64,000 bases of DNA from Mobula hypostoma. Lineage: Eukaryota. The position numbers were made by a program, and so were the translations under genes. The stretch lies in the NCBI RefSeq assembly GCF_963921235.1, contig NC_086097.1, positions 164,116,001 to 164,180,000 of the forward strand, given 5' to 3'. Below the pieces are notes generated by a model. The model did not search any database, was not told the origin of the DNA, and saw nothing but the letters and a program-made list of their open reading frames with translations. This document shows positions 1-64,000 of the stretch, in pieces (within the stretch, counting starts at the first letter, position 1; every line of letters begins with the position of its first letter).

Positions 1-619
1 ATGAGATTTTGATGCCACTAATAACTCTGCAGTGAAATGGCACCATTGCTTAACACAACCAGTTTGATGGTGTGAATAGATATTATAGATCTGTGGATGG
101 GAAGGAGATAATGAAGTTGTTTTGTTTCTTCAACTATATTTTAAGTTTGTTTACTGCAGTATGCATACTCTTCCTAGCTGAATAAATAGTGCAATTGATC
201 CTCTAAGCTTATAGAAGAGCACTATGAAATGAAATATTTGTTACCTTTTCCCAATGTTAACAGTGTTAATAGTCAGGACCATGGCCACAAATAGAATATG
301 CTGCAATAGGTTTGAATGAAATATTGATAGTTAAGCAAAAGTAGATTAATTGTGTGACATAAGTTATTAATTGTATTCACAAGCAAACCAACACAATAAT
401 GGGAGTGGGTTGGATATAGCAGCAGTGGGTAATCTTCCCAAATAGACTGCAAGCCCCGTATAAACTCAAGGTTTACTCATTGAACTCAATCCCAACTTGA
501 TTTTCATTCAAATAGGAATTGCAAACCACCAGATCACCCTGCCCTCTCCTTCCCCCATATCATACCGATGAAAATTACCCCATAATGTGCTCATTGGATA
601 TCTCAGAGTCTGCTGATTT

Positions 620-865
620 CATTGTAATTTTCATAATGGTTTGAGATGAATACATGTGCTTTTGCAAAGGTGGAAAGTAACTTCTTCCTCTGGTAGGAGA
701 AACTTAAATTAGGAGCATAGCCATTCAGGACAGGTGTCAGGAAACACTTCTTCACAGGGTAGTGGCAATCCAGTAATCTTTCCACAGTGGCAGTGAGGCA
801 CTATTAATTGGAAATATTTAAGCTGCATTTGATAAGGATGTTAAGAGGTACAGAACGAAATCTAG
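620..865 (+). mobile_element. Old CR1 LINE 3' fragment
   Basis: Degenerate CR1 ORF2 C-terminal signature (…aggaaacacttcttcacagggtagtggcaatc…atatttaagctgcatttgata), like the better-preserved CR1 ends in this window. Boundaries approximate. Confidence 0.6.
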
Positions 866-883
866 TGGATAAGGTTAAAAGGC

Positions 884-1109
884 ACGCACAAAATGCTGGA
901 GAAACTCAGCAAGTCAGGCAGTATCTATGGAGAGGAATTCACAGTTGACATTTCGGGCTGAGACCCTTCATGAGTCCTGATGAAGCATCTCGGCCCAAAA
1001 CATTGACTGTTAATTCCTCTCCATCGATGCTGCCTGACCTGTGGAGATCCTCCAGCATTTTGTGCGTATTACTCTTCATTTCCAGCATGTGCACAATCTC
1101 TTGTGTTTA
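884..1109. mobile_element. Short fold-back insertion derived from a PLE terminal repeat, with two inverted degenerate hammerhead motifs
   Basis: 884-973 is roughly the reverse complement of 975-1067 (ends acgcacaaaatgctgga / tccagcattttgtgcgt). Core-like ctgatgaagcatctcggcccaaaac at 977-1001 (+) with a mirror copy on the minus strand. Homologous to the 3' end of the PLE at 57690-57829. Possible degenerate 14-bp TSD (871-884 vs 1110-1123, transitions only). Confidence 0.8.
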
Positions 1110-2884
1110 AGAGCTAAGAGGCAGATTATTTTACTAGATATGAGTGTTGCGGGCAATGCCAGCATTCAGTGACCACCCCTGTTTGCCCATGAGAGGGTGG
1201 AGGTGAGCTGCTTGCCCCAATTGCTACTTCAGACCAGCCCACCTTATTGTTGGGTCGAGAGCTCTGTTACTTAAACCCAAAGAGATTCTGATGAATTGGC
1301 AAACATCTAAATGAATGGTACAAACGATGAAGGGATGAAGGTCCACTCCCTGTTCCTGTACTCCACTCATGTGCTGACTAGTTGTGTCACTTGCAGGTGA
1401 CCAATCCCTAGGCAGACATTTGCTTCCTTCTTATGCAGTGTCATGGTCTCTGCTTAGACCATTTCTGCTCTGCACAGCGTTGATTGGGTACTGACTGAAA
1501 GAATCACAGCTATGTCCTCTTATTCATTTATATTTTCAGGATACAGTGCAGTCATGCTCCAGATATCACCGAACATTCTGCATATTAAGACTTACTATTT
1601 CAAACAGTAGTTAAAAGCTTTAGTTAATGTCTTCCAGGAGATCTGTTGTTGATGTTTCCACATTAGCAAGTTTGTGCTGTGCACTTTGCACCTCATCTGC
1701 AGCACACACAGTCTTCATTTCTTAGTGTAGTAAAACTCCAGTCCTTCTCTGTTCAAAAGTCCCAGTGGTTCAGCATCCAGCTCGCCAAAGCTGTAACCTC
1801 AGTGGAGTGCCTCTGAATTCACAAAATGCACGTGAACATTCTTGGATTTAATGTGACAGAATTCCAGCTGGTCATGAGAACTGCGACTTGCCGCTACACA
1901 GCAGCTGGCAAATCCATCTTTCCAGTGCCCAAAACTCTCTTTCATATGTATGAGCCGCACATAGATTTAGTGTTGACAAGCATTCTGGGACCCCATTCAT
2001 AGTTTACTGTCATTTGCTCAAGTGCATGAATGCACAGGTGCAATGAAGAACTAACTTGCAGCAGCAATGCAGGTACATCGCATCAACTGAATAGATTTCA
2101 CAAGAAATCCTACACTTACTTTAAATGCAAATGGGCACTGTTCCCATGCTTACTTTCCTTTGACAGGGTCTTGTTCCCAAATCCACGTTAATCACTTGAG
2201 GCCCCCTTTGTGTCTTGTTTCCCTCACTTATTTTAAACCATTGGGGCCCTGTTTAACACACACTATTCAAACTCACCTAATTCACTGTAAAATTCATTGT
2301 ACTACAATGTAAAATTTAAAAAAGTGAATACTAAACATATATGACATTTAATAGGAATAATATTCAGAAGTCTAGAAAATCAGTCAGTTAAGCACCGCAG
2401 AAATTCTGATGGCGCCCAGTTATTGGAATTTTATTGTAGTTCTGCAATTCCCTGATTCCATCATCTCCTTTGTTTTATTCTCCCTTATTCTCTTCCTTTG
2501 TTTCACAACATGTGTTCTTCCCAAATTGGATTGGGCTTTTGAATTATAGTTTTACAGATCAGGTTAAAAATGCTTCCTTCGTCAACTGATTAAAATAGCA
2601 AATAGTTTCCAAGCATTAAATGCTTCTTAATTTATAGTCAAATGATGAATGGATATTGGTATCATTGGTGTTCAAAAGTTCAAAATATATGTCGAATTTT
2701 TTTGTGTGTGAGTGATGAGACCAAAATTTATTCTCCATCCTTCAGTAGGATGGAGAACTGACTAGTTCCTTCGAAAATAACTTCTCAGCCATTTTATTGG
2801 ACCAATTTATTTAAGCCATTTTACTTAAGTGCCAACCATATCATATCACTGTGAATGTCAAGACACCTGGAGACCAGACTGGTT

Positions 2885-3142
2885 AAGAACATAGAACAGT
2901 TCAACACAGGAACAGGCACCTGCACCCACAATGTCTGTGCAAAACACGATGCCTAATTAAAATAAATCTCTTCTGATTACACACAATCCATTTCTCTCTA
3001 TTTTCTACATATTAATGACTTTATCTAAATGCCACAGTTGTATCTGCTTCACTACTACCCCTGGCAGCCTGTTTACCATCCTCTGTGTAAAAATATTTGC
3101 CCCACACATCTTTTCTGAATGTTTCCCCCCTCACCTTAGACC
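2885..3142 (-). mobile_element. CR1 LINE 3' end fragment
   Basis: Starts with tail-like aagaacatagaacag…acaggaacaggc, followed by the reverse complement of the CR1 3' region (…ccatcctctgtgtaaaaa…). Confidence 0.65.
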
Positions 3143-3144
3143 AT

Positions 3145-3415
3145 CACAGTAGTGTAGTGGTTAGGGCAATGCTATTTTTGCTTGGAGCGTCAGAGTTCAA
3201 AGTTCAATACCGGCATCCTCTGTGCATCCTCCCCATGGAATATATGGCCTTTCCCGGGTACTCTGCTTTCCTCTCACAGTTCAAAGACATACTGGATCGG
3301 TTAGTTGGTTATGGTAAATTGTCCCATGATTGGGTTAGGGTTAAATAAAGGTTGTCAGGGTGGCTCAAAGGGCCAGGAGGTCCTATTCCACAATGAATCT
3401 CTGAATAAAATAAAG
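3145..3415 (+). mobile_element. tRNA-derived V-SINE (HE1-like)
   Basis: A-box-like tagtgtagtgg, B-box-like gttcaatacc, V-domain-like tttcccgggtactctgctttcctctcacagttcaaagac, and (AAAT)n tail. Confidence 0.7.
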
Positions 3416-3501
3416 TAAATGGATATCCTCTGGTATTTGGTTAAGGTGATCAGATTTCTTTCCCTAAAGAAGAGTAGGAATCCACAGAAGTTATTACAAC
3501 A

Positions 3502-3954
3502 TATGAGGAATGTTTGTCCGCTCTTGGGCTGTACTCCTTGGAGTAGTAGAAGAATGAGTGGAGACCTCATAGAAACATTTCGAATGTTGAAAGGCATGGA
3601 CAGAGTGGATGTGGCAAAGTTGTTTCCCATGATGGGGGAGTCTAGTATGAGAGGGCATGACTTAAGGATTGAAGGGCGCCCATTCAGAACAGAAATGCGA
3701 AGAAATTTTTTTTGTCAGAGAGTGGTGAATCTATGGAATTTGTTGCCACAGGCAGCAGTATAGGCCAAGTCATTGGGTGGATTTAAGGTAGAGATTGATA
3801 GGTATCTGAGTAGCCAGGGCATCAAAGGTTATGGTGAGAAGGCGGGGGAGTGGGGCTAAATGGGAGAATGGATCAGCTCATGATAAAATGGCGGAGCAGA
3901 CTCGATAGGCCGAATGGCCGACTTCAGCTCCTTTGTCTTATGGTCTTATGGTCT
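3502..3954 (+). mobile_element. 5'-truncated CR1 LINE
   Basis: Encodes CR1 ORF2 C-terminus (GDLIETFRMLKG…RGHDLRI…RNFFCQRVVNLWNLLP). Tail tcttatggtcttatggtct. Possible TSD AACA. Confidence 0.85.
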
Positions 3955-4175
3955 AACAGTCGGTCTTTAAGTTTCATCTTAACCTTCCACTGATTCCAGT
4001 ATTTTAATCTTCAGAATTATTTAACCAAATGGATTTAAAACTCTTAGCTGTCATGGCAGATTTGAATACAAAACAAAAACTGTCAGAAATATTCAGTAGG
4101 TCAGGCAGCATCTATTAGGAGAGAAGCAGAGTGAAATGTTCAGTTCAAAGCCTGACAGGAGAAAACATGTTAGTT

Positions 4176-5564
4176 ATAGATAGATACTTTATTGATCCCA
4201 AAGGAAATTACAGTGTCACAGTAGCATTGCAAGTGCACAGATATATAAATATACAAATATTAGAAGGGAAGTAAGAAAGAACAAAAAATACGTTACCACA
4301 GACTAACAGCCTCGAGGATGTCATCACTTCCCTGGCTATAGGTAGACTCATTATACAGCCTAATGGCCAAGGGTAGGAATAACGTCATATAGCGCTCTTT
4401 GGAGCAGTACAGTTGTCTTAGTCTATTACTTAAAGTGCTCTTCTGTTCAGTTAAAGCGGCAGGCAAAGAGTGAGAAACATTGTCCTGAATTGCCAGAATT
4501 TTCCATACGGTCCTTTGCTCTACCACAGCTCCCAGTGTGTCCAGTTTGACTTCTATAACAGAGCCTGCCTTTCTAATCAGTGTATTGAACCTGTTGGCAT
4601 CACCTGTGTTGAAGCCATTTGCCCCAGCACACCACTGCATAAAAGATTGTACTGGCGACAACAGATTGGTAGAACGTATGAAGGAGAAACCTGCATACTC
4701 CAAAGGACCTCAGTCTCCTCAGGAAGTAAAGGCAACTCCGGCCCTTCTGTACACAGCCTCCATGTTAGTGCTTCACTCAAGTCTGTCATCAGGTATACCT
4801 TCAGGTACTTGTAGGTCTTCACCACATCCACGCCCTCACCATCAACAGTAACAAGGAGCAGTGCAAGCTTAGTCTTCCTAAAGTCCATCACTATCTCCTT
4901 TGTCTTACTGATGTTGAGCTGCAGATAATTCAGCTTGCACTATTTGACAAAGTCCTCCACCAGGGCCCTATATTCATCCTCCCGTCCTCCCTTTATACAC
5001 CCAACTATTGCTGAGTCATCGGAGAATTTCTGCAGATGACATGATTTGGTGTTGTATCTAGAGTCCGAGGTATACAAGGTAAACAGGATGAGAGCCGATA
5101 CAGTCTCCTGTGGACCCAGTGCTGCTTATAGCCATGTCTGACATACAGCTCTGAAGCCACGCAAATTATGGTCTGCCAGTCAGGTAGTCCATTATCCAGG
5201 ATACAATGGAAGAGCCAGCCTGCATTGAACAGAGCTTTTCCCCTAGCTATGAGGGCTGTATGGTATTGAAGGCACCTGAGAAATCAAAAAACATGATCCT
5301 CACAGTGCTGCCCTGTTTATCCATATGGGAGTAGGCTCTGTTCAGCAGGTAGATGACAGTATCGTCGACTCTCATGTTCTCCCAGTAGGCAAACTGCAGG
5401 GGATTGAGAGGTGATCTGACCAGGGGTCGGACAGGACCAGCCTCTCTAAGGTCTTCATGATGTGTGAGGTCAGGCCACGAGACTGTAGTCATTCAAGACT
5501 TTCGGTTGGCCCCTCTTGCACATTGGGACCGTGCACAATGTTTCCTACACAGTCAGGAACATGG
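4176..5564 (-). mobile_element. 5'-truncated Rex1/Babar-type LINE (RT pseudogene) inserted into a PLE tail remnant
   Basis: Minus-strand RT motifs LNPLQFAY, FFDFSGAFNTIQP, QKFSDD and YKYL. AATAAA plus (TATC)n tail at the left end. TSD TGTTAGTT at 4168-4175 and 5565-5572. Confidence 0.85.
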
Positions 5565-6027
5565 TGTTAGTTTTAAGCCGCAGGGAGAGTGGAGGAGAGG
5601 TAGACAAAACAAAAGGAATGTCTCTGATGGGTTGATTTGCAGGACACTAGGTAAAGAGCAGGAAAAGTGGGCCTGATGATATTGCTCTAAAAGTACATAG
5701 CAAAGTCACCAAGTATAAACAATCTCTTTCCATGCATCCTGAGCTGTACATGCCAATTGTACAGTAGGTAATAGGAACTACTTTGTTTTTGGCTGCACTG
5801 ACTTTAGTAGAGATGAATTTCAGAGACAGGGCCCACGTTTTGTCAATGTGACTCATGCCAAGTTTCTTGAAACCCTTGCAGATAATTGGGGAAAGTTGAG
5901 AAAGAGGAGGTTTTTGAGTAGCTCTTTCAGTTGGTCAGTACTGGCATGATGGGTAGGTCAGCCTCCTGTGTTACACGTTTCAATAAACTCACATCTTCTG
6001 ACTCGGAGAAAGACCTCAACCTCTTGT

Positions 6028-6680
6028 CTCAGAATCGGGTTTGTTATCACCGACATGTGTCGTGAAATTTGTTGTTCTCTGCAGCAATGCAGTGCAATAC
6101 ATTTTTAGAATTACTATACAATAAGAAATATGTAAAAATAAATGAGTTGCACAAAATAGAGCAAAATTGTGAGGTAATGTTTATGGGTCCATTGACTGTA
6201 CAGAAATCTGATGATGGAGAGGAAGAAACTGTTCCTATCCTCAGGCTCCTGTACTTCCTCCCTAATGCTAATAATGAGAGAGGGCGCGTTCTGGATGATG
6301 AGGGTCCTCAAGGATAGATGCCACCTTTTTGAAGCACCACCTTTGAAGATGTCCTTGGTAGTAGGAAGGCTACTGCCCATGATGGAGCTGGCTAAGTCTA
6401 GAACCTTCCGTAGCTCTTCTGGATCCAATGCATTGGACCCTCCATACCAGGCGGTGATGGAAGCAGTCAGAATGCTTGCCATGGTACATATAAAGAAACC
6501 TGCTAGAGGCTTTAGTGTCACACCAAATTTCCTCAAACTTCTAATGAAGTATAGTTGATGGCTTGCCTTCTTCATGATTGTATCAATATGTTAGGCCCCA
6601 GACAAATCCTCCAGAAACTTCAAACTGCTTACCTCTGACACCTTAATGAGGACAGGTGCACATTCTCCCAATTTCCTACA
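6028..6680 (-). mobile_element. Rex1/Babar-type LINE 3' fragment
   Basis: ORF 6114-6575 (KKASHQLYFIRSLRKFG…SILTASITAWYG) matches the C-terminus of the Rex-type copies at 44510-46598. Confidence 0.8.
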
Positions 6681-8016
6681 GTTTGCAATGTAGAAATCTA
6701 CAGTTGCACTAATTAATTGTGATACTTAATCACATAATGGTGATATACAGAACATTTTATGAAAAAGCTGTCTAATTTTGACATTAAAAATTAAAGGGGC
6801 TGTTTTTGGAAGGTTGGCAGGTTTAGTTCCCTAGCGGCCTTAACTCAGAACTGCGGAGTCATGGCCTGTCTCGTCAATGGGAAAATCTCACAGGGAGTAG
6901 GACAGGACAGGCATCATTTGCCGTGGAGCCAGTTAACATGAGAACTTTAGGAGACCTTCTTAGAGGGTGACATTGACTGGGTTGGTAACCTGTGATGTGA
7001 GAAATGATTTAACTTGAGGTGCAGGTCAGGTTGAACGTTGGTTGCAGCATGTAATACAGTTGACTTTCGAGGCCAGAGCTATGTTGTCCCTTGAGACTTA
7101 CTTGCCGGATTAGGGTAAGGCGTAACTGTCCAAAAAGTCGGATATGTACTCCCTCAATGGTTTGTAGTGAACGTATGTGCTGGAAGGGGTAAGGAAAGGA
7201 AAGGAGATATCTTGATGTGAAGCAGTTTGTTTGTGTGCATGTGTGTGTGAAGAAGGGAAATCCAATTTACATCCTTGAAATAATTCCTTTCTAAAGACGT
7301 TTTGTCTTTGATTGTGCAATTGATTCTGTTCCACTGCTCTACAGGGTGAAATAATGTTTTTACATTCACCACCTGCTGAAGACATGCTCCATTCATTCGC
7401 GAACTGGTCTGCTTTTTAATCTGCTGAAGTCAATGTGATGAAAATTGGCTGAGTGCCATAACAGCTGGGTGATCTACAGGGCCACGTTTCTGGCCAGGCA
7501 CCAAAACTTTAAAGCCAATGTCTTCTCAGAGCAAATTTTCTCTGAGCTACTAATATTCTCAGCTCAGGGGGATATACTCATCAGAACAACAGAAGCAAAA
7601 TGATTGTAACATTAATGGTTGAGTTTTGAAACTGCTTAATTCCTTTTAAAGAGAGGGATGAAGTGACTCTATGTTCTTTCAATAATCATGGTTGTTCCAA
7701 CTTGCCTGAAGTGTCATTTGATTTGGGTGTTAATTGTTGTGTATTTAATTTTCAGTAATATTTGAGTAATTTTGTAAATATATTATTTGATTCAGCAATT
7801 TTTGTTCTTTATATAACCCTTTCAGCGGTCTCATGTTCAAACCTGGCTCGTTAGCTAACTCTGCTAGCAGTCACATGACAAAGCAGTGTGCAGGCCACCA
7901 TTTATAAATAATATACATCTAACCATATAACCATATATAATGGTTATCTAGGGTCAGTATGATTTGGTGTTCAACCAAATGGGGAAGTTGGAATGTTTCA
8001 ATTTAAAAACATTGAT

Positions 8017-8900
8017 TGTAGTGAATGCTGTGTAAATACTGCCCCATGCAAAGTTATCATTCACCAGAAAATTAACAGATCGTACACCAGCATAAAATTA
8101 TAAAGAAGTATATTTAGCAAATTTACAGTTACAGAAAAAATGAGGGAAAAATAAAAGGGCCCATTACAGTTAAACCAGTTCAAAGTACACATAAATGTTG
8201 GAGCTCACTTCTGGAGTAGTTGGGTGTATCACTTTACTCGTGCGCTGAACCCATATTCTACATGAAGGACACCAGCCACAGTTCAAACTTCCCTCGAAGA
8301 CCATCTTGAATGAACTGGCTTTCTCAGAAGCACTGGCATTTCCTCCTTGGAGCCATTCATCTGCACAAAGCTCTTGTTACAACAGGGTCCTACCTTCGAA
8401 TGGCATTCTGCAGGCATCTTCCCTTGTACCCTGCTCAGCAGCTCCTGCCAAAAGACCTCAAACCAGTCTACTGTCTTTCAGAAATCTGATTCCATCAACC
8501 TCTCCCAAATCTTCTACTGGGCAGAAAGTTACAATTGGCTGACACAATATTCCTAAGTTGAACACCATGGCTCCTTATTTTTAGTCAAAACATAAACACT
8601 ATTGCTAACAGGACACATTGCAATTGCAGAAAACTGCCAAAACAAAAATATGTCACAGTAGAAATTTTAACCAGAGTATTACATTCTCTCCCCAACGAAA
8701 ATGGTCATGTCCTCATGACTTTGGAGCTTATTAAGCCATTATTAATAACACAGTATTCAAATGAATTTCATGATTTCAGGACCCTGATTCTAATTGTAAA
8801 TGGAATTAACATATCTCATTGGGATAGACATCATATGGCAACCTATCTGAGGTTTCCTGACTCTCTGAGACCTTCTTATCTCATCTTCAGCCTCCTCAGC
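8017..8900 (-). mobile_element. 3' end (integrase tail, PPT, LTR) of a second LTR retrotransposon, inverted inside the first
   Basis: 8017-8683 has tgtagt…attaca terminal inverted repeats. Minus-strand PPT ttggggagagaa abuts the LTR at 8684-8695. Upstream minus-strand sequence reads RRSQRVRKP, typical of Gypsy integrase C-termini. Confidence 0.65.
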
Positions 8901-9149
8901 CTTAGGTAAACTGGAACAGAAACAATGAATACCGTGTGATAACAATAACTATTACTAAAAAAGTAGAAATAGGAGTTAGACACACTCATTTGCACAAAAG
9001 ATAACTGGATCATGTATTCTGAGTGGAGTGAAGTGAACAGAATTTCGAAGGAAATGAAGTAGCAAATGAGAAACAAGTGCCAGTTTAGCTGAGTGCAATA
9101 GGGGGAGGACCACACAGTTTGCTTAGAAGTTTAACCTCTGCAACCAAAC

Positions 9150-12100
9150 TTTATAGTTGGGGGGTGGGAATCAAATTAAAGAGACTAGGAGAGAGGAGGT
9201 TAGTTCACAACAGGGGGATGGGAACAAGTGCAGAGACACAGAGGGGTGTAAAATGAGGGTAGAAGCAAAAAGTAGTAAGGTGAAAAGTAAAAGTGGCAGG
9301 CCGGCAAATCCAGGGCAAAAATCAAAAAGGGCCACTTCTCAGCATAATTGTATAACGGCTAAGAGTGTTGTAAAAGCAAGCCTGAAGGCTTTGTGTGTCA
9401 ATGCAAGGAGCATTCGTAACAAGGTGGATGAATAAAAAGTGCAGATTGTTATTAATGAATATGATATAGTTGGGATCACAGAGACATGGCTCCAGGGTGA
9501 CCAAGGATGGGAGCTCAACATTCAGGGATATTCAATATTCAGGAGGGATAGACATGAAAGAAAAGGAGGTGAGGTAGCATTGCTGGTTAGAGAGGAGATT
9601 AACGCAATAGAAAGGAAGGACATTAGCCGGAAGGATGTAGAATCAATATGGGTAGAGCTGCATAACACTAAGGGGCAGAAAACACTGGTGGGAGTTGTGT
9701 ACAGGCCACCTAACAATAGTAGTGAAGTTGGGGATGGCATTAAACAGGAAATTAGAAATGCGTGCAATAAAGGAACAGCAGTTATAATGGGTGACTTTAA
9801 TCTACGTATAGATTGGGTGAACCAAATTGGTAAGGGTGATGAGGAAGAGGATTTCTTGGAACGTATGCAGGATGGTTTTTTGAACCAACATGTCGAGGAA
9901 CCAACTAGAGAGCAGGCCATTCTAGACTGGGTATTGAGCAATGAGGAAGAGTTAATTAGCAATCTTGACGTGAGAGGCCCCTTGGGTAAGAGTGACCATA
10001 ATATGGTGGAATTCTTCATTAAGATGAAGAGTGACATAGTTAATTCAGAAACAAAGGTTCTGAACTTAAAGAAGGGTAACTTTGAAGGTATGAGACGTAA
10101 ATTAGCTAAGATAGACTGGCAAATGATACTTAAAGGGTTGACGGTGGATATGCAATGGCGAGCATTTAAAGATCGCATGGATGAACTACAACAATTGTTA
10201 TCCCAGTTTGGCAAAAGAATAAATCAAGGAAGGTAGTGCACCCGTGGCTGACAAGGGAAATTAGGGATAGTATCAGTTCCAAAGAAGAAACATACAAATT
10301 AGCCAGAAAAAGCGGCTCGCCTGAGGACTGGGAGAAATTCAGAGGAGGACAAAGGGCTTAATTAGGAAAGGGAAAAAAGATTATGAGAGAAAACTGGCAG
10401 GGAACATAAAAACTGACTGTAAAAGCATTTATAGATATGTGGAAAGAAAAAGATTGGTTAAGACAAATGTAGGTCCCCTACAGACGGAAACAGGTGAATT
10501 GATTACGGGGAACAAGGATATGGCAGACCAATTGACTAACTACCTTGGTTCTGTCTTCACTAAGGAGGACATAAATAATCTTCCGGAAATAGTAGGGGAC
10601 AGAGGGTCTAGTGAGATGGAGGAACTGAGGGAAATACATGTTAGTAGGGAAGTGGTGTTAGGTAGATTGAAGGGATTAAAGGCAGATAAATCCCCAGGGC
10701 CAGATAGTCTGCATCCCAGAGTGCTTAAGAAAGTAGCCCAAGAAATAGTGGATGCATTAGTGATAATTTTTCAAAACTCTTTAGATTCTGGACTAGTTCC
10801 TGAGGATTGGTGGGTGTCTAATGTAACCCCGCTTTTTAAAAAAGGAGGGAGAGAGAAACCGGGGAATTATAGACCGGTTAGCCTAACATCGGTGGTGGGG
10901 AAAATGCTAGAGTCAGTTATCAAAGATGTGATAACAGCACATTTGGAAAGCAGTGAAATCATCGGACAAAGTCAGCATGGATTTGTGAAAGGAAAATCAT
11001 GTCTGACGAATCTCGTAGAATTTTTTGAGGATGTAACTAGTAGAGTGGATAGGGGAGAACCAGTGGATGTGGTATATTTGGATTTTCAAAAGGCTTTTTG
11101 ACAAGGTCCCACACAGGAGATTAGTGTGCAAACTTAAAGCATACAGTATTGGGGGTAAGGTATTGGTGTGGATAGAGAATTGGTTGGCAGACAGGAAGCA
11201 AAGAGTGGGAATAAATGGGACCTTTCCAGAATGGCAGGCAGTGACTAGTGGGGTACCGCAAGGCTCAGTGTTGGGACCCCAGTTATTTACAATATATATT
11301 AATGACTTAGACGAGGGAATTAAATGCAGCACCTCCAAGTTTGCGGATGACACGAAGCTGGGCGGAAGTGTTAGCTGTGAGGAGGATGCTAAGAGAATGC
11401 AGGGTGACTTGGATAGGTTAGGTGAGTGGGCAATTTCATAGCAGATGCAATTTAACGTGGATAAATGTGAGGTTATCCACTTTGGTGGCAAAAGCAGGAA
11501 AACAGATTATTATCTGAATGGTGGCTGATTAGGAAAAGGGGAGGTGTAACGAGACCTGGGTGTCATTACACACCAGTCATTGAAAGTGGACATGCAGGTA
11601 CAGCAGGCGGTGAAAAAGGCGAATGGTATGCTGGCATTCATAGCAAGAGGATTCGAGTACAGGAGCAGGGAGGTACTACTGCAGTTGTACAAGGCCTTGG
11701 TGAGACCACACCTGGAGTATTGTGTGCAGTTTTGGTCCCCTAATCTGAGGAAAGACATCCTTGCCATAGAGGGAGTACAAAGAAGGTTCACCAGATTGAT
11801 TCCTGGGATGGCAGGACTTTCATATGATGAAAGACTGGATCGACTAGGCTTATACTCATTGGAATTTAGAAGATTGAGGGGGAATCTTATTGAAACGTAT
11901 AAAATCCTAAAGGGATTGGACAGGCTAGATGCAGGAAGATTGTTCCCGATGTTGGGGAAGTCCAGAACGGAGGGTCACAGTTTGAAGATAAAGGGGAAGC
12001 CTTTTAGGACCGAGATTAGGAAGGACTTCTTCACACAGAGAGTGGTGAATCTGTGGAATTCTCTGCCACAGGAAACAGTTGAGGCCAGTTCATTGGCTAT

Positions 12101-12278
12101 ATTTAAGAGGGAGTTAGATATGGCCCTTGTGGCTAAAGGGATCAGGGGATATGGAGGGAAGGCGGGTACAGGGTTCTGAGTTGGATGATCAGCCATGGTC
12201 ATACTGAATGATGGTGCAGGCTCAAAGGGCCAAATGGCCTACTCCTTCACCTATTTCTATGTTTCTATGTTTCTATGT
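9150..12278 (+). mobile_element. CR1 LINE with essentially complete but inactivated ORF2 (APE endonuclease + RT)
   Basis: CVNARSIRNK…GITETWL, VYRPP, GDFN, SDH (APE); [36 protein letters not shown] (RT). Several stops and frameshifts. (TTTCTATG)3 tail. Splits the Gypsy gag with TSD AAAC (9146-9149, 12279-12282). Confidence 0.95.
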
Positions 12279-12874
12279 AAACCAGCTGAAATGAGCTTTG
12301 CTGATATTGTGAGCATAACACAGGAACATTTAGAACCAAAATCATTGTTGATTGCAGAATGCTTTAACTTTCATAAGCAGAATCGAAAGGGAGGGGAGTC
12401 CATTTCAATGCACATGGCTGAATTGAAGAAATTGCCAGATCACTGTCAGCTCTGACATGGGTTTGATGATGCACTGAGAGGTCATATAGTTTGTGGAACC
12501 TAACAAGAAATCATTCAAGAATGGCTCCTACCTGAACCTCAACTCACTTCTAAAAGAGCAGTTGAAATAGAAACCACAGCCAGAGGTGCAATTGAGCTGC
12601 AGTCAGGAAAGAAAGTGAGTGTGAACAAAACTACAATACCCACACAGAAACCTGCCTGACCAAATAAATTCTGTTACCACTGTGGCAGGGGCTCACATAC
12701 ACTAAACCAATGCAGATTTAAAGGTAATACTTGCAAGAAATGCACAAAGTTTAGTGCATGTAGGTCAGACAAAAATAAATGGACAATCAATATAAAAGTC
12801 AAGTTGCAGTTTCAAAAAGAGTACTAATCTGCACTCTGATGAAAAATCTGATAATGAGAGTGATATAGGACTGG

Positions 12875-13192
12875 ATATGAAAGGCATCCGTTAGTCTTGC
12901 GAGACCATGGATCTGTGCCTGGAAAGTCTTCACTCTCCAGTGCGCAGGCCTGGGCAAGATTGTATGGAAGACCAGCAGTTGCCCATGCTGCAAGTCTCCC
13001 CTCTCCACGAGACCAATGTTGTCCAAGGGAAGGTCATTAGGACCCATACAGCTTGGCACCAGTGTCGTCGCAGAGCAATGTGTGATTAAGTGCCTTGCTC
13101 AAGGACACAACACATTGCCTCGGCTGGGGCTCTAACTCATGACCTTCAGGTCGCTAGTCCAATGCCTTAACCACTTGGCCACGTGCCCACAC
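12875..13192 (-). mobile_element. tRNA-derived SINE with CORE-like centre and RTE-like tail, inserted in the Gypsy element
   Basis: Minus strand: gggcacgtggccaagtggttaagg (A box), gagttagagccc (B-box-like), gtgtccttgagcaaggcacttaa (CORE-like), and tail gatccatggtctcgcaagactaacggatgcct. TSD AGGACTGG at 12867-12874 and 13195-13202. Confidence 0.8.
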
Positions 13193-14353
13193 ACAGGACT
13201 GGGTAGCTTTGAGATTTACAATGTGCACACTAACAATAGACAAGCAATATGGCTTCCATCAGAAGTGAATGCCAAATTAATTAAAATGGAATTGGACACT
13301 GGCTGTGCTTTTTCAGTCATTCCACTAAGTGAGTTTGAATGGCATTTCAAAGATACTGAACTGAAGTTGCTGATATCCAACTAAGATCTTATACTGGAGA
13401 AAAGATAATTCATGTGGGTATGACATTCATAACAGTGAAATACAATGACCAACAAGCCACGTTGGGCTTGTATATGATAAAAACAGGAGGGCCTGCACTG
13501 TGTGGCTATAATTGGTTGAGACAACTACAACTTGACTGGAGATCTATTCACCTATTTGCATGCTACGTCCCCTGCAAAAGAGATAACTGAAAATGAATTA
13601 AGAAAGATATGGATGGTGCACAGCAACGTACAAGAATGACAATGGAAAACTAAAACATATCAAGGGTAAAATAGAGGTAAATGAAAATGCCACACCCAAG
13701 TTTTACAAAGCCCGTCTGGTTCTTTATAACCATCTATGATGAAGCAGCCTTGGGTAAACTGGGCAAGCAGCTGAGGCAAATTGAGGGCTCCTCAAAAAAG
13801 GAGGTTTGTTGTTTCACTCTGTGGACAAGCAGTCCTGGTGAGAGACTACAGTGGTGATCAAGAGTGGGTACTTGGGAAGATTAAGGACAAAACAGGACCA
13901 TTCTCCTGCACAGTGGAGAGTGTATCTGATGTTATCTGGAGATGACACATCAATCATTTGAGGTAAACAGAGTCAATTGTTGGTGAAAAAAGGCACCCAA
14001 AGCTGTCAGAACCTGCACCTGCAGTCCCAGAGTCATCTCCTACAGCCATCACACAGGAGGCCTCAGAATGTGAGACTGTGTCATGGCTACATATCTCTCC
14101 TGCCAAGCAGAGTGATTCTCCCTTGTCAGGAAAGATGTTATCCCACAAGAATAAGAAATCCCCCACAGCAATTCAATCCCTAGTCCTGAATATGACAAAT
14201 TAAAATTTACTGTGCTGTGGATGTCCATATAGTACTTCTTGTATTATATGGTATACTGTGTGTATATAAATATATAGATGACCAGGGAGCAATATGTAAC
14301 ATATTTGATTTGAGATACATTCTATGTTGAGTTTATAGTTATGGAGGGAGGAG

Positions 14354-14602
14354 TGTTGTGTATTTAATATTTCAGTAATATTTGAGTAATATTATAAATA
14401 TATAGTTTGATAAAGCATTGTTTGTTCTTTACATAATTCATTATGGGTTATATGCAGAAGTATGTGAATGGCGTACGTCATTATGCCACCATGTCATAGG
14501 TACGTGCCTCACTAAAAGTAAAACAAAACCAAACATATCCATCCTGAATTCCTGTACTTTTCTTTTTGATTTGTTTAGGTTTTAGAGTTACTAAACATAA
14601 CA
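14354..14602 (+). repeat. 3' LTR of the Gypsy element (249 bp, TG…CA)
   Basis: Directly after the polypurine tract. First ~85 bp align to 7735-7817. Followed by the TSD. Confidence 0.85.
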
Positions 14603-15330
14603 TTAATTCTTTCGAACAGAATTCTATTGAGACTGGATTGTTATTAAAAGCAGTGATGCCAAAAAGTTTGTCTTTTTTTGTCTGCAGGCTTCCACTTACA
14701 TTTTCATCCACAATGCCAGCATTGGATAGAGGAGTACTTGTTTATAAAGCCTTGAGATTTCAGCCTGGACTATTGTCTGGTTTTCAATACCAACTGCATA
14801 AATCCCTTTGGAATACCTTGACGCTTATTCTCAAATCTAGCCTGCTGTAAAAAATAAAATGATGAGCTGTGGGTGTCCAGGTGACAAATCATTCCTCCAC
14901 CTGTCTCTGTTATCTGTATGATCCAAGACAGGCTGGCTAAGTAATTTATGATGCTGTGAAAGACCGATTATAATTGGATTGAGTTTTTTAGTTTTCAGAA
15001 TGTCTCATGCTGTTTTGAAGTGTTGCCTTTAGTCTTTTGAAGTAAAGACAATCAGAAAGGATTGAAATATTTTCTTCTTGTAAGCACCTGCAGCCCATTA
15101 ATATTCCCTCTGGGCATCTCAGACAGGGAGAGCATATATCTGGATGAATGGCTGGTTAGATTTAGAAGCAATTTTCCCCTTATGTTAGCCTGCATGGGAA
15201 GAAATTTAATGAGCATTCAATCCTGAATGGTTTTGACCTTCATTCACTCGCTGAGTTCTCTGGCCCCTTTTTGAACTGTACTAAATGAGGAATACAGTGT
15301 TTGAATACTTGAGACTGAAAGCATTTGGCA

Positions 15331-15378
15331 CTCCCTCTCTCTCTCTCTCTCTCTCCCTCTCTCTCTTTGTCTCTCTCC
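15331..15378. repeat. (CT)n microsatellite, imperfect
   Basis: Direct reading. Confidence 0.9.
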
Positions 15379-15871
15379 ATTCAACATGGTGGTCAGTATT
15401 CCCATTGATAGTAATCCTTGTATTTTGCTGCCCACCATCCACTCCCCTATTTCCCATTTGGTCTTCTTATTGCGAGTTCTGGTGCTACTTCAAAATCTTA
15501 GCAGTGATGACTGAAGACTTTATATAGCTAATTTTTCAGATTAGGCAGGGTTTGTTAAGGAATGGGAGTCAGAGAAAATCCAAGTGTAAAGCTTTTGGCA
15601 GATACACCCAGTCTGTGCAAAAACATTAATGAATGTAGGGCATAGAAGGAAAGCGATTTCAGATGAAGCGTGATCACAAATATATTGTAATCAAGAATTT
15701 CAATAAGACGAAAGATATTTGTTGCATTTAAAGCCGAATAAATCTGATTTAGCATTTTAACTGTTCATTACTGTGCAGAAGTTTAAGCACTGAATTATGT
15801 ACTTAAATTAAGATATCGTATATGTAACATATGCACAGTATGCCAACTATGTCGACTTTCCATATTCCTGT

Positions 15872-16115
15872 GGGCAACAGTGGCACAATTTGTATAGTTG
15901 CTGCTTCACAGCTCCAGCAGCTGGGTTCATTCCAGATTTGCAGTGCTGTCTACATGGAGTCTGCATAAACCCTTTGTGATCATGTTTGTTTCCTTGGAGG
16001 CAGCAAAGCTACATGTCTCAGGTATCTTGGGGAGTGATAGATTCTGTTGGGAGATGATGGGAATATGGGGAGGATGTATTGTGGGAAATGGAATTACTCT
16101 GTGAGCCAGCTGACC
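15872..16115 (+). mobile_element. Degenerate V-SINE (HE1-like)
   Basis: ggcaacagtggcaca…gctgcttcacagctccag…ctgggttcattcc…atggagtctgcata, matching the HE1-type head and V domain. Confidence 0.6.
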
Positions 16116-16198
16116 TAAGGTGGAAGGGGAATTTGTAAATCAAGTAATTGGTTACCTTTTATTGACCTTAAAATGTACAAGCAGTTTAGATTATGAGA

Positions 16199-16871
16199 AC
16201 ACTCAGTCCTCTTTTATTGTCATATAGAAATGCATACATGCATTAAGAAATGATATAATGTCTCTCCAGAGTGAGATCACAGAAAACAGGACAAACCAAA
16301 GACTAACACTGACAGAACCACAAAATTATAACATATAGTTACAGCAGTGCAAAGCAATACCATAATTTGATGAAGAACAAACCATGGGCACGGTAAATAA
16401 AGTCTCAAAAGTCCCCGAGTCGATCGACTCCCGAGTCCCCGATAGCGGCAGCAAAAGGGAGAAACTCCCTGCCATAAACCTCCAGGCACTGTCAACTTGC
16501 TGATGCCTTGGAAGCAGCCGACCACAGCCGACACTAAGTCCATCCATACGAAAACTTCAAGCTTCTGACTCGCCTCTCCATCCGATACAGCCTCCCGAGC
16601 GCCATCCTCTGCCAAGCGCCTTCAACCTCGCCCCGGCCACTGAAACATGAAAAGCCGAGGATTTTGGGGCCTTCTGCTCCGGAGATTCTGGTTACCACAC
16701 AGTAGCAGTGGCAGCGAAGAGGGCATTTCAGAAGTTTTCCAGATGTTCCTCTGTACTCTCACATCTGTCTCCATCAAATCAGGATTGTGTACGGTCCCCT
16801 ACTTGACAGATAACAGACATCACCACCGAAGTGGCCACACGCTGCCGTCACGCCGCCATCTTCTCCTCCTT
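16199..16871 (-). mobile_element. ~670-bp non-coding retroposon (LINE-derived non-autonomous element)
   Basis: Minus strand starts ggagaaagatggcggcg (YY1-like motif), is CpG-rich, and ends tgacaataaaagagg… like LINE 3' ends. Possible TSD TGAGA (16194-16198, 16872-16876). Confidence 0.6.
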
Positions 16872-17530
16872 TGAGACCATGGAGAATTTTTATTTTATCT
16901 GAAGAAACAGTTCTTATACCACTGTTACACAACTCTATGAAACACATTATTCCCCAAAGGTCTTTATGCTACCCATCTGATTTCATGCATGTGGAGCAGA
17001 CATGATGGACCAAATGGCCCAATGTTGTTTCTGTTTTATGGTCCTAATGGTTTCACCACTGACAGTTGCCCATTCAGTTTCTTCAGTTCAGGGCTCTGGA
17101 ATTCTCTCCTTAAACCCCTTTTCTCCTCTATTCCTTTATCTGCATATGTTGAGGGATGGTGCTAGTGGGACCTTTTATTTGTTGAAGTTACTACATAAAT
17201 ATATCTTATGTACGTATATTTATTTACTCATAAGTATTTACTTACTCATAAGCTCATCATGCAACTGAATATACTTTTCTAGTGCCACAAAAATCAGGGA
17301 ACTTTATTAGTACAAGCAGGTGTGTGCAAGTAGCAATCAGGGACTGAGAATTTCAGATTTTCCTTCACTAGACAAAAACAGAAAGTGATTTTCCTTCTTA
17401 AGTTGTTTCCGTAAAAGTTATCCAAACATTTTTTATTATATTCCAGATAATTTAATTCATACTTTTCCTATTCTCCCTTCATAATAAAACTAAGCAAGGA
17501 TTTAGCAATAAACAACTCGGTCAAATCAGA

Positions 17531-17704
17531 CAACACACATGAAATGCTGGTGGAACGCAGCAGGCCAGACAGCATCCATAGGAAGAAGCACAGTCGACGT
17601 TTTGGGCTGAGACCCTTCGTCAGTCTGGACTGCTGCGTTCCACCAGCATTTTGTGTGTGTTGCTTGAATTTCCAGCATCTGCAGATTTCCTCGTGTTTGC
17701 ATTT
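17531..17704. mobile_element. Short fold-back PLE-derived insertion with hammerhead motif
   Basis: Arms 17531-17570 and 17623-17662 are inverted. Minus-strand ctgacgaagggtctcagcccaaaacgtcgactg at 17591-17623. Perfect 12-bp TSD GGTCAAATCAGA (17519-17530, 17705-17716). Confidence 0.9.
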
Positions 17705-19565
17705 GGTCAAATCAGAGTTTATTTCTGGAACAGGATGATAATTTACAACTTACAATTCAACAGGTTTCCAATTTACTGAAGAATAGTGAACAAAAGAGCA
17801 GTGATGATGACCTCGCCGGGATCTATTTGTAAATGAATTATTTACTTGAATAGGTGTGTACACAAATTAGTTAGAAAAATAACAATTTTTACTTGATTAA
17901 TGTAATAATTATGTTGAGGGAAAAAGTCTTGTCTAAGAAAGAGATTGTGATATTAACAATGGCTCCACCTATTCACAAACTGACCAACACAAATCACTTT
18001 CAGTTCTTTTCTCTCTGAAATCTATTGCCTTGTTTTAACTTGTGATTAAGGGTAAACTTGATTCCACTGCAGTTAGAACATAAGAACATAAGGAATAGGA
18101 GCAAGAGTAGGCCATCTGGTCTGTCTATCCTGCTCCACCATTCAATAAAATCATGGCTGTTCTGGCCAGGGACTCATCTCCACCTATCTGCCTTTTCCCC
18201 ATAACCCTTAATTAACCTACTATGAAAAATCTATCCAACCTTGTCTTAAATATATTTCCTGAGGTAGCCTCCACTCCTTCATTGGCCAGAGAATTCCACA
18301 GATTCAGAACCCTCTGGGAAAAGCAGTTCCTCCTCATCCCTGTCCTAAGTTTACTCCACCAACTCTTGAGGCTATGTCCCATAGTTCTAGTCTCACCTAT
18401 CAGTGGAAACAACTTTCATGCCTCTATCTTATCTATCCCTTTCATAATTTTATATGTTTTTATAAGATCTTCTTTCATTCTTCTGAATTCCAGCAAGTAC
18501 AGTCCCAGGCAACTCGATCTCTCCTCATACTATTTAAATAATAATCTGCTCTTCCATTTTTCCTTCCAAAGTGAATGACCTTGCATTTACCAACATTGTA
18601 TTCCATCTGCCAGACCTTTGCCCACTCACTTAACCTATCTACATCTCTCTGCAGATTCTCTGTATCCTCTGCACAATTTGCTTTTCCATTCAATTTAGTG
18701 TCATCAGCAAACTTAGATACACTACACTCTGTCCCATCTTCCAGATCGTTAACCTATATCGTAAACAGTTGCAGGCCCAGCACCGACCCCTGTGGCACAC
18801 TGCTCAGCACTGATTGCCAACCAGAGAAATACCCATGTATCCCAACTCTCTGCTTTCTAGTAGTTAACCAATCCTCTATCCATGCTAATACATCACCCCC
18901 AGCTCCATGTATCCTTATCTTATGGATAAGTCTTTTATTTTTCTTTAAAGAACTCCAGGAAGTTTGTCAAACGGGACCTGCCTTTGCTGAATCCATGCTG
19001 CGTTTGCCAGATGGATACACTCCATTCCTGATGCTTTGCTATTTCTTCTTTAATGATAGCTTCAAGCATTTTCCTGACTATAGATGTTAAGTTAACTGGC
19101 CTAAAGTTACTTGCCTTCTGCCTACATCCTTTTTTGAACAGTGGAGTGACATTTGCCGTCTTCCAATCCGCCGGGACCTGCCCAGAGTCCAGAGAATTTT
19201 GGTAAATCATCACCAAAGCCTCTTCTATAACTTCTGCTGTTTCTTTCAGTAACCTGGGATGCATTGCATCAGGACCAGGGGACTTGTCTATCTTCAGGCC
19301 ACAAGTTTGCTCAGCACAATCTCATTAGTGATAGCTATTGTATCGAGGTCCTCACCTCCAATCGCATCCATGACATCTCTCTTTGGCATGTTAGACATGT
19401 TCCCTGCCGTGAAAACCAATGCAAGATCGTCATTCAATACCTCTGCTATTTCTTCATTACCCAATATCAATAACCCCTTCGCGTCCTCCAAGGGACCTAC
19501 GTTCACTTTAGCCACCCTTTTCTGCTTTATATAATTATAAGAACCTTTACTGTCTGTTTTTATAT

Positions 19566-22500
19566 AACTAGATAACGATTACAGCACAGAAACAGGCCAT
19601 CTCGGCCCTTCTAGTCCATGCCGAACGCTTGCTCTCACCTAGTCCCACCGACCTGCACTCAGCCCATAACCCTTCATTCCTTTCCTGTCCATACATCTAT
19701 CCAATTTTACTTTAATGACAATATCGAACCTGCCTCTACCACTTCTGCTGGAAGCTCGTTCCACACGGCTACCACTCTCTGAGTAAAGAAGTTCCCCTTC
19801 ATGTTACCCCTAAACTTTTGCCCTTTAACTCTCAACTCATGTCCTCTTGTTTGAATCTCCCCTACTGCCAACTGAAAAAGCCTATCCATGTCAACTCTAT
19901 CTATCCCCCTCATAATTTTAAATGCCTCTATTAAGTCCCCCTTCAACATTCTACTCTCCAAAGAATAAAGACCCAACTTTTTCAACCTTTCTCTGTAACT
20001 TAGGTGCTGAAACCCAGGTAACATTATAGTAAATCTCTGTACTCTCTCTATTTTGTTGACATCTTTCCTATAATTTGGTGACCAGAACTGTACACAATAC
20101 TCCAAATTTGACCTAAACAATGCCTTGTACAATTTTAACATTGCATCCCAACTCCTATACTCAATGCTCTGATTTATAAAGGCCAGCATACCAAAAGCTT
20201 TCTTCACCACCCTATCCACATGAGATTCCACCTTCAGGGAACTATGCACCGTTATTCCTAGATCTGTCTGTTCTACTGCATTCTTCAATGCCCTACCATT
20301 TACCATATATGTCCTATTTTGATTAGTCCTACCAAAATGTAGCACTTCACATTTATCAGCATTAAACTCCATCTGCCATCTTTCAGCCCACTCTTCTAAC
20401 TGGCCTAAATCTCTCTGCAAGCTTTGAAAACCTACTTCATGATCCACAACGCCACCTATCTTAATATCGTCTGCATACTTACTAATCCAATTTACCACCC
20501 CATCATCCAGATCATTAATGTATATGACAAACAACATTGGACCCAGTACAGATCCCTGAGGCACACCACTAGTCACCGGCCTCCAATTTGACACACAGTT
20601 ATCCACCACTACTCTCTGGACTCTCCCATCCAGCCACTGCTGAATCCATTTTACTACTTCAATATTAATACCTAATGATTGAACCTTCCTAACTAAACTT
20701 CTGTGTGGAACCTTGTCAAAGGCCTTGCTGAAGTCCATATAGGCAACATCCACTGCTTTACCCTCGTCAACTTTCCTAGTAACCTCTTCAAAAAATTCAA
20801 TAATGTTTGTCAAACATGACCTTCCACACAAAAATCCATGTTGACTGTTCCTAATCAGACCCTGTCTATCCAGATAATTATATATACCATCTCTAAGAAT
20901 ACTTTCCATCAATTTACCCACCACTGACGTCAAACTCACAGGCCGATAATTGCTAGGTTTACTCTTAGAACCCTTTTTAAACAATAGAACAACGTAAGCA
21001 ATATGCCAATCCTCCGGCACCATCCCCATTTCTAATGACATTTAAAATATTTCTGTCAGAGCCCCTGCTATTTCTACGCTAACTTCCCTCAATGTCCTAG
21101 GGAATATCCTGTCAGGACCCAGAGACTTATCCACTTTTATATTCCTTAAAAGCACCAGTACTTCCTCTTCTTTAATCATCATAGTTTCCATAACTTCCCT
21201 ACCTATTTCCCTTACCTTACACAAATCAATATCCTTCTCCTTAGTGAATACCGAAGAAAAGAAATTGTTCAAAATCTCCCCCATGTATTTTGGTTCTACA
21301 CATAGCTGTCCATTCTGATTCTCTAAGGGACCAATTTTATCCCTCACTATCCTTTTGCTATTAATATAACTGTAGAAACCCTTTGGATTTATTTTCATCT
21401 TACTTGCCAAAGCAACCTCGTATCTTTTAGCTTTTCTAATTTCTTTCTTAAGATTCTTTTTACATTCTTTATATTCCTCGAGTACCTCATTTATTCCATG
21501 CTGCCTATATTTATTGTAGATATCTCTCTTTTTCCGAACCAAGTTTCCAATATCCCGTGAAAACCATGGCTCTCTCAAACTTTTAACCTTTCCTTTCAAC
21601 CTAACAGGAACATAAAGATTTGGTACCCTCAAAATTTCACCTTTGAATGACCTCCATTTCTCTATTACATCCTTCCCATAAAATAAATTGTCCCAATCTA
21701 CTCCTTCTAAATAGATAGATAGATAGATATACTTTATTGATCCCGAGGGAAATTAGGTTTCGTTATAGCCGCACGAACCGAGAATAGAGCATAAATATAG
21801 CAATACACATCTTTTCACATCTCCTCAAAGTTAGCCTTTCTCCAATCAAAAATCTCAACCCTGGGTCCAGACCTATCCTTCTCCATAGTTATATTGAAAC
21901 TAATGGCATTGTGATCACTGGACCCGAAGTGCTCCCCAACACATACTTCCGTCATCTGTCCTATCTCATTCCCTGACAGGAGATCCAACACTGACCCTTC
22001 TCTAGTTGGTACCTCTATGTATTGCTGCAAAAAGCTATCCTGCACGCACTTTTCAAACTCCAAACCATCCAGCCCTTTTACAGTATGGGCTTCCCAGTCT
22101 ATGTGTGGAAAATTAAAATCTCCCACAATAGCAACCTTGTGCTTGCTACAAATATCTGCTATCTCCTTACAAATTTGTTCCTCCACTTCTCGCTCCCCAT
22201 TAAGTGGTCTATAATACACCCATATAAGTGTTACTACACCTTTCCCATTCCTCAGTTCCACCCAAATAGCCTCCCCAGATGAGCCCTCTAATCTATCCTG
22301 CCAGAGCACCACTGTAATATTGGCTGACAAGCGATGCAACACCTCCCCCTCTTGTCCCTCCAATTCTATCACACCTGAAACTATTAAATCCAGGAATATT
22401 TAGTTGCCAATCACACCCTCCTGTAAGCATGTTTCACTAATAGCTACCACATCATACTCCCAGATATCAATCCATGCTGTAAGCTCATCCACCTTTCTTA

Positions 22501-22672
22501 CAATGCTCCTAGCATTAAAATAAATGCATTTAAGAAATGTTTCACCTCTTACTCTCTGTTGATCACTAACGGTGCAAACAACTTTATTATTTTCCTTTTC
22601 TTCCTTCTCCCCTACATCTGTTCCTATACTCTGGTTCCCCTCCCCCCTTATATCTAGTTTAAATCCACTGGA
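19566..22672 (-). mobile_element. CR1 LINE (inner copy) with near-complete ORF2; 444-aa RT-containing frame still open
   Basis: ORFs 21815-22372 (APE: YYRP, GDFN, SDH), 21042-21632 and 19707-21041 ([16 protein letters not shown]). TSD TTTATAT (19559-19565, 22673-22679). Confidence 0.95.
21713..21808 (-). mobile_element. ~95-bp extreme 3' stub of a Rex-type LINE inside the inner CR1
   Basis: (AGAT)n + actttattgatccc…ggaaatt, the same terminus type as the element ending at 4176. CR1 sequence is colinear on both sides. Confidence 0.75.
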
Positions 22673-22899
22673 TTTATATTTTGTGCTAGTTTATTTTTAT
22701 AATCTAGCTTCCCTTTCTTTATTGCTCGCTTTATTGTTCTTTGTTACTTTTTAAAGTCTTCTCAATCTTCCAGTTTCCCACTACCCTGGGCAACTTTGTA
22801 TGCAGTTCAGTGGTGGCTGATGATGCCAGTGTGGACTCAACAAGGTTTTGCCACTGGTGAAAGTGGTGCATTTCTTGCACCATTTCCACTGGGCTTTAG

Positions 22900-23250
22900 T
22901 CACAGCATGCAAGTTTTAGCTGTGGCACAGCTGGTAGAGTCACTGCCTTACAACTCTAGAGACATGAGTTCAATCCTAACCTCGGGTGTTGTCATTATGG
23001 AGTTTGCACATTCTCCCTATGGGTTTCCTCCCACATCTGCAAGACTTCCAGATTTCATAGGTTAATTTGCTATTGCATATTATCCCTAGTGGTAGAATTT
23101 GTAAGGTGTTTTTGAGAATATGGGGAGAATTTTTAAAAATGTGTTTAATATAGGATTGGTGTAAATGGGAGGGAGGGAGGGATGGGGAATAGATGTTCAC
23201 TGCAATCTTGGTGAGCCAAAGGACCTGTTTCCATAAAGTATCTCTCTGTC
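22900..23250 (+). mobile_element. V-SINE (HE1-like)
   Basis: gtggcacagctggtagag…ctgccttacaactctagagacatgagttcaatcc…atggagtttgcacattctccctatgggtttcctcccaca, with CR1-like tail ggtgagccaaaggacctgtttcc. Confidence 0.8.
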
Positions 23251-23894
23251 ATTCCGACTGAAGATTAGGTGACCTTGGCTTGAAAATCTATTGAATTCAT
23301 ATTTTATGCATTTTACTCGGCTGAAATCAAAGTAAAGTAAGTGAAGAGTTATAAACTCAATTTCAGGAAATAATTTTGTAACTATTTTTTGAAAAACAAG
23401 TATTTTAAAAAATATTTTTCTGAAGGAGTGAGCTGACACAAATGATGTTTGTGCTTTAATGTCAGAGAGGTGGTTAAACAGTAATAGTGATTTAATAAAC
23501 CATTAGAAACTCTATTATGCTCCATTCCACAATGGGTAATGTTGTTGATATTTTCTGCAGTCAGAATAATTTGTGAGTAGCTTACTTTCTCATAATTTCA
23601 ATGGCTTCAATGGATCATGCCAGGGAAGCTCGAAACAGCATGTTCCTGAAGGAATAATGAATCATCATTTGTAATTTCTAGATTTTGTGTTTAATTGCAC
23701 ATGTACTTCAGAAGCTGATGTTCCCCGATATAACAATAAGCACTGATAGCTTCACTGTTATTCTTATCACAAGTTCATGGCCATATTATCAAGGTTATAG
23801 GAAAATCTTAATTAAGAGCAAGCAACTTTGTGAACACTTCATTTAACATGGGTTAATGCAAGGAACAGCCTCAGAAGACAAAGAACTCAAAGAC

Positions 23895-24060
23895 TAAGAC
23901 CACAAGACATAGGAGCAGAGTTAGGCCATTTGGCCCATTGAGTCAGGTCTGCCTTTTCATCATGCTGATCTAATTTCCCTCTCAGCCACAGTCTCCTGCC
24001 TTCTCTCCGTATTCCTTCATGCCTTGACTAATCAAGGATCTATCAACCTCTGCCTTAAAT
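23895..24060 (-). mobile_element. CR1 3' end stub
   Basis: Reverse complement of a CR1 3' UTR, similar to 58140-58308. Confidence 0.8.
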
Positions 24061-25963
24061 AAGAAGGTCATTCAAAAGGAAAAGATGAATTATGAAAGGA
24101 AGCTGGCGACTAATATCAAAGAAGATACTAAAAGCTTTTTTAAGTATATAAAGGGTAAAAGAGAGTCAAGGGTAGATATAGGACCAATACAAAATGATGC
24201 TGGAGATATTGTAATGAGAGATTCAGAGATGGCAGAGGAGCTGAATGCGTATTTTGCATCGGTCTTCACAGTGGAAGACATCTGCAGTACACCGGACATT
24301 CAAGAGTGTCAGGGAAGTGAGGTTTGTGCAGTGAAAATTACGACTGAGAAGGTGCTCGTGAAGCTTAATGGTCTGACGGTGGATAAATCTCATGGACCTG
24401 ATGGAATGTAACCTCGGGTTCTGAAGGATGTAGCTGGAGAGATTGCAGAGGCGTTAACGATGATCTTTCAAGAATCAATAGATTCTGGCATCGTACCGGA
24501 TTACTGGAAAATGACAAATGTTACTCTGCTATTTAAAAAGGGTGGGAGGCAGCAGAAAGGAAACTATAGACCTGTTAGCCTGACATCAGTGGTTGGGAAA
24601 TTGTTGGAATCGATTGTTAGGGATGAGATTATGGCGTACCTGGAGGCACATGACAAGATAGGCAAAAGCCAACATGGTTTCCTGAAAAGAAGATCCTGCC
24701 TGACAATCCTACTGCAATTTTTTGAGGAAATTACAAGCAGGGTAGACAAAGGAAATGCAGTAGACATGGTGTACTTGGATTTTCAGAAGGCCTTTGACAA
24801 GGTGCCGCACATGAGGCTGCTTAGCAAGATAAGAACCCATGAAATTACAGAGAAGTTACTAGCATGGGTGGAACATTGGCTGGTCGGCAGAAAACAGAGA
24901 ATGGGAATAAAGGGATCCTATTCTGGCTGGCTGCTGGTTACCAGTGGAGTTCCACAGGGGTCAGTGTTGGGACCATTACTTTTTACAATGTGTGTCAATG
25001 ATTTGGACTATGGTATTAAGGGATTTGTGACTAAATTTGCTGATGATGCAAAGATAGGTGGAGGAGCAGGTAGTGTTGAGGGAACAGAGAGCCTGCAGGG
25101 AAACTTCGATAGTTTAGGGGAATGGGCAAAGAAGTGTTAAATGAAATACAACGTTGGAAAGTGTATGGTCATGCACTTTGGTGGAAGAAATAAATGAGCA
25201 GACTATTATTTAGATGGGGAGAAATTTCAAAATGCAGAGATGCAAAGAGACTTGGGAGTCCTTGTGTAAGATACCCTAAAGGTTAACTTGCAGGTTGAGT
25301 TGGTTGGGAAGAAGGCGAAAGCAATGTTGGCATTCATTTCTAAAAGTTTAGAATATAAGAGCCGGGATGTGATGTTGAGGCTCTATAAGGCACTCATGAG
25401 ACCACACTAGGAGTATTGTGTGCCATTTTGGGCTACTTATTTTAGAAAGGATGTACTGATATTGGAGATGGTTCAAAGAAGGTTCATGAGAATGATTCCA
25501 GGAATAAAAGGGTTACTGTATGAGGAACATCTGGCAGCCCTTGGGTTGTATTTCCCGGAGTTCAGGAGAATGAGGAGGGATCTCATAGAAACATTCCAAA
25601 TGTTAAAAAGCCTGAACAGATTAGATATGGCAAAGTTATTTCCCACGGTAGGGGATTCTTAGACAAGAGGGTATGACTTCAGGATTGAAGGATGTCAGTT
25701 TAGAACTGAGATGTGGAGAAATTACTTTAGTCAGAGGGTGGTATATCTGTGGAATTTGTTAGCACGAGCGGCTGTGGAGGCCAAGTCATTGGGTGTATTT
25801 AAGACAAAGATAGATAGATTCTTGATTAGCCAGGGCATCAACGGGTATGGGGTGAAAGCAGGGGAGTGGGGATGACTAATGAAGTGGATCAGCCCATAAT
25901 CGAATGGCGGAGCAGACTCAATGGGCCAAATGGCCTACTTCTACTCCTAAATCTTAAGGTCTA
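24061..25963 (+). mobile_element. 5'-truncated CR1 LINE (RT pseudogene)
   Basis: [36 protein letters not shown]. Multiple stops. CR1 3' UTR and tail. Confidence 0.92.
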
Positions 25964-27689
25964 AGCTGAGCTCACATCCTCTTCCCTAACAATGTTCAGA
26001 ACTGATGTACTGAGGTTATAACATCTGCAGACAGAAATAAAGAGTAGGCAATCCTTCTCAACTTGCTCCTGAAATCCAAAATACCTCACCCACCAATGGT
26101 CATCCAATTGAATTCAATCTTTGTGATATCTTGGTCCTAACTGATGCCTCATTCACCAATTTTAACATCTCTGATTGGTACGGAATGACCAATTTATAGG
26201 ATTTACCACAGAAGACTGGCCACTTTAGCAATACCTCTCAATGGCCAATATTTAACACCGGAAAGGATTCTGTAGCTACAGCACAGGTAATCCATCAGAC
26301 TGAAGATCCCCTTCATGTCATGCATATAGTTGTGATTTAGTTATATGCCATGATTATTTCATCATTGCTTTATTGAAATACCTGAATACCTTCATAATAG
26401 CATCTTTAGATAGGTCCATACAAACTGCACTGGTTTAGCAAAGTGACCTCCCAGGGAAACCAGTGCAGACTTGGCATATTCTTGAACTAATTATTTTTAA
26501 ATGGCTGTTTAATAGCGAATATTGTCCGTGATTTGGCATTGTGTACAGCTTAGGAAAGTGGTCAAGTGAAACTGTCACTCAGACTTTCAGCTGTTGATTG
26601 TACTGCTCTATTTTTTGAAGTGTTATTAGTTTTTTTGGGAGATAGAACTGTATGTATTGTTCAGGGGTATATCATTGGATCTACTTTCTATAAATTATCA
26701 TGATAAATTGTTTAATGAGGGGAAAGTAGCAAGCCATATTAAATGGAATTAATAAATAGAAAAACTTAATGAATATCTTCACTACAGGAGCAAATTTTTA
26801 GAAAAATCCATTAGATCCAGAAAGGGGAAGCAAATTAAAATCTTGTTGTAGATAATAGCTCCTTGCTTACTGTCAAGTCAGGTTAGTATCAGAATTGGTA
26901 ACTTTCACTGTTTGGAAACTGTATTCATAGAAAAATAGCAAAGCTATCACATTCCAGCAGTTCAATTTGACATATTGGATGAAAGCATTAATTAAATTCT
27001 GCTGGTATAGCTTGTAAAGAAAAATTGCATTAATTGCAGCAAAGCTTGTACATTTTTCGCAGTGGCATTCCTATAGATCTGCATTGACGTGATTAGTTCC
27101 TCTGTGCATCCCTCTTCAAAATGTAAGCCTACTCGAATCAGCAGAGTTGTACCATTTTGCACTCATGCAAAATCATTTATGTTTGCTTTGGAAAGTTAAT
27201 TTAATACCAATAGAATAACAAATGGGATCTGTTGAGGAGAGTTTGGTGTTGATGATTTTTGCATTAGAGGCATTGTGATGGTGTATACTTATTGGTTTCC
27301 AGCTTTAATAAACAGAAGAGCAATAAAATAAACTTTAAAAAGCAAACAGCATGAAGGAGTCAACTTGCCCTAAAGTGACCGAACAATCTGAATAATAGTC
27401 TTTGATCTTTGTGATAGAAAATGGCCCGAGTGAGTTCTTTTTCCTTAATGAAGCAAACATTATGAATATCTTGTTTCTGGTAATGGCTGCTACAAAATGA
27501 ATACAAATATTTTAGAAATCAGGAGAAAAACTAAATAATAAAAATATAAATAGAGGCAGGAAGTACTGTATAAAAACAATTCTAAAATAACTAATGTTTC
27601 CACAAAAGGCACATTTATTATCAAATATGTATGCAGTATACAACCCTCTTCAAATTATGCTGAAATAATTTTGGTGAAATATTTCATAT

Positions 27690-28068
27690 GGATCACTGGT
27701 ATAGAGGATCCAGTGCACAGAATCAGAAAAAGCTGCAGGGGTTGTAACCTCACCAGCTCCATCATGGGCACTAGCATCCCCGTCATCAAGGACATCTTCA
27801 AAAGGCAATCCCTCACCATCCAGGACATACTCTCTTCGCATTACTTCCATGAGGGAGGAGGTATAGGAGTCTACAGACATACAAACACAATGTTTTAGGA
27901 ACCGTTTCCTCTGCTCCACAATTACATTTGCAAATGGTCCAGGAACCCATGAACACTACTTCATTATTATGCTCTCTTTTTGCAGTTTTTAAAAATATAT
28001 TCTTATTGTGATTTATCGTAATTTTTATGCATTGCACTGTACCTAATTTTGATTCTGATTCTGATTCT
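27690..28068 (+). mobile_element. Rex-type LINE 3' fragment
   Basis: SSIMGTSIPVIKDIFKRQ similarity to other Rex copies. (GATTCT)n tail. Confidence 0.7.
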
Positions 28069-28394
28069 CATTAGCTGAAGTGAGCAGTTGTCTTCTCCAT
28101 CTGGATCTTCTCCAATCCACCTTAAACAATTGTCACCCAGCTGTTCCTCCATTAATACTGAGTTGATCCAAATTGTCCTCAGCAGAATCTATTAATAATT
28201 TTAGCATAAAAATACATAAAGACTTAGTGTTCAGATATCACGCTATCTGATATTTTGAAAATCTGGATGGTTTGGCATCTGGCTCACAGGCCCTATTCCC
28301 CAGACTCCCTACAAACTCATATAGGCCCCATTTCCCATGGTCCCTTTAAAATCAATGGCGTTCTGTTTCCAATGCTCCCTTCAGGCTCCCTTTC

Positions 28395-28625
28395 AAGTGC
28401 AGACTGCCGATCGCTCTGCTGAGCACCTGCATACCATCTGCCATTGCCTTCTGGTGCTGTTGGTTGCCAGCCAGTTTAATTCCACCATTTCCCATTCCCA
28501 CACCAATCTTTCTCAAATTCCTCCACTGCCAAGCTAAGGCCAAATGCAAACCAGAGGAACAGCTCCTTTTATTCTACCTGGGTAGTCTACAAACCAATGC
28601 TATTAACATTGACTTTTCCAGTTAT
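28395..28625 (+). mobile_element. Degenerate PLE GIY-YIG C-terminal fragment
   Basis: Aligns by eye to 57150-57380 (DRSAEHLHTIC…VASQFNST…SHSHT…EEQLLLFYLGSLQTNAINIDFS). Confidence 0.75.
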
Positions 28626-30061
28626 ATGAAAGAGATAATCCATTAGGAAGTCTGATAGTAATGGGGGAGATCCTGTTCTTAAGTCTGGATGGCTGGCCTT
28701 TCACACTCCTGTACTTTCTTCCTGAAGGTAGAAGAGAGAAGAGGCAGTAGCCGGGATGGCAGGCATCCTTGTTGATACTATTAGCTTTCTTGAGCATTAT
28801 AATGAACAAAGTAGGCTGGAAATTAAGAATCATCATTGAAAAAATATCTAAAGCGCACTACGAACACCATTAGTAGTCAAAACAAAACCAAACCTCAATC
28901 ATCATCCCTTTCAAACTGTACACAGAGCAAGTAAACCTACTCCCTATCTGAATGTTGATTGGCTCATTATGCATATCCAACATCCTCAGGTGAGAAGGTG
29001 AGAAGAAAATAGGAAGCCAGTGCAGAAGCGAGTTATAATTCTACCTAGAGAGCATCATGCATTCCAAATTCCAATTGCCGAAAATGGATCGAGTTGCTTT
29101 AGACACCCAGTCCCATCATGTCCTGAAAAATTCCAATTGAAGTTGTTAAGGCAGTAGGTCCCTAATTGTGAATGGTACTGTCCTCGAAAACTTCTTCCGC
29201 CCCCATTTCAATTTCTAATCTCCTCCAGTCTCCCCACCCTTTCCAAAGCCTCATTGTCATAAATCTCTGTCCTAACATCAGCTCTTCTAAATAGCCAGCT
29301 TCCAGCTCACCTGCAAGTCCTTCTCTTATTATTTGCTAGGTAAATTTTCCCTGGCTCCAAGTTGTAGCCTTTTGGCACCAAGTTCCAGGTTCCTACGAAG
29401 ATAACTTGCCCCATTTATGTATAACTCCAGTTCCAGAATGCTTTCATTGTATGGGCTGTGAGCACTTTGTAACCTTCATTACACTGACAAGTGTGATTGT
29501 ATGATCAGTTGAACATGAAATGACTGATTTTGTTCAGTAGAAAAGCATTGCGTTAATCACAAGACAATGAGCTCTTCAGGCCCTATACACTTTTATGAAG
29601 ACTTCCATAAATGGCATAATTGGGCAAGGTTCTAAAACAGTAGTGGCTGCTTCACTTCCAGATGAATGAATGTGGGAAAAGTGTTGACTGAACCTCAATG
29701 AAGTGAATCCCTTTTAACTCAGAATTGCAAAAATTAATATCTGATAAGAGACAAAATCTCCTATTCACAAGATACAAATTTGAAAAGGTCAACTTGACTG
29801 TTAAGAGCTCTGAAATAGATTGGCCCGGACATCACAGTTGATACTTATTTTAAGGATTATTGTTTCCCTTCTGCACTGATATCAGTGAGGCCCTTTTGTG
29901 CTGCTTTCAATTGGGCTGTCAGTTAATTCTTGCTGCCTTCAGTTCATACATTTCTTACATTATAGTGTGTTTTTTTTAAATTCCCAGTCTTTGTGAGCTG
30001 CAGACCATGGATATAATGGACAACTTTCATAAAATGGCTGAGCAGCTCAATTTCTAAGGAA

Positions 30062-30250
30062 CAACTCACAAAGTGCCAGAGGAACTTAGTTGGTCAGCCA
30101 GCATCTATGGGGAGTAATGGACAGTCAACATTTTGGGTGAAGGGTCTCGACCCAAAATGTTCCTCTGCATTGTGCTGCCTGACCTGTTCAGTTCTACCAG
30201 CATCTTCTGTACTCCTCCAGATCCCAGCATCTGCTGCCTCTCCTGTCTCC
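30062..30250. mobile_element. Short fold-back PLE-derived insertion (older copy)
   Basis: Inverted arms pivot on aacattttgggt-gaagggtctcg-acccaaaatgtt (hammerhead stem II region). TSD atttctaaggaa (30050-30061) vs atttttaaggaa (30251-30262). Confidence 0.8.
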
Positions 30251-30664
30251 ATTTTTAAGGAAAAAATAAAATGATCCCTATCTTTCACTTGATTGAACAA
30301 TATTGCGTTGCACCTTCTGTTTGCACTTCTAGTGCCTTATTTGTGTCGGATTGATTTTGGACTTCATACCCATGTCACTACCAGGACCACCTGGTTCAAC
30401 CTCTGCAACATCAACAAAATCTGTTGCTGCATTCAGCTGGTGCAGAAACCCTGTCCAAATCTTTACTAGCCATAATCCTGATTGTTCCACTCACTTCTGT
30501 CCACTCCACCTTATTCTGTTTTCCATAAGACAATCCAATAAATTTTGTCCATGCCTTAATCCTCACCAACATCCTTTTCACCTATTGCCCTTGTCCTTGG
30601 TGACCTTCCATTGCCTCCTGCTTTGTTGAAACCTCATATTTAATATTCTAACTCAGAAGATAAA

Positions 30665-31020
30665 ACATGCACACAGTACAGCAAAGGAACAGGCCCTTCA
30701 TCCCAAGAAGTCTATGCCAAACGGGATGCCAAATTAAGCCAAGTTTCTCGATCCATGTCCCTCCACTGCATGCAAACTCATGTGTCTATCCAAAAACTTC
30801 TTAAATTCTACTATTGCAAATGTTTTCACCAATACCCCAGCAGCTCATTCCAAGCAGCTATAATTTTCTCTTTAAAAATACTTGCCCCGCACAGCTCCTT
30901 TAAACTCATCCCCCACCACCATCACACCTTAAATGTATATACTCTAATATTTGATAGTTCTACCCTGGGAAGACCACAAGAATCTGACTGTCTACCGTAT
31001 CTATGTCTGTCATAATCTCA
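30665..31020 (-). mobile_element. CR1 3' fragment
   Basis: acagtacagcaaaggaacaggcccttca… terminus and reverse complement of the CR1 ORF2 end. Confidence 0.65.
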
Positions 31021-32112
31021 TGAATGTCTCTCGGCCTCTGGCGCTCCGGACAGTCCAACCTTACCTTTTACCTCATACCCACTCATCCAGGCAGTATCCT
31101 AATCCATGTTTACAAATCCCTCTGTGGTCTCACCCTATTCTATCTCTGTAATCTCTCCCAGCCCAATACCCAGTGGGGATATCTGTGCTCCACTAATTTA
31201 GGCTGTCTGCTCATTCCTGAGTATCATCACTCCACCTACTCTGTTGCTCCCAAGATCCTCAACCTCCCAGCACCACGGGGAAATACGTCATGAAGCCTGT
31301 TGGGGAAGCATTTACCATTTAACTGTATTGCACTGTAGGTGATTGCTCCTTTCTTTCAGTGATTTACCAGATGGATGTTCCTGGTTCTGATAGGAGTGAG
31401 TTGGGTGGAAATTCTCAGCCAAAGGGACATGGTCCCAGCAGAAGGGATTGACCATCCAGAATTATCTCTGGGTGGCGGACTGTGCATCTTCAGAATTCTT
31501 GACTTCAGACAGCTGTAGATGCTCAGTTGTTATGTATATTAAAAGCAGAGCTGGGCGGGTTTTTGAGCATCAGAGGAATCAGGAGCTGTGGGCACAGAGT
31601 TGGAGAAGATGCAGGATCAGCCATTTAATGACGGAGTAGGCTGAAAGGAGCAAATGAGCTATCTCAATTCATAATACGCTTTAGCTTAGGTTTTAACAAC
31701 CTGCAAATCTTAGAAGAAAAGGAAGACTGCCCAATGCTAAGAACTCCTGGTTTTGATCTCCAGAGAAGAGTAAAAGTAAGAGGGAGTAAAAGGAGTCCTG
31801 ATTTTGATACAGCAAGAATCTAGTAAGGAGACAAGGCATAACATAATGACAGGATCTTGGGAGCAACAGAGTAGGTGGAGTGATGATATTCAGGGATGAG
31901 CAGACAGCCCGAATTAGTGGAGCACTGATATTCCCACTGGGTATTGGGCTGGGAGAGATTACAGAGATAGAATAGGGTGAGATCACAGAGGGATTTGTAA
32001 ACATGGATTAGGATGCTGCCTGGATGAGAGGGCATGAGGTAAAAGGTAAGGTTGGACTGTCTGGAGTGCCAGAGGCCGAGAGACATTCGTAAGATTATGA
32101 TAGACATAGATA
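30998..32112. repeat. 262-bp inverted duplication (arms 30998-31259 and 31851-32112, 591-bp spacer)
   Basis: Ungapped manual alignment of one arm to the reverse complement of the other gave about 15 mismatches in 262 bp. The ORF track shows mirrored peptides. Confidence 0.95.
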
Positions 32113-33304
32113 TTTGTAAAAATTGGAGCTTAGGAAGCTGCTGTAACAATGAGCCCTGTTGTTGCATTTCTTCTGATATATGATATCGCATTGGCCAAAA
32201 GTAACCTAAATGCAGTGTGTGAATAGGACATTTCCAGAAAGAATGATTGCAACATTTTTGTTATAATTCTATAGCCTTTTATCAACTAGGTAGACATAAG
32301 CTCAGTACTTCTCTGCAGACCGTGACTGGCATTAAGATGTTTCTGCACTCCCACTCTGTTCGCCTGTGTTACGGCTGTGTCCTGACCTTTTCCTTCAAGT
32401 ATTGGTTTTGCCTTGGTTAAAATCACTTCCAGAAATCTGGATTTGAATCTTACACCAGAAGATTGGAGACAAAACTTTGGGCTAATGCTCTAGTGTAGTA
32501 GAGAGGGGGAGTCAAACTGTTATATGCATGGTGTGGTTATCATTGGTTAATGCTCATTCTTAATCATCTCCAAACTGAGGATATGGATTACAATCAATCA
32601 CACTGATAGGTCCAGAGTCTCTTAGGCCAGGTCAAGTAAGAATGGAAATTTCCCTTTATTGAAGGGTATAAACAAGATAGTTTTTATTATAATTCAAGAG
32701 TGCAGCAATTATATAGTTATCACTTCAAGATTCAAGATTAATGTAATTAAATTTCTCAAGCAGTTATGTTGGGATTTGATTCTTGTCTCTGGATTTCTGA
32801 TCCAGACCTCTGATTGCTGGACCTGTATGCACCCCACACCTGGGTCCTTCTCAAAAGGACAAGAGCAAATGAGTCAGTGAGCAACAAAGCGTAGAAACAG
32901 GCCCTGAGGCCATCATCAAGAAACCACTTGAACTCATCTTAAAGAAAGCCTCTTTTCTTCTCCTTATTCAACTCCTAGCATAGTCTTTCACAGTAATATG
33001 AGAGGCAATTTACAATGGCCAATTAATTTGGTAATCTGTGTGTTTTTGGAAAATAGGAAAGAAACAGTAACCTTGAAGAAATCCACTTCATCATGGAGAG
33101 AACAGGCAGGCTCCATGTAGGCATTATCAGAGGTCAGGATGACCTGGGTCACTGAATTAGAAACTTATCTAGCTGTGCCTCTGTGCTACTGCTAATCTGG
33201 GGGGTTATCTGGGGGGTTCCTGCAAGTATTTAATCCTCAATCTATATCACAATTCCAGAGCCTGCTGGACAGCATCTATGGAAAAGAGTACAGTTGTAGT
33301 ACAA

Positions 33305-33782
33305 TTGTGCTATGGGGCACAATTGAGAGCATCCTGACTGGCTGCATCACTGCCTGGTATGGGAACTGTATTTCGCTCAATTGCAGGACGCCACAGAGAG
33401 TGGTGCAGACAACCCAGCGCATCTGTAGATGTAAACTTCTCACTATTCTGGACTTGCAGAGAAAGGTGTGTAAAAACGGCCCGAAGGATCTTTGGGGACC
33501 CAAGTCATCCCAACCACAAACTGTACCAGCTGCTACCATCCTGGAAATGGTATTGCAGCACAAAAGCCAGGACCAACAGGCTCCGGGACAGCTTCTTCCA
33601 CCAGGCCATCAGACCGCTTAATTCATGCTGACACAACTGTATTTCTATGTTATATTGACTATCCTGTTGTACATAATATTTACTATAAATTACTATAAAT
33701 CGCACATTGCTCATTTAGAAGGAGATGTAATGTAAAGATTTTTACTCATGTATATGAAGGATATAAGTCAATTCAATTCAAA
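33305..33782 (+). mobile_element. Rex-type LINE 3' fragment
   Basis: TIESILTGCITAWYGNC, DPSHPNHKLYQLLPS, RLRDSFFHQAIR. (AATTC)n tail. Confidence 0.85.
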
Positions 33783-34151
33783 ACTCACTGGGGCCATTTC
33801 ACTTGGCCCCATTAATGTCACCAGGACCCTGTTTCATCTGCTCTGGGTTCACTGGAAATGTGTTTGAAGTATTGTACTTTTAACATCTTAAAATGCAAGT
33901 GAATTGAAAGTGTGTGGGAATAACAGTCTGGAAAATGTATTGGTACAGCACCATCAAATTCCTGAGTGTGCTGGATTACTGGAGTTTTACTGTAGTTCTA
34001 CAGTTTAAGTTCCATCAACATTTAAAAAATAAGAGTTCAGAAGCCATTGTACACCTTCTACAAAGGCTTGGAGGAGGCTTAATGCAAATCAAGAAAATCT
34101 GATTAAGTAATGCTAAATTTGTGATTCAAAAGACAGGGTGAAGTATAATTA

Positions 34152-34580
34152 AGACACACAAGACTGCAGATGCTGGAATTTGGTAGAACAACATCTGTTG
34201 GGTGGGGGGAGGAATTGTCGATGATGTAAGTCAAAAGTGGACTGAGTGTGGGAAGGAAGGTAGCAAGCGTAACGAGGAGAGAGAGGGAGACTGTTGATAC
34301 AGGGGCCAGAGGCTGGTTAATGGACTGCAAGGGTGAAGGATGATGATCAGATGAAAACAGCTGAAAGAAATGAAGGAATGGAGTTGAGAGAGGTGGATGA
34401 TAGGTGGAGACAAACAAAAACAAAACAAACAGAACGAGGTGAGGGGACGGGAGAGTAAGATGGAGACTGTCAGAAGGGTGAGAGTCAACCAGTGCTGATA
34501 ATGAGAGCCGTTAGGGGAGTGGTAGAAGGGCAGATGGAGCCAGAACCAGATGGGGTAGGGGAGATGGAGAACCAATGCAT
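34152..34580 (-). mobile_element. Degenerate PLE 3' tail
   Basis: gacacacaagactgcagatgctggaat terminus followed by a purine-rich tract, the complement of the pyrimidine-rich PLE 3' UTR. Confidence 0.6.
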
Positions 34581-35524
34581 AAAAAGTGGCAATGCAAGGA
34601 AAATGAAGATGTGTGTCAGGAATTCTTGATAATGCATGGCTTTAAGAAAGTGGTGCTTTATAAACCTATTCACTTGCTATCTCTGTGAAATAATGGAACG
34701 TGTCCATCATAACTAAATCCATTTTGAGTGAAGAGTCTTCTGCAAGCCCAAATCTGAAAGGTAACATTTACATTGCATAGATAAGAACAGTTTTGAATGG
34801 GAAAGGCTGTAAATCTTCACAAAACTAGCCAGCGAAGCAGTATTTTTATTCATGGCCGAATGATATTTAAAAAGATCTTGAACTCGCTGGAGATATGGAG
34901 AGAAAAGGTTAATTTGACAATTAAATCTGAATTGCCGAGCATTCCATGCAAGGTGTTGTCTGAACCTGCTTTCAGTGGAGTAAAATTAATGTCTGTAAGG
35001 GTGAAGTATTGGTCGCAGAGAAAAAAATCTATTAGGATTCTGAGTTTAGGGGTGCAGGATTTGGTTATCATAGTTTAAGCAGTAAGTCCCCAAACATTAA
35101 TACTGCTTTGTAACTGAAATTTACTTGAAAACCTTTGTTCATTTTCAATATCCTCCTCCTCCTGCTTGCTGGTGCAGAAGCAATGCTGAGAAAATGAGGA
35201 AAGTTGGCTGGGATTAGGTTTGCGCTGTGAAGGTGAAGGGAATTAATGAATATAAATGCAATTTTACTGCTTAACGTCCAAATCCCCTTAAAATATTCAC
35301 CTTAAACTATAAGTAACCCTCTGATCTGTTCAGTCTGTTTTCCTGATCATTTTGCTGGATTACTGCTTTGTGCCATTGTGGTTTGCTAGCTGTAAGTTGT
35401 AGATGTACACAAAATGCACATCAAAATAATGCACTGTGTTTGCAGCCATTAATTATTTTGGTGTAGAGGTTGATACTGGAATGGGTCTGACTAATAATTT
35501 AGCACAAAGATGGCAGTAATTGAA

Positions 35525-35695
35525 AATCAAAATACTGCAGAATCTGGAAATCTGACATGACAAAATACACTGGAGATACTCAGGTCAGGCCGCATCTATG
35601 GAAAGTTACTGTTTCAAACTGAAGTCCTTTCATCACATTCTCATTCTGTAGATGCTGCCTGGTAAGCTAAGTACCTCCAGGATTTTCTGTTTCTC
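35525..35695. mobile_element. Old fold-back PLE-derived remnant
   Basis: ctggagatactcaggtcaggccgcatctatgga inverted against tagatgctgcctgg…agtacctccag. No clear TSD. Confidence 0.55.
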
Positions 35696-35719
35696 TTTAT
35701 CTGCCTTTCATGTTAATGC

Positions 35720-36065
35720 ACTCTACAGCTAAGAAAGCAATTTTGAAGTGTGCCCAGTGGATGGATGTAAAAAACACAACAGTCAATTTGCATACAGCAA
35801 GCTATTGCAAACTAGAAAATCATAATGACCAGATATGATCTCTGGATAGTGATAAATAATGGCCAGTACAAAGAGGAGAACTTCCTGTTCCTCCTTCAGA
35901 ATGCCATGGGATTCTTTACATTCACCTGAAGATATCACCTTCAACAGTAGAGCATGTCCCCAGTACTGCTCAGAGTGCCAGATAGGTTTCTGCATCCAAA
36001 TCCTTAGAATGAGATTCAAACTCAGTACCTTTTGAGCCAGATGCAAAAGTGCCTTCGACTAAGCT
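35720..36065 (-). mobile_element. Deu-domain SINE (SacSINE1/AmnSINE-like), degenerate
   Basis: gccatgggattctttacattcacctga…caccttcaacagtagagcatgtccccagtactgc resembles the Deu domain. tRNA-like head at the right end. Related pieces near 41010-41200 and 59860-60010. Confidence 0.6.
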
Positions 36066-37164
36066 ACATTTAACATTGAGACAACGTGAGCTCAGCCCTC
36101 TCCGCGGAAGTGTAACATTTTGAATGCAGTTGTAACAGCATCTGAAAATGAAAGTCTGCTACAGTGAACATATTGTTTAGTTGCAACAACTAAATTGCCC
36201 TTGCCTGGCCTAATCTAATGAAAGTCCTGGTCCAATCAGGTGCATTACTGTTCTTTGAAATAACCTGGCTTGTGTGCAATTGTATTAAATCAAGGCAACT
36301 AGGAATGGGTAATTAACAGTGATAGTGCCGTCTACATCTACAAAAGGGTAGGATCAAAGGCATTCTGAGGTATTTCTAAAAAAACCAATATGCTCTGTTC
36401 AAGTGTGAGTTGTATTGTCTTTTACTTTATAAAAATGTATGACATATGCACAGTTATCATTCACAATTTCCTTGACAGTTAAGTCATTTCATTATATGTT
36501 ATGTACAATGTATCATTTTGCTTTGACTGTCTGTCTATTTGTTGCATTGTATGTGTCCTTGCTAGTATTTTTTGTGCAGGGAGTTTGACTCTACATCTAT
36601 CAGTCACTTATTCTGTGTGTAGATGTACTGTCCTTCCATCTCCCTCTGCACTTCTCTCCTTTCAGAAACCTTCAAGGCTGTAAAAAAAGTTACATTGGTT
36701 AAATCATAGATGGTCTTTCAACAAACACATAATAATGTTTCCACAATTTTCTGTCAAATATCCAAGTAACAAAAAATTACATGTCACTGAGTACATAACA
36801 GTTCCTCACTTCTTGTCAGCTGCACCAAGGGGTATTTTTGATAGGTACATTTATTTGTTTTATGATCGTGTTAGAGTGATTTATTACACAACTCATAGAA
36901 AAGAGCAGGTGGGAGGCATTATAACCATTATCCTTTCACCGATGTGTTCCAGCTGTTCTTACCAAATAGAAAATATTACCAGTACTAAATTATATCTACT
37001 TGAGTCCTTGCTGAGCTCAAAATTGTCCCACTTTCTTCTAGCAGCCATATGTAACTGAAAGTTAATCTTATTACTTAAATTATTTTCATTTGTGATTTAT
37101 AAAACCTGTGGACAGTGTAAGATTATGTACTCCATTGACAATTGTGTTTTTTGCAAATAAAAGT

Positions 37165-38000
37165 CAGAGAGTAATACAGCACAGAAACAGGCCGTTTGAC
37201 CTAACTTATCCATGACAACCAAGATTCCCATCTAAGTTAGTCATATTTGTCCAAACATTTAAACCTTTATTATTAATGTACCTTTCGTAATGACGATTTT
37301 CTGGGTGAAAAAGCTGCCCATTGGGTTCCTATTAAATCTTGTACCTTAAATCTATATTCTCTAGTTCTTAATTCCAGAACCCTGGGAAAAAGTCTATGCT
37401 TTGTTTTTTTTACTCCTATATAAGTTACTTTAGTTATTTGGAATGATCATAGTTTACTGCATAGTTAAGGACATCTTGAGAGCATGGTTTAATACAGCAT
37501 GTGATTTATAAGGAGAGACAAAAACAGGGAGGTTGTATTGAATCTGACCAAAGTACCACTTAGGTCATAACAGGAGTTTTACACCTGGTGTTGATCATTC
37601 CACTTTAGGGGAGAAACTTTACTGGATTGGTCCAGAGGTATGGGATTTCAGATAGGATGAAGGCAATATTGTTCTCCTTAGAAGCATGCAGGAGTATAAT
37701 TAAATAGAGGAATACTGCTTCCATTACCATCTGATTCATGAAACAAGGGGCACAGGTTTTGGCAAAAGACACAAGGAGGGTGTAAGAGAGAAAAATAAAG
37801 ACTTTTATATGGGATATTTAGAATTAGGAACCCACTGGCTTTAAATATTAGTGAAACCTTGTCATTCAGGAACTGGATAGGAATGTGGGAATCATATTTC
37901 CAGGACTTTGAAAGAGCATGAGAATGGGACAAATGAACTCACTATACTTGATGCCGTCACAAACTCAGTGGGCTGAATGATCTCCTTCAGTACTATAATA
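37165..38000. mobile_element. Two old CR1 fragments (37165-37400 minus, about 37480-38000 plus)
   Basis: CR1 terminus tacagcacagaaacaggcc and degenerate ORF2 C-terminal or 3' UTR sequence. Confidence 0.55.
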
Positions 38001-38549
38001 ATCAATCTACAATTTAGGAAGGAAATGAAACTGAGACTATTTAACTTATTGATGAGCCTTGACATTAACATATTGGTTCTTCCATCAAAGCACTAATTGT
38101 ATTTTGAATAACTTCAATGCTCTGTTTTTTTTGCCTTGCTTCGTATATTTCAAGCACTTAATAATATCTGAGGAAAGGAGTTTCGCTTGCTAGCCAACCC
38201 ACTTTCAGCTGTGCCTTGTCTATATGTGACCTCAATTATCTGCAATGTGATTAATTCAGAGTGCTCACAGAGCAACAGAAGATGGTTATTAAACAGTACC
38301 ATACCAGTATTATCTCAAGAAAACAAATTATAAAGTGATTACCTTCAGTGGACTTAATTGTGCCCATGATTCCAAACTGGTTTTTCAAAGCTCAGGAAAT
38401 TTCAGAAGTCCAAGGTGCCCTGGAGATCAGATCCTTGACAGTCAACTGTTTCAACGTTGAACCCACGGGGATAGAGAGGGTCCAGGTGTAGCACATTCAG
38501 GCTTCAGCTTTCAGCAGTATACCATTTATATGAATGGAGTTCCAACCCT

Positions 38550-39560
38550 ATTGGTATTGATTTATTATTGTCACATGAATCACAATACAGTGAAAAGCTT
38601 GTCTTTCATGCTGTTAATATGTATCAAATCATTACAAAGTGCATTGAATTAGAATAAAGTAAAACAATAAAAATACGGAATAAAGTGTAAATGTACTGAA
38701 AGAGTGCAGTGCAGGTGAACAATAAAGTTCAAGTTCATAATGAGATAGAATGTGAGGCCAGCAGTCCATCTTATTGTACGAGAGGTCCATTCCAGAGTCT
38801 AATAACCGTGGGATAGAACTTGTCCTTGAGCTTCGTGGCTTTTATATCTTTGCTTGATGGAAGGGGCAGAAGAGAGAACATCTGGGGTCTTTGATTATGC
38901 TGTCTACATTTCTGAGGCAGTGTGAAGTCCAGGCAGAGTCCATAGACATAATGAGCTGATTCCACCTCTCACTGCAGTTTCTTGTGATCATGTGCAGAGG
39001 GGTTACTATAAGAAGCCGTTATGCATTCAGTCAAAATGCTTTCTATAGTGAATTGATAAAAGTTGGTAAGAGTCAATGAGAACGTGCTGAATTTCTTTCA
39101 TCTCTCAAGAAAGTAGAGGCACTGGTGAGCTTTCTCAGTCGTATCATAAATGTAATTGAATCGGAACAGGCAATAGGTGATGTTTACACCATGGAACTGT
39201 CAACCCCAACATTGCTGATGTACTGTAGGCATGAATCAATGATCAGCTCCACAGCTGGCATTGAGGGAAGAATTGTTGTCATCACACCTCATTGTTATTT
39301 GAGATGCAGCCACTACAGTGTTACCACTTGCAAACTTGTCGATGGATTCAGAGCAGAATCTGGCCACCCTTGTGGAGCACTAGTGTTCAGCATTATAATG
39401 AGAAAGGAGTTGCTGCCTATCCTTACTTATTGTGATCTGTTGGTCAGAAAGTCAAGGATCAATTGCAAAGGGAGGCATTAACTCCCAGGGTCCAGTGTAT
39501 GGTGATGAGTTTGTTTGATACAATAGTATCGAAGGCAAGAGTATTGAAATCATACTGTAG
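38550..39560 (-). mobile_element. Old Rex-type LINE fragment
   Basis: 3' UTR matches 59375-59610 in reverse. Minus frame MFSLLPLPS…KLKDKFYPTVIRLWNGP and degenerate RT sequence. Confidence 0.7.
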
Positions 39561-41279
39561 AAGGCCTGTTGCAAATAGTCAACACTGCAAAGGATTTGTA
39601 GTTTATTTTATTGTTTTAATTATTTGTTGCTGTTTTATTTGACCTTTTTACATGAGTAAATCTATTTTGATACTTTTGAATGTCTCTAAGTAGTCATGTA
39701 GCCCACTCAGAGCATGCTTTGCCTTTAGATTTGAGAGTCAGTATATCTGACACTACATAATGCAAGCGCAGGATACCATAGGTGGTGAATACAGTCTGTG
39801 GGTAGGCTCCAGAAAATTTGGTCTATTGACTTTCAGTGAACCATACCATTTTCTCTACTTTGAAGAGATTTACTCAGCTTCTTATCTTCTACACTATTTC
39901 TGCTAATTTAGTCTGTCCTCTTTGGGGCCCAGGGGTTTTTGTCTTGCTTCTAATACAATAAAGGCTATTGCATATTAGCCAGATATGGATTTGGAAAGAA
40001 CAATCTGTTCTGTTCTTTTTAACAGAAAAGAATGAGTGAAGAATAAATTATTTGGAAATGGACATATTTGTTTACTTTGAAAATCTGTCATTAATGAGAG
40101 CAATTGAAGAACAGACTCTCACTCAATTTTGACATGCTGCCTTGTTTCTCGTAAGGTTGCAATTTAATGTGTTAACTTGTCTGTAGGCTCTCCATTTGGT
40201 CCTTTTGGAATTTTATTGTCGGTTTATTTGTTTGATGGGTGTCAACAATTGTTTTGTTTTTGTGGAAGGGCAATCAATGTTCTAATTTCACATTCATGGA
40301 GATCAGATGTCCTGGCATCTAAAATAGAAACAGTAAAGGCTGATCAGGTACCATTTGTTGAAAGAAATACAGTTAATTCTATGCCTCCAGTTCTGAATCA
40401 ACTTTATATATCCATAATAATGTAATAGATACACATATGAGATTCATTTCTACAGCAGACTGCTCAACACAATCCTTCTTAAATAAAATGTCCAAATGGG
40501 AAACATATCTGCACCACAATTGAAACTGCAATTATCGATGTGACTGCAGAACCATGCTTCCTTTTTGCAGTTAATACAATTTTCTGTAGCTTTGTGAGCT
40601 GATTTGAATCCATCATTTGCTCTGTGCGTATTTTAAATTCTAGTTGCTATTTGAAAAGTCTCTGTACAAATTTCAGTGGCACATTGAATGTTTTCATGTT
40701 GGTTTAAAAAGAGGCCTTTATAAATGAATTTAAAAAGAAAATCTTCAGCAGCCTCAGCAAAAGTTTTAAGCATAATTGTAGCCCTATTCTAATAACTCTG
40801 AAAAATAAAATCCAACGAGGTTTTGTGAAGAAAAGGCACCCAAGGATGCCACAGCCAGACATAGTATTTTTAAAGTATTATTCACTTTTAATTCAATAAG
40901 TGCAAGTACCAATTTGAAGCAAGCATACTCCCATGTGTGTCAATGTAATTGTAAGCCAGAGTCTTTTTTGGTAAAATAGAACATAGGATTCATATTATCC
41001 AGAACACTGTGAATAATTCCCATGATCTTCTTTGTAATTGTGGTGGGATCCCTCATGGCATTGAACTTGAATGGCTCACCTGAAAGTCAGTAACTGAAAA
41101 AGTGCAATAATTTCTATGTAGAATGTCAGCCTAGGCTTTGGATGAGATTCAGTCTCATAACCCACCATCTCAGGAACAAAGGTGCCTCTGATTAGACCAC
41201 TGTTATTGGGCTGAATTATGAATCTGTATCAGTGTAATATTGTTTGCTTTCTTCAGTTACTTTCAGAGCTTTCTGCACT

Positions 41280-42465
41280 GATCCATCTGCCCTTGGCCTT
41301 CTCCACTGTTACAGTAAGACCAAACCCCAACTACAAGGACACCAGCTCATATTCCACCTGAGTGATCTACAAAGCAGTGATGTAGTATATAGAACATTGA
41401 ACTTTAGAGCACAGTACAGGCCCTTTAGCCCACATTGTGCTGATGTTTTAATCTACCCCAAGGTCAATGTAACACTTTCCTCCCTGCATTACCCTCCATT
41501 TTTTTCACCAATGTGACTATTAAATATCCTTAATATATCCCCCTCTACCACCACTCCTGACAGCATGTTCCATGCACCCACCACTCAATGAGTAAAAAAA
41601 ACTACCTCTGACATCCCCCCCTATACTTTCCTCCGATCACCTCAAAATTATGCCCTCTCATATTAGCTATTTCATCCCTAGGAATAAGGCACAGGCTGTC
41701 CACTCTATCAATGCCTCTTATCATCTTATACACTTTTATCATCACCTTGTACGTTTAATTTTCTAATTTCACGTAACCTGCACCTGCACTCTTTTCCCGC
41801 TCTCACTCATCCACTCAGGTTATCTATCACCTTTTCCATCCCTCTCCTCCACCATCCCACTATCAGCAAGACTCACAATCTCCTCCACCTGGTTCCATCT
41901 CCTGTCCTCCTTTGGTTCACCTGCCTTGTGCCCTCCCTGATCTTAATCCATGTGAGCATCATCCCTCCATTATCTAGTTCCGTTTGTCAGCTGCGTTACC
42001 CCTCCTCCCCCAGCTCTCTCAATCTACCTATCGTCATCCTCCTTCAGCTGCTTCCACCTATCATCTGCCAGGCCCTATATCACGCCTCCCTCTCACCTCT
42101 TTATACTAGCTATCTCCCCTTTACATTTTCAGTCCTGATGCAGGAATTTTTCTCCTGAAGCCCCAAACAATCCTCTTCCACCCCAGATGCTACCTGACCC
42201 ACTGATTATTTCCTCCAACCACCACACACAAACTGCTGGAGGAACTCAGTAGGCCAGGCAGCATCGGTGGAAAAGAGTAAACACTCGACGTTTCGGGCCG
42301 AGACCCTTCAGCAGGACTTTTCCATAGATGCCGCCTGGCCTGCTGAGTTCCTCCAGGATTTTGTGTGTGTGTCGCGTGGATTTCCAGCATCTGCAGATCT
42401 TCTTTTGTTTCTGACTATTTCCTCCAGATTTTTTTTTGCTCCAGATTCCACCAGCTGCATCCCCT
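41280..42465 (+). mobile_element. Old PLE 3' fragment (GIY-YIG tail, pyrimidine-rich UTR, degenerate hammerhead at 42130), interrupted by a CR1 stub (about 41390-41745, minus) and a fold-back element
   Basis: GLLHCYSKTKPQLQGHQLIFHL similarity to 57270-57340. cagtcctgatgcagg at 42130. The terminal repeat resumes after 42426. Confidence 0.7.
42218..42410. mobile_element. Short fold-back PLE-derived insertion with hammerhead motif
   Basis: Minus strand agtcctgctgaagggtctcggcccgaaacgtcgagtg at 42282-42318, with inverted arms. 16-bp TSD ctgattatttcctcca (42202-42217) vs ctgactatttcctcca (42411-42426). Confidence 0.9.
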
Positions 42466-43342
42466 TGTGCAATTTTCAAATTTCCATCGTTTTTTTTCCA
42501 CATAAAGTGGAAGATTACATTCTAATTTCATTTGCTCAATTTTTTTATTCTTCATTAGCAACAGTAGGAAAGCTATCTGACTGCTTGCCGGCATGTACTT
42601 CTGGCTGAGAGATTGTCCGGTACTTGCAACCTGATAGCTCCAGCTCCAGGTGCAGGAAGCAGTAAAACCAGTTAGAATTGTGTAACGTTAATAAGATCCA
42701 TTCATTACAGGAAATGTGAAGTGATTCATTTTCCTCAGCCCTTTGTAGGATGATGAGTTTCTTTATATTCATGGTGTTATGCCTGCTACAACAACACTGG
42801 GACCTCAGGGCCTGAGGTTCAATGCGTTATAAAGCAGGCTAGTTTTTCTGTAGTTTGCCCTCCATGTCGCAGAGGAGAGGATTCATGCTTTGAGCCTTTG
42901 GCTCAACATAAGTGAAGCAGACTAGCAGTGACAAATGAAATCTTGTGAAGTAGTTCAGTGAAACGATGTGTTAGCACTGGGTCCAGTTAAGGCAGGGAAA
43001 TAAAAATGTAGGCGAGTTTATATTCTGGTGTTTTTCTGTCATGATGCAGAGCAGCCATTTTTCATGCTTGCCCTGCTTAACCTGACACATGCTAAGATTT
43101 CCCAGAATTAATGAAAACATCTGTCGCCATAGCAGCATCAATCTGCTGTTCTAACTTACAAGTTACTCAATCAAAAAGCCAGTTCAAATATTGCACTGCA
43201 GGGTTAAATGTAACAAGAGTCTGAAATGCAGTAGCTCATTGTTTCATTCATATCGGTTGGGATTTTGATTCTGCAGGTGATTTAGTGCGTAAAGGGACTA
43301 GCCAGAGTTAACCCAGTGCACAAATGGGATCATCACAGACTT

Positions 43343-43560
43343 GACACACAAAAAGCTTAGAGGATTTCCGGCAGATCAGGGAGCGTCTGTGGAGGGAAAT
43401 GGACGGTCAGTGTTTCAAATCAAGTACCTTTGTCTGCACTGAAAGAGAGAGGGGATATAGCCAGAATAAAAATATTAAAAGGAGGGAAGGGGTGGAGCAA
43501 GAACTGGCCAGGTAGATCAGGAGGAGAGAGAAAAGAGTCAGAAGGAGAGCAGTTTACCAC
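43343..43560 (-). mobile_element. Degenerate PLE 3' tail
   Basis: acacacaaaaagcttagagg…gcgtctgtggagggaaatggacggtcagtgtttc followed by a purine-rich tract. Confidence 0.55.
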
Positions 43561-44198
43561 ATGTAGTATTCATGTTCTAGACTACTGTTGGAATATAAGA
43601 TTCAGTTACAATAATTTGCATTTAGCCTCATTGCATTTAGCAGAGGACATCCAGATAACCCAAGCAGACAGAGCACAGGTACTTGTCCAAACGGTCACTT
43701 AGTCTGCACCTGGTCTCACTGGTGTGAAGGAGACCTCATCAAGGGCTCTATGTGCAATACTGCTCTCCCTCTGTTCTTATTCTGTCTCCTCCCAATCTAC
43801 CCAGACCCCATCACCCTGTCTCTTTCCCCTCCTGCACTCTCTCCAACTGCCCATCACCCATACAATGTTCCCACTGGTTCACTTCCCAAACTGCTCCCAT
43901 CTGTCTTCTCTACCACCGACCCTTTATCTTTATCCATGCTCCAGCTTCCTTTCCTGTGAGACTCCAACATCTTCATCCCTTTCTTGGATCTGCTACTTTT
44001 CAAGTTGTAGTTTAACTATCAGTATGACAGAATTGGTGGCTTTATGGCCAATTTTACAAATGACACAAAGATAGGTGAAGGGGCAGATAGTGTTTAGGAA
44101 GCAAGGAGCCTGCAGAAGAACTTAGATTAGGAGAATGGACAAAGTGGCAGATGGAATACCGTGTAGGGAAGCATACAGTCATGCACTTTGGTAGAAGG

Positions 44199-44447
44199 CT
44201 TCACTATTACAGCTTGGGGTGTCGGAGATCGGATTTCAATTCCGACATCATTTGTAAGGAATCTGTACTTCCTCCCTGTAGAATGCACAGGTTTTCTCGG
44301 GGTGCTCCTGTTTCCTACCATAGATAAAGATGTACTAGTTGGTAGGTAAATTGTCCCACAATTGGGTTAGGATTAAATCAGGGCTGTGAGATGGCACAGC
44401 TTAAGCCAGTGGAAAGGGCATGTTCCTCACTGTATCTTAATAAATAA
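44199..44447 (+). mobile_element. V-SINE (same family as 3145-3415)
   Basis: ggttttctcggggtgctcctgtttcctacca V domain, ggtaaattgtccca, aataaataa tail. Confidence 0.75.
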
Positions 44448-44509
44448 TCAGGGAAAAAAATCTGAGAAATCAGAGGCACTAAGGGACATGTGAGTCCTGG
44501 TGCAGGATT

Positions 44510-45920
44510 AATGTGCCTTCCAGTGCCTAAGAAGAATAATGTGAGATGCCTTAATGACTATTGCCCAGTAGCACTACAGTGATGAAATGCATTGAGAGGT
44601 TGGTCATGACTAGACTGAACTCCTGCCTCAGCAAGGACCTGGACCCATTACAATTTGCCTATTGCCACAATAGGTCAATGGCAGATGCAATCTCAATGGC
44701 TCTCCACACGGCCATAGCCCACCTAGACAACACAAACACCTATGTTAGGGTGAAGTTCATTGACTATAGTTCAGCATTTAATACCATCATTCTATCAATC
44801 CTGATTGAGAAGTTACAGAGCCTGGGCCTCCGTACCTCTCTCTGCAATTGGATCCTCGTCTTCCTAACTGAAAGACCACAATCTGTGCAGATTGGTGATA
44901 CCATCTCCTCCTCGCTGCTGATCAACACTGGCGCACCTCGGTTGTGTGTGATTAGCCCACTGCTCTACTCCCAATATACACATGACTGTGTGGCTAGGTA
45001 TAGCTGAAATACCATTTATAAATTTGCCAGTGGTGCTGCAACCGATGTTGGTAGAATCTCAGATGGTGACGAGAGGGCGTACAGGAGTGAGATATGTCAA
45101 CTAGTGGAGTGGTGTCACAGCAACAACCTTGCACTCAGTGTCAGTAAGATGAAAGAGCTGATTGTGGTCTTCAGGAAGGATAGAATGAAGGAACACATAC
45201 CAATCCTCATGGAGGGATTAGAAGTGGCGAGAGTGATCAGCTTCAAGTTCCTGGGTGTCAAGGTCTCTGAGGATCTAACCTGGTCCCAACATATCGATGC
45301 ATTTATAAAGAAGGCAAGATAGCGTCTATAGTTCATTAGGAGTTTGAAGAGATCTGGAATGTCAACAAATACACTCAAAAACTTGTACAGTTGTACTGTG
45401 GAGAGCATTCTGACAGGCTGCATCACTGTCCGGTATGGGGGGGTCTACTGCACAGGACTGAAAGAAGCTGCAGAGGGTCATAAAGTTAGTTGGCTCCATC
45501 TTGGGTACTAGCCTGCAAAGTACCCAGGACATCTTCAAGGAACAGTGTCTCAGAAAAGCAATGTCCATTATTAAGGACCCCCAGCACCCAGGACATGCCG
45601 TTTTCTCACTGTTGCCATCAGGTAGGAGTTACAGGAGATTGAAGGCACACACTCAGCGATTCAGGAACAACTTCTACCCCTCTGCCATTCGATTCCTAAT
45701 TGGACTTTGAATCCTTGAACACTACCTCACTTTTTTAATATATATTTCTGTTTTTTGCATGATTTTTAATCTATTCAATATACATATACTGTAATTGATT
45801 TATTTATTATTATTATAGTCTTTTTTTCTTCTATTTTTTTTATTGCATCGAACTGCTCCTGAAACTTAACAAATTTCACGACATATGCAGGTGATAATAA
45901 ACCTGATTCTAATTCTGATT
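44510..45920 (+). mobile_element. 5'-truncated Rex1/Babar-type LINE (RT pseudogene)
   Basis: [40 protein letters not shown] plus (GATTCT)n tail. Confidence 0.9.
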
Positions 45921-45951
45921 CTCTAAAGGTTCATTTGCAGGTTAAGTTAGT

Positions 45952-46598
45952 CCCAACATGTTGATGTGGTCATAAAGAAGGCAAAACAGCAGCTATACTT
46001 TATTAGGAGTTTGAAGCGATTTGGCATGTCAACAAATATACTCAAAAACTTCTATAGTTGTACCGCGGAAAGCATTCTGACAGGCTGCATCACTGTCTGG
46101 TATGGAGGAGCTACTGCACAGAACCGAAAGAAGCTGCAGAAGGTTGTAAATCTAGTCAGCTCCATCTTGGGCTCTAGCCTACAAAGTACCCAGGACATCT
46201 TTAGGAAGCAGTGTCTCAGAAAGGCAGCATCTATTATTAAAGACCTCCAGCACCCAGGGCATGCACTTTCTTACTGTTACCATCAGGTAGGAGAGACAGA
46301 AGCCTGAAGGCACACACTCAATGATTCAGGAACAGCTTCTTCCCCTCTGCCATCCAATTCCTAAATGGATGTTGAAGCTTTGGACACTACCTCACTTTTT
46401 TAATGTACGGTATTTCTGTTTTTGCTCATTTTTAATAATCTATTCAATATACGTAATTGATTTACTTGTTTATTTATTATTATGTTTTATGTTATTATCA
46501 TTTTTTTCTCTCTCTGCTAGATTATGTATTGCATTGAACTGCTGCTACTAAGTTAACAAATTTCAAGTCACATGCTGGTAATAATAAATCTGATTCTG
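45952..46598 (+). mobile_element. Second, shorter Rex-type LINE copy in tandem
   Basis: Homologous to about 45282-45915. Ends aataaatctgattctga. Confidence 0.9.
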
Positions 46599-47622
46599 AA
46601 AGGAAGGCAAACTCAACGTTAGTGTGTATTTCAAGAGGATTAGAATATAAGACTGAGGCTTTATAAAGCATGGATCAGGTGGCATTTGGAGTATTGTGAG
46701 CTTTTTTGGGCTCCATATCTAAGAAAAGATGTGTAGGTATTGGAGAGGATCCAGAAAGGTTTATGAGAATGATCCTGGGAATGAAAGGGTTAATGCAAAA
46801 AATAATATTTTGATGTTTTGAAAAGTGAGGGGGGGATCTCATTGAAACCTATCAAAAATTGAAGGGCCCAGATGGAGTTGTCATAGAGAGGATGTGGCCA
46901 ATAGTGGAGAAGTTTAGGGCCAGAAGGCACAGCCTCAGAATGGAGGGATGTTGCTTAGGAATAGAAATGAGGAGGAATATCTTTAGCCTGATGGTGGTGA
47001 ATCTGTGGAATTCATTGCCATGTTTGGCTCTGGAGGCCAAGTCATTGGGTATATTTAAAGCAGTGGTTGATAGGTAAGGTTTCAAGGGTTATGGGGAGAT
47101 GGCATGAGAATGGATTTGGAATGCGAAGTGAGTCAACCATGATTGAATGGCAGAGTGAACCCAATTTGGGCAGTGCGAGGTTTTAAAGCTAGATGGCAAA
47201 GGTGATCATGAGTTAAAGTAAGTGTGGATGGCTCCTTTGTAAATGGAAAATGGATGTGTGACGCTGTTATAAATACACTGACATGCAATCTGAACATCAG
47301 ATACCCAACCACTGTTCATGGTACAAGATATAAATGCTAGTCATTAAGATATGACTCACTGAAAGGATTCCAAACTCAGCATTACAGTTTATCAGGTTGC
47401 CTTTCAGGTACTACATGACTAAATCAATGATACATTGTCCAGGCACTTCTGCTGCATTGCACACCATGGAGGAGGCCAGAACCACAACTTTGCTCTGGTG
47501 ACTCTTCAGTGGAATGGCCTGCGAGAGCTCAATTTGCTGAAGTTCTCAGCAGGGCCAAAGGAAAGTCTCAGTCCAATGCCAGTCTAAAGGCTCAAAGATG
47601 GGATGCAACTACCAGCCCTGTG

Positions 47623-47878
47623 GACGCAAGGGACTGCTGATGCTGGAATCCGGAGCAACACATAAAAAGCTGGAGGAATTTAGCAGGTCAGACTGCATTT
47701 ATGGAGGGAAATGGGCAGTCAACATTCCAGGACCCTGAATCCACACTGAAGAGAGAGATGGTAAACAATTCTCCCTTCTCTCCACTTTTTTATACCACTG
47801 CTCTACTTTTCAGTCCTGATGAAAGATCTCGACCTTGATTGTTCGTTTCCCTCGATTGATGCTGCCTGACCAGCTAAG
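47623..47878. mobile_element. Older fold-back PLE-derived element (opposite orientation)
   Basis: Minus-strand PLE terminus at the left. Plus-strand cagtcctgatgaaagatctcgacc at 47811-47834, then gatgctgcctgacc. No clear TSD. Confidence 0.65.
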
Positions 47879-48232
47879 CCCATGTTTTACTCTGCAAAAC
47901 AATCATGGGTAAGGATGACAGTTTTCCTTCCCTGAAGGACATATGTAGATCATGATACAGTAACTCAGGTGTTCAGTTATTGAGATTCATTTAACTGTCA
48001 TGATCTAATTAAGATTTACTAATAGAAATATTCTGGGACATTTTCTAAATGTAAATCAATGTAAGTTGGACTATTGTGTAACGTTCACAAATTGGGACAT
48101 GTGATGCTTTTAAAAAGACCCAACTGGTGAAAGCACCACACCCGAAGGAGCAGTGAGCAAGCTTAGTTCCCAGGGGTGCTATTTTCATTTGAATTGTTTA
48201 AAATGTGCATAGGCCTTTTACCCTACGATATA

Positions 48233-48757
48233 TTTGTCAGAGCTGGGGAGCAGCCAATACCCACCAAAAGAACATCTGCAGGCATCCTGACTTCTGCAAG
48301 GGACTGGCAGCTGTTGGTGGACCTTGAACAGCAGCTGAAGTTCCCCAATCATATCGCAGCCACCACCCTGCGACCAGACATTGTCCTTGTGTCTGAGTCT
48401 ACTAAGCAAGTGGTGCTGCTGGAGCTGACAGTCCCATGGGAAGATCGTCTGGAAGAGGCCTTTGAAAGCAAGCTACTTTGAACCCGTTCCTTAGCTAGAG
48501 CCTTCTGCAATTTGGGCATCGAGGGGGAGAGGAAGAGGAGAGCTTTCCACAGTACCACCGATGTGGCAGTGAGGGCCTCAAGATGGCTGTGGCTCAAAAG
48601 AGGGGAGCCATGGAGTCATAAGTAGCTAGCCATCTGTACAAAAGCTGGGGTCTGATCAGCCCCAGCTGGGTCACCTGGAGGAGGGTGTATGATGTTGAAA
48701 GACCTGAAACACCCGATGATTCCAGGAACATCACTGAAGATGTGTCCAGAGGCATCA
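48233..48757 (+). mobile_element. 3' fragment of an R2-group non-LTR retrotransposon with restriction-like endonuclease (HERO-like)
   Basis: FVRAGE…DWQLLVDL…LRPDIVLVS…LLELTVPWE…AFE is the REL PD..E motif typical of HERO/NeSL-type elements. Continues to ASRWLWLKR and a short 3' UTR. Internal deletion near 48472. Confidence 0.85.
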
Positions 48758-48956
48758 GTAGATGTACAAACGTTTGTATGTACGCAGCTGATACATGAAA
48801 AGTTGAGTGGAATCAATCGAGCTGAACAAAATGTTGGTTTATGTTAAATTATGCTTCTTAAATAAGTCATAGAAATGTGACATTTAGAAGGGAGAGGTAG
48901 TTGTGTGAGGTCAACACAGCTGTTTAATTTGCCTGGAGGAAGGTGAATGTACATAG

Positions 48957-49772
48957 TGTTACGTACCCCGTAACTGGGTTGCCAAACCAGCAGAAATGGA
49001 CCACTTAGTTGGAGTCTGGATTACTGGAACTAAGAAAGTTTTATTAAAGAAATACGTAACACAGTACTCTAATGGCAAGGATATAAATGCAACAGGTTAG
49101 CAATGATAAAACACACATGTACACAGACCTAGGATAATAGCTCTATCACAGTCTAGGGGTAAAATGATCAGTCTCAAGTGACGCAGAGTTCAGTTCAGCT
49201 GAGTACAGTTCGCAGCAATTGCTGTTGTGCCGTTGGAGAGAGAGAGAGCGAATGCAAATTTCGATTCACAGACCTTTGATGTTCCCCGCAGTTAGCTTTT
49301 GGGCGAGCCCTTTTAATGCCTTCGGAGGTCACCAACTGTGACCCCTCCGTTCCGGATACGATCGTTCTTCCACGGTGAACCCGGCACCCAGGCAAGGGCG
49401 GACACACACACCAGGTTCCCGCCGATCGTACCTTCTCACCCTGTGCGTCTATGGTCCGTCCCGCGACCAGACCTCCAAACTTCCACCAACTTGTGGGGGC
49501 ACACCGCACTTCCAGGGTCTCATTATCTCGTGATCTTGTGGTGTCTGTCGTGCCTTAGCGAACCTGTTCCTTTTATCCCCCTGCTGGGGTATCGCCTGTC
49601 CATCAAACTTCAAACACTTCAGGTTCGAAGCAACCGGTCTGTCAATACTCAGAACTGTGTCTCTTTTCGTTAATCTCTCTCCTCTCTCATTAACATTTTG
49701 AATGCTTCTCCCTTTGTCTCTCTTATCTCTCTCATCAGCATCAATCTTCTGATAACTTGGTTTTTCGTCACA
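48957..49772 (-). mobile_element. Solo LTR (816 bp)
   Basis: tgttacg…cgtcaca termini. TSD ATAG (48953-48956, 49773-49776). Minus-strand GATAAAA TATA-like box near 49570 and AATAAA near 49040. CpG-rich. Confidence 0.9.
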
Positions 49773-50874
49773 ATAGGTAATTCCTAGTTTTAGGGAAATT
49801 TATGTTCCTGGCAGCTGAAGAGAAAAGAAATTTACAATTGACACATCAGACATAGCATTGCTCAACAGATTAGTGAAATATTCCTAAAGTACCAATTTAT
49901 CTCTTTACTTTGCTTATTTAAGTGATGAACTTATCATAGGTAAGAACAAGAGGTCAAAGGGTTAATGATGCTACTGTTGTGACTTTCATGGTCAAATATA
50001 ATATATGCTACATAGCTCGTTATTTCTGCAATATGCACTTAGACAGTCTTGGATGTGAGCTTGCAACCAATTCTTTACTTAAGGTCTGATTGTGGTGTTT
50101 CTGGCCAGGTGGCATCAGATTAAGTTTGGTTTTCTTTAATCATACAACTTGAAATAAAAGGCTGTCTGTTCAATTTAGTGCAGTTTTCCTTAGGTTATAT
50201 TTCTAATATGATGATTGGGTGAGATGTTGCTGTCGTGCGTTTGGGCAGTGGCCTTTTCCCTCCAGGGCATGGGTTCACATCAGCCAGCTTAATAGGATGA
50301 AAATCTCCCCAGCCTGCAAGTTGCGTGGCTTCAGTGTTAAGTCACGTTCAGAAATCCAAATTTAGTTCCTGGCAATCACAGCTTCAGATAAGTTATCCTT
50401 AAATGGTTGCTGTCATTCACAGGGGATTTAGGTTTGTGTAGTGGTATCCTTGCCATTCAACTTGTGGTTAAGGTTGAGACCGAGTTACCCTGATAATGGA
50501 AGTGGAAATAGGTCCAATTCTGCTTCCATGATCAGCATGAAATCTGCAAATGGTACATGAAGGTTTGGAGTTAGGGATGCTGGACTGATGATAGAAAGCT
50601 TCATCTGCCTTTTTCTGATATTCAAATTATTATGGTATTTGGAGCTCCTGAGCACTGGAATTATCCACAGCTCCTCACAAGTGAAATGAAGCAGATTTCA
50701 TTATTGTAGAGATAATGTAATTCTTTCTTAACACGCAGCTAAAGATTCTTTCATTTGAAAAAGAGAATTGACATTAAAGCAATTTCACTGAATGATTATG
50801 TGACCCAGGAATATTAGGTTGATAGCTTAGCTTCACTTCAGTGCTCTCTTTAACAATTCAGTATTTGGGTGTAT

Positions 50875-51058
50875 GGGGTGTCTAGGGAGGGGTAGCGCCT
50901 CTGGTGGGGGGGCTTACCGTGCCCTTTTCAGGGCAACTCGTCCACCTTTGGTCCCCACGTGGCGCTCAGCTCTCACCTGTGGCTCCAAATAGCTGTAGCA
51001 CGCGCAGCGGCCACACCCCAATAAACCGTCTCGGCAGACGGGCTAAACCAGGTGAGGG
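50875..51058 (+). ncRNA. HDV-like ribozyme fold at the RTE 5' end (probably mutated)
   Basis: P1 GGGGTGT 50875-81 / ACACCCC 51013-19; P2 CTCTCACCTG 50970-79 / CAGGTGAGGG 51049-58; P3 GGC 50981-83 / GCC 51010-12; L3 begins TCC; P4 CCGTCT/AGACGG 51026-41; J4/2 GCTAA 51042-46. The GG expected for P1.1 reads AA. Confidence 0.75.
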
Positions 51059-54000
51059 TAGCCGAGGGTCGGTGAGATAGGGGATCTGTCTATCCCAGCG
51101 TGTGAAGTCTGTCCCTGGCAGATTGAGCAGAGGAGACCGATTTAATGGTCCAATGGTCAAGAAGTCAGGCCCAGCAGGCGTTGTGGAGCACTAAGAGCAC
51201 GTATAGACACTTAGACGTCCCGATCATCCACTGCAGCAGGAGAGGTCTCCAGCCGTAACGGTTGTCCGTGTCACTAGATCAAGGTCTCTTCTGCTGAGAG
51301 AGTGGGATTGCCCCTGTGCAATAGCTATTCCAGTTAAAACTCCCATCACACACAGATTTCTGTTGTGCGGTTCATCTCAGTCCAAACTCAACTCGTCAAG
51401 CCCTGTGGCAATGGGGAAGTTGCGAAGCAACAGGTGGAGATGACCACTGGCAGTTGTAGTCACAAACCTGCACGTAGGCGGACTTTGGACCAGTGGTCGT
51501 TCGTCTCTGTAGCCAGGGCAGCAGAGATGTCCGGCAGCATCCGGGCGACTGGGCAGCCCTTTTTAGGACAGCACTGCTCACCCTCGCATGAGGGAGGGGT
51601 TAGAAAAGGTACCCTAAACATTGCCTGCCCCACAACATCTGGCTAGCTAACCGCGGCTGGCGAATCATCTCCTTAGCGATCGACATGCATCAAGAAAAAC
51701 AAATCAAAGAAATCTCATCTTTGGAGCCTGCAATGTCCGCACCCTGCTGCATAGAGACAAGGTGGCAAGGCCTGAAAGACAAATAGCACTCATAGCGGCC
51801 GAGCTTCGCCATTATCGCATTGACATCACCGCACTCAGTGAGACCAGGCTTGCAGACGAGGGTTCATTACAGGAAGCAGTGAGTGGATATACGTTCTTTT
51901 GGAAAGGGAAACCACAGACTGACAACAGGATCCACGGAGTAGGTTTTGCAATCAAAACTGCTCTGCTGAAGAACATCCCTACTCTACCCACTGGAATAAA
52001 TGAACATATCATGAAGTTCCACTTTCCTCTCAGCAAGTCCCGGTATATCAGCATTGTCAGTATCTGCACCAACTCTCATGAGTCCAGACGAAGACAAGGA
52101 AAGTTTCTACGAGGACTTGGACCAGACTACTCTGACAACCCCCGCCAGCGATAAACTCATCATCTTGGGCAACTTCAATGCTAGGGTGGGGACAGACGGC
52201 GACAACTGGGACGGAGTCCTTGGGAGACATGGGGTGGGAAAACTAAACAGTAATGGCCTGCTGCTTCTGAACAAGTGTGCTGAGCACAACCTGTGCATCA
52301 CTAACACAATGTTCAGACTTGCAAACAAGTACAAAACAACCTGGATGCATCCCAGGTCCAGACACTGGCATCTACTCGACCATGTCATAGTACACCAGCG
52401 TGACCTTCAAGACATCACCATTACCCGGGCCATGCGAGGTGCTGAGTGTTGGACAGATCACAGGTTGGTTCAGTCGGTCCTCAACCTGCACATAGCCCCT
52501 TTGCATCGTAAGCAACCAAAGACTGTCAGAGTGTCATTCAACATCGGCAGACTGCAAGACTCAGGTCAAGTCCAACATTTTTAAGATGTACTTAATGAAA
52601 AACTCTCCGGCAATTCACTGCTTGTGGGAACCTGTTCTGAAAAGTGAACGCAGTTCAAAGATGTCATCACACAGACTGCAGCAACTGTACTTGGACTGAA
52701 AACCTGAGTGCATCAAGACTGGTTTGATGAAAACCACGAGACCAATTCAGCAGCCTTTCAGGGCAAGAACAAGGCCGATGCAGACTGGCAGAATGACCAG
52801 TCATCTGTTTCAAAGAAAGACAAGTTTAAACACCTGCAGTCCAAAGTACAGGCAGAACTGCGAGAAATGCAGGACGAATGGTGGAATGCTAAGCAGACAT
52901 GCATGCCACCAGAGAGTTCTTCAGCGCCATGAAGTCAGTTTATGGTCCTTCTAAATCAGAATGCTCCCCCTTGCTGTCATCTGACGGATCGAGCCTGATC
53001 AAAGACCAGGAAGGACTGCAAAACCGCTGGGCTGAACACTTCTCCGACCTATTCAATAGGCTGTCCGCAGTTGATCCTGATGTCTTACAGCAGATCCCTC
53101 AGCAGCCAGTCCTGGATGACCTAGACCTGCCGCCCTCTACTGATGAAATCAAGAAAGCGATCTCCTAGACAAACTCAAATAAAGCAACAGGGCAGAATGG
53201 CATTCCTGCCGAGATCTACAAAGCATTAGGCCCAAATGCCTTACAGGCGTTCCAGGACATCTGGATCACAGAGGAGGTGCCTGATGACTTCCACGATGCC
53301 CTCATCGTGGCTCCCTACAAAAACAAGGGAAGCAAATCAGACTGCAGAAACTACAGGGGTATCTCACTGCTGTCCATCGCAGGCAAGACTTCTGCCCGCA
53401 TTCTCCTGAACAGACTTGTCACTGTCTTGGAAAGGAACCTCCCAGAGGTGCAGTGTGGCTTTCAGCTAGAACGGAGTACAGTAGACATGATACTTGCCGT
53501 GAGGCATGTCCAGGAGAAGTGCATCGAGCAGAACAAGCCTCTTTACTGTCTTCATTGACCTGACAAAGGCATTTGACACTGTAAATAGGGAGGCCTCTGG
53601 ATCATCCTGAGACATTACGGGTGTGCAAGGAAATTCGTGAAGATGGTTCAGCTGCTCCACGACGGAATGACAGGACAGGTCCTTCGCAGTGGTGATACGT
53701 CAGCTGCATTTGCCATTTCCAATGGGGTGAAGCAGGGCGCTGTACTAGCCCCAGTCCTGTTCAATCTGTTCTTCACTTGCATGTTGTTGCGTGCTGTCCA
53801 AGGTCTGAGAGAGGGAGTGTATATCAGGTACTGATTGGACGGCTCTTTCGTTGACCTTCGCCACTTGAACGGACGGACGAAGTGCCTCCATACAGTCATT
53901 CAAGAAACCCTCTTTGCTGATGACTGTGTGCTCCTGGTGCACAAAGACAGTGATCTACAGTTGATGCTGAACAAATTCTCAGACGCTGCTACGCCCTTTG

Positions 54001-54897
54001 GCCTGACTATCAGCCTGAACAAGATTGAAGTACTTCACCAGCTCGTGCCAAACACCAACCCCATAGAACCAAAAATCACTGTTGTCGACACCCAGCTGAC
54101 AAATGTAAACAGCTTCAAATACTTGGGAAGCATCATCTCGAGTGATGGGTCTTTGGACAAAGAAATTGATTGCAGGATCAGCAAGGCCAGCCAGGCTCTG
54201 GGGAGGCTGTGTAGCAGAATGCTCAGTCAACACAACATCCGCATCTCCACAAAACTGAAAGTCTACAGAGTTGTGGTCATCCCTTCTCTAAATGGATTGA
54301 GACATGGACTCTGTACTGATGACACATCAAACAACTGGAGAAATTTCACATGCGCGCCCTCCACTCCATCCTTGGCATTCATTGGCAACACCGTGTCTCC
54401 AACCTGGAGGTCTTGGATCGCGCGGAGTCCACCAGCATTGAGTCCCTGATCATCAGAGCCCAGATGCGGTGGGTGGGACACATCATCAGAATGGACGACC
54501 ACTCTATGCCTCTCCAGCTGCTCTATGGTGAACTGGAGACCGGAAAGAGACCTCAAGGTCGCCCACGAAAGCGCTACAAAGATGCTGCGAAGGAAACCCT
54601 ACGCTACTATGACATCCAGCCAAGGGAACTAGAAGCTGCGGCTGCTGACAGAACCCGCTGGGGCGAGCCCTGTGCTATGAAGCCTACACCAGTTTTGAAG
54701 ACAGGCGCTGCCAAAAACTGATGGAAAACCGTGAGCAGCGTCACAGAACAGCAGCCACAATTATTACAACAACAGACTTCCAGTGCCCCCATTGTGCTAG
54801 ACTCTGCGCTTCCAGATTGCGACTGCAGAGCCTCCTCCGTGTCCACAGATGAAATGCACAACAGCATATCTTCTTCGAATCCGAAGGACTACCACAA
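50875..54897 (+). mobile_element. Full-length RTE-clade LINE (inactivated single ORF: APE + RT + C-terminal zinc finger)
   Basis: ~830-bp GC-rich 5' UTR. GACNVRTL, ALSETR, GVGFAI, GNFNARVG, TDH (APE); NYRGISLLS, GVKQG, LFADD, FKYLGS (RT); C-terminal CPHC…RVH. Short 3' UTR. Many frameshifts and stops. Confidence 0.93.
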
Positions 54898-55034
54898 ATT
54901 TGCCAAGCTTGTGAAAGCTTTCATTGTATGTTCACTACTCATTTGCTACTCCAACAATTCAAGAACATTTTGGAAGGTGTTTGTGGCATTTCTAAATATT
55001 TTTAGCATGGATATCGCTTGCTTTTAAATTCCAC

Positions 55035-55280
55035 AAGCTACGGACTCACTTTCAAGGACTCTACAACTCATGTTCTCAGTGTTATTTATTTATTTATCTT
55101 TTGTTTTGTATTTGTCCAAATTGTCTTCCTTTGCACATTGGTTGTTTGTCAGTTTTGTGTGTAGTTTTTCTTTGATTCTATTGTATTTCTCTGTTCTATT
55201 GTGACTGCCTGCAAGAAAATATGGTTAGTATATGGTGACATATATGTATTTTGATAATAAATTTTCTTTGAACTTTGAAT
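55035..55280 (+). mobile_element. LINE (Rex-type) 3' UTR stub
   Basis: T-rich UTR ending gataataaattttc(tttgaac)2. Confidence 0.55.
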
Positions 55281-57091
55281 GTTGTACAGGTTCTGAAAAG
55301 TAACTGTAAAGCAACATGATGTTCAGTTTTGCTGTGTAAATGTACAGTCATATATAAAGAGGAATTTCTTCATAATTCCTTCCAACTTTTGGCCAAACTA
55401 TTAAGATAAGGGAGGAGAGATTCCAAATAGAGGAAGAAAAAAATTGTTAAACAGAATCAATTCTAAAACCTCATTTTCCATTGAGGTTGAGTAAGTAAGA
55501 CAAAAATCAATGGAACATTTATTTGTTCTTTGTGTCCAGGAGGATTCCTAACAGAGTTTCTGGACATAACTAGAGAAGAGGCTATACTGCATCTAATACT
55601 TGGCAATTAACTAGGTTAGTCATGTATCAGACCTCTCTATGGCTCAGTATATCAGAGATGGTGACCACAACTCCCTGAGCTATTGCATGGCCGTGGAAGA
55701 GGTTAGGACATGGACAATATGGAAATCATTTAATTGTGGGAGGGCTAATTACAAAGATGTTCAGCATGAATTTATCTAGCATGGATAGAACATTGGCTGA
55801 GTGGGAATAAATGGAGCCTTTTCTGGTTGGCTACCGGCAACTAGTGGTATTCCACAGGAGTCTGTGTTGGGACCATTTCTTTTTACATTATGTGTCAATG
55901 ATTTGGAAGATGGAATTGATAGCTTGGCGGCCAAGTTTGCACATGATATGAAGATTGGTGGAGGGGCAGATAGTGTTGAGGAAGCAGCAAGACTACAGAA
56001 GGACTTAGATTAGGAGAATAGGCAAAGAAGTGGCAGACAGAAGTGTATAAGTTGTGCACTTTGGTGGAAGTAAAAGCCTAAACTATTTTCTAAATGGAGA
56101 AAAAAATTAAAAATTTGAGGTGCAAGGGAACTTGGGAGTCCTTGTGCAGGAGGTTCCTTTGTAGGTTCAGTCGGTGGTGAGGAAGGCAAATGCAACGTTA
56201 ATATTAATTTTGAGAGGACTAGAATATTAAACAAGGATGTAATAATGTTCAGGCTTTATAAGGCACTGGTGAGGCTTCACTTGGAACTTTGTGAGCAGTT
56301 TTGTGCCCATTATCTAAAAAGTGATGTGTTGACATTGGAGAGGGTTCAAAGTAGGTTCATGAAACTGAGCTCGTTGATTTCATTAACTTTACCTCCAACT
56401 TTCACCCTGCCCTCAAGTTTACCTGGTCCATTTCTGAACACCTCCCTCCCCTTTCTAGATCTTTCTGTCTCTATCTCTGGAGACAGCTTATCTAAATGGA
56501 TATCTACTATAAGCCTACTGACTCTCACAGCTATCTGGACTATTCCTCTTCTCACCCTGTCTCTTGCAAAAACGCCATCCCCTTCTCGCAATTCCTCCGT
56601 CTCCGCCGCATCTGCTCTCAGGATGAGGCTTTTCATTCTAGGACGAGGGAGATGTTCTCCTTTTTTAAAGAAAGGGGCTTCCCTTCCTCCACCATAAGCT
56701 CTGCTTTCAAACGCATCTCCTCCATTTCATGCACATCTGCTCTCACTCCATCCTCCCGCCACCCCACTAGGAATAGGGTTCCCCTTGTCCTCACCTACCA
56801 CCCCACCAGCCTCCGGGTCCAACATATAATTCTCCATAACTTTTGCCACCTCCAACGGGATCCCACCACTAAGCACATCTTCCCCCGCTCTGCTTTCCAC
56901 AGGGATTGCTCCCTACGCGACTCCCTTGTCCACTCGTTCCCCCCCCCCAATCCCTCCCCACCGATCTCCCTCCTGGCACTTGTAAGTGGAACAAGTGCTA
57001 CACATGCCCTTACACTTCCTCCCTCACCACCATTCAGGGCCCCAGACAGTCCTTCTAGGTGAGGTGACACTTCACCTGTGAGTCGGCTGGG

Positions 57092-57385
57092 GTGATATAC
57101 TGCGTCCGGTGCTCCCGATGCAGCCTTCTATATATTGGCGAGACCCAACGCAGACTGGGAGATCGTTTCGCTGAACACCTACGCTCCGTCTGCCAGAGAA
57201 AGAAGGATCTCCCAGTGGCCACACATTTTAATTCCACATCCCATTCCCATTCTGACATGTCTATCCACGGCCTCCTCTACTGTAAAGATGAAGCCACGCT
57301 CAGGTTGGAGGAACAACACCTTATATTCCGTCTGGGTAGCCTCCAACCTGATGGCATGAACATTGACTTCTCTAACTTCCGCTAA
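57092..57385 (+). pseudogene. GIY-YIG endonuclease domain of the PLE (domain frame open, upstream ORF broken)
   Basis: ORF-track peptide with IY..YIG, conserved R, H, E and terminal GMN motif. Confidence 0.85.
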
Positions 57386-57692
57386 TGCCCCACCTCCCCT
57401 TCGTACCCCATCCATTATTTATTTTTTATTATTATTATTGTTATTTTTTTTCTCTCTCTCCTTTTTCTCCCTCTGTCCCTCTGACTATACCCCTTGCCCA
57501 TCCTCTGGGCTTTTCCCCCCTCCCCCTTTTCTTTCTCCCTGGGCCTCCTGTCCCATGATCCTCTCATATCCCTTTTGCCAATCACCTGACCAGTTCTTGG
57601 CTCCATACCTCCCCTTCCTGTCTTCTCCTATCATTTTGGATCTCCCCCTCCCCCTGCCACTTTCAAATCTCTTACTATCTCTTCTTTCTGTT

Positions 57693-57729
57693 AGTCCTGA
57701 CGAAGGGTCTTGGCCCGAAACATCAGCTG
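57693..57729 (+). ncRNA. Minimal type I hammerhead ribozyme motif in the PLE terminal repeat
   Basis: agtc CTGACGA a GGG tcttgg CCC GAAA c ATC: intact CUGANGA and GAAA core with a 3-bp stem II. Helix I 3' strand and the ACGT helix III palindrome are mutated. Confidence 0.75.
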
Positions 57730-59374
57730 TATCTCTTCCTAGAGATGCCACCTGACCTGCTGCGTTCACCAGCAACTTTTATGTGTGTTGCTTGAAATTC
57801 CAGTATCTGCAGATTTCCTCGTGTTTGCGTCATGAAAATGATTCCGGGAATGAAAGGGATTTTATTTGAGGAATGTTTGGTGGCTCTGGGACTGTACTCA
57901 CTAGAATTCAGAAGACTGAGGGGAATCTCATTGAAACTTAGTGAATATTGAAAGGCCTCAATAGAGTGGATGTGGAAAGGATGTTTCCTGTGGTGGGGGA
58001 CTCTTAAGACCAGAGATGCAGCCTCAGAATAGAGAGACATCCATTTTGAACGGAGATGAGGAGGAATTTCTTCTGCCAGAGAATGGTGAATCTGTGGAAT
58101 ACGATGCCATAGGTGGCTGTGGAGCCCGAATCATTGGGTGTATTTAAGGCAGAGGTTGATAGACTCTTGATTAATCAGAGCATATAGGGATAAGGGGAGA
58201 AGGCAGGAGATTGGGGCTGAGAGGGAAATGGATCAATCATGATAAAATGGTGGAGCAGACACAATGGGCCAATGTCTCCTCCTATATCTTATGGTTTTAT
58301 GGTCTTATAGTGTAGAGAGCAAAATTATTAGCATGGACCTGGTGGGCTGAAGGTCTAATACTGTGCTCTACATTCATTTAATTTTCTAAGTTTTAATTCC
58401 CCAGTTGCTATGGTAGATTTCAGACACATGAGTCTAGATGAATGGTCCAGAACTCTTGCATGCTGGGACATCTCTTCACATCTGCCAAGGAGCAGGAAAT
58501 ATGTTTTCCATACCATTAGTTTGACACAAGAAGCTAGTATTCTGCATTAAAGCTAAAATACAAAATTATGCTGCATAAATCCTCACACACCAAAATATCT
58601 TAAAAATATCCTACTTGTTTGCTTTTATTTGGAATTAAATAATTGCATCAGAACTTCTCATATTTTCCTTGAGCTCAGAATATAAATTCTTCATTTAACT
58701 TAAAGAGGTAAGTATGGTTATTGCTACCATGGGTGCTGTAATATACACTAAAGGCAGCATGAACTAAAGCATTAAAAGCTACTTCGCTTACACATAAATT
58801 ATACATTGCTTAATTTGTTAGCTTCTTGTTGTGTTTTTTTTTACTTTAGATGACAGCTTTAGCCAAAAGAAATTATGTATCATATTGAATGCAAATTCTA
58901 TTTAAATAAATAAATATGCTTTAATGCTCTAGTACCATAGAATTAACTACGAAAAACCATCCATTATTGTCATAATTTATGCAGGTCTACAGAAGTGTAG
59001 AGTTGAGAATGAGTATTTCATCCATGGTTTTGTACAATTGGATATCTTTTTTTGGTTGAGTATCTAAAAGATTTTATGCTGGATATCCTGAAATGTCAGG
59101 GGAGGACAATGTGAAGCAGAACATTAAGATTTTGCCTTCACGATTGTCATTAAAACACAATGTTCTGGGGGAAATAAAGAAAGAAACCTCATGACTTGGA
59201 GATCTAGAAAGACAGAATAAACAGAATTAGAACAGAAAACTGTGTAGAAAATTATGGTGCATCATGCTGGCTATAGATGGGCAAGGTTAATCCCATCTCT
59301 TGGTCTGGTATCTCGAGGATTATTCACTTTCAGAGGTCATCCAGGTCCTTTTTAAATGAGGTGAAGGTTTCTGC

Positions 59375-59612
59375 CTCTGTACAATACGATGGACCCTTGA
59401 CCTCACAAATTACCTCCTTATGATCATGCACCTTATTGTCTACCTGCACTGCACTTCCTTAGTAACTGTTGTACTTTATTCTGCACTCGGTTATTGTCTT
59501 ACCTTGTACTACCTCAATACACTCAGTAATGATTTGAGTTGAATGAACAGTATGCAAGGCAAGCTTTTCACTTTATCTCAATACATGTGACAATAACAAA
59601 CCACTTCCAATT
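59375..59612 (+). mobile_element. Rex-type LINE 3' UTR stub
   Basis: Reverse complement resembles 38550-38790. Ends gtgacaataacaaacca. Confidence 0.65.
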
Positions 59613-60398
59613 TTCACCCCAACAGTGCATTCCAGGCTCTGAGTAAAATAGGTACACATGAACTTTCCTCCACTCACATTAGGAGGATGTCCTCAGGTAT
59701 TGGCCATTGCCAGAGTAGAATGACATTGGATATAGTACAACATCAAGTTTAATGAAGATAATCCAGTGATTTTGCCAGACAGGGAGTTCGAGCACCCAGA
59801 ACATGGACATGGATTTGCATGGCATCTTTACCATCCTTCTCAAGATGTCTTTAAGTACTTGAACAATTATCTTTTGAAGTGTAGTCATTGTTATGATGTA
59901 GGAAATCTGGAGACAATGTATGCACAGTAAGATCACACAAAGAGCTGTGTGATGATGACCAGTAGCTGCATTTCAGTGATTTGACTGAGAAATTAAATTT
60001 ACCCAATAATGATGAAGGAGGACCAAAATATTTCAAAATCAGGATGGCATATGACTTGAAGGGGCTTTCTCAAGAAGGGTGTATGTTCCAAACTGCTTGT
60101 TGTTCTAGATAGTAGAGCTTCATCCCATATTTTGAAACCCAAGGGGCTGTCGGGAGCCAGGAAGAGAGTCCTTCTTGCCATTGGTATTTCTGAAGGGTGT
60201 CAAATTATGTTTCTAGTTAGCTGTTTCTGGCCTATGCTGTTGATAATTTCATTTCAGACCAAGAGGGATGAGAAACATCAGGGAAGTTTTGAGCATTGTG
60301 GTTAAAACAGGTTTACCATGATTGAAAAAGTATGAGAATAAAAAAAAAGAAAATTATTTCTGTTTGTTTAGTGCTTTATATAACCTCTGGACAACCTG

Positions 60399-60625
60399 GG
60401 GGGGAGGGAACATTGACTCAGACCATGAGAGACCTGCGTCAGGCATTTTCATGCCTTACAAGGCGCAGATTGGAAGTCTGTGTGGGGCGCCACTGCTCGC
60501 ACAGACCAGAGCAACATTTGATTAAGTGCCTTGCTCGAGGGCACAAACACGCTGCCACAGCTGAGGCTCGAACTAGTGACCTTGAGATAACTGGACGAAT
60601 GCCTTAACCACTTGGCCACGTGCCC
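60399..60625 (-). mobile_element. tRNA-derived SINE, same head as 12875-13192 but different 3' half
   Basis: Shared gggcacgtggccaagtggttaaggcatt head, B box gttcgagcc, CORE-like gagcaaggcacttaatca. TSD (C)AACCTG at 60392-60398 and 60625-60631. Confidence 0.8.
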
Positions 60626-62129
60626 AACCTGAAGTACTTCACAACCATTGGTATATAGGTATGTGTGAGTGTTTGGGTTTGAATAGTTGTGTTAGTTTCG
60701 ACGAAGGAAATATGTATAAGTGTCAGTCTCTGTGTAAGGCTGTAGCTGGAGACATAGTTGATTTAATGTATGGTTGCTTGCTTCATTTTGTGTTGTTGTC
60801 TGAGTACATTTTTGAGGTGGGTCAGCTTGCGCTGTCGCATAAATATATTTTTGAGTGTAGATTTGTGAAAGAAAATAGGTATATGCCAGTGCCATTGTGT
60901 TGGTGCCTCAGGACATATTTGAATGTGGGTTTGGGAATGGTTTGGATTTGGGTAGGTGCATAGATATACAGAATCTGTGAATCTGGGCAGAACTGAGTAT
61001 GTCCTTGAGGTCTGCACTGCGTCTGGGTTGTACCCTGCCCACATAAATGTATGAGTGCACATATATTTATCTATTTGTTTCTGTTCCATATGAATTGTGA
61101 ATGAGCTGGTGTATTTATATTATAAAAAGTCAGGAAAATCAATCGTGGAAATTCTGAAAAGCTGCTGTACGAGGAAAATTTCAATCATGTATCAAGAGCA
61201 CTTCAGTAGCAATCCCTTAAAAATTAGAATTGATTTAAATCAAGATCTCAGCAAGTTTAACCTATTCTTGTCAGTCCAAACTATTATAGCAAAGTAGTTA
61301 TTGGGAATTGCAGTTTTTAAATGAATCCTGAAGATTACAAAATGTTATTATTCAGCTCTGGCTCCCTCCAAATCATTTACTGTTAAGATACGACAAATTA
61401 TCATCCAAACCACTCAGTTGTATTGAAACTAATTTATGATGGAATATGCAGAATAGATTTAATACAAGGAAATTATTTAAAGGCTTGGGTAACTATTCAG
61501 CAAGTTGTCATTTTTGTTCAATCAGTGATTGAAAATGACTTTTATTTCTGAAAGGATTCTTTGGGTTTACAAGTAGACTGGAAGAAAAAAATGCTGTACA
61601 TCTCTTTTTTAATATAGATGTTTATATAAAATTCTTCATTGAATATTCTACAAAGGGAAATCAGGGCAGAGCAATACTTGTTGCAGGCAAGCTGACTACT
61701 AAAGCTTTGTAAAACATGCATCAAGATGACTGCTGATATTGGAATTAATTTGTGGATCACTAAAACTGATTTGTTAGACAATGCTTTAAAAGTGCAGCTT
61801 GTTCTCTTTAACTTACTCTCAGGATGTAAGTGCCCTTTGGCAAGGTCACAATTGTTGTGCTTCATGAAATACTTTGTCAAAGGGATGATCTGCTCTCTTT
61901 CTTCAACAGCTACATCCCTTTTTGATTTTATGACTTTTATCTTTGCTGCCCATGAGGAAAATGATTTCATCCAGTGATATTAAAATTTGCCCCAATCTCA
62001 GTTCCTTCTCAGGTTGGCAGACTGCGTATAATAGGTTGCCGCATACAGCTTGGCCCACAGCTATTCACAATCTATGTCAACAGTTCAGATCAGAAAACCA
62101 ATGGCACATATCCAGATTTATTGACAATA

Positions 62130-63550
62130 TAAAGTGAAAATGCAGGAGGTTGTAAAGAAATTTCAGGGGGATATGGACAGGTTGAATGATTGGACATGAA
62201 CATGAAAGATGGCAAATAATTTGGATATGGGTCAGGTCATCCATTTTGGTATGCCTACCAGAAGAATATTGTAAAGTAATATAGATTGGGTAATGCTAAT
62301 GTTCTATTTTTCCCAAGCTCTGCATTCTGTTCTTTTTCACCTATCTCAACGTACTTACATATGGGATGATCTGACTGAATAACAGCCTGCACCTTCCTCT
62401 CATACTGTGCCCCTTGCTCTTATCTTTTTAGCTGAGGAAATTATTCTTCTTGTATCTACCCTGTCAAACTCTTTAATGATTTTGTATACATTATTGATAA
62501 AATCACTAATTCTTCTAAACTCTAAAAAAATACAGTCAACTTCCTGTTATTTGAAAAAATACACCATCCCTATAACTAGTTTAGTGAGCCTTTATTACGT
62601 TCCTCCCTCTAATACAGCCTATAACCTGTATGGAGACCAAAGCTGTACCTAATGTGCCAAATGTGGTCTCTCAAGCTTCTTCATTTCTCCTGTAATCAAG
62701 GCCTTTGATAATAAAAACAATACAGTTGCCTTCCTAACAGCTTCCAACACCTACACATTTGCCTTCAGTGACTTGTGTCCAGGCACAATTATTATTATTA
62801 TTTGTTTATTACTGTAACATGTACCAGGAGACAGTGGAAAGCTTTTGTTTGCATGTTTAGGATGAGAAAAGGAAACATTTTCTCATTCAAGATGTGGCGT
62901 ACCTTTGGAATTTTATATCTTGGAGGGCCTGCAGTTTTTATTCTTGAAGGCAGTAATGAGTCCGCGACATTAGGTGTCTGACATATTGATCGAACTGGAT
63001 AGGAATCATTAAATCATGTAGCATGGTAGTAGGTACTTTGGCCCAACTCAGTCATGCTGACCAAGTTGCCTACTTGACCTAATCCCATTTGCCAATGTTT
63101 GGCCATTATCTTTCCAAATCTTTCCTAACCATGTGCCTGTCCAAATGTCTTTTAAAAATCATAATTGTACTTGCCTTTACCATTTCCTCTGCCAGCTCAT
63201 TCCACAGATTCAACACCTTGTGTGTGGGGTAAAAAAAAAGCCTCTCAGGTTCTTTTTAAATTTCCTCTCACTTCAAATCAATTCCCTCCAGGTTTAGACT
63301 GCCCTATCCTGGGAAAAAGACCATTCACTTTATCTATCCTCATGTGATCTCAGCTTCCTCTGGTCTAGGGAAAGGGAACCCTCTCATTTCCAATCTCTCC
63401 TTATAACTCAAGTTACCCAGACCTGATAACATACTTGCTGCAATCATTTCCAGCTTAAAGAAATCCTACCTTTAGCTAGCAACTAGACCTGCACACAATA
63501 TTCCAAGTGTGGTTCCACAAACATTTTGTACAGTTATAACATGATGCACG
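62130..63550. mobile_element. Cluster of old CR1 remnants in both orientations
   Basis: Degenerate QGDMDRL..W segment (+, about 62150-62250). Minus-strand CR1 C-terminal sequence at about 62400-62780 and 63010-63550. Confidence 0.6.
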
Positions 63551-64000
63551 TGGTACTTTTGTAGTTAGCCAACAGATTTTCACTCCTGAAGGCTATTGGT
63601 GAACCAGGTGGGTTTTAATGAAAATACGATAGTTATGCCATTGGAATTAATCATTTCTTAGCAACTTTGTAAATAGAATTAAAGATTTATTCAATTAACT
63701 GGGATTTGATTTTCATCTTCATATTGTTGGCAAAGAGTTTATATTTGCTAATTAGGTAATCTAACCACATTGTGGCCTCTTAGTTAATGTAGGACAAACT
63801 GGAGAAGATTGGGGTAGAAATCAGTTTTCATTGTATCATTTTTCCAGGCAGTAAATAGGCCATCTTCACGTCTATGAGATGCCTATGGAACACCATGTTG
63901 ACCTTGATGACAAGCGTTTGCTAAGAAACAGAACTGCACACATGCAGACACCTCTGAATGAGTAGAATTTAGAAGGTTTGCTGACAATTAATACAGCTGG

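What the first reader, a model, noticed from the sequence alone, without database searches (positions are those of the whole stretch)
50875..51058. HDV-like ribozyme at the RTE 5' end, with an extra hairpin in L3 and a structured J1/2
Seen: the RTE begins with pairings in HDV order: P1 (7 bp, 50875-81/51013-19), P2 (10 bp, 50970-79/51049-58), P3 (3 bp), L3 starting UCC, P4 hairpin (51026-41) and J4/2 GCUAA with a candidate catalytic C at 51043. L3 is 26 nt rather than about 7-8 and contains its own stem (GCTG 50992-95 / CAGC 51005-08). J1/2 (about 88 nt) is closed by AGCGCC/GGCGCT and GTGGGG/CCCCAC, with an inner TGCCC-TTTTCA-GGGCA hairpin. Known: HDV-like ribozymes process the 5' ends of R2 and some RTE retrotransposons. 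Inference: this family uses an L3-expanded variant. This copy is probably dead, because the P1.1 GG reads AA (51020-21) and the L3 G reads A (TCCAAAT).
Basis: partly seen in the sequence, partly recalled or inferred. Interest (0 to 1): 0.7.

Follow-up and report, generated by a model that had tools for sequence, protein, structure and literature searches.

The report
Retrotransposon ribozyme with extra loop hairpin
This is a worn-out copy of a jumping gene whose family starts with a hepatitis-delta-type self-cutting RNA that carries an unusual extra hairpin inside its catalytic loop, and that hairpin may clip onto a sequence further downstream.

Summary
Largely confirmed, with one correction and one addition. 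The window holds a dead, near full-length APE+RT (RTE-type) LINE. Its 5' end is an HDV-like double pseudoknot. Four homologous 5' ends from metagenome contigs (4 of 80 loci) and contigs of 4 sequencing runs show that the family has the P1.1 GG, G25 and catalytic C, with covariation in P1, P2 and P4. This copy has lost GG, G25 and G+1.

Correction: the family begins at 50866, not 50875 (85-97 contigs per DNA run break there). The second GGGGTG closes the J1/2 domain instead.

The 26-29 nt L3 with a 5-bp hairpin is a family trait (5 of 5). Eleven more distant RTE loci have ordinary 7-8 nt loops.

Addition: the hairpin loop can pair (6 bp, 30 of 30 cells, one compensatory change) with a conserved strand about 40 nt past P2, a possible third pseudoknot.

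Cleavage is untested. The scan already noted the L3 hairpin on another piece of this genome (e1-7813318). I found no report of it in the open library, but three key papers were unreadable. Verdict: new variant of a known kind.

The parts
50866..50872 (+). P1 5' strand and first bases of the element; predicted cleavage 5' of 50866. Family G at +1, T in this copy.
   Evidence: Loose contig ends before 50867 in 95, 97 and 85 contigs of X1, X5, X12, consensus last letter G, agreement about 0.4; L002, L003, L073 start here after unrelated flanks and L073 has a compensatory U-A.
50873..50969 (+). J1/2 domain (97 nt): long imperfect hairpin that starts one base after P1 and ends one base before P2. 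Closing helix TGGG 50874-77 / CTCA 50965-68 (or GGGTG 50876-80 / 50963-67), then GGGG 50889-92 / CCCC 50953-56, 50897-99 / 50950-52, 50903-08 / 50941-46, inner hairpin 50920-35.
   Evidence: Cells paired over 5 sequences: 20 of 20, 22 of 25, 20 of 20 (with AGAG/CTCT and GAGG/CCTC), 15 of 15, 26 of 30, 16 of 25; single-sequence folds; RNAalifold.
50875..50881 (+). In the family it belongs to the J1/2 closing helix; it could act as a spare P1 strand in some copies.
   Evidence: As P1: 0 two-sided changes, 82% of cells paired, only 3 of 7 pairs in L073.
50970..50980 (+). P2 5' strand (10 bp plus U50980-A51047 at the top)
   Evidence: one two-sided change (L003), 94% of cells paired.
50981..50983 (+). 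P3 5' strand GGC
   Evidence: Invariant in 5 of 5.
50984..50991 (+). Canonical part of L3: U20, C21, C22, N, N, G25, W, A. G25 position (50989) reads A in this copy.
   Evidence: G at 50989 in 4 of 4 relatives and 86-99% of depth in four runs.
50992..51008 (+). Hairpin inserted in L3: 5-bp stem GCTGT/GCAGC, 7-nt loop AGCACGC
   Evidence: Present in 5 of 5; 24 of 25 cells paired, two one-sided changes, no two-sided change; sister subfamily GCTGT-TTGCATGYG-ACAGC in 96, 84, 16 and 83 contigs.
51010..51019 (+). P3 3' strand GCC and P1 3' strand ACACCCC
51020..51021 (+). P1.1 partner: GG in the family, AA in this copy
   Evidence: GG in 4 of 4 relatives; G in 76-81% (51020) and 95-100% (51021) of depth.
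51026..51041 (+). P4 hairpin, 6 bp
   Evidence: 3 of 6 pairs with two-sided changes, 97% of cells paired.
51042..51046 (+). J4/2 G-C-T-A-A with candidate catalytic C51043; 51044 varies T/C in the family
   Evidence: Invariant in 5 of 5; 51044 C in 55-71% of depth.
51047..51058 (+). P2 3' strand; A51047 pairs U50980 with C51048 bulged (L004 lacks the bulge)
   Evidence: same layout as the antigenomic HDV C19-G80 pair with G81 extruded (PMC2175327, passages).
51061..51093 (+). Two sequence-variable hairpins between P2 and the docking strand
   Evidence: Two hairpins predicted in 4 of 5 sequences, one longer hairpin in L073; none beats shuffles (z +0.4 to -1.5).
51098..51107 (+). Conserved GCRTGTGAAG; 51098-103 is complementary to the L3 hairpin loop 50998-51003
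   Evidence: 30 of 30 cells paired, 1 two-sided and 2 one-sided changes; motif in all 5 L3-hairpin sequences and only 2 misplaced one-mismatch hits in the other 76 loci.
51720..54849 (+). Broken single ORF: APE endonuclease + reverse transcriptase, 59-69% identical to intact P0013 over residues 1-1056, in 5 pieces (4 frame changes) with 11 stops
54872..54892 (+). Short 3' tail with a small hairpin; probable 3' end. No clear target-site duplication.
   Evidence: Sequence and TSD search; the end is inferred, not mapped.

Best explanation
The family is an RTE-type LINE whose RNA begins with an HDV-like self-cleaving ribozyme. Read-through transcription makes the element RNA; P1 (50866-72 with 51013-19), P2, P3, P1.1 and P4 fold into the nested double pseudoknot; C51043 cleaves 5' of position 50866 and frees the RNA with a defined 5' end, which is why insertions start there. 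The 97-nt J1/2 is one long helix that begins one base after P1 and ends one base before P2, the 'pinch' layout that speeds up other large HDV-like ribozymes. The new element is a 5-bp hairpin inserted in L3 after the G25 position, leaving U20, C21, C22 and G25 in their usual spacing. Its loop most likely pairs with the conserved strand at 51098-103, giving an extra long-range helix that forms only after about 40 more bases are transcribed and either clamps the core or shuts it after cleavage. This copy is inactive (G+1, G25 and both P1.1 Gs lost; ORF broken). Shown: sequence, conservation, covariation, 5' boundary. Inferred: cleavage, the pinch effect, docking and its role. Odds: active ribozyme in the family about 0.85; docking helix real about 0.55; this copy inactive about 0.9.
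For: 5' ends: 95, 97, 85 contigs in three DNA-type runs leave the window sequence just before 50867, 7 at 50871, none listed at 50875 among the 24 rows shown; 3 of 4 relatives start at the same base. Covariation on 5 sequences: 8 of 39 pairs with two-sided changes against 2.3 in shuffles (0 of 500) and 1-3 in slid controls. GG and G25 are the family state. Catalytic C and AA invariant. Defining residues as listed in PMC6326823 (passages). HDV-like ribozymes at RTE 5' ends are stated in PMC6765202 (passages). Pinch: PMC4908430 (part 1 of 4). Docking: 30 of 30 cells paired; the window subfamily has CACG/CGTG where relatives have CATG/CATG; C is the majority at 51001 in the three DNA-type runs (77-80%), so the loop change is not private to this copy; the site is the longest or second-longest contiguous complement of the loop within the roughly 830-870 nt leader in 5 of 5 and stays mostly or wholly unpaired in local folds.
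Against: No cleavage data. Only 5 full sequences, and the structure was derived from them, so the controls flatter it. Two of the three two-sided P1 changes come from L004, whose first bases pair at only 4 of 7. The L3 stem has no two-sided change. The docking helix has a single two-sided change, 3 of its 6 pairs never vary, and position 51100 is not among the 40 variant rows shown (57 hidden), so its family state is only inferred. In X8, T is the majority at 51001 (67%). L3 lines the active site and a G-to-A change there abolished cleavage in a wasp R2 ribozyme (PMC3774820, passages), so a 19-nt insert could impair it. Contig ends are genomic boundaries, not RNA ends; an internal promoter would also give a fixed start.
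Confidence: 0.78

Rival explanations
1. Active HDV-like ribozyme, but the L3 hairpin is a tolerated passenger that points into solvent; the match to 51098-103 is chance or inherited and the downstream motif is conserved for another reason (for example protein binding).
For: Only one two-sided change in the docking helix and none in the stem; a 6-bp match with G.U is common in 800 nt (L002 has a 7-pair rival site); 11 related loci do without the hairpin.
Against: The hairpin is kept in 5 of 5 sequences that are only 68-73% alike over the leader; the GCRTGTGAAG motif occurs in register only in hairpin-bearing sequences; both sides change together in the window subfamily.
Confidence: 0.33
2. The L3 hairpin is a kissing loop: its palindromic loop (GCAUGC, ACAUGU) dimerises two element RNAs.
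For: Palindromic loops in L002, L004, L073 and in the high-copy sister subfamily; L3-mediated dimers were seen in CPEB3 crystals (bioRxiv 10.1101/2022.09.22.508989, passages).
Against: The window subfamily's loop GCACGC/ACACGC is not self-complementary yet keeps the match to the downstream strand; L003's ACAUGC is imperfect.
Confidence: 0.1
3. The fold is a non-catalytic descendant of an HDV-like ribozyme, kept for translation initiation or ORF-protein binding, and the fixed 5' end comes from an internal promoter.
For: No RNA-end or cleavage data; the L3 insert lies at the active site; position 24 is often A, not C.
Against: The 5' end coincides with the first base of a covarying P1, and U20, G25, the P1.1 pairs and the catalytic C are all conserved, which a non-catalytic role would not need.
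Confidence: 0.1
4. One reading: P1 is 50875-81 and cleavage is at G50875.
For: Perfect 7-bp match in this copy and in L002.
Against: No two-sided change, 3 of 7 pairs in L073; family ends lie 9 nt upstream; the strand is used by the J1/2 closing helix.
Confidence: 0.04

Closest known systems
[quoted passage not shown] 2011, not readable here; known to me through PMC6765202 and PMC7761336 passages and recall), including Anopheles drz-Agam-2-1
   Same: Position at the first base of a non-LTR element; P1-P4 and P1.1 order; extended P2 (11-12 bp); large structured J1/2 that juxtaposes P1 and P2 (PMC4908430, part 1 of 4 read).
   Different: L3 of 26-29 nt with an internal hairpin in place of 7-8 nt; a candidate helix between that hairpin loop and a strand 3' of P2. 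PMC4908430 describes peripheral domains in J1/2 only, in the part I read.
R2 retrotransposon ribozymes (PMC3774820, passages and section 16)
   Same: Release of element RNA from a co-transcript; 6-7 bp P1; variable J1/2 and P4; conserved L3 G.
   Different: P1.1, P3 and L3 together span about fifteen nucleotides in R2; here L3 alone is 26. Different LINE clade, no fixed target site seen.
HDV antigenomic ribozyme (PMC2175327, passages)
   Same: J4/2 C-U-A-A followed by a pair at the top of P2 with the next base bulged.
   Different: 7-nt L3, short J1/2, viral context.
CPEB3 ribozyme L3 dimer (bioRxiv 10.1101/2022.09.22.508989, passages)
   Same: L3 sequence can make pairs outside the core.
   Different: There the 7-nt L3 itself pairs between molecules at the cost of P1.1; here a separate hairpin loop is available without opening P1.1.

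Membership tests
HDV-like ribozymes | Nested double pseudoknot: P1, P2, P3, P1.1, P4 in HDV order | tested here: met
   All helices present in 5 sequences; two-sided changes in P1, P2, P4. P1.1 is absent in this copy only.
HDV-like ribozymes | G at +1 of a 6-7 bp P1, at the processed 5' end | tested here: met
   Genomic boundary at 50866, G in the family. Indirect: DNA ends, not RNA ends. T in this copy.
HDV-like ribozymes | P1.1: C21, C22 with GG right after P1 | tested here: met
   4 of 4 relatives; 76-81% and 95-100% of depth. Not met in this copy (AA).
HDV-like ribozymes | U20 and G25 five bases apart in L3 | tested here: met
   4 of 4 relatives; 86-99% of depth. Not met in this copy (A50989).
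HDV-like ribozymes | Catalytic C in J4/2 followed by N-R-A | tested here: met
   GGCTAAAC invariant in 5 of 5; only the N position appears among the variant rows shown.
HDV-like ribozymes (canonical form) | L3 of about 7-8 unpaired nucleotides | tested here: not met
   26-29 nt with a hairpin. Filed as a variant for this reason.
HDV-like ribozymes | Mg-dependent self-cleavage lost on C-to-U change | not testable with these tools
   Needs an in vitro assay.
RTE-clade LINE | Single ORF with APE endonuclease and reverse transcriptase | tested here: met
   Pfam Exo_endo_phos and RVT_1 pieces; collinear with intact 1056-aa P0013.
RTE-clade LINE | Placement in the RTE clade on an RT tree with named references | not tested
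   No reference set held. Many named hits are 'craniofacial development protein 2-like'; that this name marks RTE/BovB endonucleases is recalled.
RTE-clade LINE | Short 3' tail and target-site duplication | tested here: inconclusive
   Short tail present; best TSD candidate is a 9-mer 5 nt before the start and about 60 nt after the likely end.

The most novel reading that the evidence does not exclude
A widespread animal RTE lineage, in thousands of copies in this genome, uses a triple-pseudoknot HDV-like ribozyme: a hairpin grafted into the active-site loop docks on a strand about 40 nt downstream of the core, so that cleavage is timed or switched during transcription by a tertiary contact of a kind not described for this ribozyme family and invisible to short-L3 descriptors.
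Probability: 0.4. Interest if true: 0.74.

Novelty: new variant of a known kind. Interest (0 to 1): 0.52.

Why it matters
HDV-like ribozymes are found with descriptors and are known to accept inserts in J1/2 and P4. A natural, conserved hairpin in L3 would show that the active-site loop also accepts a domain, would mean that searches with a short L3 (if that is what published descriptors use; I could not see the descriptor files) have missed a high-copy vertebrate family, and would give a third place to graft aptamers. If the loop docks downstream, it is a peripheral tertiary contact of the kind known for hammerheads and offers a direct test of co-transcriptional control of LINE 5' processing. 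The copy in the window is itself an ordinary dead insertion.

Tried and rejected
1. A second origin of the L3 hairpin. My first descriptors forced Watson-Crick P3 and read L011 and L040 as L3 of 37 and 44 nt; they carry that wrong label in the tree. Re-parsing gives a 7-nt L3 and a normal P4. Rejected.
2. An alternative short-L3 parse of the window family (GCT/AGC as P3): scores 6.5 against 13.5 in L073 and has no P1. Rejected.
Protein scan of viral contigs: none.
4. Rfam: no ribozyme match. A covariance model from the five sequences found only those five among 81 sources.
5. No own genome is held, so copies could not be collected and phased.
6. Expression: no RNA holder listed; X8 is only guessed to be RNA. 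No conclusion drawn.
7. TSD search inconclusive.
8. Three rows used offsets that were off by one (AGCGCC, TGCCC, GGGG helices); one search repeats them correctly and I cite for those.
9. Free-energy z-scores of the L3 segment, J1/2 and the post-P2 hairpins are not significant on their own.
10. Sequence and place look-ups of earlier findings returned nothing.
11. Literature: searches showed no paper on an L3 hairpin in an HDV-like ribozyme. Ruminski 2011 and Webb and Luptak 2011 are not held, Webb 2009 was not tried, and supplements were not read; any of these may show such a variant.

Full report
Observation. P3 is GGC 50981-83 with GCC 51010-12, L3 is 26 nt, and its stem is 5 bp (50992-96 with 51004-08). 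A descriptor for this layout, without asking for the P1.1 GG, hits only this site on either strand of the window and none of 100 block-shuffled strands. Rfam gives no ribozyme match.

Context. Downstream lies one broken ORF, 51720-54849, collinear with the intact 1056-aa APE+RT protein P0013 in five pieces with 11 stops. Named relatives come from corals, a sea anemone, lancelet and fishes, many labelled 'craniofacial development protein 2-like'. I call the element RTE-type from this anatomy and from recall of that label; no reference tree was made. No genome is held for the window. That the host is a cartilaginous fish comes from an earlier AI note (e1-7809226) and was not tested.

Relatives. 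A scan of metagenome contigs with the endonuclease alignment kept the best 80 of 265 loci; 49 of the 80 have 850 nt or more upstream of the match. Four (L002, L003, L004, L073) align over the ribozyme, at 68-73% identity across the leader, and a covariance model finds no others among 81 sources. All four have the L3 hairpin, GG after P1 and G five bases after the first U of L3. On these five sequences 8 of 39 pairs show two-sided changes (shuffles 2.3, 0 of 500; slid controls 1-3): three in P1, one in P2, three in P4, one in the docking helix, none in P3, P1.1 or the L3 stem. The structure was drawn from these sequences and n is small, so the controls are generous.

The 5' end is 50866, not 50875. 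Laying contigs of four runs on 50820-51200 gave loose ends just before 50867 in 95, 97 and 85 contigs of X1, X5 and X12, with low agreement and a last consensus letter G; 7 contigs of X1 broke at 50871, and no row at 50875 was among the 24 shown (566 hidden). L002, L003 and L073 begin at the homologous base after unrelated flanks; L073 changes both sides of one pair only in this register. L004 pairs at 4 of 7 there and looks damaged or clipped. The second GGGGTG instead closes J1/2: TGGG 50874-77 pairs with 50965-68 in 20 of 20 cells, followed by a covarying GGGG/CCCC helix (20 of 20). J1/2 is thus one long helix, one base from P1 and one base from P2, the arrangement that raised the rate of drz-Agam-2-1 about 100-fold (PMC4908430, part 1 of 4 read).

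This copy is dead, the family is not obviously so. In the four runs G replaces A at 51020 in 76-81% of depth, at 51021 in 95-100% and at 50989 in 86-99%. These are among the positions fixed in an HDV design descriptor (PMC6326823, passages), and loss of the L3 G abolished cleavage in a wasp R2 ribozyme (PMC3774820, passages). The top of P2, U50980-A51047 with a bulged C, mirrors the antigenomic HDV arrangement (PMC2175327, passages). Summed depth at the 5' end is over 1000 times that of the flank in X1 and X12, which points to thousands of copies, though the tool warns that depth is no copy number.

The L3 hairpin is clade-specific. Of 59 loci with enough leader to scan, 14 gave a descriptor score of 11 or more (shuffles: 1 of 295): three with L3 of 26-29 nt (L002, L003, L073) and eleven with 7-8 nt (L008, L011, L022, L024, L027, L028, L029, L034, L044, L048, L049); L004 scored lower for lack of P1. 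In a quick endonuclease tree of 71 rows (10 loci dropped for short coverage; careful search unfinished) all five hairpin-bearing sequences fall in one 19-row half and all short-L3 loci in the other (SH-aLRT 97); the 9-row group that holds the five has only 84. One gain of the hairpin is the simplest reading, but the tree is midpoint-rooted. The hairpin sits after the G25 position, so U20, C21, C22 and G25 keep their spacing. A sister subfamily with GCTGT-TTGCATGYG-ACAGC shows up as loose ends in 96, 84, 16 and 83 contigs.

Possible docking. The hairpin loop (50998-51003) is complementary to 51098-103, the start of a GCRTGTGAAG motif that is conserved between variable hairpins. All 30 cells pair; the window has C-G where the four relatives have U-A, and two more columns change on one side. 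C is the majority letter at 51001 in the three DNA-type runs (77-80%) but not in X8 (33%); position 51100 is not among the 40 variant rows shown, which suggests, without proving, that G is its majority letter. The motif occurs in all five hairpin-bearing sequences, while the other 76 loci give two one-mismatch hits at unrelated places. It is the best contiguous complement of the loop in the leader in four sequences and second best in L002; by duplex energy it is best in four and second in L073. The 39-nt linker holds two predicted hairpins and seems long enough to reach back along P2-P3; that is my estimate, not a model. The evidence is suggestive only: one two-sided change. Rivals are a passenger hairpin and a kissing-loop dimer; the latter fits the palindromic loops of some members but not the window subfamily.

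Prior knowledge and novelty. HDV-like ribozymes at RTE 5' ends are known (PMC6765202 and PMC7761336, passages). Nine searches of the open library showed no L3 hairpin; passages of PMC4513843, PMC4870747 and PMC10879173 mention inserts in J1/2, P4 or helices, or nothing on L3. The primary Luptak-group papers and all supplements were not seen, so prior description remains possible. This scan had already noted the L3 hairpin and the doubled strand in a short non-coding element of the same genome (e1-7813318), found after my own analysis. New here are the autonomous partner, relatives from other sources, the role of the doubled strand, the clade boundary and the candidate docking helix.

Verdict. 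Real feature; new variant of a known kind; this copy inactive; interest 0.52.

Noticed in passing
window 51540-51620 (weaker from 51400): A nucleotide block in the 5' leader, about 100-180 nt before the ORF, is shared with 64 of 80 RTE loci whose ribozymes and other leader parts are unrelated. The ORF has no obvious ATG near its start. It may be a translation-initiation or protein-binding element; single-sequence folding is not significant (z -0.14).
   Followed up: partly
window 50937-50988: Summed contig depth here is about 18 times that at the 5' end in X1, so the stretch around P2/P3 is shared with much more numerous subfamilies or short derivatives.
   Followed up: no
L008, L028, L029, L034, L048, L049, about 680-760 nt before the ORF match: Compact HDV-like folds with 6-bp P1, U at position 21 (one G-C in P1.1) and little or no P4, in other RTE families.
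   Followed up: partly
L006 100-400, L035, L032/L036: An RTE family with a sharp shared 5' start about 800 nt before the ORF but no HDV-like hit by my descriptor; it may use another ribozyme or none.
   Followed up: no
L044 1-60: The P1 5' strand GTGTGTG occurs in several tandem repeats at the element start, another case of a repeated cut-site strand.
   Followed up: no
window 56496-57385: Decayed Penelope-like element with a GIY-YIG domain.
   Followed up: partly
window 45283-46597: Two tandem 650-nt LINE fragments at 81% identity; one frame matches ALKBH8_N, a domain that I recall being linked to LINE 3' ends.
   Followed up: no
window 30998-31259 and 31851-32112: Inverted repeat of 262 nt at 94% identity around a 590-nt spacer, possibly a DNA transposon or two opposed short elements.
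   Followed up: no
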